Virus record (IMG/VR): IMGVR_UViG_2778261571_000014
Coordinates: 1-8,785 of that record
Length of the DNA stretch: 8,785 nucleotides
Source: a virus
Taxonomy: Duplodnaviria > Heunggongvirae > Uroviricota > Caudoviricetes
Reading direction: 5' to 3' (one strand)
The position numbers and the translations under genes are program-made. This document shows, piece by piece, positions 1-8,785 of the stretch. How positions within the stretch are numbered: position 1 is the first letter of the stretch; each line of letters opens with the position of its first letter. The notes under the pieces are model-generated. The model was not told where the DNA came from and did not search any database. It was given only the letters and a program-made list of their open reading frames with translations.

Positions 1-1410
1 GGATCACTGGCAGAGGCCGCAAATCAGAAAGGCGATTTCGCACAAAATGCAGCAAAAAATGCCGGAGTTAACCTTGCCGCTCAGGGGGTTCTTTCCGCAG
101 CAGCAAAGGGAATAGGGCGTGGAATAACGGCTATAAAAGGTGATATTGCGCCAGAAGTGGCGAAGAAAATTGCCACATCAGAATCGATGGGCGTGACACC
201 AATGACATCTGATGTTATCCCGCCGAAAAATGCTTTCACTCGCGGCCTAACTCAGGATGCCGAGGGGGCTTTGCTCGGGACAGGCTCAAAGCGAGCGGAG
301 CAATATGCAACGCGTAGTAAGCTGGTAAGTAATTATTTTGACCGTTTTGGTGAGTACAACCCTGATGATGTGGTGAAATCTCTTACCACCACGTTAAGGG
401 GGCGGAAGGATGCCGCTGGCGCTGTTATCAATGACGTCACCAATAAAATGGGTAATGCCGCAGTTGATACCACAAATACCATGAATGCTCTGAATACAGC
501 GATCGCAAGACAGGAACGGCTTGGGACGTCTGCCAATCAAAGCCTGCTTACATCCTTGCGTAACCTACGTGAAGAATTAGCAAACCCTGCAACTGATTTG
601 GATGTTACGTTTGATCTCTTGCGTCAGCACAGAACAGCATTTAGATCTAATGTTCAGGGAGATGCTATGGTCTTCCCCAACCAGGCAAAAGCAGCTACCA
701 ATATGGTAGAGAATGCAATGTCAAAAGACCTTCGTAACGCAGTTGCTAAAAACCTCGGTGCATCAGACGCAGCAAAATACCTTAAAGCAAATTCCGATTA
801 TGCAAACGTTTATAATAAGGTGCTTAATAAAAACATTGCCAACAAGCTCAACAAGGCAAGCAGTGAAGCCAGTCCTGAACTTATAAATACCGTTGTATTA
901 AGCAGAAAACCATCTGACGTGAAACGAATCTGGAGCGCACTGGATGATAAGGGGAAAGATGCTATGCGTGCAGCTTACGTCAGCAAAATAGCGGAAAAGG
1001 CCGGGGACTCTCCAGCCAAGTTCATCACTGAAGTTAATAAGCTGAAATCTCAGTCAGGCGGTGAAATTTACAACACTATTTTTTCTGGAAAGCACATGAA
1101 AGAGCTTGATGCTCTTCATGAAGTTCTACAGCAAACAGCAAGGTCAGACACCGCAAATGTAGTAACTCAGACGGGGCAATCGCAAGCCAACAGGATAAGG
1201 ACGATTGGCGCAACTACGACTCTTGGCGTATCAATGGGGCTTGAGGCTGGTTTCGGTGCAATGATGCGCTTGTATGAGTCTAAAGCAGCAAGAAACATGC
1301 TTCTCCGCCTTGCAAACGTCAAGCCTGGAACTCCGGCATATGAGCGAGCGTTAAATCAGGCTGCTAACGCCGTTCGCCCTCTCCTAACTAACGAAGCTAC
1401 CAGGCAGTAG
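1..1410 (+). CDS. Phage DNA-ejection (injection) protein, P22 gp16-like by position; 5'-truncated by the window edge
   Basis: Frame 1 is open from base 1 with no stop before the track ATG at 157, so the 417-aa ORF is the 3' part of a longer gene; stop TAG 1408-1410. The translation is Ala/Lys/Asn/Thr-rich with no TM segment. Product is assigned from synteny (directly upstream of the sie/immI block and tailspike), not from a recognised motif. Confidence 0.65.
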
Positions 1411-1429
1411 AAATGAACGCCAAGGAAGG

Positions 1430-1759
1430 CTATTTAATTCTCTTTTCAATGGCTGCAATTATTGCTTTTCCTGATGTTTCAGGAGATTTTGTAGCCATAT
1501 AAGACGAAAAAATCATGTCGGTCATTCTTTCATAACTTACTATTTCCCACTTAGCCAATGCATGGGACAGTTTGTAGTTGTCATCAGTTAGTGCCCTTAT
1601 GGAATTTTTTAAGTGTTTATTCTCTTCTGTTAATCGCGCAATTTTTGTATCAATTTCATGTGAGCGATCTAATTCCTTAACCTGTTTCTTGAGGGCAGCT
1701 AACCCTGCATATAGTACGCAACAGGATATCCCAAGAGCGAGTACGACTATTTCTAACAC
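1430..1759 (-). CDS. Small membrane protein (N-terminal TM helix plus coiled-coil-like region); candidate superinfection-exclusion or accessory protein
   Basis: Track ORF 1430..1975(-). Preferred start is the in-frame GTG at 1759-1757, preceded by AAGGAGG (1770-1764) with 4-nt spacing. The product begins VLEIVVLALGISCCVLYAGLAAL (hydrophobic, about 22 aa) followed by a charged heptad-like segment (KKQVKELDRSHEIDTKIARLTEENKHLKNSIRAL). The upstream extension 1760-1975 is W/H/C/F-rich and overlaps the better-looking + gene 1790..2155. Sits where sieA lies in P22. Confidence 0.5.
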   Translation of the reverse strand: MLEIVVLALGISCCVLYAGLAALKKQVKELDRSHEIDTKIARLTEENKHLKNSIRALTDDNYKLSHALAKWEIVSYERMTDMIFSSYMATKSPETSGKAIIAAIEKRIK

Positions 1760-1789
1760 ACCAACCTCCTTAGTTTTTCGCAGGATACC

Positions 1790-2155
1790 ATGAAAAAAGT
1801 TAACATTGGAAACGTACCAAAAATGCTCGTTCCGCTCTTTGAGAGCGGTACAATTGTGTTTTGTAGAGACTTTCCAGAATGGCAACGCCTGCATCAAAAA
1901 CTTGGCGTTGACGTGCATGACTCGGACGCCAACGGAGCGTCTCATACAATGAGTAGCGAGAATGGTGTTTTGCATGTGATAGGCGTGTTCAATGGCAAAC
2001 TATCTACTATTGCCCATGAGTGCGCTCACATGGCATTCGATATCTGCTCAAGGGTAGGTGTTGATGTTGAACCAGGAAGAGCCAACGAGACTTACTGCTA
2101 CTTAATGAGCAGGCTTGTTGAGTTCTGCGAGCGACATATCAAAAAGCCGGAGTGA
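1790..2155 (+). CDS. Hypothetical 121-aa protein with an HExxH motif (possible small zincin / ImmA-IrrE(M78)-like metallopeptidase)
   Basis: ATG 1790 preceded by AGGA (1781-1784) with 5-nt spacing; stop TGA 2153-2155. The translation contains STIAHECAHMAF (HECAH encoded at 2015-2029), which resembles the xTxAHExxH signature of M78/ImmA-type peptidases. The function is inferred from the motif only. Confidence 0.55.
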   Translation: MKKVNIGNVPKMLVPLFESGTIVFCRDFPEWQRLHQKLGVDVHDSDANGASHTMSSENGVLHVIGVFNGKLSTIAHECAHMAFDICSRVGVDVEPGRANETYCYLMSRLVEFCERHIKKPE

Positions 2156-2163
2156 CCCGGCTT
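2144..2163. terminator. Hairpin between convergent genes (AAGCCGG-agtgac-CCGGCTT); probable intrinsic terminator, better on the minus strand
   Basis: 7-bp stem 2144-2150 / 2157-2163 with a 6-nt loop that contains the TGA stop of 1790..2155. On the minus strand the stem is followed directly by TTTGATAT, giving a 5-T run with the stem Ts. On the + strand it is followed by GATTATTACTTTTT. Confidence 0.35.
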
Positions 2164-2168
2164 GATTA

Positions 2169-2348
2169 TTACTTTTTGCTGTCTGGAGTTCGCTTATCTA
2201 ATACCCAGCCATGACCTGGCTTTGTTGTTGGTGGAAGCCTTTCGTTGTCCTTGACGGTGGCAAAATTGTCTTTCTTACCGCCGCGCGGGCCAACTTCTTG
2301 GTATATTCCGCCGTTTTTTCCTGTGTTTTCACCTGGTTTTTTCGCCAT
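2169..2348 (-). CDS. Small 59-aa Gly/Lys-rich hypothetical protein
   Basis: Track ORF 2169..2363(-). Preferred start is the second ATG (2348-2346), preceded by GAGG with 6-nt spacing, giving MAKKPGENTGKNGGIYQEVGPRGGKKDNFATVKDNERLPPTTKPGHGWVLDKRTPDSKK. Low complexity, so coding status is uncertain. I have an unverified recollection that a 59-codon ORF occupies this position in P22. Confidence 0.4.
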   Translation of the reverse strand: MAKKPGENTGKNGGIYQEVGPRGGKKDNFATVKDNERLPPTTKPGHGWVLDKRTPDSKK

Positions 2349-2437
2349 GATATACCTCAACATGCACTCGTTATTGGGCGATTAAATATTGATCTCATTT
2401 TATGAGTAGTCAATATGGTCCAAAAAAGGCAAAAATT

Positions 2438-2465
2438 AACCCACCTTCAGGTGGGTTTTTTGTTT
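2438..2465. terminator. Bidirectional rho-independent terminator (AACCCACC-ttca-GGTGGGTT followed by TTTTGTTT)
   Basis: 8-bp stem 2438-2445 / 2450-2457, loop 2446-2449, T-run to 2465 on the + strand. On the minus strand the same stem is followed by AATTTTTGCCTTTTTT. The TGA stop of the minus-strand RHH gene (2449-2447) lies in the loop. Confidence 0.6.
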
Positions 2466-2767
2466 AGCAGTTCTCTCAACTTTTCGTTCTGCTCTCTGAA
2501 CTTTTCCTGTATTTCTTTTTGCATGGCGATAACCTGGGCTTGAAGTTGAACTAGCGCATCAACATTTAGCGGAACCGAGACGCTGTTGATTTTATCTGCT
2601 ATTTCCCCGAGTGTATTTTCTGCATTCAAGGCATCTTCCAGTATCTGAACAATCTCTGAGTTCATTGATCTGCCGTTACGTTTGGCTCGTTCAGCTATAG
2701 CATCCCGCATTCCTGCAGGAAGCCTGATATTGAACCTATCCATTTCATGACTAGGGAACTTGCTCAT
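2447..2767 (-). CDS. Ribbon-helix-helix (Arc/Mnt-family) repressor, 106 aa, with a C-terminal coiled-coil-like extension
   Basis: ATG 2767-2765 preceded by GAGG with 4-nt spacing; stop TGA 2449-2447. The N-terminus DRFNIRLPAGMRDAIAERAKRNGRSMNSEIVQILEDAL matches the Arc/Mnt beta-strand and helix signature (FN.R.P ... NGRS.NSE) recalled from P22 Arc and Mnt. It is divergent from the arc-like gene, which is the Mnt position in P22 immI. Confidence 0.75.
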   Translation of the reverse strand: MSKFPSHEMDRFNIRLPAGMRDAIAERAKRNGRSMNSEIVQILEDALNAENTLGEIADKINSVSVPLNVDALVQLQAQVIAMQKEIQEKFREQNEKLRELLNKKPT

Positions 2768-2803
2768 ATGACCTCAACGTAAAGATGTTCGCTAAACAAT
2801 AGC

Positions 2804-2866
2804 ACCAACTTGACATCAAAATAAATGGTGTTAAATTGGTTCTAGAACCAAGTTGGTATCATTATA
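2804..2866. promoter_or_regulatory. Divergent control region of the immI-like locus: rightward Pant-like promoter plus palindromic operator candidates
   Basis: Seen directly: -35 TTGACA (2810-2815), 16-bp spacer, extended -10 TGtTAAATT (TG 2829-2830, hexamer 2832-2837). A perfect 16-bp palindrome TTGGTTCTAGAACCAA (2836-2851) overlaps the -10 and predicted start. A 9-bp inverted repeat ACCAACTTG (2804-2812) / CAAGTTGGT (2849-2857) flanks it. A perfect TATAAT on the minus strand (2866-2861) is a candidate leftward -10 but has no good -35. Confidence 0.5.
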
Positions 2867-2878
2867 GGAGGATTACTT

Positions 2879-3052
2879 ATGAAAGATGTGCTTTACACAG
2901 GTCGTAAAAGTCAAAGTTTTCAGCTTCGTTTGCCAGCGCGAATGAAGGAGGAGATTAGACGTGTTGCTGAAATGGATGGAATTTCTATCAACTCTGCGAT
3001 TGTGCAGCGACTGGCTAAAAGCCTGAGAGAGGAAAGAGCTAATGCCCAGTAA
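2879..3052 (+). CDS. arc: Arc-like ribbon-helix-helix repressor, 57 aa (absent from the supplied ORF track, presumably below its length cutoff)
   Basis: ATG 2879 preceded by AGGAGG (2866-2871) with 7-nt spacing; stop TAA 3050-3052. Translation MKDVLYTGRKSQSFQLRLPARMKEEIRRVAEMDGISINSAIVQRLAKSLREERANAQ aligns by eye with P22 Arc (…QFNLRWPREV…AEENGRSVNSEIYQRV…). It lies between the divergent RHH gene and the antirepressor gene, as arc does in P22. Confidence 0.75.
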   Translation: MKDVLYTGRKSQSFQLRLPARMKEEIRRVAEMDGISINSAIVQRLAKSLREERANAQ

Positions 3053-3125
3053 AAATAGTGAAGCCCAGCAGTGCGCGAACACAAACTGGGCCTCTATGTC
3101 AGTAACCGTATGCAAGGAAACTAAC

Positions 3126-3752
3126 ATGAATATTGTAGCAAAATCAGATTACAACTTCCACGGAGTTGAGTTGGTGCCCACCCGTGATATGCATGGTGTT
3201 TGGTTTACATCATCTAATATTGCATCTGCACTTAAATACGCAAATAGTCGTGCAGTAACAATGATTTATAACAAGTATAGCGATGAGTTTAGCGCCGGAA
3301 TGACTCAGGTACTCGAAGTGAGTACCTCAGGAAATTATCGCAAAAAAGTGCGAGTTTTCTCACTACGCGGTGCCCACCTAATCGCGATGTTTGCTCGCAC
3401 TCCGGTAGCCAAAGAGTTTCGCCGCTGGGTGCTGGATATTTTGGATCGGCAGGCAGAATGCTCACCGATTGCAAAACAGTTTACTGACGAAGAACTGGTT
3501 AATCTCTGCTACTTACAATTGTGGATGGAGAAGAGTCAACAAATGTGCAAACACATCTACCCAGGAATGAAGCAAATTGGTTCTGAGCTTTCAGGAAGAA
3601 TTTACGATATTGCATATGAGACTCGCTATATGTCAGAAGAAACCAAGAAATCACTTCTTCGTGAAATGAAGAATCTTGATACCAACAATTTTGTCGTAAA
3701 GAACGCTCAGCCAATGCTGACAAAACTGCGCGGCGAGGAATGGATTCATTGA
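3126..3752 (+). CDS. Phage antirepressor, Bro-N/AntA-type N-terminal domain
   Basis: Track ORF 3042..3752. Preferred start is ATG 3126, preceded by AAGGAAA with 5-nt spacing. The recognisable domain (NFHGVELVPTRDMHGVWFTSSNIASALKY … VRVFSLRGAHLIAMFARTPVAKEFRRWVLDIL) begins about 10 aa after it and matches the Bro-N/AntA pattern (F.F…WF…A..L… ending …A..F..WV). The alternative ATG 3042 overlaps the arc stop by 11 nt and cannot be excluded. Stop TGA 3750-3752. Confidence 0.7.
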   Translation: MNIVAKSDYNFHGVELVPTRDMHGVWFTSSNIASALKYANSRAVTMIYNKYSDEFSAGMTQVLEVSTSGNYRKKVRVFSLRGAHLIAMFARTPVAKEFRRWVLDILDRQAECSPIAKQFTDEELVNLCYLQLWMEKSQQMCKHIYPGMKQIGSELSGRIYDIAYETRYMSEETKKSLLREMKNLDTNNFVVKNAQPMLTKLRGEEWIH

Positions 3753-3781
3753 TTGGTGCGCCGGACGGCGCAAAAAGAAAA

Positions 3782-3802
3782 CCGCCAGTGTGCTGCTGGC
3801 GG
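3782..3802 (-). terminator. Terminator-like GC-rich hairpin on the minus strand (CCGCCAG-7 nt-CTGGCGG followed by TTTTCTTTTT)
   Basis: 7-bp stem 3782-3788 / 3796-3802. On the minus strand it is followed by a T-tract (complement of the A-run 3772-3780); on the + strand no T-tract follows. A second short hairpin GCGCC-ggac-GGCGC lies at 3758-3771. No minus-strand gene is evident upstream of it. Confidence 0.3.
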
Positions 3803-3840
3803 CCTATGTCACACCCTTACTACCACATAAGGAATGCCTA

Positions 3841-4566
3841 ATGACTTTGAAGAATGTAGCAAACATCGGATCCGTTGTCACGGATAAAACCATTGACAGC
3901 CAAAGTCTTCTGATGATGGTTAATGAAGCTCGCAAGTTATGTGGAGAGCCATCAGTACGTAACAACAAATTCATCGAGAAAATTGAGGATGAATTGGAGG
4001 GCGAGACCTACACAAAAAGTGTAGGTCGGAAAAACGGGGCTGACATTGATGTTATCTCCATGACTATCAAGCAGGCGCTTCGTGTTGCTGCTCGCGAATC
4101 TAAAGCAGTTCGCCGAACACTTGTAGACAAACTTGAAAGTATGCAGGAAGCACACATTAAAAGCGGTAAATCAGCGAGTGGACTTGTTGAGTATCGTCAA
4201 GCGCGAACATTGAAAATGACGGTTGAAGCTGTTACCAATCTGTTCGATCTGATGCCAAATCTTGCGCCTGAGGCAAAGCAGACAGCGGCAGCAAGTATAA
4301 TCAACCCGCTCGTTGGTTTTAATGCAATACCTCTTCCGGCAATAGAAGAGCATTACTACTCAGCAGGGGAGGTTGCAGAGCAGCTTGGAGTAACGGCCAA
4401 CAAGATTGGTCGTATTGCTAACGCAAACAACCTCAAAACTGAGCAGTACGGGAAGTTCTTCCTAGATAAATCGGCGCATTCCAGCAAACAGGTAGAGGCG
4501 TTCCGTTACAATTCTGAAGGCGTTAAAGCACTACAACACCTGCTACATGGCTCAAATGTGGCGTAA
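3841..4566 (+). CDS. Second antirepressor-like / phage regulatory protein (Rha- or KilAC-like features), 241 aa
   Basis: Track ORF 3790..4566. Preferred start is ATG 3841, preceded by AAGGAA with 6-nt spacing; the 3790 start would place the GC hairpin in coding sequence and lacks an RBS. Stop TAA 4564-4566. The C-terminal segment SAGEVAEQLGVTANKIGRIANANNL looks like a helix-turn-helix. Family assignment is from memory of antirepressor C-terminal domains and is tentative. Confidence 0.55.
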   Translation: MTLKNVANIGSVVTDKTIDSQSLLMMVNEARKLCGEPSVRNNKFIEKIEDELEGETYTKSVGRKNGADIDVISMTIKQALRVAARESKAVRRTLVDKLESMQEAHIKSGKSASGLVEYRQARTLKMTVEAVTNLFDLMPNLAPEAKQTAAASIINPLVGFNAIPLPAIEEHYYSAGEVAEQLGVTANKIGRIANANNLKTEQYGKFFLDKSAHSSKQVEAFRYNSEGVKALQHLLHGSNVA

Positions 4567-4584
4567 CATTTTATAATGAAAACT

Positions 4585-4615
4585 AAACCCGCTTAATCGC
4601 GGGTTTTTTCTTTCC
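4585..4615. terminator. Bidirectional rho-independent terminator (AAACCCGC-ttaatc-GCGGGTTT followed by TTTCTTTCC)
   Basis: 8-bp stem 4585-4592 / 4599-4606 with a 6-nt loop, then a T-rich tract on the + strand and AGTTTTCATT on the minus strand. It lies 19 bp after the + gene stop (4566), and the minus-strand mnt-like stop (4595-4593) sits in the loop. Confidence 0.6.
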
Positions 4616-4850
4616 TTAGAATTTCAGCCGCAACTTCTTTTACTCGTTCCGAGATTAATGAGGCCAGCCTCTCTTCTTCATCACGATACCCGCTTACAGG
4701 TGATGGTTTGGAGAGTGATTCTTCCATCGTAGCCACAATTTCGGAATTGATAGACCTGTTATTCATTTTTGCACGCTGCTTAATCTTAGCGTGCAACTCG
4801 TGCGTAAGCCTCAAGTGGAACTGCGCCTCATCGTATTTGCTGTACATCAT
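4593..4850 (-). CDS. mnt: Mnt-type ribbon-helix-helix repressor homolog, 85 aa
   Basis: Track ORF 4593..4928(-). Preferred start is ATG 4850-4848, preceded by GAGG with 5-nt spacing. The product MMYSKYDEAQFHLRLTHELHAKIKQRAKMNNRSINSEIVATMEESLSKPSPVSGYRDEEERLASL… aligns along its length with P22 Mnt as recalled (…HFNFRMPMEVREKLKFRAEANGRSMNSELLQIVQDALSKPSPVTGYRNDAERLA…). The upstream extension (MHTEMVRLLICTVGFTMPFHPFGEAL) has no RBS. Confidence 0.8.
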   Translation of the reverse strand: MMYSKYDEAQFHLRLTHELHAKIKQRAKMNNRSINSEIVATMEESLSKPSPVSGYRDEEERLASLISERVKEVAAEILRKEKTRD

Positions 4851-4982
4851 CAATGCCTCACCAAATGGGTGGAATGGCATCGTAAAACCTACTGTACAAA
4901 TCAACAATCGTACCATTTCGGTATGCAATAAACACCAACCGTAGCCATGCTGCGGCGATTCCTTGTATCTGGAGCAAATTAA

Positions 4983-6896
4983 ATGACAGATTCAATAAAT
5001 GCCAATGTTGTAGTAAGCATGCCTTCTCAACTCTTCACTATGGCTCGTTCTTTTAAAGCCGTAGCCAATGGCAAAATTTATATCGGTAAAATTGACACGG
5101 ACCCGGTAAATCCTGAAAACCAGATTCAGGTTTATGTGGAGAACGAAGATGGTTCTCACGTTCCTGTTTCGCAACCAATCATCATTAACGCTGCTGGATA
5201 TCCGGTATATAACGGACAGATTGCTAAGTTCGTAACTGTGCAAGGCCATTCTATGGCTGTTTATGATGCGTATGGTGCACAGCAGTTCAATTTTCCAAAC
5301 GTGCTGAAGTATGATCCTGATCAGTTTCGTCAGGAACTGGCAGGTAATAGTGGTGCGTCACAGATTGGTTCCTCATCAGGAAATACTGTTCAACAAGAAA
5401 TAGATCGTCTAAATAAATTTGGTTATGCTTATGGTGTTAGATTAAGCGCGTATATGCATGAAAGCGACCCCTTAACAAGCGCCCTGACTGCATCACGGGA
5501 AAAAAGACTACCACTTGTCATTGATTGTGATGCGACATATAAAACTTTAGTGGTTTACAGTAATGACAGAATAATTGGCTGCGGTGATCATACATTAACA
5601 AAATCCGGTAATGATAAGCCATCCATTCCACCGGCACAACAACCAGAACGCCCTTCTGGTTCGATGACTAATTTTAGTGAAATTGATGCAGGTATCGTTA
5701 TTGTTCACCCTGACAATGGGTCGGCAACCAATATTATTATTTCAGGGTTTAACCTCGCGACTAACTCACATTGCGACTATGCGATACATTGCTCTTTCAT
5801 GTCTTTTACAAAAATAGAAGATATGAAGTTCAACGGGTACAAGCGTGGGATTAAATGGTACACCGCCTATGGAAATCAGCTATCCAGAATATTTTCACTT
5901 TACTACTATTCTGTCACTGATGTTTTTTCAGACTATATTTGCTACGATTTTTCTGACGGTAACTACCCATCAGGCACATCAAATACCCTAACAAACGTAA
6001 CATGCACCAACTATAAGAAATGCTATTACGTAGCAAATCTAAACTACTCTACATTTACCAATTGTGGTGGTGAAGGAGTAGAGTCACCAACACCAGTATC
6101 CACAGGAAACATCCCACAGACCTTCGAGTTTGTCAATTGCCCTAATATTGTCCTGAATACACCATATACTGAGAATTTAAGGGGTGGATTTATAAGGGCA
6201 GTTAGTGATGCATCCGGGGTGTATCAAGGTGCCGCAACTATGGTCATCAATGGGCCAGAGGCGGTCGTGGGTATCACAGGCACCACTACCAATGTTGGCG
6301 CTAAGCTTCTGGACATTCAGGGAGGAGTTAACTGTGTGATAAACGGTGGATACATGACAGGTGCTGCAAGTGGGTATTTCCTTGAGTTTGGTGGGGCATC
6401 GGATGACGCAACCCTTACGATAATAGGGATGGAAATGCGCAACGTATTAGAACAAATACGAAACCATCCTGGATATAACGGAATTAACTCTATAAAAGGG
6501 TTAAGGCCTATGCAGTTACTTCGTAAAGGGATTGGAGATGCGACCGGGACCGGGATAGTAAACTGGAAAACAGCTGCCGAAGACCAGTATTTTATGGGCG
6601 GGGGAAATTTCACTAAAACAATACTTGGTGGATTTTATAAGATAGAAATTACGTTACCCATAGGATCTTCCGCATCAGGCGGAGAAGTTCAACTCTTGCT
6701 GTCAGATACGGATACAGACAATGGAGTTATAATTTCACAATGCTATGTTCCTCCAGTGTCAAGCGGTAAGTTTACTGCCTCCATAAGCTACGAGGGTAGA
6801 TTGCCAGGTGGAAAGTTTCTTTATGTAAAAACTAATAATGCCAATTGGTCATCTGGATACGATCCAGACTCAATATTTAATGTTGTTCTGAAATAA
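4983..6896 (+). CDS. Tailspike protein (P22 gp9-like N-terminal head-binding domain; divergent C-terminal receptor-binding domain), 637 aa
   Basis: ATG 4983 preceded by GGAG with 8-nt spacing; stop TAA 6894-6896. The first ~113 aa ([12 protein letters not shown]…[21 protein letters not shown]…ENEDGSHV…[12 protein letters not shown]…VLKYDPDQ) closely match the P22 tailspike N-terminus as recalled. The rest is Gly/Thr/Asn/Ser-rich, consistent with a beta-rich receptor-binding domain, and is not recognisably P22-like. Confidence 0.9.
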
Positions 6897-7284
6897 CAAT
6901 ATTTATAATGATGCACGCAAAGCTTTGTACTGGATTGCAAGGCTTTGCGCTATACGATAGTGGCTAAGGTGGGTCACTCTACCTTCTCATCAATCCAGTC
7001 CGCCCACCATTGCATCATTTCTCTGCGCTTAACGTAGCGGATGCCTCACTATCACACGGTGATGGTTCATTACTGGTTTGCAGAATGGATAGAGAACTGA
7101 GGATAAAAGATATCCCAAAACCCCAAAATCTCATCTTTAGGATTTGCAGAAAGGTAGGCGTGAACAGATACCTACGCATGAAGACGGGACTAGCTCAGAT
7201 GTGATATTTGTGGTGATCACATACATCATCAACGATGCTCGTTATGGTGAGTTTGATGACTACCCGCTGAAGTGAAAATTGTGT

Positions 7285-7308
7285 TGTGTACCAAATTGCG
7301 TACCAAAC
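7285..7308. repeat. Tandem 12-bp direct repeat (TGTGTACCAAAT / TGCGTACCAAAC) in the prophage-host junction region
   Basis: Two adjacent 12-mers identical at 10 of 12 positions; the core GTACCAAA occurs at 7288-7295 and 7300-7307. Function unknown; could be a protein-binding site or an att-proximal arm-type site. Confidence 0.3.
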
Positions 7309-7618
7309 TAAAATCACAAATCATGAAACCCTTGTTCATGGCGGTTCTCAGGGGTGTTTCGCGTAATCGTGAAACAAAAAGGTAGATTGTTGCTTACCGT
7401 CATTCATCATTAGGTTAAATCCGTTATTTCTGCTGTCTGCCAGAGTATCAAATATCACCGTGCTAATCAGCTTTAGCGCCACAATTTGGCAGCGAGTGGC
7501 AACAGATCATGTCAGATAAAAATGAGAGGGTAGTCACATTTTCTTGCACTTTATTCCAGCCAGTTCATAAGTATTTCCGTAAAAAGAACAGCTATTTGAA
7601 ACTCCTGAGGGTTTGCTG

Positions 7619-8785
7619 TTGAAACGCCGTCTTATTATTGCTGCTTCTTTGTTCGTTTTTAACTTATCGTCTGGTTTTGCGGCGGAAAACATTCCTTTTT
7701 CACCTCAGCCTCCAGAGATTCATGCCGGGTCCTGGGTATTGATGGATTACACCACCAGTCAGATCCTCACCGCGGTTAATGAGCATCAACAGCGCAATCC
7801 CGCCAGCCTGACAAAGCTGATGACGGGTTATGTCGTGGATCGCGCTATCGATAGTCATCGCATTACGCCAGACGATATTGTCACCGTGGGGCGCGATGCG
7901 TGGGCGAAAGATAATCCGGTGTTTGTCGGTTCTTCACTGATGTTTTTGAAAGAGGGCGATCGCGTATCGGTACGTGATTTAAGCCGTGGTTTAATTGTGG
8001 ATTCCGGAAATGACGCTTGTGTTGCTCTGGCTGACTATATTGCCGGTGGGCAACGGCAGTTTGTTGAAATGATGAACAACTATGCCGAGAAGCTGCATCT
8101 CAAGGATACGCATTTTGAAACAGTGCATGGTCTGGATGCACCTGGCCAGCATAGCTCGGCTTATGATTTAGCTGTGCTTTCTCGCGCTATCATCCACGGC
8201 GAGCCCGAGTTTTATCATATGTACAGTGAGAAAAGTCTCACCTGGAACGGTATCACCCAGCAAAACCGTAACGGGTTGTTGTGGGATAAAACCATGAATG
8301 TTGACGGCCTGAAAACGGGTCATACTTCTGGTGCCGGGTTTAATCTCATTGCTTCGGCTGTAGATGGGCAGCGTCGTCTCATTGCAGTGGTAATGGGGGC
8401 TGACAGTGCAAAAGGTCGTGAGGAAGAGGCAAGAAAATTACTGCGTTGGGGGCAACAAAACTTTACTACGGTGCAAATTTTGCACCGTGGGAAAAAGGTC
8501 GGAACGGAACGCATCTGGTATGGCGATAAAGAAAATATCGACCTGGGAACGGAACAAGAGTTCTGGATGGTGCTACCGAAAGCCGAAATTCCACATATCA
8601 AAGCCAAATATACCCTTGATGGTAAAGAGCTCACCGCGCCAATTAGCGCCCATCAGCGGGTAGGGGAAATTGAACTTTACGACCGTGATAAACAGGTGGC
8701 GCACTGGCCGCTGGTTACCCTGGAATCTGTCGGGGAAGGCGGCATGTTTTCCCGCCTGAGTGATTATTTCCACCATAAGGCCTGA
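7619..8785 (+). CDS. dacD: D-alanyl-D-alanine carboxypeptidase DacD (penicillin-binding protein 6b), host gene
   Basis: The translation carries the three class-A PBP active-site motifs: SxxK (NPASLTKLMT), SGN (VDSGNDA) and KTG (GLKTGHT), behind a signal-peptide-like N-terminus (RRLIIAASLFVFNLSSGFA). It matches E. coli DacD as I recall it. Preferred start is TTG 7619, with GAGG (7607-7610) 8 nt upstream, giving the 388-aa MKRRLII… protein; the track's TTG 7613 has only 2-nt spacing. Stop TGA 8783-8785. Confidence 0.9.
   Translation: MKRRLIIAASLFVFNLSSGFAAENIPFSPQPPEIHAGSWVLMDYTTSQILTAVNEHQQRNPASLTKLMTGYVVDRAIDSHRITPDDIVTVGRDAWAKDNPVFVGSSLMFLKEGDRVSVRDLSRGLIVDSGNDACVALADYIAGGQRQFVEMMNNYAEKLHLKDTHFETVHGLDAPGQHSSAYDLAVLSRAIIHGEPEFYHMYSEKSLTWNGITQQNRNGLLWDKTMNVDGLKTGHTSGAGFNLIASAVDGQRRLIAVVMGADSAKGREEEARKLLRWGQQNFTTVQILHRGKKVGTERIWYGDKENIDLGTEQEFWMVLPKAEIPHIKAKYTLDGKELTAPISAHQRVGEIELYDRDKQVAHWPLVTLESVGEGGMFSRLSDYFHHKA

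What the first reader, a model, noticed from the sequence alone, without database searches (positions are those of the whole stretch)
1430..2348. Three-gene AT-rich accessory block at the sieA position, a candidate uncharacterised superinfection-exclusion or defence module
Between the ejection-protein gene and the immI-like locus lie three small genes, none of which I recognise as a P22 core gene: a divergent pair made of a single-TM/coiled-coil membrane protein (1430-1759, -) and an HExxH protein (1790-2155, +), and a convergent 59-aa Gly/Lys-rich protein (2169-2348, -). In P22-like phages this slot holds superinfection-exclusion and other accessory genes. A membrane protein sitting next to the DNA-ejection genes fits an injection-blocking role, and the adjacent metallopeptidase-like protein suggests a two-component system. 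The block is visibly AT-richer than the neighbouring ejection gene.
Basis: partly seen in the sequence, partly recalled or inferred. Interest (0 to 1): 0.65.

Follow-up and report, generated by a model that had tools for sequence, protein, structure and literature searches.

The report
Three unlinked P22 ant-moron genes
The three small genes are real, but they are three independently inherited accessory genes of P22-like phages rather than one defence module: only the first, an uncharacterised membrane protein in the slot where P22 carries its exclusion gene sieA, is a reasonable but untested exclusion candidate.

Summary
The window is the right end of a P22-like prophage in E. coli: gp16, three small genes, immI (mnt/arc/ant), tailspike, host dacD. 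All three ORFs exist as described and have good ribosome-binding sites.

The "three-gene / two-component module" reading fails.
- The HExxH gene is hkcC and the 59-aa gene is orf59a. Both are in P22 itself (1 aa difference each) and in HK620, and are listed in the literature as of unknown function.
- hkcC lies on the late-operon strand. It belongs to a large phage family (546 clusters) whose only invariant residues are HExxH plus a Glu 20 residues on, which is a mini-zincin signature.
- Only the 109-aa gene (1430-1759) sits in the sieA slot. It replaces sieA precisely at a shared SD/start codon.
- In 84 loci with near-identical hkcC, that slot holds 12 unrelated proteins, 11 with an N-terminal signal or TM segment. 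SieA is the only one characterised.
- Of 42 loci with the 109-aa family, only 9 carry hkcC/orf59a.

The 109-aa protein has an N-terminal TM segment, a long helix and an invariant C-terminal 40 residues that are probably cytoplasmic. It is neither SieA nor HkcB. A prophage-expressed exclusion or conversion role is plausible by position only. Only this gene is AT-rich. Interest is modest.

The parts
157..1410 (+). C-terminal 417 codons of the gene 16 ejection protein (context; the slot gene is convergent with it, 19 nt away)
   Evidence: Strongly similar to the P22 gp16 C-terminus. In all 41 F6 loci where this gp16 C-terminal type was detected it abuts the 109-aa family gene; in L087 the abutting gene is an HkcB-like gene.
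1430..1759 (-). Slot cassette gene, 109 aa (phrog_8100). N-terminal TM (residues about 4-23), long helix / coiled coil, and a nearly invariant C-terminal 40 residues (KWEIVSYERMTDMIFSSYMATKSPETSGKAIIAAIEKRIK). Sits exactly where P22 has sieA and HK620 has hkcB.
   Evidence: 37% GC. Narrow family: 14 clusters at 60% identity or more to the query. Present in 2 of 5426 complete E. coli genomes.
1760..1792 (.). Conserved bidirectional linker of about 33 nt. It carries the SD AAGGAGG for the slot gene (revcomp of 1765-1771), AGGA (1782-1785) before the hkcC ATG, and a TGgTATCCT extended -10-like element on the minus strand (revcomp of 1782-1790). It is the mosaic junction on both sides.
   Evidence: Alignment A1. 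The linker is retained in 40 of 42 F6 loci whatever lies beyond it. The promoter role is inferred, not shown.
1790..1820 (-). Equivalent of the putative PsieA promoter annotated in P22-pbi; lies inside the 5' end of hkcC
   Evidence: P22-pbi annotation at 13861-13891, transferred by alignment. The 85 nt upstream of the start differ from P22 at 3 positions. In P22, sieA with 85 bp of upstream sequence gave exclusion (PMC10883804).
1790..2155 (+). hkcC, 121 aa (phrog_1365): small zincin-like protein with H76-E77-x-x-H80 and E100; on the late-operon strand
   Evidence: 99% identical to P22/HK620 hkcC. AF2 pLDDT 89, pTM 0.83. The only invariant columns in 120 diverse homologues are H76, E77, H80 and E100.
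2144..2163 (.). Bidirectional hairpin terminator between the ends of hkcC and orf59a (t-orf59a / t-mnt of the HK620 and P22 annotations)
2169..2348 (-). orf59a (HK620 'hkcD'), 59 aa, Gly/Lys-rich, YjzC-like (phrog_3202)
   Evidence: 1 aa different from P22 orf59a. Pfam YjzC 19.4 bits, below the 25-bit cut-off. tblastn hits to Firmicute phage proteins, one annotated as YjzC family.
2385..2413 (-). Sigma-70-like promoter match (TTGACT-17-AATATT) upstream of orf59a
   Evidence: consensus match only, and the total number of matches in the region is no higher than in shuffles
2438..2457 (.). Bidirectional hairpin terminator at the end of mnt
2447..2767 (-). mnt-like Arc-family repressor (start of the immI region; context)
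   Evidence: Pfam Arc E=1.6e-20

Best explanation
The block is not one system. It is three separately inherited genes of the P22-like 'ant moron'.

(1) 1430-1759 is one of at least 12 unrelated, interchangeable cassettes in the slot that holds sieA in P22.
- All cassettes start a few nucleotides after the same Shine-Dalgarno sequence, on the strand transcribed in the prophage. They are convergent with gene 16.
- The product is a single-pass inner-membrane protein. By the positive-inside rule it is N-out / C-in.
- Its helical stalk carries a conserved 40-residue C-terminal domain at the cytoplasmic face.
- My best guess for its role, from position and analogy only, is a lysogen-expressed envelope factor. 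It would either interfere with DNA delivery by superinfecting P22-like phages (a SieA analogue) or otherwise protect or convert the lysogen.

(2) hkcC is a conserved late-strand gene that encodes a minimal gluzincin-type metallopeptidase-like protein.
- It is reached by P-late transcription running through the moron to the tailspike gene.
- Its family is spread over temperate and virulent phages, so it most likely serves the lytic cycle (host take-over or anti-defence proteolysis) and does not partner the cassette.

(3) orf59a is a YjzC-like small soluble protein on the mnt strand, with unknown function.

Shown: gene structure, cassette exchange, lack of linkage, the zincin signature.
Inferred: expression regime, topology, every biochemical function.
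For: Identity of the genes:
- hkcC and orf59a are 97% nt identical to P22, with 1 aa difference each. HK620 annotates hkcC and the orf59a ORF as a possible hkcD.
- PMC2629481 lists hkcC and 59a as P22 ant-moron genes of unknown function. It also states that P-late transcription crosses the moron to the tailspike gene.

Cassette slot:
- A1 shows P22 sieA, HK620 hkcB and the window/SE1 gene diverging exactly at a shared SD plus GTG.
- 84 loci with near-identical hkcC hold 12 unrelated slot proteins, 11 with an N-terminal signal or TM segment. All but SieA are PHROGs of unknown function or match no PHROG.
- One gp16 C-terminal type is found with five different cassettes, including SieA and this one.

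No linkage:
- Only 9 of 42 loci with the 109-aa family carry hkcC + orf59a. 11 keep a 5-6-codon hkcC stump.
- In L087 the family sits in tandem with an HkcB homologue and next to a KilA-N gene instead of hkcC.

Expression:
- The 85 nt upstream of the start differ from the P22 region at 3 nt. In P22, sieA with 85 bp upstream sufficed for exclusion (PMC10883804).
- No sigma-70-like promoter was found on the + strand upstream of hkcC.

Protein features:
- 109-aa protein: TM plus long helix, conserved C-terminal 40 aa.
- HkcC: AF2 pLDDT 89 with beta-sheet / HExxH helix / Glu helix. It has 546 representative clusters. Invariant H76, E77, H80, E100 in 120 sequences.
- Sub-threshold profile matches fall only on the zincin strand + HExxH helix of myroilysin and astacins. 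A few relatives score as SprT-like or DUF5700.
- BFVD has 26 phage structures at E<1e-3, TM up to 0.83, a few of them named SprT-like.
- Paralogues lie in late operons next to terminase or portal genes.
Against: - No functional data exist for any of the three genes.
- The slot argument is guilt by position: only one of the 12 cassette families (SieA) has a demonstrated exclusion role.
- The 109-aa protein shares no sequence, TM number or motif with SieA.
- Its predicted cytoplasmic orientation puts the conserved domain away from the periplasmic conduit.
- In loci where the cassette abuts the tailspike side, the annotated PsieA sequence is absent. The promoter assignment is therefore uncertain.
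- An N4-like homologue heads what looks like an early gene cluster, so 'late function' is not universal for the family.
Confidence: 0.55

Rival explanations
1. The three genes form one accessory module, with the membrane protein and the HExxH protein acting as a two-component superinfection-exclusion or defence system.
For: They are adjacent. The first two are divergent, with only 30 nt between their start codons. The same three-gene arrangement recurs at 95% nt identity in SE1, ST160 and several other Salmonella phages, and in 2 E. coli genomes.
Against: - hkcC + orf59a are found with 12 unrelated slot genes, including real sieA.
- The 109-aa family lacks hkcC/orf59a in 33 of 42 loci.
- In P22, sieA alone with 85 bp of upstream sequence is sufficient for exclusion (PMC10883804).
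- hkcC lies on the late strand, and its paralogues sit in late operons of other phages.
- PADLOC gives no significant hit.
Confidence: 0.05
2. The 109-aa protein is a lysogenic-conversion or host-physiology factor unrelated to phage exclusion. It could be a membrane-anchored coiled-coil protein that modulates division, envelope stress or a host membrane complex, or an abortive-infection or toxin-like membrane protein.
For: - Its architecture (short N-terminus, TM, coiled coil) resembles FtsB/DivIC-type proteins. Weak sub-threshold Pfam hits go to DivIC (E=0.0037) and ZapB.
- The predicted cytoplasmic orientation is not obviously suited to blocking a periplasmic conduit.
- The 12 slot cassettes are so diverse (lipoprotein, secreted, multi-TM, one soluble) that a single common function is not required.
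Against: - The Pfam hits are far below the cut-offs (17.5 against 28.9 bits) and are typical of any TM + coiled-coil protein.
- There is no similarity to FtsB or YajC.
- The invariable position abutting the ejection-protein gene, and the one characterised occupant (SieA), point towards phage-phage conflict.
Confidence: 0.3
3. HkcC is an ImmA/IrrE-like regulatory protease of the adjacent immI circuit. It would cleave Mnt, Arc or the C2 repressor, so it would belong functionally with immI rather than with lytic growth.
For: - It lies inside the immI-containing moron.
- A few BFVD neighbours are named IrrE.
Against: - HK620 keeps hkcC although only mnt and ant remnants are left there.
- Homologues occur in virulent N4-like phages, and between the lysis genes and the terminase gene in ST64T.
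Confidence: 0.07
4. One or more of the ORFs is not a functional gene, i.e. a chance ORF or decaying remnant.
For: - orf59a is small, and HK620 annotates it only as 'may encode'.
- The 109-aa gene is unannotated in several phage records.
- It shows a fairly high dN/dS of 0.64 against SE1.
Against: - All three have canonical SDs and dedicated PHROG families with full-length matches.
- hkcC has dN/dS 0.04-0.08.
- The substitutions in the 109-aa family are confined to the TM and stalk, while the C-terminal 40 aa are nearly invariant down to 60% overall identity.
- orf59a has homologues in Firmicute phages.
Confidence: 0.03

Closest known systems
P22 SieA (superinfection exclusion protein, types A/B/C; Leavitt et al. 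2024, PMC10883804)
   Same: The 109-aa gene sits in the same genomic slot, on the same strand and convergent with gene 16. It has the same SD, start-codon position and upstream sequence. Both are small inner-membrane proteins. SieA alternates with the window gene on the same gp16 background.
   Different: There is no sequence similarity (E=0.32 over the TM region only). The window protein is 109 aa with 1 TM; SieA is 162-164 aa in P22 (longer in types B and C) with 3 predicted TM in P22 and one more in types B and C. The conserved SieA motif FxRYPxEAxxFNK is absent. The window protein is a coiled-coil stalk with a small C-terminal domain. No exclusion phenotype has been tested.
HK620 HkcB (phrog_5962)
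   Same: Same slot, same length (109 aa), same architecture (N-terminal TM, basic juxtamembrane stretch, coiled coil, conserved C-terminal tail). Function equally unknown.
   Different: BLASTP finds no alignment. hhalign aligns only the TM and juxtamembrane 27 residues at 48% probability. The two families occur in tandem in one locus (L087), so they are not simple alleles.
Other small membrane-anchored phage exclusion proteins (T4 Imm and Sp, HK97 gp15, lactococcal Sie2009); recalled from memory, not tested here
   Same: Small prophage- or phage-encoded membrane proteins that block DNA entry. HK97 gp15 is likewise a moron in the structural-gene region.
   Different: No sequence relationship was detected in any search here. 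The mechanisms and topologies of those proteins differ, and nothing shows that the window protein blocks DNA entry.
hkcC of P22/HK620, and zincin (gluzincin) metallopeptidases such as SprT-like (PF10263), DUF5700 and ImmA/IrrE
   Same: The window gene is hkcC (99% aa identity). It has HExxH in a helix that follows a beta-strand, plus a Glu 20 residues after the second His at the start of the next helix, as in gluzincins. These four residues are the only invariant ones in the family.
   Different: It has no significant Pfam or NCBIfam match itself, and only 3 of 120 relatives touch SprT-like or DUF5700. No solved structure matches convincingly. It is only about 120 aa with no further domain. 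Activity and substrate are unknown.
P22 orf59a / YjzC-like proteins (PF14168)
   Same: The 59-aa gene is orf59a (1 aa difference from P22). The weak YjzC profile match covers residues 4-49. tblastn reaches Clostridium and Brochothrix phage proteins, the Clostridium one annotated as YjzC family.
   Different: The Pfam score (19.4) is below the gathering cut-off (25). The YjzC family itself has no known function.

Membership tests
SieA superinfection-exclusion family (types A-C) | Detectable sequence similarity to SieA, including the conserved motif FxRYPxEAxxFNK | tested here: not met
   BLASTP against P22 SieA gives E=0.32 over the TM region only. The motif is absent from the 109-aa sequence (translation). 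Motif definition from PMC10883804.
SieA superinfection-exclusion family (types A-C) | Three (type A) or four (types B and C) predicted transmembrane segments; 162-164 aa in P22, longer in types B and C | tested here: not met
   One hydrophobic segment (residues 1-24) by hydropathy scan, and a single continuous helix in AF2. Length 109 aa.
SieA superinfection-exclusion family (types A-C) | Position between gene 16 and gene 9 homologues of a P22-like prophage, on the prophage-expressed strand | tested here: met
   same slot, same SD/start and same upstream region.
SieA superinfection-exclusion family (types A-C) | Blocks DNA injection of P22-like phages | not testable with these tools
   Needs plating and DNA-entry assays.
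HkcB family (phrog_5962) | Sequence or profile similarity | tested here: not met
   No BLASTP alignment. hhalign aligns only the TM region, 48% probability. PHROG assignments differ: 8100 against 5962.
phrog_8100 (unknown function) | Full-length profile match | tested here: met
   E=1.4e-69, residues 2-109 on profile positions 2-109 of 109.
Zincin / gluzincin metallopeptidases (for HkcC) | HExxH in an alpha-helix plus a third ligand Glu on the following helix, conserved across the family | tested here: met
   H76, E77, H80 and E100 are the only invariant columns in 120 sequences of 23-74% identity. Model helices are 71-88 and 100-116.
Zincin / gluzincin metallopeptidases (for HkcC) | Zincin fold confirmed against solved structures | tested here: inconclusive
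Zincin / gluzincin metallopeptidases (for HkcC) | Zinc binding and peptidase activity | not testable with these tools
   Needs biochemistry.
Pfam SprT-like (PF10263) | Score above the gathering threshold | tested here: not met
   No hit for the window protein. Only 2 of 120 relatives match, at E>=1e-4.
YjzC-like (PF14168) (for orf59a) | Score above the gathering threshold (25 bits) | tested here: inconclusive
   19.4 bits, E=0.0013, covering 46 of 59 residues. Supported by tblastn hits to a phage protein annotated as YjzC family.
Two-gene (membrane protein + metallopeptidase) defence system | Conserved co-occurrence of the two genes | tested here: not met
   hkcC occurs with the 109-aa family in 7 of 84 hkcC loci. 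The 109-aa family occurs with hkcC in 9 of 42 loci.
Known anti-phage defence systems (PADLOC-DB 2.0) | Profile match to a catalogued defence protein | tested here: not met
   Only a coiled-coil-type match to LmuB, E=0.0014 and 15.6 bits, for the 109-aa protein. Nothing for hkcC or orf59a.

The most novel reading that the evidence does not exclude
The sieA slot is a dedicated hot-swap site: a ~33-nt bidirectional linker carrying the SD and possibly an extended -10. P22-like prophages would exchange a repertoire of at least 12 unrelated envelope-targeted exclusion or defence proteins through it.

On this reading the 109-aa protein is a new kind of exclusion factor that acts from the cytoplasmic face of the inner membrane on the gp16/gp20 DNA-delivery conduit or a host cofactor. 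Separately, HkcC would found an unrecognised phage-wide family of about 120-aa mini-gluzincins that cleave a host (defence) protein.
Probability: 0.2. Interest if true: 0.6.

Novelty: new member of a known kind. Interest (0 to 1): 0.35.

Why it matters
If the 109-aa protein and its 10 uncharacterised slot-mates prove to be exclusion or defence factors, the SieA paradigm would extend from one protein family to a whole exchangeable repertoire at one locus. That would provide a natural panel of proteins aimed at the podovirus DNA-delivery machinery.

HkcC flags a large, unannotated family of very small zincin-like proteins in temperate and virulent phages. The family has no Pfam entry and its substrate is unknown.

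As it stands, though, the region is the long-known, highly variable 'ant moron'. Two of the three genes are named P22 genes, and no function is demonstrated.

Tried and rejected
- Pfam, NCBIfam, PHROGs and PADLOC scans of all three proteins gave only 'unknown function' PHROGs and sub-threshold coiled-coil hits (DivIC, ZapB, bZIP, LmuB).
- Homology of the 109-aa protein to SieA or HkcB is rejected.
- An Rz-like i-spanin reading of the 109-aa protein is rejected. There is no embedded lipoprotein ORF on its strand, and it lies outside the lysis cassette on the prophage-expressed strand.
- Positive selection on the slot gene is rejected. dN/dS is 0.64 against SE1, but the changes cluster in the TM and stalk while the C-terminal domain is invariant. 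This is relaxed constraint, not an arms-race signal.
- Fold search of HkcC against afdb50 was unavailable. Foldseek on PDB found nothing. Profile searches of PDB sequences gave only E>=0.07.
- Literature searches for hkcB, hkcC, orf59a and 'ant moron' found no functional study beyond PMC2629481 and PMC10883804.
- The 181-aa extended ORF (1430-1975) is rejected as an antisense-frame artefact.
Full report
**What the window is.** ORF listing and family scans show the right end of a P22-like prophage.
- 157-1410 (+): C-terminal part of the gene 16 ejection protein.
- 1430-2348: the three small genes of the finding.
- 2447-2767 (-): an Mnt-like Arc-family repressor.
- 2879-3052 (+): arc.
- 3042-3752 (+): an Ant-like antirepressor.
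- 3790-4566 (+) and 4593-4928 (-): a second antirepressor and a second Arc-family gene.
- 4983-6896 (+): the tailspike.
- From 7613: host dacD.

The DNA from about 6906 onward matches the E. coli chromosome upstream of dacD. No tRNA gene is present.

**Check of the observation.**
- The first starts with GTG at 1759, 5 nt after AAGGAGG.
- The second starts with ATG at 1790, after AGGA.
- The third starts with ATG at 2348, after GAGG.
- The 109-aa product has a hydrophobic N-terminus followed by KKQVK. AF2 predicts one helix over residues 2-90 and a short second helix (pLDDT 88.7).
- The 121-aa product contains HECAH, and the 59-aa product is Gly/Lys-rich.
- The AT-richness claim holds only for the first gene: 37.0% GC, against 45.9% (hkcC), 47.2% (orf59a) and 46.9% (gp16).

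**Two of the three genes are ordinary P22 genes.**
- Megablast of 1400-2450 against phage genomes finds the whole block at about 95% in SE1, ST160 and several other Salmonella phages.
- The right two-thirds (from 1756) match at 97% in P22, HK620 and about 50 other records.
- In P22 the 121-aa and 59-aa ORFs are intact, with one amino-acid difference each.
- HK620 annotates the first as hkcC and flags the second as a possible gene, hkcD. P22 calls the second orf59a.
- The epsilon34 genome paper names this region the 'ant moron' and lists hkcC and 59a as P22 genes of unknown function. It describes the region as in rapid flux, with ten types in sixteen genomes.
- The same paper notes that P-late transcription runs through the region into the tailspike gene (PMC2629481).

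**The first gene sits exactly in the sieA slot.**
- An alignment of the window, P22, HK620 and SE1 (A1) shows identical sequence from hkcC down to the SD and GTG. Beyond that point there is complete divergence.
- P22 has sieA there, HK620 has hkcB, and the window and SE1 have this gene.
- The 85 nt upstream of the start differ from P22 at only 3 positions.
- In P22, sieA with 85 bp of upstream sequence, inserted in single copy, gave full exclusion. The putative PsieA promoter lies in that stretch (PMC10883804; annotation).
- The window protein is not SieA. SieA is 162-164 aa with three TM segments and a conserved FxRYPxEAxxFNK motif. BLASTP finds nothing meaningful.
- It is not HkcB either, although both are 109 aa with the same TM + coiled-coil layout.

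**Survey of the slot.**
- I fetched 80 IMG/VR loci encoding HkcC at 98% identity or more. With P22, HK620, SE1 and the window, that makes 84 loci.
- I extracted the minus-strand ORF that starts just after the shared SD in each. 82 loci yielded a protein.
- The 82 proteins fall into 12 families with no BLASTP link at E<1e-5:

| Slot family | Loci |
|---|---|
| 161-aa lipoprotein | 18 |
| SieA | 14 |
| 129-aa secreted protein | 12 |
| 75-aa multi-TM protein | 8 |
| HkcB | 7 |
| the window family | 7 |
| 106-aa protein | 5 |
| 62-aa protein | 4 |
| 68-, 149-, 99- and 140-aa proteins | 2, 2, 2, 1 |

- Eleven of the twelve begin with a signal peptide, lipobox or TM segment.
- Apart from SieA, the families either match PHROGs of unknown function or match no PHROG at all (the 149- and 140-aa families).
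- One gp16 C-terminal type is found with five different cassettes, including SieA and the window family.
- orf59a follows hkcC in 71 of 84 loci.
- In complete E. coli genomes, 148 of 5426 carry the hkcC-orf59a segment but only 2 carry the window's cassette.

**The reciprocal survey.**
- The 109-aa family is narrow: 14 clusters at 60% identity or more to the query.
- Among 42 loci that encode it (40 from IMG/VR, plus L086 and L087), only 9 have hkcC and orf59a next to it.
- It lies at the gene 16 end in every locus. It directly abuts the gene in 41 of them; in L087 an HkcB-like gene intervenes.
- The gp16 C-termini in these loci range from 34 to 100% identity to the window's.
- In the hkcC-less loci, a linker of about 33 nt (GGTATCCTGCnnAAAACTAAGGAGGTTGGyGTG) is retained.
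- In 11 of those loci a 5-6-codon stump of hkcC (MKKVNI...) also remains. In 11 more nothing of hkcC is left beyond its ATG; in the one of these examined (L120) the tailspike gene lies about 240 nt upstream.
- In L087 the family is followed in tandem by an HkcB homologue (49% identity), and a KilA-N gene replaces hkcC.
- In L086 the gene ends an mnt-led operon without hkcC.
- The three genes are therefore not co-inherited, and the two-component idea is not supported.

**What the 109-aa protein looks like.**
- Within the family, the TM segment and the juxtamembrane stalk vary. Residues 70-107 (KWE..SYE.MTDMIFS.YMAT.SPE.S...II..IEKR) are nearly invariant down to 60% overall identity.
- This explains the dN/dS of 0.64 against SE1 as relaxed constraint on the anchor, not diversifying selection.
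- The N-terminal flank carries no Lys or Arg, while K24, K25, K28 and R32 follow the TM. The positive-inside rule therefore predicts N-out / C-in, with the conserved domain in the cytoplasm. This is an inference.
- There is no match to known defence proteins, to ejection proteins, or to YajC or FtsB.

**What HkcC looks like.**
- AF2 gives a confident model (pLDDT 89, pTM 0.83) with four strands, one helix, then helix 71-88 carrying H76-E77-x-x-H80 and helix 100-116 starting at E100.
- An exhaustive profile search finds 546 representative clusters at E<=1e-3, nearly all 110-130 aa.
- In an alignment of 120 of them (23-74% identity to the query), the only invariant columns are H76, E77, H80 and E100.
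- That is the gluzincin arrangement. By established knowledge of thermolysin-type enzymes, the third ligand Glu lies 20 residues after the second His.
- Support from structure comparison is weak.
  - Foldseek on PDB found nothing.
  - The profile matches only the strand + HExxH helix of myroilysin and astacins, at E 0.07-0.4.
  - 3 of 120 relatives touch SprT-like or DUF5700.
- Predicted viral structures contain 26 neighbours at E<1e-3 (TM-score up to 0.83). They come from temperate and virulent phages, and a few in the list are labelled SprT-like or metalloprotease.
- Genomic contexts:
  - Distant members lie co-oriented in late operons next to portal or terminase genes.
  - A 38-40% paralogue sits between the lysis genes and the small terminase gene in ST64T. 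tblastn finds it also in L, epsilon34 and MG40.
  - An N4-like phage has one at the head of a cluster of small genes.
- In the window, hkcC has only 30 nt between its ATG and the variable cassette. No promoter-like site lies upstream on its strand.
- It is therefore most simply a passenger of late transcription. This is an inference, consistent.

**orf59a.** It matches phrog_3202 and, below threshold, Pfam YjzC. tblastn reaches Clostridium and Brochothrix phage proteins, the Clostridium one annotated as YjzC family. It lies downstream of mnt on the same strand, behind a hairpin terminator (2438-2457). It has a promoter-like site of its own (2413-2385), and it ends at a bidirectional terminator shared with hkcC (2144-2163). 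Its function is unknown.

**Verdict.**
- The block is not a module. It is a known, highly mosaic accessory region. Two of its genes are named P22 genes.
- The candidate exclusion role of the 109-aa protein rests only on position and membrane location.
- Two points have some value.
  - The sieA slot is a precise cassette-exchange site with at least 12 unrelated, mostly envelope-targeted occupants.
  - HkcC belongs to a large unannotated mini-zincin family.
- Interest is modest (0.35). I file it as a new member of a known kind.

Noticed in passing
window 1760-1792; L090-L128: A linker of about 33 nt (GGTATCCTGCnnAAAACTAAGGAGGTTGGyGTG on the minus strand) is kept in 40 of 42 loci with the 109-aa family, whatever lies on either side of it. 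It carries SDs for both divergent genes and a TGgTATCCT extended -10-like element. It looks like the recombination joint that lets cassettes swap.
   Followed up: partly
L087 5001-5680: In one metagenomic P22-like prophage the slot holds two genes in tandem: a 110-aa member of the window family and a 107-aa HkcB homologue (49% to HK620 HkcB). A KilA-N gene stands where hkcC would be.
   Followed up: partly
L086 1566-2933: A diverged family member (60% identity) ends an apparent operon of mnt, a 90-aa gene, a 150-aa gene and the 116-aa gene. The 150-aa product is a coiled-coil protein with a C-terminal TM (tail-anchored). No hkcC is present.
   Followed up: no
window 3790-4566 (+) and 4593-4928 (-): Between ant and the tailspike gene lies a second antirepressor-like gene (phrog_1726, E=5.5e-101) with a second, divergently placed Arc-family gene. 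This looks like a duplicated immI-like unit that P22 lacks.
   Followed up: no
window 4983-6896 and 6897-7612: The 637-aa tailspike starts like P22 gene 9 (MTD..N..VS.P) but has no NCBIfam match. E. coli chromosomal sequence begins about 10 nt after its stop (about 6906), so the prophage has no gtr or O-antigen modification genes at this end. It abuts the region upstream of dacD, and no tRNA gene is in the window.
   Followed up: partly
L088 (ST64T) 2501-2890; also phages L, epsilon34, MG40, SE1, ST160: P22-like phages carry a second HkcC-family gene (38-40% identity). In ST64T it lies between the lysis cassette and the small terminase gene. SE1 and ST160, which share the window's block, each have two HkcC-like places.
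   Followed up: partly
window 1430-1975 (-); L001 2010-2720 (-): The frame antisense to the 5' part of hkcC is open. ORF finders therefore report a 181-aa (window) or 236-aa (P22) extended version of the slot gene. The conserved SD + GTG shows that the short form is the real one.
   Followed up: yes
window 1467-1486 (+): A weak terminator-like hairpin with a T-run lies on the late strand just after the gene 16 stop, inside the 3' end of the slot gene.
   Followed up: no
   Followed up: no

Follow-up and report, generated by a model that had tools for sequence, protein, structure and literature searches.

We identify three short hairpins, T1 (2144-2163), T2 (2438-2465) and T3 (4585-4615), that are most likely Rho-independent terminators fencing the small transcription units of the immI "ant moron", from gene 16 to the tailspike gene. 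They are real but ordinary transcription stop signals and not all are new, as T1 and T2 are already annotated terminators in HK620 (AF335538) and T1 also in P22-pbi (AF527608). Gene 16, the ant moron/immI region, the tailspike gene and host dacD follow one another in the 8,785-nucleotide stretch analysed here (the window), which corresponds to the right end of a P22-like E. coli prophage. The region lies between the end of the gp16-type DNA transfer protein gene at 1410 and the start at 4983 of the tailspike gene, whose product has the P22 head-binding N-terminus.

Gene content of the ant moron

Between and including gene 16 and the tailspike gene we identified hkcB/hkcC, orf59a, Arc-family genes and antirepressor genes. 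The arrangement is that of an ant moron, with divergent mnt and arc-ant units, Arc-family repressors and antirepressor, Pfam Arc matches on three genes, P22_AR_C on antirepressor 1 (Ant1) and a Pant-like promoter with inverted repeats. The region holds two Mnt-like genes, two antirepressor genes (Ant1 and Ant2) and one Arc-like repressor gene. P22 DNA is 96.9% identical to window positions 1756-2463, and the match stops at T2. The features around the hairpins are:

1790-2155, plus strand: hkcC-like gene, 121 aa (ORF list; PHROG 1365, E 1.7e-39)
2169-2348, minus strand: orf59a-like gene, 59 aa, YjzC-like (PHROG 3202, E 7e-31)
2447-2767, minus strand: Mnt-like ribbon-helix-helix repressor gene 1, 106 aa (Pfam Arc, E 1.6e-20; PHROG 1287)
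2800-2863: putative Pant-like promoter and operator-like inverted repeats (promoter scan, 10/12 matches)
2879-3052, plus strand: Arc-like repressor gene, 57 aa (Pfam Arc, E 8e-12; PGAP annotation of homologue)
3126-3752, plus strand: antirepressor 1, Bro-N and P22_AR_C domains (Pfam and PHROG matches)
3841-4566, plus strand: antirepressor 2, 241 aa, P1 Ant-related (PHROG 1726, E 4e-101)
4593-4853, minus strand: Mnt-like ribbon-helix-helix gene 2, ~85 aa (Pfam Arc, E 3e-15; PHROG 795)

The hkcC homologue carries that name in HK620; a related E. coli prophage has it annotated as a CDS. The Pfam YjzC match of the orf59a-like gene is weak; substitutions among 26 distinct homologues are 13 synonymous versus 3 non-synonymous, and orf59a is annotated in P22 and by PGAP. 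PGAP names the Mnt-like gene 1 product of the related prophage 'Arc family DNA-binding protein', a name that PGAP and VSe13 also give to homologues of Mnt-like gene 2, called 'regulatory protein mnt' in JEP4. A longer ORF for Ant1 begins at 3042, and the start at 3126 agrees with the P22 ant start in a DNA alignment and with the PGAP call; the Ant1 C-terminal domain is 29% identical to P22 Ant. Ant2, encoded by the final gene of the rightward arc-ant operon, has no similarity to P22 Ant, and its gene has DNA similarity to P1 ant1/ant2. The Pant-like elements are TTGACA (2810-2815) and TAAATT (2832-2837) with TG, and the inverted repeats lie at 2804-2812/2849-2857 and 2824-2863, a position that corresponds to Pant, Pmnt and the operators in P22-pbi and points to putative promoter and operator function.

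The only plus-strand ORF that stops near T2, at 2211-2405, found no match in family searches and carries 19 non-synonymous versus 2 synonymous substitutions among homologues, a pattern by which we judge it to be non-coding. The first-pass annotation had taken the hairpins to back gene calls on both strands, and T2 lends this plus-strand call no support.

Hairpin structure and strand asymmetry

We counted as terminator-like any locus with 7 or more pairs, 5 or more of them G-C, followed by a T-rich tail, and compared the window with 500 dinucleotide shuffles. The window contains 4 such loci versus 0.21 +/- 0.45 expected, and 3 two-stranded loci versus 0 in all 500 shuffles; T1, T2 and T3 are far above chance. 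All three are short, G+C-rich palindromes bordered by an A-run to one side and a T-run to the other, so that they can fold on both strands:

2144-2163: T1 hairpin terminator, 7-8 bp, predicted canonical on the minus strand and weak on the plus strand (sequence identity with annotated terminators; folding)
2438-2465: T2 hairpin (2438-2457) with T-tract to 2465, predicted canonical on the plus strand and weaker on the minus strand (folding; homologue of HK620 tMNT)
4585-4615: T3 hairpin (4585-4606), T-rich to 4615, predicted canonical on the plus strand and weaker on the minus strand (folding, conservation)

The stems have 7-8 pairs including 5-6 G-C and loops of 4-6 nt, within the range for intrinsic terminators (G+C-rich stem of ~5-14 bp, loop of 3-8 nt). 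Folding, the check proposed in the first-pass annotation, bore the hairpins out, with GC-core energies of -8.4 to -9.6 kcal/mol and z-scores of -2.1 to -4.1. The T2 stem pairs 8 bp (2438-2445/2450-2457, AACCCACC/GGTGGGTT) around the loop TTCA and is followed by T6GT3; the T3 stem pairs 8 bp (4585-4592/4599-4606) around the loop TTAATC. As first described, the T2 and T3 loops contain minus-strand stops, TGA 2447-2449 of Mnt-like gene 1 and TAA 4593-4595 of Mnt-like gene 2. Each hairpin lies 0-22 nt from the stop codon of a supported gene, at the 3′ end of a transcription unit.

T1 had been described as a weaker hairpin between convergent stops. The stops (2153-2155 on the plus strand, 2169-2171 on the minus strand) are indeed 13 bp apart, but the hairpin is not between them, since the hkcC-like stop TGA lies within its loop, and T1 is weak not as a hairpin but only on the plus strand, where the U-tract is absent. 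Convergent units, hkcC and orf59a, flank T1, and the Ant2 stop at 4564-4566 upstream of T3 makes Ant2 and Mnt-like gene 2 a truly convergent pair. Of the three convergent gene pairs in the window, these two do share a single hairpin. T2 serves no convergent pair: its neighbours, Mnt-like gene 1 (2447-2767) and the orf59a-like gene (2169-2348), are both on the minus strand.

The U-tracts reported on both strands are present as T-rich tails (5-7 of the first 8 nt), yet their scores are strongly unequal. Directly 3′ of the stem the tract is clean on one strand each, on the plus strand of T2 (UUUUUUGUUU) and T3 (UUUUUUCUUU; full tail UUUUUUCUUUCC), where it includes an unbroken U6 run, and on the minus strand of T1 (UUUUUGAUAU). 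On the opposite strands it is interrupted, with broken runs on the minus strand of T2 and T3 (UUAAUUUUU, UUUAGUUUU; tails UUAAUUUUUGCC and UUUAGUUUUCAUU) and the tail UUGAUUAUUAC on the plus strand of T1. U-tract scores, plus versus minus, are 4.99 versus 2.88 for T2 and 5.14 versus 3.38 for T3, and for T1 are 4.04 (minus) versus 2.58 (plus). The discriminant (d-score) followed a 1990 formula, applied with modern energies, and its near-zero signs (minus strands of T1, T3 and T2) are unreliable.

The asymmetry follows the coding sequence. The three overlapping genes, hkcC-like and Mnt-like 1 and 2, have lysine codons at the end (C-termini IKKPE, NKKPT and RKEKTRD) and the stop codon in the hairpin loop. 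The AAA run of those lysine codons is a perfect U-tract for the opposite strand, and the poorer U-tract always faces the gene whose stop is in the loop.

These features bear on whether T1, T2 and T3 are symmetric terminators that end both flanking genes about equally and mark convergent gene ends, which we consider unlikely. Each stem is flanked by an A-tract and a T-tract, a consensus scan lists all three on both strands, the HK620 record names T1 a bidirectional terminator, and such terminators commonly lie between convergent genes in E. coli (Ju et al. 2019, as cited in bioRxiv 10.1101/2022.10.23.513370). T1 and T3 resemble such elements in placing one palindromic stem, with A-tract, hairpin and U-tract, between convergent units. 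T2, however, lies between co-directional genes with no plus-strand gene that stops there, the two U-tracts of each hairpin differ clearly, and the stops inside the loops expose one direction to ribosome interference. The P22-pbi 't mnt' was moreover placed after orf59a and not at T2, which fits leftward read-through of T2. Bidirectional terminators are documented to differ in efficiency between their two orientations (PMC4824070), and published reporter work shows that the ribosome can suppress termination, from ~90% to <10%, when a stop codon lies only a few bases away from the terminator (PMC4824070). Equal service to both genes is doubtful, given this suppression and the poorer U-tract that faces the gene with the in-loop stop. 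The plus-strand weakness predicted here for T1 stands against the 'bidirectional' label of the HK620 annotators.

The GC-core stems are short, a caveat to reading them as terminators, and the hairpins could conceivably lack polymerase release of their own, serving instead as sites where converging polymerases pause and terminate by collision, or as stem-loops that shield the 3′ ends of processed mRNAs from exonucleases. In E. coli, the bidirectional element of ynaJ-uspE is a poor terminator of one-directional transcription and works through head-on collisions, and T1 and T3 do lie between convergent units. We nevertheless hold this very improbable, given that textbook U-tracts follow a G-C closed stem on T2 plus, T3 plus and T1 minus, that collision-type elements are described as unlike intrinsic terminators, and that T2 is retained in HK620, where mnt is deleted and the convergent partner absent. 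In the literature searched we found no RNA 3′ ends for these sites in P22-like phages.

Conservation and relation to known terminators

Comparison with P22 and HK620 supports the reading of the hairpins as terminators. T1 is base-for-base identical to P22-pbi 't mnt' (AF527608 14212-14234) and to the HK620 'bidirectional terminator; tORF59A' (AF335538), and the flanking hkcC and orf59a DNA is ~97% identical to the window. Across 72 related sequences T1 varies mostly at loop positions beside the TGA, the exceptions being a 1-nt deletion in two and one stem mismatch in one.

T2 is the positional homologue of HK620 'tMNT' and is also homologous to the hairpin with the P22 mnt stop in its loop. 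The window carries an 8-bp variant (loop TTCA, GGTGGG) in place of the mismatched 5-bp core seen in P22 and HK620. Of 73 related sequences, 67 retain 5 or more core pairs and all 73 retain in the loop TCA, which is the stop triplet on the minus strand; the left flank is constant throughout, and the right flank falls into 7 classes. The Mnt allele to the right differs likewise, at 106 aa in the window versus 83 aa, with only the last codons, KK(P/T)T and stop, in common. Two compensated pairs, giving the stem CCAGCC/GGCTGG, occur in a single lineage and do not beat the shuffle control (59/500). Covariation is weak overall, as the T1 and T3 stems hardly vary, and T1 and the left half of T2 could be conserved simply because this block of DNA is highly identical.

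T3 belongs to the second Mnt-like gene cassette and occupies the position of P22 t_ant (AF527608 16012-16035; HK620 'tANT') with no homology to it. Both follow the antirepressor operon and precede the tailspike gene, with the same presumed role as rightward terminator, but their sequences are unrelated, and T3 is tied to an extra Arc/Mnt-family gene on the minus strand, whose 3′ end it overlaps and with which it travels. Phage JEP4 carries an identical T3, and VSe13 one that varies in the loop. T3 always adjoins a minus-strand Arc-family gene, and with its right flank constant the stem is invariant beside three unrelated left flanks. In the prophage of E. coli strain 980-2, which lacks the Arc-family gene, P22-type t_ant directly replaces T3 after the same antirepressor gene, so the position needs a terminator and not the particular sequence of T3.

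That homology breaks coincide with hairpin edges at T2 and T3 could suggest that the hairpins are first of all scars or hot spots of exchange between modules, their terminator form incidental. We think this extremely unlikely: hairpin, U-tract and in-loop stop are retained across differing flanking alleles, an unrelated terminator fills the same slot elsewhere, and exchange in which only whole transcription units survive would be expected to place joints at terminators. Such a role is compatible with termination and not an alternative to it. The location of T2 and T3 exactly at mosaic joints agrees with the compact, module-like packaging of a phage accessory region that had been proposed.

Proposed function of the terminators

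The hairpins, with their conservation, placement and identity to annotated terminators, are observed directly; from the U-tracts and the in-loop stops we infer the strengths, direction bias and insulating role of the three terminators. T2 and T3 would be canonical for rightward transcripts and T1 for leftward ones, with T1 predicted to end the leftward mnt-orf59a unit and T3 the rightward arc-ant1-ant2 unit. Given that the lysine AAA run is the U-tract of the opposite strand and that the stop falls in the loop, each hairpin probably serves mainly to stop transcription running antisense into the gene that overlaps it. T2 would halt hkcC or unmodified late transcripts ahead of mnt and Pant, T3 would halt Pant transcripts ahead of the second mnt-like gene and the tailspike gene, and T1 would halt mnt-orf59a transcripts ahead of hkcC. 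Termination of the overlapped gene's own transcript would be weaker because the U-tract is interrupted and the hairpin is within reach of a ribosome. One further possibility is that the in-loop stop is a selected design, in which translation would gate each terminator for its own gene while the terminator acted constitutively against antisense transcription from outside.

Late transcription passes through the ant moron as far as the tailspike gene, and terminators within the late operon are thought to halt those transcripts that lack gp23/gp24 modification (PMC2629481, PMC8022706, PMC12111858). Late-promoter transcription with the gp23 antiterminator would ignore all three hairpins en route to the tailspike gene.

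Candidate antisense RNAs of the antirepressor genes

The first-pass annotation of the interval 2144-4615 omitted two further minus-strand terminators, at 3805-3779 and ~3094-3060, which are candidate ends of sar-type antisense RNAs:

3050-3126, minus strand: putative diverged homologue of P22 sar antisense RNA (two-hairpin fold, -32.3 kcal/mol, z -5.6)
3768-3847, minus strand: candidate second sar-like antisense RNA (terminator hairpin 3805-3779, tail UUUUCUUUUU)

The first aligns with the P22 arc-ant spacer and has the architecture of P22 sar, a 5′ hairpin and a terminator hairpin (~3094-3060), with an extended -10 (TGCTACAAT) just within ant1. The window differs from most relatives by a compensatory change between an A-T and a G-C pair.

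The hairpin at 3805-3779 is the strongest terminator-like match of the window (10 pairs), with a d-score positive only on the minus strand. Thirteen diverse relatives, Klebsiella and Erwinia phages among them, keep both hairpin and U-tract, with compensatory change in 4 of 10 pairs. An extended -10 (TGCTACATT) lies at 3861-3853 and a -35 GTGACA at 3881-3876. We judge the chances evenly balanced that this hairpin ends an undescribed sar-like cis-antisense RNA of ~80 nt (~3847 to 3768), which would start from the extended -10 in the first codons of the P1-Ant-like gene and cover its ribosome-binding site and ATG.

Like P22 sar (RF00262), the window counterpart lies in the arc-ant1 spacer, and the second analogue precedes antirepressor 2. 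As predicted, both would be ~75-80 nt, with an extended -10 just inside the ant gene and an intrinsic terminator at the end, and both would cover the ribosome-binding site of that gene. Unlike P22 sar, which scores 96 bits, neither is detected by the Rfam model, and the second is tied to a P1-Ant-like gene unrelated to P22 ant. If the second RNA is real, this ant moron would combine two antirepressors, each with its own antisense RNA, with two Mnt-like repressors.

Genes of the region

The ORF list and the family matches of its ORFs place the window at the right-hand end of an E. coli prophage of P22-like (Lederbergvirus) type, and PGAP gene calls in a closely related prophage agree with those made here. 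It contains the variable stretch that goes by the names "ant moron" or immI in P22-like phages (PMC2629481, PMC8022706).

Genes of the window, from ORFs and family matches
ends 1410, plus strand, gp16-type DNA-transfer protein gene (gene 16)
1430-1759, minus strand, hkcB-like gene
1790-2155, plus strand, hkcC
2169-2348, minus strand, orf59a/YjzC-like gene
2447-2767, minus strand, Arc/Mnt-family gene (Mnt-like gene 1)
2879-3052, plus strand, Arc-like gene
3126-3752, plus strand, antirepressor 1 (ant1), with Bro-N and P22_AR_C domains
3841-4566, plus strand, antirepressor 2
4593-4853, minus strand, second Arc/Mnt-family gene (Mnt-like gene 2)
4983-6896, plus strand, tailspike gene with P22 head-binding N-terminus
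7613-8785, plus strand, host dacD

Prophage DNA meets host DNA near 7362, between sbcB and dacD, and it is only beyond this point that most E. coli genomes match. The ~465 bp of prophage DNA 3′ of the tailspike gene (6897-7362) hold no convincing ORF, and part of them matches DNA adjoining a HumD-family gene in another strain. The segment 2800-2863 carries a promoter resembling Pant, the promoter of the arc-ant operon (TTGACA / TG-TAAATT), set within inverted repeats (ACCAACTTG/CAAGTTGGT plus the palindrome GGTTCTAGAACC). These repeats are likely Arc/Mnt operators with a specificity other than P22's.

Three predicted intrinsic terminators with stop codons in their loops

A first-pass annotation had described three hairpins within 2144-4615 as shared terminators of convergent genes. 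All three exist where it placed them, and RNA folding, the check it proposed, returns z-scores of -2.1 to -4.1.

Hairpins and the tails that follow them on each strand
T1, 2144-2163, 7-8 pairs; tails UUGAUUAUUAC (plus) and UUUUUGAUAU (minus)
T2, 2438-2457 with T-tract to 2465, 8 pairs, loop TTCA, minus-strand TGA at 2447-2449 in the loop; tails UUUUUUGUUU (plus) and UUAAUUUUUGCC (minus)
T3, 4585-4606 with T-tract to 4615, 8 pairs, loop TTAATC, minus-strand TAA at 4593-4595 in the loop; tails UUUUUUCUUU (plus) and UUUAGUUUUCAUU (minus)

Such repeats could be chance palindromes or operator sites. Under a filter of ≥7 pairs, ≥5 G-C pairs and a T-rich tail, four loci qualify in the window against 0.21 expected, a number reached in 0 of 500 shuffles, and three pass on both strands, a result that no shuffle gives even once; on these statistics and the U-tracts we reject both explanations. 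An Rfam search, with E up to 1 over the full window and up to 10 over 2980-3920, returned only T2 as an sroH terminator stem and T3 as RyhB, both below threshold, which reflects generic terminator resemblance and not membership. From their sequence, all three hairpins are predicted to be intrinsic terminators of an ordinary kind in a classic phage region; T1 and T2 had been annotated before, and T3 is a routine addition.

The loops of T2 and T3 contain stops as had been reported, and the stops flanking T1 (2153-2155, plus strand; 2169-2171, minus strand) are indeed 13 bp apart. T1, however, does not lie between them: the hkcC TGA sits in its loop, so that a stop codon is present in all three hairpins. 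T2 had likewise been assigned to a convergent pair, but both flanking genes are on the minus strand. The plus-strand ORFs that might have served as its convergent partner (2211-2405 and 2415-2543) are without family matches and show a non-coding substitution pattern. Among homologues, ORF 2211-2405 carries 19 non-synonymous versus 2 synonymous changes, whereas orf59a on the opposite strand carries 13 synonymous versus 3 non-synonymous, with third positions holding 13 of 17 changes. The plus strand at 2211-2405 thus codes for nothing, and the hairpins do not support gene calls on both strands there. The inventory of terminators also lacked two further minus-strand examples (3805..3779 and ~3094..3060), the first of which is the top match of the whole terminator scan.

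The convergent pair formed by gene 16 and the hkcB-like gene (1408-1432, stops 19 bp apart) is without a strong hairpin, the only one nearby being weak (3 G-C pairs, 1467-1486) and inside the minus-strand gene; terminator sharing is therefore not universal among convergent pairs here.

Counterparts and variation among relatives

T1 has exactly the sequence of "t mnt" in the P22-pbi record and of the "bidirectional terminator; tORF59A" in that of HK620, and the counterpart of T2 is HK620 "tMNT". The stop TGA of P22 mnt likewise lies in a hairpin loop, there GTCA. T3 was considered as a homologue of P22 t_ant, a reading we reject as the sequences are unrelated. It is instead identical in phage JEP4 and nearly identical in VSe13, always adjoining a minus-strand Arc-family gene. 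Relatives of Mnt-like gene 2 in Sf101/IME10 have differing 3′ ends and no comparable hairpin, confining T3 to one branch. A related prophage of E. coli strain 980-2 (positions 4510-4545 of the 980-2 sequence) has the same antirepressor 2 followed by a P22-type t_ant, with the second mnt-like gene absent, and thus the slot 3′ of the antirepressor operon takes either of two unrelated terminators, an alternation that argues for function.

The hairpins sit at mosaic joints, which bears out the description of this packing as module-like. P22 is 96.9% identical to the window over 1756-2463, and the match stops at T2. Across 73 sequences (IMG/VR contigs, GenBank records and the window), T2 retains at least 5 contiguous core pairs in 67 and the loop TCA in all 73; its left flank is constant and its right flank falls into 7 classes comprising different Mnt alleles, deletions and other genes. 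Several different Mnt alleles, in other phages too, share the terminal codons KK(P/T)T*, read directly from the sequences, which form T2's T-tract and 3′ arm on the opposite strand. One lineage has the stem CCAGCC/GGCTGG in place of CCCACC/GGTGGG, equal to two compensated pairs. In a covariation test of T2 as a whole, 87.5% of cells are paired and these 2 pairs are compensated, but 59 of 500 shuffles match this result and both changes belong to that single lineage, so we claim no covariation support for T2. The T3 stem is invariant next to three unrelated left flanks, and T1 is nearly invariant, varying mostly at the loop base beside the TGA; covariation is therefore uninformative either way for these two.

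Predicted one-way termination

Tails of all three hairpins are unequal between the strands. Each overlapping gene ends in Lys codons (IKKPE*, 2141-2155; NKKPT*, 2447-2464; RKEKTRD*, 4593-4616) whose A-run, read on the opposite strand, makes a perfect U-tract, so each hairpin is predicted to be a canonical terminator towards the overlapping gene and to stop the transcript of that gene itself less well. Discriminant scores are approximate here, and the stems are short. In lambda tR2 reporters, a stop codon a few bases away allows the ribosome to suppress hairpin folding and lowers efficiency from ~90% to <10%, full efficiency needing >27 nt (PMC4824070). Suppression of this kind would weaken the own-gene direction further at T1, T2 and T3. 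The P22-pbi record places "t mnt" after orf59a and not at T2, implying that leftward transcripts read through T2 and terminate at T1, and one-sided strength fits this placement. The literature searched yielded no RNA transcript-end data for these sites.

In the proposed arrangement, T2 on the plus strand would keep hkcC or unmodified late transcripts from entering mnt and Pant, T3 on the plus strand would end the arc-ant1-ant2 unit ahead of Mnt-like gene 2 and the tailspike gene, and T1 on the minus strand would end the mnt-orf59a unit ahead of hkcC. On its way to the tailspike gene, late transcription carrying the gp23 modification passes through the region (PMC2629481, PMC8022706, PMC12111858).

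Candidate antisense RNAs at both antirepressor genes

Folded as its minus strand, the arc-ant1 spacer (3050-3126) forms a 5′ hairpin and a terminator hairpin (-32.3 kcal/mol, z -5.6), matching the architecture of sar, the P22 antisense RNA between arc and ant (Rfam RF00262). The spacer aligns with that of P22 including the ant start, with an extended -10 of TGCTACAAT versus TGCTATACT in P22, and the terminator stem has one pair with a compensatory change, A-T to G-C, among relatives. The Rfam sar model scores P22 at 96 bits and has no match to the spacer copy in the window. We predict that 3050-3136 (minus strand) is a diverged homologue of sar. The longest ORF of antirepressor 1, from 3042, overlaps arc, and the P22 alignment and the PGAP call in the relative favour ATG 3126; with this start, the sar-like RNA would cover the ribosome-binding site.

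Antirepressor 2 is a relative of P1 Ant, and it is unrelated to P22 Ant. Before it lies the minus-strand terminator 3805..3779 (tail UUUUCUUUUU), and 13-21 nt inside it an antisense extended -10 (TGCTACATT). Thirteen diverse relatives keep the hairpin, including Klebsiella phage KP12, Erwinia phage Midgardsormr38 and IMG/VR contigs at only 70% protein identity, with compensatory change in 4 of its 10 pairs and a wholly different stem (GCCAATAG/CTATTGGC) among these. The A-run behind the minus-strand U-tract persists despite unrelated left flanks, as does the antisense TGnTAnnnT motif despite differing encoded residues. Hairpin and U-tract are thus conserved across phages of Escherichia, Klebsiella and Erwinia. 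No Rfam family matches in this interval (2980-3920, E up to 10), and we found no description of such an RNA in the literature searched. We put the chances at about even that 3768-3881 (minus strand) encodes a second sar-like RNA, one that would cover the start of antirepressor 2 and its ribosome-binding site.

Farther into the same gene, a 26-nt stretch (4003-4028), itself an 8-bp inverted repeat (GACCTACA...TGTAGGTC), recurs as an isolated remnant (24/26) at ~5256-5281 of P22, in the spacer between t_ant and gene 9. The codons flanking this remnant still encode ELEGETY, and P22 thus seems to carry a ghost of the antirepressor 2 gene.

Discussion

Our main result matters little in itself; it confirms the transcription-unit boundaries that are standard for a phage region already well studied. 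The first-pass annotation was largely right in observation and right in kind in interpretation; our corrections concern the tandem context of T2, the in-loop stop of T1, the predicted bias of strength to one side and the two antisense terminators that had been missed, and one implied gene call, 2211-2405 on the plus strand, is withdrawn as non-coding. A hairpin common to two strands need not serve both, and the combination of Lys codons, in-loop stop and opposite-strand U-tract is a compact natural template for one-way insulators. Surveying all terminators in the interval also brought out the conserved candidate antisense RNA for the P1-Ant-like antirepressor; if real, it would bring a second antirepressor family under sar-type control.

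Follow-up and report, generated by a model that had tools for sequence, protein, structure and literature searches.

A mosaic of an immI-type antirepressor cassette and an orphan mnt unit in a P22-like prophage of E. coli

The immI region of phage P22 is a textbook regulatory circuit, and P22-like late operons are known to vary most in the interval that separates the tailspike gene from the ejection genes. In a P22-like prophage of E. coli, this interval contains an arc–antirepressor operon together with two further RHH repressor genes, which raises the question of which repressor controls the antirepressor genes and what the other one does. The DNA analyzed here, called the window, comprises 8,785 nt (IMGVR_UViG_2778261571_000014, positions 1–8,785), and coordinates count from its first letter. 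The regulator of this operon is probably the 106-aa RHH protein (RHH106), not the 85-aa homologue of Mnt. In other words, Mnt-like sequence and Mnt's task have probably parted in this common E. coli variant, where an unrelated RHH protein, equipped with operators of its own, would have taken over the task. The locus bears on how antirepressor control evolves, and its Mnt homologue, retained and strictly tied to the tailspike gene, bears on why orphan mnt genes persist. A literature search found no experimental study of the locus and no binding, transcription or phenotype data for any part of it.

Composition and distribution of the locus

As with P22 immI, the locus lies between homologues of gene 16 (ejection protein) and gene 9 (tailspike). 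On the ejection side, the C-terminal part of the open reading frame at 157–1410 resembles, when translations are compared, the C-terminal end of JEP4_13, the DNA transfer protein of phage JEP4; RefSeq relatives label this position "DNA transfer protein" or "hypothetical protein". A program-made list of open reading frames agrees with a preliminary description of the five genes in coordinates and strands (Table 1). That description had also assigned three RHH proteins different DNA-contacting strands. All three match the Pfam Arc domain (PF03869), and alignment with P22 Arc and Mnt maps RFNIRL (106-aa protein), SFQLRL (57-aa Arc-like protein) and QFHLRL (85-aa protein) to the DNA-reading strand. 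All five genes have intact alleles in relatives and are under purifying selection; therefore, none is a pseudogene, including the 85-aa and 106-aa genes, for which this had been considered. A PADLOC scan of the small neighboring genes gave no meaningful match, and Rfam gave no family at threshold for the whole window or for two antisense regions described below.

Table 1. Features of the locus in window coordinates (strand "." where none is assigned)
Feature	Position	Strand	Basis
Bidirectional terminator-like hairpin just beyond the 3' end of the RHH106 gene	2438–2457	.	terminator scan
RHH106, 106-aa RHH repressor	2447–2767	-	Pfam Arc 1.6e-20
Extended -10 (TGCTATTGT) of predicted leftward RHH106 promoter	2796–2804	-	conserved in Oslo and type-3 cassettes
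Candidate RHH106 operator array, four ACCAA/TTGGT pentamers	2804–2857	.	repeats and strand covariation
Predicted arc–ant1–ant2 promoter: TTGACA, 16-nt spacer, TAAATT, TG extension 2829–2830	2810–2837	+	10/12 consensus
Arc-like RHH protein, 57 aa, first operon gene	2879–3052	+	Pfam Arc 8.3e-12; PDB Arc entries
Putative homologue of P22 sar antisense RNA	3056–3140	-	aligns with annotated P22 Psar and sar
ant1, antirepressor-like, 208 aa	3126–3752	+	Bro-N plus P22AR_C
Putative second sar-like antisense unit, spanning the ant2 ribosome-binding site and start codon	3770–3861	-	conserved elements
ant2, 241 aa	3841–4566	+	PHROG 1726 "anti-repressor", 4e-101
Bidirectional terminator separating ant2 from the Mnt-like gene, where P22 has t_ant	4585–4606	.	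terminator scan
Mnt homologue, 85 aa (84 aa if start at 4847)	4593–4850	-	Pfam Arc 3.2e-15; PDB 1mnt
Predicted promoter of Mnt-like gene: -35 TTGTTG 4902–4907, 17-nt spacer, -10 TACGAT 4879–4884	4879–4907	-	
Candidate operator of Mnt homologue, 15 bp, GTACCATTTCGGTAT	4910–4924	.	position of P22 Omnt; strand covariation
Tailspike leader ("boundary sequence"), hairpin CCGTAGC-CAT-GCTGCGG	4939–4982	+	near-identical to P22 gene 9 leader
Tailspike gene, N-terminal head-binding domain	4983–6896	+	Pfam Head_binding 3e-64

The locus is a mosaic of two modules within the hypervariable "ant moron" of the prophage. The left module (2447–4566) is a self-contained immI-type cassette, in which the 106-aa RHH gene diverges from arc, ant1 and ant2, and the right module (4593–4982) is an orphan mnt unit. 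A mosaic of two immunity modules had been one early suggestion, and it is supported by the separate occurrence of the two parts in other phages, where they are distributed independently. The Mnt gene stands by itself beside the tailspike gene in Sf101, VSe13, L and 720R6; Oslo, SPN3UB and Stx phages have the left cassette but no Mnt homologue. JEP4 shares the C-terminal part of ant1, ant2, the Mnt-like gene and the tailspike start, its left side being formed by an S24-type repressor and an unrelated arc-like gene.

The mosaic recurs in public genomes; it is one more form of a phage region already known and highly variable, and not a new kind of system. The whole locus was found in 24 of 5,426 complete E. 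coli genomes, strain 55989 among them. The 80 closest IMG/VR loci comprise 27 with the Mnt-like gene alone, 25 with three RHH genes, 22 with an S24 repressor plus ant, and 6 others. Given these counts, the label "atypical" initially attached to the locus holds relative to P22 but not otherwise. In E. coli HS (HS-1), a stretch with 98% identity covers ant1, ant2 and the Mnt-like gene, but an IS3 element is annotated within it; no arc gene was reported for the HS-1 moron (Villafane et al. 2008, PMC2629481). CUS-3 resembles the locus in having two mnt-type genes, which there, however, lie in tandem without arc.

The left cassette and its candidate repressor

The left cassette shares with P22 immI a repressor gene and an arc–ant operon that diverge from overlapping back-to-back promoters, Arc as the first operon product, a sar antisense RNA at the arc–ant junction, and a terminator ahead of the tailspike leader. 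It differs in that the repressor divergent from arc is not a Mnt homologue beyond the RHH domain, in that it has two antirepressor-type genes, both accompanied by a predicted antisense unit of their own, and in that ant1 has Bro-N instead of the P22 Ant N-terminal domain. The same three-part Arc-like/Arc/Ant cassette, with the same promoter architecture, is found in the siphoviruses vB_SosS_Oslo and SPN3UB and in Stx-converting phages, but there it lies among tail genes, with one ant gene and no adjoining Mnt homologue.

RHH106 occupies the position held by mnt in P22 and would be the maintenance repressor of the arc–ant operon. It had been counted as one of two Mnt-type proteins, a description that suits the 85-aa protein over its full length, but RHH106 in its RHH domain only. 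The similarity of RHH106 to Mnt, Arc and AmrZ, the last being its best relative of solved structure, is confined to residues 10–51; the C-terminal half of the protein has no relation to Mnt and gives way to unrelated sequence in Oslo, SPN3UB and 14 IMG/VR loci. From about residue 19 on, RHH106 has the same sequence as its Stx-phage homologue, and comparison of the two places a mosaic joint at about 2721, just past the beta-strand. Repressor specificity appears to travel as one unit, consisting of the N-terminal beta-strand and the adjacent operators.

The extended -10 of the predicted RHH106 promoter is kept in Oslo and type-3 cassettes despite differing upstream DNA, and the predicted arc–ant1–ant2 promoter, with which it would stand back to back, is kept across cassette variants. 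Within the pentamer array, a perfect 16-bp palindrome, TTGGTTCTAGAACCAA (2836–2851), lies over the start of the arc promoter, and a flanking inverted repeat, ACCAACTTG (2804–2812) and CAAGTTGGT (2849–2857), is also part of the array. This repeat and palindrome motif shifts with the strand of the left RHH protein (RFNIRL to RFTVRM) while the Arc strand is unchanged; from this we infer that the repeats are the RHH106 operators. Oslo has identical beta-strands and the same palindrome, whereas Stx and SPN3UB strands and operators are unlike those here. The Stx and SPN3UB cassettes have both beta-strands in common with each other, but their intergenic sequences are rather different save for a TGGnGCCA inverted repeat; therefore, the mapping from strand to operator is not simple.

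The Arc-like gene (dN/dS 0.01–0.28) leads an operon that runs into the antirepressor genes. All that cassettes with the same Arc strand have in common is an AATGG(T/C) within the promoter spacer and a TAGCAyCA ahead of the -35, and these elements hold no symmetric site at which to place an Arc operator. Three operator specificities had been proposed from the differing strands; covariation speaks for two of them, those of RHH106 (2804–2857) and the Mnt homologue (4910–4924), but an Arc operator was not located among these elements. Concerning the antirepressors, ant2 has no Pfam match, and its putative role derives solely from its PHROG assignment.

Each antirepressor gene is accompanied by a predicted antisense unit. 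In the first, the extended -10 (TGCTACAAT, 3132–3140) lies inside the 5' end of ant1, and the predicted product is a two-hairpin RNA of about 72 nt (3056–3127) with a terminator at 3051–3094. Its fold energy is -33.5 kcal/mol, with a z-score of -6.05 (P22 sar, -5.26), and two compensatory stem changes were found among 23 variants. Alignment, fold and compensatory changes thus point to a sar-type RNA across the ant ribosome-binding site. The second unit has an extended -10 (TGCTACATT, 3853–3861) and a terminator (3772–3804), both kept in 52 loci, diverged ones included. It showed no covariation and its fold z-score is only -1.85, and it is therefore a weaker candidate than the first. A weak Rfam match of the antisense regions to symR (E 0.17) was set aside, as it reflects only a similar two-hairpin shape.

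With these elements, the left module could operate much as P22 immI does. RHH106 made from the leftward promoter would bind the ACCAA/TTGGT repeats. Among these, the palindrome covers both the start site and the -10 of the rightward promoter, so that arc–ant1–ant2 would stay silent in the lysogen. Arc, as the first operon product, would provide negative feedback, short antisense RNAs, each from a promoter within the 5' end of its ant gene, would damp both antirepressor genes, and the operon would end at the terminator preceding the Mnt-like gene.

The Mnt homologue beside the tailspike gene

Only the 85-aa protein resembles Mnt over its full length. Its residues 7–78 align with residues 3–74 of PDB 1mnt (phmmer, E 9e-16), including SKPSPVxGYR. 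It shares 45% identity with P22 Mnt and combines an N-terminal RHH with the Mnt-specific linker and C-terminal helix. A start at the ATG at 4850 or 4847 comes with a strong GGTGAGG Shine–Dalgarno sequence and matches the P22 Mnt N-terminus, so that a longer upstream start (MPFHPFGEAL..., as annotated in Sf101) is less likely. The gene is represented by 54 distinct intact alleles of 84–89 aa, with dN/dS of 0.09–0.38 even at saturating dS.

Between this gene and the divergent tailspike gene lie 132 bp holding only the predicted promoter, the candidate operator and the leader, the last annotated as bsq1 in the CUS-3 record. The region is collinear with those of L (135 bp), VSe13 (135 bp) and Sf101 (121 bp). 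The upstream region of the gene is also collinear with P22, L and 720R6, its predicted promoter corresponding to the annotated P22 Pmnt (TTGAGA, 17 nt, TATCAT), and a near-palindrome lies next to this promoter at the Omnt position. The family consensus of this candidate operator is GTACCGAAACGGTAC. Across relatives, three operator classes track three strand classes: HFNFRM with GGTCCACCGTGGACC, QFNLRL with AGACCACnGTGGTCT, and QFHLRL with (G/A)TACCnAAAyGGTAC. Phage L, for instance, combines QFNLRL with AGACCACGGTGGTCT, whereas QFHLRL is found here with GTACCGAAACGGTAC. This covariation suggests that the site at 4910–4924 is bound by the Mnt homologue.

The arrangement resembles the orphan mnt "ant morons" of L, ST64T, ST104 and Sf101 (Villafane et al. 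2008, PMC2629481; Zaworski et al. 2020, PMC8022706), in which a mnt homologue diverges from the tailspike gene, its promoter resembles Pmnt, and a palindrome occupies the Omnt position with the boundary sequence right beyond. It differs from them in having a complete second antirepressor cassette across the mnt terminator. Relative to P22, the full-length Mnt homologue, its Pmnt-like promoter and the operator position are the same, but the gene lies downstream of the operon and convergent to it, and the operator faces the tailspike gene instead of the ant promoter.

The link to the tailspike gene is tight. The mnt unit directly adjoins it in every informative related locus, whether antirepressor genes are present or not, and in 78 of the 80 closest IMG/VR loci the tailspike gene lies directly upstream of and divergent from the Mnt-like gene. 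Eighty operator-bearing loci were examined among the matches listed; all 73 untruncated ones have the order tailspike–operator–mnt, and arc or ant follows the operator in none of these 73. The operator precedes the tailspike ATG by 58 bp here and by 47–59 bp in most related loci among the matches listed. The window contains no other good copy of the operator, and the whole genomes of JEP4 and Sf101 likewise have a single one; no second Mnt-type operator above chance was found near the ant promoters, upstream of ant2, or across these two genomes. With the mnt unit beside the tailspike gene irrespective of antirepressor genes, and with no second operator found, the 85-aa protein is therefore probably not the ant regulator. 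A further operator-like sequence, TACCAATATGGTA at 696–708, lies inside the ejection-protein gene and probably arose by chance.

Possible roles of the Mnt homologue

We consider it fairly probable that the locus is a composite of two independent modules, the left one working like P22 immI and the right one being an orphan mnt unit without control over the ant operon. The sequence analysis establishes gene content, homology, collinearity with annotated P22 elements, covariation of strands and operators, independent distribution and purifying selection, whereas we infer every binding assignment, the activity of the promoters and what the Mnt homologue does. The right module, like its counterparts in L, ST64T and Sf101, would be what a P22-type immI leaves behind when arc and ant are lost. 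Its protein, made from the Pmnt-like promoter, would bind the single operator between promoter and tailspike leader, most likely regulating its own promoter; it may also limit rightward transcription into the tailspike gene, and would not control the ant operon of the left module. Strong purifying selection on an orphan repressor implies a function that this two-module model does not fully name.

A rival reading, which we regard as rather unlikely although the preliminary description had suggested it too, is that the Mnt homologue acts as a gatekeeper of the tailspike gene, repressing a residual rightward promoter or blocking read-through in the lysogen. The short operator-to-ATG distance and the invariant mnt–tailspike linkage speak for it, as does purifying selection on mnt even in phages without any ant gene, and effects of Mnt and Arc on transcription into P22 gene 9 have been a matter of speculation (PMC2629481). 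However, the sole rightward promoter candidate near the operator is a degenerate relic of P22 Pant (about ATGGCA, 16 nt, ACAAAT), which has no A at -11 and was missed by the promoter scan. Neither that scan nor comparison of relatives found a conserved promoter-like element aimed at the tailspike gene downstream of the operator, and the tight linkage may simply reflect a short junction without a recombination site. A related, equally tentative idea is that the orphan Mnt and its single operator form a dedicated tailspike control element, co-inherited with the head-binding domain, which would set the level of transcription reaching the tailspike gene, whether it comes from the ant or late operon or from a weak local promoter. 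If true, this would give a classic repressor family a new role and would account for the persistence of mnt, under purifying selection, in many P22-like phages without an antirepressor.

Compared with the two-module model, a single circuit in which all three RHH proteins act on the arc–ant promoter seems very improbable. It would require the Mnt homologue to bind near 2846–2858, just downstream of the arc promoter, where AACCAAGTTGGTA is one mismatch from the core TACC-N5-GGTA, and cross-binding to this site is possible. Such core matches are nevertheless not above chance in number (5 versus 1.9 expected, with 9 of 200 shuffles reaching 5), and the fuller operator pattern gives no second site. 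Moreover, JEP4-type and type-3 left modules lack the site and keep the same Mnt homologue, which is also present without any ant gene. Similarly improbable is a functionless remnant of a decayed immI region, a possibility raised by the authors of the phage L genome (PMC8022706) and consistent with the missing partner genes arc and ant and the degenerate Pant relic, but opposed by the many intact alleles and their low dN/dS, and by an operator and promoter conserved amid varying adjacent DNA, the operator covarying with the strand.

A further point against the two-module model is the report that mnt had no detectable transcript in lysogens of Kapi1, a related E. coli phage (PMC12922286). Kapi1 does not share the architecture described here, as it has a P22-type mnt/arc–ant arrangement and an HNH endonuclease gene before the tailspike gene.

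The locus within the prophage

The window derives from a P22-like E. coli prophage of the Lederbergvirus type, of which it is the right end (Table). For the stretch separating the homologues of genes 16 and 9, Villafane et al. (2008) introduced the name 'ant moron' and distinguished ten types in sixteen genomes (PMC2629481). In this region, already known as highly mosaic, the locus is a recurrent variant made up of parts of known kinds. At a coverage of at least 80%, the complete locus is found in 24 of 5,426 complete E. coli genomes; strain 55989 is one of them, and RefSeq there labels all three RHH genes 'Arc family DNA-binding protein'. Among complete E. coli genomes, the mnt unit was found in 105 and the left cassette of the window's kind in 19.

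All open reading frames, strands and coordinates of the preliminary description proved correct. Each of the three small RHH proteins carries a Pfam Arc domain (E 1.6e-20, 8.3e-12 and 3.2e-15), and alignment with P22 Arc and Mnt confirmed RFNIRL, SFQLRL and QFHLRL as the DNA-reading strands of the 106-aa, Arc-like and 85-aa proteins, respectively. Two of these proteins had been described as Mnt-type. This holds for the 85-aa protein, which is Mnt-like throughout, with 45% identity to P22 Mnt and a match to PDB 1mnt across residues 3–74 (E 9e-16), whereas likeness of the 106-aa protein to Mnt, Arc and AmrZ is restricted to the RHH domain. A chain of 79 residues with a solved structure, labelled 'Arc family DNA-binding protein' (PDB 9pio chain G), is also matched by the RHH domains of the 106-aa and Arc-like proteins (E ~5e-5). 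The ant1 product has Bro-N and P22AR_C domains; no Pfam domain was found in that of ant2, which belongs to PHROG 1726, labelled 'anti-repressor'.

Features of the window
Feature	Position	Strand	Detail
Ejection-protein gene	157–1410		
Small genes and studied locus	between ejection-protein and tailspike genes		
106-aa RHH gene	2447–2767	−	
Predicted leftward extended −10	2796–2804	−	TGCTATTGT
Flanking inverted repeat	2804–2812, 2849–2857		
Predicted rightward promoter	2810–2815, 2832–2837	+	TTGACA, 16-nt spacer, TAAATT, TG extension
Candidate operator	2836–2851		16-bp palindrome TTGGTTCTAGAACCAA
arc	2879–3052	+	
Predicted sar homologue RNA	3127 to 3056	−	~72 nt
Predicted sar homologue promoter	3132–3140	−	extended −10 TGCTACAAT, inside ant1 5' end
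ant1	3126–3752	+	
Second sar-like unit	3770–3861	−	across ant2 ribosome-binding site and start codon
Its predicted terminator	3772–3804	−	GGCCGCCAG...CTGGCGG
Its predicted promoter	3853–3861	−	TGCTACATT
ant2	3841–4566	+	
85-aa gene (mnt homologue)	4593–4850	−	
Predicted mnt promoter	4902–4907, 4879–4884	−	−35 TTGTTG, 17 nt, −10 TACGAT
Candidate mnt operator	4910–4924		ATACCGAAATGGTAC
Leader hairpin	4939–4955		CCGTAGC-CAT-GCTGCGG
Tailspike gene	4983–6896	+	

Three small genes of unassigned function (PHROG 8100, PHROG 1365 and PHROG 3202) occupy 1430–2363, where P22 carries sieA, hkcC and orf59a; PADLOC returned no matches for them. The first, annotated in RefSeq as 109 aa, contains a hydrophobic stretch that may be membrane-spanning, and its 181-aa open reading frame shares sequence with the adjacent gene, which is encoded on the other strand. 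The PHROG 1365 (121 aa) and PHROG 3202 (64 aa) genes co-occur with the 106-aa RHH gene in IMG/VR loci.

The end of the prophage lies a short way beyond the tailspike gene (window 6897–8785). The ~700 bp 3' of this gene hold no open reading frame longer than 64 aa, and 6897–8785 contains neither O-antigen modification genes nor a tRNA gene. Since the open reading frame that follows (7613–8785) is presumably dacD, the attachment-site junction should fall in 6897–7612.

The mnt unit beside the tailspike gene

The upstream region of the 85-aa gene, read in the sense of the gene, was set against its counterparts in the annotated record of P22 and in phages L, 720R6, Sf101 and VSe13. All of these regions are collinear, sharing the order palindrome, ATTG running into the −35 (TTGnnn), 17 nt, −10 (TAnnAT), GATGCC, Shine–Dalgarno sequence and ATG. 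The palindrome keeps the position of the annotated P22 mnt operator, AGGTCCACCGTGGACCT, and reads AAGACCACGGTGGTCTT in L. Among 56 distinct upstream variants from 80 IMG/VR loci, the candidate operator element is ATACCGAAACGGTAC in most, approaching the symmetric form GTACCG-AAA-CGGTAC. Operator class tracks strand class, namely HFNFRM in P22, QFNLRL in L, 720R6 and three IMG/VR loci, and QFHLRL in the window. Beyond the operator, the tailspike gene has a conserved leader that is almost identical to the leader of P22 gene 9. This leader, together with the collinear mnt promoter and operator region, suggests that the right-hand unit (4593–4982) is the remnant of a P22-type immI that has lost arc and ant. 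The same orphan mnt arrangement has already been described for L, ST64T and ST104 (PMC2629481; PMC8022706).

The leader hairpin is retained in relatives with changed pairs (CCGCAGC-TCT-GCTGTGG; CGCATC-TCC-GATGTG). P22 shares the leader and has another, partial copy of it after t_ant.

Of the 80 closest IMG/VR loci, 78 have the tailspike gene directly upstream of the mnt gene and divergent from it. An independent search for the operator GTACCGAAACGGTAC together with the promoter start listed at least 119 contigs, of which 80 were examined. All 73 untruncated loci among these 80 have the order tailspike–operator–mnt; neither arc nor ant follows the operator in any of the 73, and the distance between operator and tailspike ATG is mostly 47–59 bp. 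Past the mnt terminator, the 80 closest loci differ in content: nothing (27), the left RHH gene with arc and ant genes (25), an S24-type repressor gene with an arc-like gene and ant genes, as in phage JEP4 (22), or other arrangements (6). The mnt unit thus appears to move with the tailspike gene and not with the antirepressor genes.

A single operator copy is present in the window, as in the complete JEP4 and Sf101 genomes, and the 85-aa gene is intact in 54 distinct alleles (dN/dS 0.09–0.38). From the tailspike linkage, variable neighbours, single operator and intact alleles with low dN/dS, it is concluded that the Mnt homologue would be a functional, locally acting repressor rather than a regulator of the neighbouring ant operon. 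It is retained with its own operator, under purifying selection, immediately before the tailspike gene. For the E. coli phage Kapi1, a transcriptome study published in 2026 reports mnt as unexpressed (PMC12922286); Kapi1 has the P22-type layout, unlike the window. No experimental work on the two-module arrangement was found in the literature.

At 696–708, inside the ejection-protein gene, TACCAATATGGTA perfectly matches the Mnt-type operator core TACC-N5-GGTA. This match is probably due to chance, because the motif is no more frequent in the window than in shuffles.

The left-hand immI-type cassette

The left-hand unit (2447–4566) appears to be a complete immI-type cassette, in which the role of Mnt would be taken over by a non-Mnt RHH protein of 106 aa. 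Together with the orphan mnt unit and its variable neighbours, this bears out the earlier proposal of a mosaic of two immunity modules. The intergenic region 2768–2878 contains a strong predicted rightward promoter and, directly behind its −35, a leftward extended −10 that is likewise predicted, a back-to-back layout shared with Pant/Pmnt of P22. A perfect palindrome spans the −10 end and start site of the rightward promoter, and the pentamer ACCAA/TTGGT occurs four times, counting the flanking inverted repeat.

Comparison with related cassettes points to the protein that may read this palindrome. In the Salmonella siphovirus Oslo, the strands and the palindrome are those of the window but the promoter spacer is not, whereas in SPN3UB and Stx-converting phages the cassette lies among tail genes, with other strands and operators. 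Ten IMG/VR loci keep the Arc strand SFQLRL (Arc 96% identical) and carry RFTVRM or RFTVRL in the left RHH protein. In nine of them, CATCA repeats and a 21-bp palindrome, ATGACATCATGGTGATGTCAT, replace the ACCAA repeats at the same place; in the tenth (L060), the repeats are present and the palindrome is only partial. The Stx-phage homologue is identical to the 106-aa protein from about residue 19 to the end, while its strand, intergenic region and arc differ; the DNA joint lies at about window 2721, inside the 106-aa gene and just after the strand. Because the repeats change with the left strand while Arc stays constant, and because of this joint, the palindrome is assigned to the 106-aa protein as its candidate operator. 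In effect, the strand and its operators would shift jointly as one unit. No Arc operator was found; what cassettes with the same Arc strand have in common is limited to TAGCAyCA and, in the spacer, AATGG(T/C).

A second joint follows the RHH domain, beyond which the C-terminal half is of unrelated sequence in Oslo, SPN3UB and 14 IMG/VR loci. In 22 of the 80 IMG/VR loci, as in JEP4 (3093–4007), the left RHH gene and arc are replaced by a gene for a 213-aa HTH and peptidase S24 (LexA/CI-like) repressor and by an unrelated 57-aa arc-like gene, while the C-terminal part of ant1 and the whole of ant2 stay the same. These antirepressor genes may thus be under an alternative control in such loci, one that could respond to RecA.

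At the arc–ant1 junction, the sequence aligns with Psar and sar as annotated in P22. The predicted sar homologue forms two hairpins (−33.5 kcal/mol) with a z of −6.05, compared to −5.26 for P22 sar, and shows compensatory changes at two stem positions among 23 variants. A second sar-like unit, at ant2, is kept in 52 loci, in which no covariation was seen; its fold is only weakly better than shuffles (z −1.85). Neither antisense region matched an Rfam family.

Most relatives contain an extra 73-aa open reading frame (PHROG 4977) between ant2 and the terminator. Compared with the related locus L002 (6170–6391), it is cleanly missing from the window (4566–4585), as from about a third of related loci. 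The E. coli HS prophage, drawn as 'HS-1' in 2008 with arc noted as absent (PMC2629481), contains ant1, ant2 and the mnt unit, and an IS3 family transposase is annotated within the matched stretch.

Follow-up and report, generated by a model that had tools for sequence, protein, structure and literature searches.

A perfect 16-bp palindrome, TTGGTTCTAGAACCAA (2836-2851, with no strand assigned), lies in the 111-bp gap separating two divergent genes for RHH proteins, and it raises the question of whether it is an operator and, if so, for which of the two proteins. It is the only perfect palindrome of this length in the window, by which we mean the whole stretch of 8,785 nucleotides analyzed, and its surroundings from 2800 to 2870 read tagcaccaacTTGACAtcaaaataaatggTGtTAAATTggttctagaaccaagttggtatcatt. 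We consider it likely that this is the core operator through which a 106-aa Mnt-like repressor turns off the arc-like/ant-like promoter in the immI-like region of a P22-like Escherichia coli prophage.

Divergent genes, promoters, and repeated units

The leftward gene of the open reading frame list (2447-2767, minus strand) encodes the 106-aa protein, which matches the Pfam Arc domain (PF03869) with an E value of 1.6e-20 and combines a beta-strand, DRFNIRLP (residues 10 to 17), with a long C-terminal helix. At the end of this gene the terminator scan placed a terminator-like hairpin (2438-2457, minus strand), bidirectional and with T-runs on both strands. For its part, the rightward gene from the same list (2879-3052, plus strand) encodes a 57-aa Arc-like protein with the beta-strand SFQLRLP and a match to the same Pfam family (E value of 8.3e-12), and it is the first gene of the operon of the rightward promoter. 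Both matches are above the curated cutoff.

The rightward promoter (2810-2837, plus strand), the equivalent of P22 Pant, consists of a -35 TTGACA (2810-2815), a 16-nt spacer, and a -10 TAAATT (2832-2837), with a predicted start at about 2844. The first-pass annotation had reported the perfect palindrome, the perfect -35, and the overlap of the palindrome with the -10 and the predicted start, and the coordinates of all three agreed with the sequence. It did not mention the TG at 2829-2830, which makes the element an extended -10 (TGnTAAATT). With this TG the promoter matched the consensus at 10 of 12 positions and was the top-scoring one of the scan between 2300 and 5100. The palindrome covers the end of the -10 and the predicted transcription start, where we propose the Omnt equivalent.

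By itself the palindrome is weak evidence, because a perfect 16-bp palindrome arose in 14.5% of the windows simulated with a first-order Markov model (8.8 kb, same composition; mean of 0.16 per window). TTGGT/ACCAA pentamers, for their part, occur four times within 56 bp, a number that none of 400 simulations reached (maximum, three).

The 62 bp from 2800 to 2861 are made up of three copies of a 19-bp unit, TAGnACCAAnTTrryAyCA, which together span both divergent promoters. Unit U1, TAGCACCAACTTGACATCA (2800-2818, plus strand), matches each of the other two at 15 of 19 positions; the head box of this unit, TAGCACCAA, shares bases with the leftward -10 and is directly adjacent to the rightward -35. 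U2 (2826-2844, minus strand; reverse complement, TAGAACCAATTTAACACCA) spans the -10 together with the extended -10 and the palindrome's left half, and U3, TAGAACCAAGTTGGTATCA (2843-2861, plus strand), spans the right half plus a downstream tail box; these two agree at 14 of 19 positions, and the palindrome is their head-to-head junction. The star score of the three copies was 30, compared with a mean of 23 and a maximum of 27 in shuffled sequences, and with either type of shuffle 0 of 1,000 reached 30. ACCA-type boxes recur every 10 to 12 bp, approximately, from 2805 to 2849, and the boxes extend from about -45 to +18. Multi-box operators of RHH proteins, such as those of omega of pSM19035, CopG, and MetJ, consist of short direct or inverted boxes at roughly helical spacing that are bound by cooperative RHH dimers. 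The three 19-bp units bring these operators to mind, although box length and spacing differ from theirs.

The palindrome had also been described as nested in a larger inverted repeat. The repeat exists, its arms ACCAACTTG (2804-2812) and CAAGTTGGT (2849-2857), both given on the plus strand, being 100% complementary; the nesting, however, gave way to a different arrangement, in which the palindrome is the center of the three-unit array and the arms are parts of U1 and U3, respectively. In the relatives described below, the complementarity of the arms ranged from 5 to 9 of 9 positions (mean, 7.7), no better than the conservation of the 19-bp units (10 to 17 of 19), and the repeat was rejected as a separate larger operator. 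In two groups of relatives (L066 and L091), the right arm is a direct copy of ACCAAnTTGACA. Judging from these comparisons, we treat the outer repeat as a probable consequence of the repeated units. The large U1/U2 inverted repeat is visible in the fold as well.

A candidate leftward promoter for the mnt-like gene (2795-2803, minus strand) comprises an extended -10, TGCTATTGT. Transcription from it is predicted to begin near 2788, which would place the start upstream of a GAGG and some 21 nt ahead of the ATG of the mnt-like gene. Its TG-n-TA---T positions are invariant in 36 related sequences (family I, see below), in which the other -10 positions vary (TATTGT, TATCAT, TACTAT, TACCAT, TATTAT). 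It has no good -35 and was not called by the consensus promoter scan; its -35 region would fall within the spacer of the rightward promoter. The invariant TAGCA is shared by this -10 and by box a, so that two causes of conservation are confounded in it. Since the candidate promoter overlaps box a and its -35 region would lie in the rightward spacer, promoter competition and autoregulation are both plausible. A minus-strand TATAAT (2866-2861) was rejected as the mnt promoter, since CACAAT or CAAAAT replaces it in relatives.

Conservation in related modules

Relatives were gathered by an exact-palindrome scan of IMG/VR, a scan with the Arc-like protein (80 loci), and a scan with the Mnt-like N-terminal domain, with one genome per species. 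The first of these, a search of other prophages that the first-pass annotation had suggested, returned 37 loci, about one-third of them unrelated chance matches in coding DNA and the rest the Mnt-like/Arc-like module. The loci with a window-type Mnt-like N terminus yielded the family I alignment, 36 distinct intergenic sequences from Escherichia, a Salmonella phage, Erwinia (Erwinia aeris), and Xenorhabdus (Xenorhabdus hominickii), with a gap-free core. In the Salmonella siphophage vB_SosS_Oslo, the module is 76% identical to that of the window and is located between tail genes; AAACAATAGCACCAACTTGACAT and TAAATGGTGnTAAATTGGTTCTAGAACCAAGTTGGTATCATT are identical in both, and the start of the spacer and both leaders differ. 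Besides the Salmonella siphophage and the Erwinia and Xenorhabdus genomes, P22-like prophages of E. coli have this operator class; 20 of 5426 complete genomes of that species contain it, and none of the 20 has a feature annotated over the operator. In Stx-converting phages, the tail-gene region contains a related module whose class is different.

All 36 sequences share TAGCACC (in U1), CTTGACA, GTGnTAAATTGG, the T-G at the center, and the CCA of the right half, and the flanks vary. Both promoter elements, CTTGACA and GTGnTAAATT, are kept, at constant spacing. Within the palindrome the outer TTGG...CCAA is fixed and the central bases vary (TTGGTwsTrGnACCAA), the central CTAG being the least conserved part. 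Of the 8 pairs, 5 to 8 retain their symmetry (mean, 6.9), and where changes occur they affect one side only. Because the center is not conserved, the perfect symmetry itself is not under selection. As far as sequence comparison can tell, it is this conservation in relatives that is the decisive argument that the palindrome is real.

That the palindrome arose by chance and has no function, as its frequency in simulated windows would allow, is hardly credible given its placement in the only divergent RHH intergenic region, the invariance of the outer half-sites and promoter elements across four genera, and the presence in every related module of a family-specific equivalent at the same place.

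Scarcely better is the prospect that the symmetry works in the nucleic acid itself and not as a protein site, through a DNA cruciform or through an RNA hairpin of the arc leader or of late read-through transcripts. RNA from 2795 to 2880 folds at -19.4 kcal/mol (z, -2.7), but transcription is predicted to start halfway through the palindrome, which would leave only half of it in the rightward transcript, and a loop-less 16-bp palindrome makes a weak hairpin. Moreover, the changes in relatives are not compensatory (e.g., TTGGTTGTAGAACCAA), whereas those in a genuine hairpin farther downstream are (see below). Fixed outer half-sites together with one-sided changes are, as read from the alignment, the pattern of protein half-sites and not that of a hairpin.

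Assignment of the palindrome to an RHH protein

The palindrome classes were compared at one position, just after the -10, according to the type of Mnt-like beta-strand encoded next to them. Strands of the RFN[IV]RLP type are accompanied by TTGGTnnTAGnACCAA (TTGGT..ACCAA), RFTVRMP by GCATCAAAATGATGC, PFGLRMP by CACGGTGTAATCATTACACCGTG, KFM[VL]RFP by GTCACAGTGAC...GTCACCGTGAC, and the P22-like VFNLRMP by ACCCCACGGTGGGGT, which has CCACGGTGG in common with the experimentally defined Omnt of P22. Family II has the layout of family I with TAGCATCAw boxes (TAGCATCAT); thus, an Asn-to-Thr change in the recognition strand (RFNVRLP to RFTVRMP) appears to accompany a C-to-T change in the box (TAGCACCAA to TAGCATCAw), a correspondence seen in two families only.

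The domains of the Mnt-like proteins have been exchanged among the relatives. The window-type N terminus, with its operator, is paired with at least three unrelated C-terminal domains (that of the window, that of Oslo and E7476, and that of L042). Conversely, Stx2a_WGPS8 has the C-terminal domain of the window but the beta-strand KFNLRFP and another operator (GGTGCCA...TGGCACC). For their part, L042 and the Xenorhabdus locus L126 encode other Arc-like beta-strands (VVFNLRLP and TQFSLRLP, respectively) and keep the TTGGT...ACCAA boxes, and Arc-like proteins identical over their first 30 residues are neighbors of operators of both families I and II. It is the Mnt-like N-terminal domain, and not the Arc-like protein, that the operator accompanies, and we therefore assign the palindrome to the 106-aa protein: on these comparisons it is most likely the equivalent of Omnt, the predicted site of this repressor. 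Since no more than about 70 bp separates the palindrome from the codons for the Mnt-like N terminus (about 30 bp in the case of the box closest to them), linkage could contribute to this co-inheritance, which could reflect a single recombination block instead of recognition.

Among solved structures, the relatives of the Mnt-like domain are AmrZ, Arc, and Mnt. The top match of the N-terminal domain was AmrZ of Pseudomonas aeruginosa (PDB 3qoq; E value of 1.3e-8), with which it has in common the motif xKF/RFxxRLPxGMR, an extended arm at the N terminus, and, after these, a C-terminal oligomerization region; AmrZ, however, is a chromosomal global regulator outside any phage antirepressor switch. 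A single-sequence AF2 model of the 106-aa protein contains helices at residues 18 to 30, 36 to 62, and 69 to 102, with a pLDDT of 66 that exceeds 80 in the last helix only. In this low-confidence model, the 34-residue C-terminal helix would fit a Mnt-like role in oligomerization. The PDB matches of the 57-aa protein are P22 Arc and engineered Arc variants.

The assignment leaves the Arc-like protein to be placed. A 21-bp TAGA-type operator between the -35 and the -10 is not present at the locus, and TTGACAT was the only k-mer shared by families I, II, V, and VI, which have the same Arc type; no other candidate for an Arc-like site emerged from that comparison. The spacer contains an imperfect repeat, ACATCAA-N5-ATGGTGT (2813-2831), near perfect in some relatives and not conserved in others.

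A possible arrangement, although a rather doubtful one, is that two operators are interleaved, the Mnt-like protein reading the ACCAA/TTGGT head boxes and the Arc-like protein reading AyCA(T)/ATGrTG tail boxes. We are equally tentative about the spacer repeat at 2813-2831 as an example of such an Arc-like site, in the promoter spacer where Oarc lies in P22. The analogous position speaks for this arrangement, as do the distance of about 11 bp between tail and head boxes, the near-perfect CACCAT-N5-ATGGTG in the spacers of the VVFNLRLP-type Arc-like loci that were read fully (the L108-L117 group and L120), and the recurrence of GACATCAT and AATGGTG in families I, II, and V, all of the SFQLRLP Arc type. 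However, the L066 group has a poor spacer repeat (CATTGT) although its Arc type is identical, the shared half-sites are not equally spaced in all families (5 nt versus 1 nt), and TTGACAT alone is common to all families of that type. Within family I, a link between the Arc type (FNLRLP or FQLRLP, i.e., N or Q) and the flanking base (G or A; GGTGCCAT or GGTATCAT) was considered and rejected, as it is broken by the Erwinia locus L125.

It is less probable that 2800-2861 is a single array read solely by a higher-order oligomer of the Mnt-like protein and controlling both divergent promoters, with no operator for the Arc-like protein in it. It is just as improbable that the latter, a highly conserved protein, acts in a manner different from that of P22 Arc and, as this would entail, is freely reassorted with four or more operator families. 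It may then use the universal TTGACAT of the -35, a site traveling with its own gene, or a protein-protein contact. If this were true, the natural pairs of Mnt-like beta-strand and box would constitute a readable recognition code for RHH proteins.

More improbable still is that the palindrome serves the 57-aa Arc-like protein as an autoregulatory operator, with the Mnt-like protein bound elsewhere, e.g., at the box that precedes the -35. In favor of this are the place of the Arc-like gene, which is transcribed first from the promoter, the autoregulation of Pant by P22 Arc according to the P22 annotation, and a likeness of the central CTAG/TCTAGA to the TAGA boxes of P22 Oarc; in addition, no other Arc-like site was found. 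Against this, the family I and II operators adjoining Arc-like proteins with the same 30 N-terminal residues share TTGACAT only, the boxes persist in L042 and L126 despite clearly different Arc-like beta-strands, and it is precisely the central CTAG that is least conserved.

Comparison with P22 and proposed working of the switch

We identify the window as the immI-like region ("ant moron") of a P22-like prophage of E. coli. Prophages of 14 complete E. coli genomes share a 1.4-kb block of it at 98.8 to 99.9% identity. One of these genomes is that of strain 55989, in which the block lies between the DNA transfer genes and the tailspike of a P22-like prophage (annotated order: DNA transfer protein ... 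Arc family [minus strand]/Arc family [plus strand]/P22AR C-terminal domain protein ... head-binding [tailspike] protein). The variable position of the ant moron, or immI, in P22-like phages has been described (PMC2629481; PMC8022706), and an unrelated deletion of Mnt is on record for the LF82 prophage Gally (PMC9928086).

Downstream of the Arc-like gene lies a gene related to P22 ant (3126-3752, plus strand), the product of which matches Pfam Bro-N (E value of 2.2e-10) and P22_AR_C (E value of 4.1e-14) and is a predicted antirepressor. Its start is that of the RefSeq annotation of E. coli 55989, with an alternative ATG at 3042. Between the arc-like stop and the ant-like start, the minus strand would encode an antisense RNA of about 75 nt (3050-3125) with two stem-loops, covering the ant ribosome-binding site and folding at -32.3 kcal/mol (z, -5.2). 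Its terminal hairpin (3060-3094), followed by a U-run (conserved TTTTT), is kept in 33 diverse relatives; 5 of its 9 pairs are changed on both sides, and one of them occurs as five pair types, none of them broken. The conserved hairpin with its compensatory changes suggests a sar-like RNA. A candidate promoter for it lies just inside the ant-like gene (3132-3140, minus strand), with an extended -10, TGCTACAAT, that was missed by the consensus scan because its -35 is poor; relatives keep TAnnnT (TACAAT, TATACT, TACACT, TAAACT) despite differing Ant N termini. An Rfam scan of the window (E value up to 1) yielded no sar or other relevant family, only two matches at chance level.

The region resembles P22 immI, annotated with Pant, Pmnt, Oarc, Omnt, and sar, in several respects. 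The gene order is the same, with divergent mnt and arc-ant between DNA injection genes and tailspike; the RHH repressor has an added C-terminal segment, here a putative one for oligomerization; the -35 is a perfect TTGACA; a symmetric operator, here predicted, follows right after the -10, over the start of the ant promoter, at the annotated position of the Mnt operator; and an antisense RNA hairpin, here predicted, lies between arc and ant. There are differences as well. The 106-aa protein has a different C-terminal domain from that of the 82-aa P22 Mnt, to which it is 40% identical in a seven-sequence alignment, and RFNIRLP as its recognition strand in place of HFNFRMP. The palindrome is offset by 26 positions from the start of the -35, compared with 35 in P22, and the candidate leftward -10 lies outside the -35 of Pant, whereas in P22 it lies inside. 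Extra copies of the half-site, not obvious in P22, occur in the spacer and ahead of the -35. Most other operator families likewise have a copy immediately before the -35, but neither the P22-like family nor P22 itself has an evident one. The 57-aa protein, with 38% identity to P22 Arc, resembles it in domain, in size, and in being encoded at the head of the ant operon; its recognition residues are S/Q/R versus Q/N/R. A second RHH gene of the window (4593-4850) encodes a closer homologue of P22 Mnt than the 106-aa protein.

The operator itself is unrelated to those of P22. By direct comparison and alignment, TTGGTTCTAGAACCAA matched neither Omnt (AGGTCCACGGTGGACCT) nor Oarc (ATGATAGAAGCACTCTACTAT), as had been supposed in the first-pass annotation. 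The gene layout and the place of the proposed operator are those of P22 immI, the operator sequence is not, and we therefore place the palindrome in a separate specificity class. The earlier analogy with Omnt/Oarc over Pant stands insofar as the palindrome follows the Mnt-like protein, but an equivalent of Oarc was not located. The underlying idea of an RHH operator repressing an antirepressor promoter draws support from gene content, position, and comparative data, which make it a probable one. The exact 16-mer is absent from the searchable literature, and no paper characterizing the operator was found in relation to immI, Mnt, Arc, or the antirepressor. Very probably, this is a genuine regulatory element of a kind known from P22, with a different and uncharacterized DNA sequence.

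On binding, RHH dimers would contact the TTGGT and ACCAA half-sites, spaced by about one helical turn, with their two-stranded beta-sheet (R11, N13, and R15 of DRFNIRLP) inserted in the major groove, and the long C-terminal helix would join dimers into a higher oligomer. The bound protein would cover the last bases of the -10 and the start (approximately 2844), so that RNA polymerase would be blocked from starting. Since the upstream unit overlaps the conserved leftward extended -10 (TGCTATTGT), the repressor probably sets its own expression too, and competition between the two overlapping promoters, known from P22, is probable here.

The general picture of how an antirepressor switch works is unchanged by this operator. 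Such switches decide on the silence of a prophage, and on the induction of, or resistance to, related phages, and knowledge of the operator would help to predict which prophages share secondary immunity. The mosaic relatives, for their part, provide natural domain swaps and pairs of beta-strand and half-site, which may be used for the study of RHH recognition and for orthogonal small repressors.

Domain exchange in the mnt-like gene and recombination beside the proposed operator

The Mnt-like proteins of the window and of the related loci L002 (Salmonella siphophage Oslo), L004 (phage Stx2a_WGPS8), L005 and L042 show domain shuffling, with one RHH domain found joined to three or more C-terminal domains that are unrelated to each other. 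The region concerned corresponds to positions 2620-2721 of the window, approximately, within the mnt-like gene. The C-terminal domain of the window's own protein occurs with a different RHH domain in at least eight Stx-converting phages, which show 95.7% identity to the window over 2440-2721, the homology ending at the codons for the beta-strand.

Exchange was also observed on the other side of the operator. The loci L003 and L058 to L061 are recombinants whose homology with the window begins at 2859, just to the right of the operator. Their Arc-like and Ant-like genes are of the window's type, their operator belongs to family II, and their Mnt, flagged as a pseudogene in RefSeq, consists of the RHH domain only (48 aa). 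L003 is a plasmid-like E. coli record (NZ_CP146561.1), and this circular 39.9-kb replicon may represent a phage that was induced or is not integrated.

A predicted antisense RNA at the arc-ant junction

A sar-like antisense RNA is predicted on the minus strand at 3050-3140, opposite the arc-ant junction. Its predicted fold (z -5.2) has two stem-loops, of which the terminal hairpin (3060-3094), followed by a U-run, is kept in 33 relatives and shows compensatory changes. The RNA had no match in Rfam. A candidate extended -10 for it, TGCTACAAT, lies at 3140-3132 on the same strand. Between the ant-like gene and the 258-aa ORF, the minus strand also carries a strong terminator-like hairpin (3779-3805) of 10 pairs followed by a T-run, with no obvious minus-strand gene ending at it.

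A second RHH gene and the right end of the window

A second RHH gene (4593-4850, minus strand) is divergent from the tailspike gene (4983-6896), and the gap between them (4851-4982) contains an imperfect 15-nt inverted repeat, TGCCTCACCAAATGG (4854-4868) and CCATTTCGGTATGCA (4913-4927). In RefSeq, the homologue from E. coli 55989 (84 aa) is named "Arc family protein". The C-terminal part of the second RHH protein (PSPVSGYRDEEERLA...) is closer to P22 Mnt than the 106-aa protein is, and the window thus contains two Mnt-like regulators. In the LF82 prophage Gally, a Mnt gene adjoining the tailspike gene has been reported to be strongly induced in macrophages (PMC9928086).

The approximately 700 bp that follow the tailspike gene, from 6897, contain no convincing ORF. 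Positions 6897-8785 probably represent the prophage-host junction, whereas the equivalent prophage of E. coli 55989 has a different end, with an acyltransferase gene and intS. The ORF that starts at 7613 and runs off the window end (8785) may encode, judging from its translation, a D-alanyl-D-alanine carboxypeptidase (penicillin-binding protein).

Spread and variation of the module

Within family I, the relative from Xenorhabdus hominickii (L126) carries an extra, fourth operator unit; in this locus a duplicate of GCTAAATTGGTTTT, with its -10-like TAAATT, lies downstream of the palindrome. The mnt-arc-ant module also occurs outside the P22-like podophages: Oslo has it, as do Stx-converting phages such as Stx2a_WGPS8. 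There it lies amid tail genes, close to those for the tape measure or minor tail proteins, and the module is therefore a cassette that moves between phage types.

Follow-up and report, generated by a model that had tools for sequence, protein, structure and literature searches.

A P22-like prophage almost certainly ends beside dacD in a type-2851 attR within sbcB

The interval between the tailspike gene of a P22-like prophage and the host gene dacD (positions 6897-7618 of the window, i.e., of the whole 8,785-nucleotide stretch of DNA analyzed here) is almost certainly the attR of that prophage, laid out as P arm, core, and B' and formed when a tyrosine integrase recombined the phage with its specific target, the 5' end of the host exonuclease I gene sbcB (att site 'type 2851'). 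The junction is already known as the sbcB attachment site of phage 2851, Sf101, and many Shiga-toxin phages, and the attR described here is a standard member of this type-2851 family. The original prediction had placed the prophage-host junction within this interval, where we indeed find it, at a core occupying 7362-7374. Instead of the atypical site or rearrangement that it had proposed, we see the att site in sbcB that the 2851-type integrase canonically uses, whose 13-bp core has been published. The features of the junction and its flanks are as follows.

4983-6896, plus strand: tailspike gene, with no further intact prophage gene between it and the junction (Pfam Head_binding PF09008, E = 3e-64, residues 4-114; a tailspike in related prophages)
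6909-7361, plus strand: P arm of the type-2851 attP, retained in attR; a module common to the P22-like and lambda-like phages that integrate in sbcB
6917-6948, plus strand: conserved hairpin with a 13-bp stem and a 6-nt loop, holding the palindrome CAAAGCTTTG; left boundary of the shared module
6974-7030, minus strand: fossil 3' end of an IntS/Sf6-type integrase, 18 codons plus stop, KRREMMQWWADWIDEKVE and stop, found by tblastn
7025-7275, plus strand: humD/umuD-like (S24 peptidase) pseudogene, with the first 45 codons missing, one frameshift near 7105, and one in-frame stop
7286-7295 and 7298-7307, plus strand: two direct GYGTACCARA copies (the tandem 12-bp repeat), candidates for arm-type integrase-binding sites in the P arm
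7362-7374, plus strand: attR core CGTAATCGTGAAA, the crossover region and exact prophage-host junction, present as a single copy in the window
7348-7410, minus strand: orphaned sbcB 5' end, native codons 1-16 (7410-7363) and then phage DNA, giving MMNDGKQQSTFLFHDYAKHP and a stop (six-frame translation, in-frame extension)
7411-7618, no strand assigned: sbcB-dacD divergent intergenic region, 208 bp of native host DNA with 100% identity to prophage-free E. coli
7619-8785, plus strand: host gene dacD (Pfam Peptidase_S11, E = 2e-103, and PBP5_C; dacD in all matching genomes)

Correct annotation is the main value of this assignment: attR with its core at 7362-7374, an sbcB 5' fragment, a humD pseudogene, and an integrase fragment are labels that replace unexplained intergenic DNA or a hypothetical-protein call.

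The junction with the host chromosome

To locate the host boundary, we compared 6800-7700 by megablast with 5,426 complete E. coli genomes, almost all of which match. Among the matches listed, prophage-free genomes, K-12 BW25113 included, align only from query base 563 onward, which corresponds to position 7362 of the window. From there to 7700 the sequence is 100% identical to prophage-free E. coli including BW25113, with many empty-site matches at 100%. Only 7362-7618 of the interval thus aligns to the empty site, so the possibility raised in the original prediction, that the entire interval is native DNA upstream of dacD, does not apply. The stretch that matches K-12 takes in dacD and the 208-bp spacer and extends 49 bases into the start of the divergent sbcB, which bears out the original statement that dacD and sbcB are divergent neighbors in K-12. 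Native homology begins at 7362, and not at the dacD promoter, because sbcB codons 1-16 lie on the minus strand at 7410-7363. These codons had been overlooked in the statement that the interval contains no convincing gene, which otherwise stands, as no intact gene is present. From 7410 the minus strand encodes MMNDGKQQSTFLFHDY, followed by the foreign residues AKHP and a stop; K-12 sbcB starts with MMNDGKQQSTFLFHDYETFG, and native SbcB goes on with ETFGTHP. As the sbcB reading frame breaks into foreign sequence, the junction falls in codons 13-17 of the sbcB coding sequence rather than in the spacer that separates sbcB from dacD. Everything to the right of the core, i.e., sbcB codons 1-16, the spacer, and dacD, is native chromosome. 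The conserved sbcB stretch presumably holds the catalytic Asp15 of ExoI, which we take to be of the DEDD family, with Glu17 just past the core.

When attB, attP, attL, and attR are aligned, their arms swap in textbook fashion around an invariant 13-bp block. This block, CGTAATCGTGAAA, is the sole one identical in attB (K-12), attP (mEp234 and Sf101), attL (Z30), and attR (the window, Z30, and phage 1717). PMC4159516 gives the same 13 bp, citing Strauch et al. (2008), as the attP core common to Sf101 and phage 2851, and sbcB is listed with yehV, argW, and wrbA as one of the four key loci at which Stx prophages insert in O157 (PMC8309913). The core is annotated 'duplication due to insertion' in the phage 1717 record, and the mEp234 and HK544 records carry the annotation 'prophage attachment site (type 2851)'. 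A by-eye search for core-type inverted repeats around the core could define none and gave only weak direct AAGGT-like repeats. We also looked for a tRNA-based att site of the thrW/argW type. ARAGORN returned zero tRNA or tmRNA genes in the window, an Rfam search of 6500-8000 at E ≤ 1 gave only two chance-level matches, neither of them to a tRNA or tmRNA, so that with either program the junction shows no such gene and no 3' fragment of one. The absence of tRNA-like sequence and the view that the attachment site is not tRNA-based, both part of the original prediction, are therefore upheld, and the conventional explanation by a tRNA or tmRNA fragment falls away.

The junction is a frequent one. 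At least 80% of 6800-7700 is carried by 419 of the 5,426 complete E. coli genomes and the attL junction by 582 of them, and about 8-11% of complete E. coli genomes have a prophage junction at the sbcB site. The exact prophage of the window has no match in this set of 5,426. Strain Z30 carries a whole P22-like prophage in the order sbcB, attL, int ... tailspike, attR, dacD. In the genome studied here, attL and the integrase fall beyond the 8.8-kb window; both are seen in the analogous Z30 prophage, and an intact cognate int and a matching direct repeat would be expected for this genome too when read across from relatives such as Z30.

The P arm and its gene remnants

The stretch from 6909 to 7361 is the phage P arm and is present in every phage with this integration module. 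In blastn searches of 6897-7420 against phage genomes, the segment from 6909 or 6914 to 7391 showed 91-93% identity to the free phages mEp234, Sf101, E212, and EC.P3 and to phages 2851 and 1717, and the P arm is 95-97% identical to that of other sbcB prophages. Averaged over all pairs, identity reaches 100% within the core, 94% in the block between the arm sites and the core, and 85% across the humD pseudogene block, which is the least conserved part of the arm and contains indels, with a 67-column gap in the Z30 row. The interval looks gene-poor because the arm is composed of att-site DNA and two dead gene fragments, the IntS-type integrase 3' end and the humD-like pseudogene. A sigma-70 promoter scan of 6800-7700 gave only one weak promoter-like site, inside dacD.

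The tandem 12-bp repeat reported at 7285-7308 was recovered by repeat search, and its motif, GYGTACCARA, occurs in two copies in the window against 0.04 expected by chance (0.03-0.04 per locus). In the attP of the free phages mEp234, Sf101, and HK140, exactly two copies are found in the P arm and three in the P' arm just upstream of int, and in the Z30 prophage three copies lie at attL and two at attR, with no further copy in 49.5 kb. The same short motif is thus repeated in both attP arms, away from the core, as in lambda-like arm-type sites. This distribution of two plus three copies over both arms is a lambda-like signature, which argues that GYGTACCARA belongs to the att-site machinery and makes the copies about 55-75 bp to the left of the core putative arm-type Int sites, as judged from their sequence and placement. 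No site matching the IHF consensus WATCARNNNNTTR occurs anywhere in the window. By analogy with the family, Int, an adjacent HTH_17 excisionase-like protein, and host bending factors would bring attL and attR together in a synapse at their arm and core sites. The two P-arm and three P'-arm copies would enable this attL-attR synapsis for excision, and excision of the prophage would regenerate native sbcB.

At the left boundary of the module, the palindrome CAAAGCTTTG at 6918-6927 and the inverted repeat around it (6916-6923/6942-6949) are both present as originally described, and repeat search extends the arms of the inverted repeat to 12 nt (6916-6927/6938-6949). Folded as plus-strand RNA, the 13-bp stem has an energy of -22.7 kcal/mol (z = -3.6), and none of 200 shuffled sequences folds as well. 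About 43 bp containing the hairpin are also found 3' of the tail-fiber genes in HK446, mEp213, mEp043, and ECP1, which have other, unrelated integrase types. A Rho-independent terminator was not detected, as no T-run follows the stem on either strand and a terminator scan of 6800-7700 was negative. The hairpin may nevertheless be a transcript-end or stability element, though one that lacks a U-tract.

The integrase remnant next to the hairpin matches the HK633 integrase with 91% identity over 22 aa (tblastn, E = 4e-13) and that of vB_EcoP-683R2 with 95% over 19 aligned positions (18 codons plus stop), and the DNA homology to these IntS-type phages covers 6914-7034. The IntS-type att site is not retained, and the last 18 integrase codons alone survive. 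A separate candidate, in which the fossil is a duplicate of the phage's own int, was ruled out by the lack of similarity to the mEp234 (2851-type) integrase. The succession of tailspike, hairpin, and opposite-strand integrase 3' end mimics the tailspike-attP-int layout of vB_EcoP-683R2 and HK633, and one could read the fragment as what is left of a second integrative element, largely lost by deletion, that sits in tandem with the P22-like prophage on its dacD side. We regard this as very unlikely: just 18 integrase codons are left and run straight into the humD fragment, free lambda-like and P22-like phages package this identical fusion in their genomes, and the window has a single core, with no second core or host DNA before the 2851-type P arm. 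The best reading of the fragment is that of an old scar, left in the phage lineage when one module replaced another. The hairpin and the 18-codon integrase tail would mark where an IntS-type module gave way to a 2851-type int-attP module, the exchange falling within the final codons of the earlier int, and P22-like and lambda-like phages alike would later have acquired the scar together with the module.

The second remnant was traced by tblastn with the intact HK140 gp28 (129 aa), of which residues 46-73 match in one frame and about residues 73-129 in another (E = 7e-19). An intact HumD/UmuD-like frame over the whole domain was not found, the match starting only at residue 46 and being split over two frames, and PGAP annotates the equivalent stretch of strain EC38 as a 'HumD family translesion DNA polymerase' pseudogene. 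ORF 7010-7204, for which the original prediction saw no recognizable product, does exist, and it does so because it is one frame of this frameshifted, 5'-truncated pseudogene. It is correspondingly improbable, to a degree that leaves little room for it, that the interval encodes a small functional protein (from ORF 7010-7204 or from the minus-strand equivalent of Sf101 orf17) or a small RNA. ORFs of 40-64 aa are present on both strands, Sf101 has an 82-aa hypothetical protein annotated here, and transcription from the native sbcB promoter presumably still enters the arm; however, the plus-strand ORF is a pseudogene frame, the Sf101 orf17 frame is broken in the window, leaving minus-strand ORFs of only 54 and 40 aa, relatives differ by indels up to the gap seen in Z30, and Rfam gave no match.

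Both dead fragments are already present in free phage genomes and so came with the module rather than being made at this locus. An illegitimate rearrangement or deletion scar that placed the end of a P22-like prophage beside dacD, with no site-specific att, is barely credible even though remains of two genes resemble rearrangement debris, since the same fragments occur in the same order in free phages mEp234, Sf101, E212, and EC.P3 and are therefore older than the integration, the host break coincides exactly with the published 13-bp core, and the junction is common to hundreds of independent genomes.

Comparison with known attachment sites

The attR of the Stx2c phage 2851 and of the Stx2-converting phage 1717 (E. 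coli O157:H7) has the identical 13-bp core at the same sbcB position beside dacD and a P arm that, between 6909 and the core, is about 92-93% identical to that of the window. These are, in contrast, lambda-like long-tailed Stx phages in which the P arm follows effector or tail-fiber genes, whereas the module of the window starts 12 bp after a P22-type tailspike gene. The closest relative overall is the Shigella flexneri serotype-converting phage Sf101 (P22-like, Lederbergvirus), which likewise combines a P22-like virion module with a 2851-type int-attP module. Sf101 differs in carrying the O-acetyltransferase gene oacB between tailspike and arm, where the window has no conversion gene, and the receptor-binding domains of the two tailspikes are unrelated.

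The attP of HK140 and HK544 shares the integrase type, the core, and the arm repeats. HK140, unlike the window, keeps its 129-aa UmuD-like gene (gp28) intact, with the gene's end close to the arm sites on their outer side, and has no IntS fragment. An intact humD gene without the integrase scar suggests that HK140 represents the ancestral layout of the arm, which has decayed in the window. With lambda attP/attR (P1, P2/P'1-P'3, 15-bp core) the site shares a short core of identity, a long asymmetric P arm, and a motif present twice in P and three times in P'. The integrase and the motif are, however, unrelated in sequence to those of lambda, the target here lies inside a protein-coding gene, the window has no IHF consensus, and the arm sites are putative, being proposed from sequence. 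The 2851-type layout also differs from lambda in that transcription of int leads away from attP and the P' repeats lie upstream of the gene. A single integration module, consisting of hairpin, integrase scar, humD remnant, arm sites, core, and int, has thus spread between P22-like and lambda-like phages, Stx phages included.

The sbcB start in lysogens and the neighboring phage genes

The P' arm of the type-2851 attP, which lies outside the window, encodes a surrogate sbcB N terminus, MTDTDKQPTFLFHDY (positions 6039-6084 of the Z30 attL locus, L008, and 3453-3498 of the mEp234 attP locus, L004). Its TFLF codons differ from those of the host only synonymously, and PGAP annotates a complete 474-aa sbcB at the Z30 attL. 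In these related genomes, the surrogate start in the P' arm means that lysogens retain a full-length sbcB ORF, and integration does not simply destroy the gene. A simple sigma-70 and terminator scan of the Z30 attL P' arm found no promoter for the chimeric sbcB. It is tempting to speculate, although we consider it rather doubtful, that ExoI in the lysogen is expressed from phage signals that share the int upstream region with three putative arm-type Int sites, which could couple ExoI levels to the state of the prophage, while the native sbcB promoter at attR would fire into the P arm, antisense to the end of the late operon. The attR junction itself leaves current understanding unchallenged. 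The surrogate sbcB start is the only feature here that may lack a formal description; no mention of it was found in the literature examined.

Farther to the left in the window, ORFs 1430-1975 (minus strand), 1790-2155, and 2169-2363 (minus strand) match only PHROGs of unknown function. They are followed by an immI-like region at 2447-4566 with three genes.

2447-2767, minus strand: Arc-family repressor of the immI-like region
3042-3752: antirepressor-like gene with Bro-N and P22_AR_C domains
3790-4566: antirepressor-like gene, consecutive with the preceding one, matching phrog_1726

The tailspike encoded next to attR has an ordinary N-terminal head-binding domain. Its residues 117-637 (5331-6893, plus strand) are 84.8% identical at the protein level to the tailspikes of the ~157-kb Salmonella phages BSP101, Se-E, and heyday, which we take to be Kuttervirus (Vi01-like) phages. 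The DNA of this receptor-binding part has matches in only two of the 5,426 complete E. coli genomes, with 27% coverage at 82%. It looks as if a podovirus prophage and large Salmonella phages had exchanged a receptor module in this tailspike.

Follow-up and report, generated by a model that had tools for sequence, protein, structure and literature searches.

A conserved UUG as the probable start codon of dacD in Escherichia coli and related Enterobacteriaceae

The last gene in the 8,785-nt stretch of DNA analysed here (the window) is a copy of dacD that opens without an ATG, and this raises the question of which codon the ribosome uses to begin its translation. Direct reading of window positions 7400-7800 gives ...CCT GAG GGT TTG CTG TTG AAA CGC CGT CTT ATT ATT GCT..., in which GAGG occupies 7607-7610 (7611 is also G) and is followed by the codons TTG (7613-7615), CTG (7616-7618), TTG (7619-7621) and AAA (7622-7624), so that GAGG is separated from the first TTG by 2 nt and from the second by 8 nt. 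The dacD frame opens after an in-frame TAA at 7580-7582, and no ATG or GTG lies in frame between this stop and codon 42 (VLMDY), which leaves the two TTGs and the CTG as the only candidates. A mechanical open reading frame call runs from 7613 to 8785 and yields 390 aa; counted from 7619, the product has 388 aa and the N-terminus MKRRLIIAASLF. An earlier, sequence-only reading of this locus had placed GAGG, both TTGs and their spacings exactly where they are found, to the base, had remarked on the missing N-terminal ATG (none precedes codon 42 in frame), and had proposed the second TTG as the start of a 388-aa product.

Window 7619-8785 is dacD, and it encodes the DD-carboxypeptidase PBP6b, a serine-type D-Ala-D-Ala carboxypeptidase. 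The product scores 843.4 bits against the NCBIfam DacD equivalog model NF008489 (cut-off 610), and the paralogue models fall below their own cut-offs (DacA, 455.9 bits; DacC-type, 422.5 bits). It is identical to K-12 DacD at 385 of 388 residues, the differences relative to K-12 being G47S, G53V and S375G (window 7757, 7775-7777 and 8741-8743), and an exact-sequence look-up finds this 388-aa variant to be common, on at least 1000 contigs. The name DacD given by the sequence-only reading is thus upheld. The protein also matches the solved PBP6b structure (PDB 5fsr, E = 6.8e-243), and the SxxK, SxN and KTG motifs of penicillin-binding serine peptidases are present in the translation as SLTK, SGN and KTG, identical to those of the 5fsr chain. 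By reading, the N-terminus MKRRLIIAASLFVFNLSSGFA followed by AENIPF, together with the C-terminal tail ...GEGGMFSRLSDYFHHKA, has the appearance of a cleavable Sec signal peptide and a membrane-anchor helix. The 5fsr construct starts at AENIPF, and published work on DacD describes a 21-residue signal peptide, a mature enzyme comprising residues 22-388 and a 14-residue anchor (PMC4916385). The region is found in 5,418 of 5,426 complete E. coli genomes. The chromosomal place of dacD is between sbcB and sbmC; in the window the 5' end of sbcB (7362-7410) is divergent from dacD, and the window itself stops at the dacD stop codon, with sbmC coming next in near-identical genomes.

The elements of the start region, with the evidence for each, are as follows.

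7607-7610, + strand: Shine-Dalgarno core GAGG (duplex -6.1 kcal/mol; GAGG in 79 of 80 species, AAGG in one)
7611-7618, + strand: 8-nt spacer between Shine-Dalgarno core and start, containing the non-conserved in-frame TTG 7613-7615 and CTG 7616-7618 (1-10 Fitch steps per position)
7619-7621, + strand: dacD TTG start codon (CDS start in K-12 RefSeq and PGAP; TTG in 80 of 80 species, 0 substitutions; unpaired in the local fold)
7619-7681, + strand: signal peptide coding region, 21 codons, MKRRLIIAASLFVFNLSSGFA (translation; PMC4916385; PDB 5fsr construct)
7619-8785, + strand: dacD CDS, PBP6b, 388 aa plus stop (NF008489 equivalog; K-12 identity; 5fsr match)

The TTG start of dacD is already known, and the reference E. 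coli annotation uses it. In RefSeq, a 1167-nt CDS at 2081381..2082547 encodes the 388 aa of E. coli K-12 MG1655 DacD (b2010, NP_416514.4), and the K-12 sequence shows that this CDS begins on the second TTG, at the base equivalent to window 7619. PGAP places the dacD CDS start of the near-identical strain FDAARGOS_1337 at the equivalent of 7619 as well. The sequence-only reading had suggested comparison with a curated entry, in which an N-terminus of MLLKRR would have spoken for the earlier codon; the K-12 reference begins at the later one, and the comparative data presented below point to that codon independently. Agreement among RefSeq records carries no independent weight, since annotation spreads from one pipeline to the next.

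A duplex scan against the 3' end of 16S rRNA identified GAGG as the sole Shine-Dalgarno-like element and revealed none upstream of it that could serve TTG 7613. Optimal spacing between a Shine-Dalgarno sequence and its start codon is 5-9 nt (PMC7264876); the 8 nt that precede TTG 7619 fall inside this range, and the 2 nt that precede TTG 7613 fall outside it. As weak support, a predicted local fold of 7560-7680 has TTG 7619 largely unpaired and TTG 7613 mostly paired. About 3% of E. coli genes begin with UUG, which supports initiation at 10-100% of the AUG level, as compared with 1-2% for CUG and AUA (10.1101/063800). In-frame starts farther into the gene were rejected as well: use of the TTGs at codons 11 and 41 or of the ATG at codon 42 would in each case cost the product its charged n-region or its entire signal peptide.

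Comparison across species provides the larger part of the evidence. A scan of species-representative genomes collected 80 DacD loci from Enterobacteriaceae under 18 genus-level labels, with protein identities of 81-99%. Codon 0, equivalent to window 7619, is TTG in 80 of the 80 species, which are related and do not amount to 80 independent trials, a kinship that tree-based step counts address in part. The Shine-Dalgarno core at -12..-9 is likewise retained (GAGG in 79, AAGG in one), at a fixed distance of 8 nt from codon 0 in all 80. At codon -2, equivalent to 7613, the same loci carry ATA (29), ATG (24), TTG (9), TTA (7) or other codons (11), so a start codon (ATG or TTG) is found at this position in only 33 loci and is absent from 47; codon -1 encodes L, P or S. 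Moreover, in 36 of the 80 loci the frame contains neither ATG nor GTG nor TTG from the upstream stop to codon 0, and in 34 loci just five codons are open upstream of codon 0. In those 36 loci, the signal peptide is retained only if translation begins at the TTG of codon 0.

Two controls, run on the window plus 79 loci with a frameshifted Shigella copy left out, show how ordinary positions in the gene behave. None of 25 columns with an invariant leucine keeps a single codon (3-6 codons are used in each, the commonest accounting for at most 90%), and in a neighbour-joining tree each of 80 four-fold degenerate sites required 5-33 Fitch steps (mean 21.7, none zero). On the same tree, each base of the codon-0 TTG and the AGG of the Shine-Dalgarno core required 0 steps, spacer positions required 1-10, and position -4, which distinguishes ATG from ATA at codon -2, required about 10 and toggles even inside the Enterobacter cloacae complex. 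Since internal leucine codons and four-fold sites drift while the TTG bases stay unchanged, the TTG at codon 0 is not an ordinary leucine codon. Two TTGs and a GAGG within 15 nt are by themselves statistically unremarkable; it is their conservation that exceeds chance. From these alignments, the conserved unit is GAGG-N8-TTG-AAA, and the upstream TTG or ATG is a labile by-product of the spacer sequence. The copy omitted from the controls, that of Shigella flexneri SFBU0723 (L019:1501-2663), carries a frameshift near codon 33 and an open reading frame of only 63 aa from the start, which makes it an apparent pseudogene, although an error of assembly is possible.

Taken together, these observations indicate that translation of dacD very probably starts at UUG 7619 to produce a 388-aa precursor, and that the TTG at 7613 is an accident of the spacer. 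We infer the use of 7619 by the ribosome in vivo from the arrangement and conservation of the site. In the proposed sequence of events, the 3' end of 16S rRNA would pair with GAGG at 7607-7610 and position the 30S subunit 8 nt upstream of UUG 7619, this codon would be decoded by fMet-tRNA to give the precursor MKRRLIIAASLF..., and removal of the 21-residue Sec signal peptide would release mature AENIPF... The UUG at 7613, lying within the spacer 2 nt past the Shine-Dalgarno core, would serve no start function.

The longest-ORF rule leads to a different proposal, namely that UUG 7613, the first start of the longest open reading frame, is the principal start and that the protein has 390 aa, a form that does appear in some GenBank and IMG annotations. 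This is very unlikely, given curated annotation, the Shine-Dalgarno spacing, the lack of conservation of the codon itself and the strict nucleotide conservation, unlike that of an internal leucine, of the TTG two codons downstream. A milder version would have most ribosomes initiate at UUG 7619 and a minor share at UUG 7613 (in Salmonella, Citrobacter and E. albertii, at an ATG in the 7613 position), so that a precursor two residues longer, MLLKRR..., would accompany the main one and mature to the same protein. The 7613 codon is a canonical in-frame start codon on the same mRNA, a small, measurable amount of initiation does take place at near-cognate or poorly placed codons in E. coli (10.1101/063800), a valid signal peptide is kept in both precursor forms, and the long form is annotated in many records where the ATG is present. 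We nevertheless consider such dual initiation improbable: a 2-nt spacing is outside the optimum and 7613 has no other Shine-Dalgarno sequence, 47 of the 80 species have no start codon at this position, and the predicted fold pairs most of the 7613 codon and leaves 7619 free. It would also be functionally inconsequential, because the difference leaves with the signal peptide.

The same cleavage means that ordinary N-terminal proteomics cannot discriminate between 7613 and 7619, since AENIPF is seen either way. Signal-peptide reasoning was rejected as a discriminator for the two codons, as both N-termini keep the KRR n-region, the hydrophobic core and the GFA/A cleavage site. A search of the available data of initiation-profiling studies (TRAINSPOTTER, retapamulin and Onc112 Ribo-seq, TetRP and ribosome-signature TIS) and of N-terminomics studies met no mention of dacD and no experiment that maps its initiation codon directly, and a full-text literature search on the dacD start codon or TTG returned nothing relevant.

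In public databases, both lengths of DacD are in circulation. By exact-sequence look-up, the K-12 388-aa form occurs on at least 1000 contigs, the K-12 390-aa MLLKRR form on 7 contigs in nr, and a 390-aa member in IMG on 46 contigs; the MLLKRR form is carried by a minority of submitter and IMG annotations and is not curated. In species with ATG at codon -2, annotation of dacD is inconsistent and both forms are deposited widely and in comparable numbers, as these counts illustrate.

S. enterica diarizonae: 390-aa form on 921 contigs, 388-aa form on 824 contigs
C. braakii: 390-aa form on 226 contigs, 388-aa form on 465 contigs
E. albertii: 390-aa form on 2 contigs, 388-aa form on 85 contigs
E. 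hormaechei: 390-aa form on at least 1000 contigs, 388-aa form on at least 1000 contigs

For the DacD of Salmonella and Citrobacter that is annotated as 390 aa, the conserved TTG likewise points to 388 aa as the probable functional length. The longest-ORF form (390 aa, MLLKRR) is still in public databases, and in species with ATG at codon -2 DacD residue numbering consequently shifts by two between records. A separate observation is that the 90% cluster of Salmonella and Citrobacter proteins counts among its members some thiosulfate reductase PhsC proteins of 254 aa, in what looks like a clustering artefact.

The region upstream of the start also contains a small open reading frame of 37 codons (+ strand, ATG 7509 to TGA 7620-7622), and the TGA overlaps TTG 7619 by two bases (TTGA), an arrangement that could couple dacD translation to this frame and make 7619 a site of re-initiation. 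Such coupling is exceedingly unlikely. The frame is not conserved, 50 of the 80 loci having no ATG in it and other Escherichia species lacking it; in many species it is open for just 4-13 codons, and the TGA is the automatic outcome of an invariant TTG AAA. Conservation of ORF 7509-7622 reaches no farther than E. coli and its closest relative, which makes it probably a chance open reading frame.

Other parts of the dacD leader are well conserved. When the 160 nt that precede the start were aligned with MAFFT for 79 distinct loci plus the window, two blocks stood out as conserved across 18 genus labels, with variable sequence between and around them.

7534-7552, + strand: conserved block TCACATTTTnTTGCAnTT (columns at least 95% conserved in the alignment; putative promoter or regulator-binding element)
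7577-7586, + strand: conserved block CCGTAAAAAG, lying 33-42 nt ahead of the start codon (ten consecutive conserved columns, seen in all rows of the start-region alignment; possibly a -10 region or leader element)

From their conservation, the two blocks are likely promoter or regulator sites of the acid-induced dacD promoter. A sigma-70 consensus scan of 7300-7700 returned no promoter on the + strand, and an Rfam search of 6890-7760 returned no family at E <= 1.

The dacD-sbcB intergenic region (7411-7618) is intact in the window, and sbcB itself is broken. From position 1 to about 7361, the window is the right end of a P22-like prophage, in which the following genes are recognized.

157-1410, + strand: gp16-like DNA-transfer protein
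2447-2767, - strand: Arc-like repressor
3042-3752, + strand: Bro-N/P22_AR antirepressor
4983-6896, + strand: tailspike with P22 head-binding domain

K-12 homology resumes at 7362, which is 49 nt inside sbcB, and the sbcB ATG lies at 7410 on the - strand. The remnant at 7348-7410 (- strand) reads MMNDGKQQSTFLFHDYAKHP*, and only the first 49 nt of sbcB adjoin dacD, so that, as read at the dacD-side junction, the prophage interrupts sbcB after about 16 codons. Lambdoid phages are known to insert into sbcB (PMC8065619). Among 5,426 complete E. coli genomes, coverage of window 1-7361 does not exceed 72%, and the closest phage, JEP4, matches window 1-7031 only piecewise, over 27% of the query. The N-terminal stretch of the tailspike (to about 5320-5333) is shared with the best-scoring complete E. 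coli genomes, and the receptor-binding part lies beyond it (5320-6896); this part of the tailspike may confer an uncommon O-antigen specificity.

A codon as weak as UUG can be considered in light of what is known about PBP6b abundance. There are 6-29 molecules of PBP6b per generation at pH 7.4 and 200-800 copies at pH 5, a rise that comes mainly from a 25-40-fold increase in transcription (PMC4916385). The earlier suggestion that a non-ATG start fits a weakly expressed gene is reasonable in view of the number at pH 7.4. The start codon is a constant factor in low expression of dacD, transcription is the regulated step, and we infer that a weak UUG helps to hold down the basal synthesis of PBP6b. 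In prokaryotes, start codons generally experience selection for AUG (PMC5622118), and the dacD UUG is never AUG or GUG in the 80 species, in which an AUG two codons upstream, too near the Shine-Dalgarno core, has been gained and lost repeatedly. Such a pattern would be expected of a translational throttle under selection, and one tentative and on balance doubtful explanation is that selection actively maintains the weak UUG as a translational throttle that caps PBP6b at neutral pH and leaves induction to the acid-responsive promoter; such a throttle is possibly sensitive to IF3. If this explanation is true, it follows that the DacD proteins annotated at 390 aa in Salmonella, Citrobacter and some Enterobacter have been given the wrong start. 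Strict retention of the UUG makes dacD a clean case of a sub-optimal start codon that has been conserved where the product is held to a few tens of molecules per generation at neutral pH. Beyond annotation hygiene, the finding on the dacD start matters little.

When compared with known systems, dacD has the features of canonical Shine-Dalgarno-led UUG initiation, likewise having a 4-nt Shine-Dalgarno core, an 8-nt A/T-rich spacer and AAA as the second codon; the mechanism is ordinary, and only the retention of UUG in 80 species sets it apart. With K-12 dacD, the 258 nt upstream of the start align with the window, and the Shine-Dalgarno sequence, the spacer and the two TTGs match at every base; the two genes differ by three protein substitutions and in the upstream sbcB, which in the window is interrupted by the P22-like prophage. 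The dacD genes of Salmonella and Citrobacter share the GAGG-N8-TTG-AAA arrangement of the window and differ from it at codon -2, where they have ATG in place of TTG and where many of their records begin the protein.
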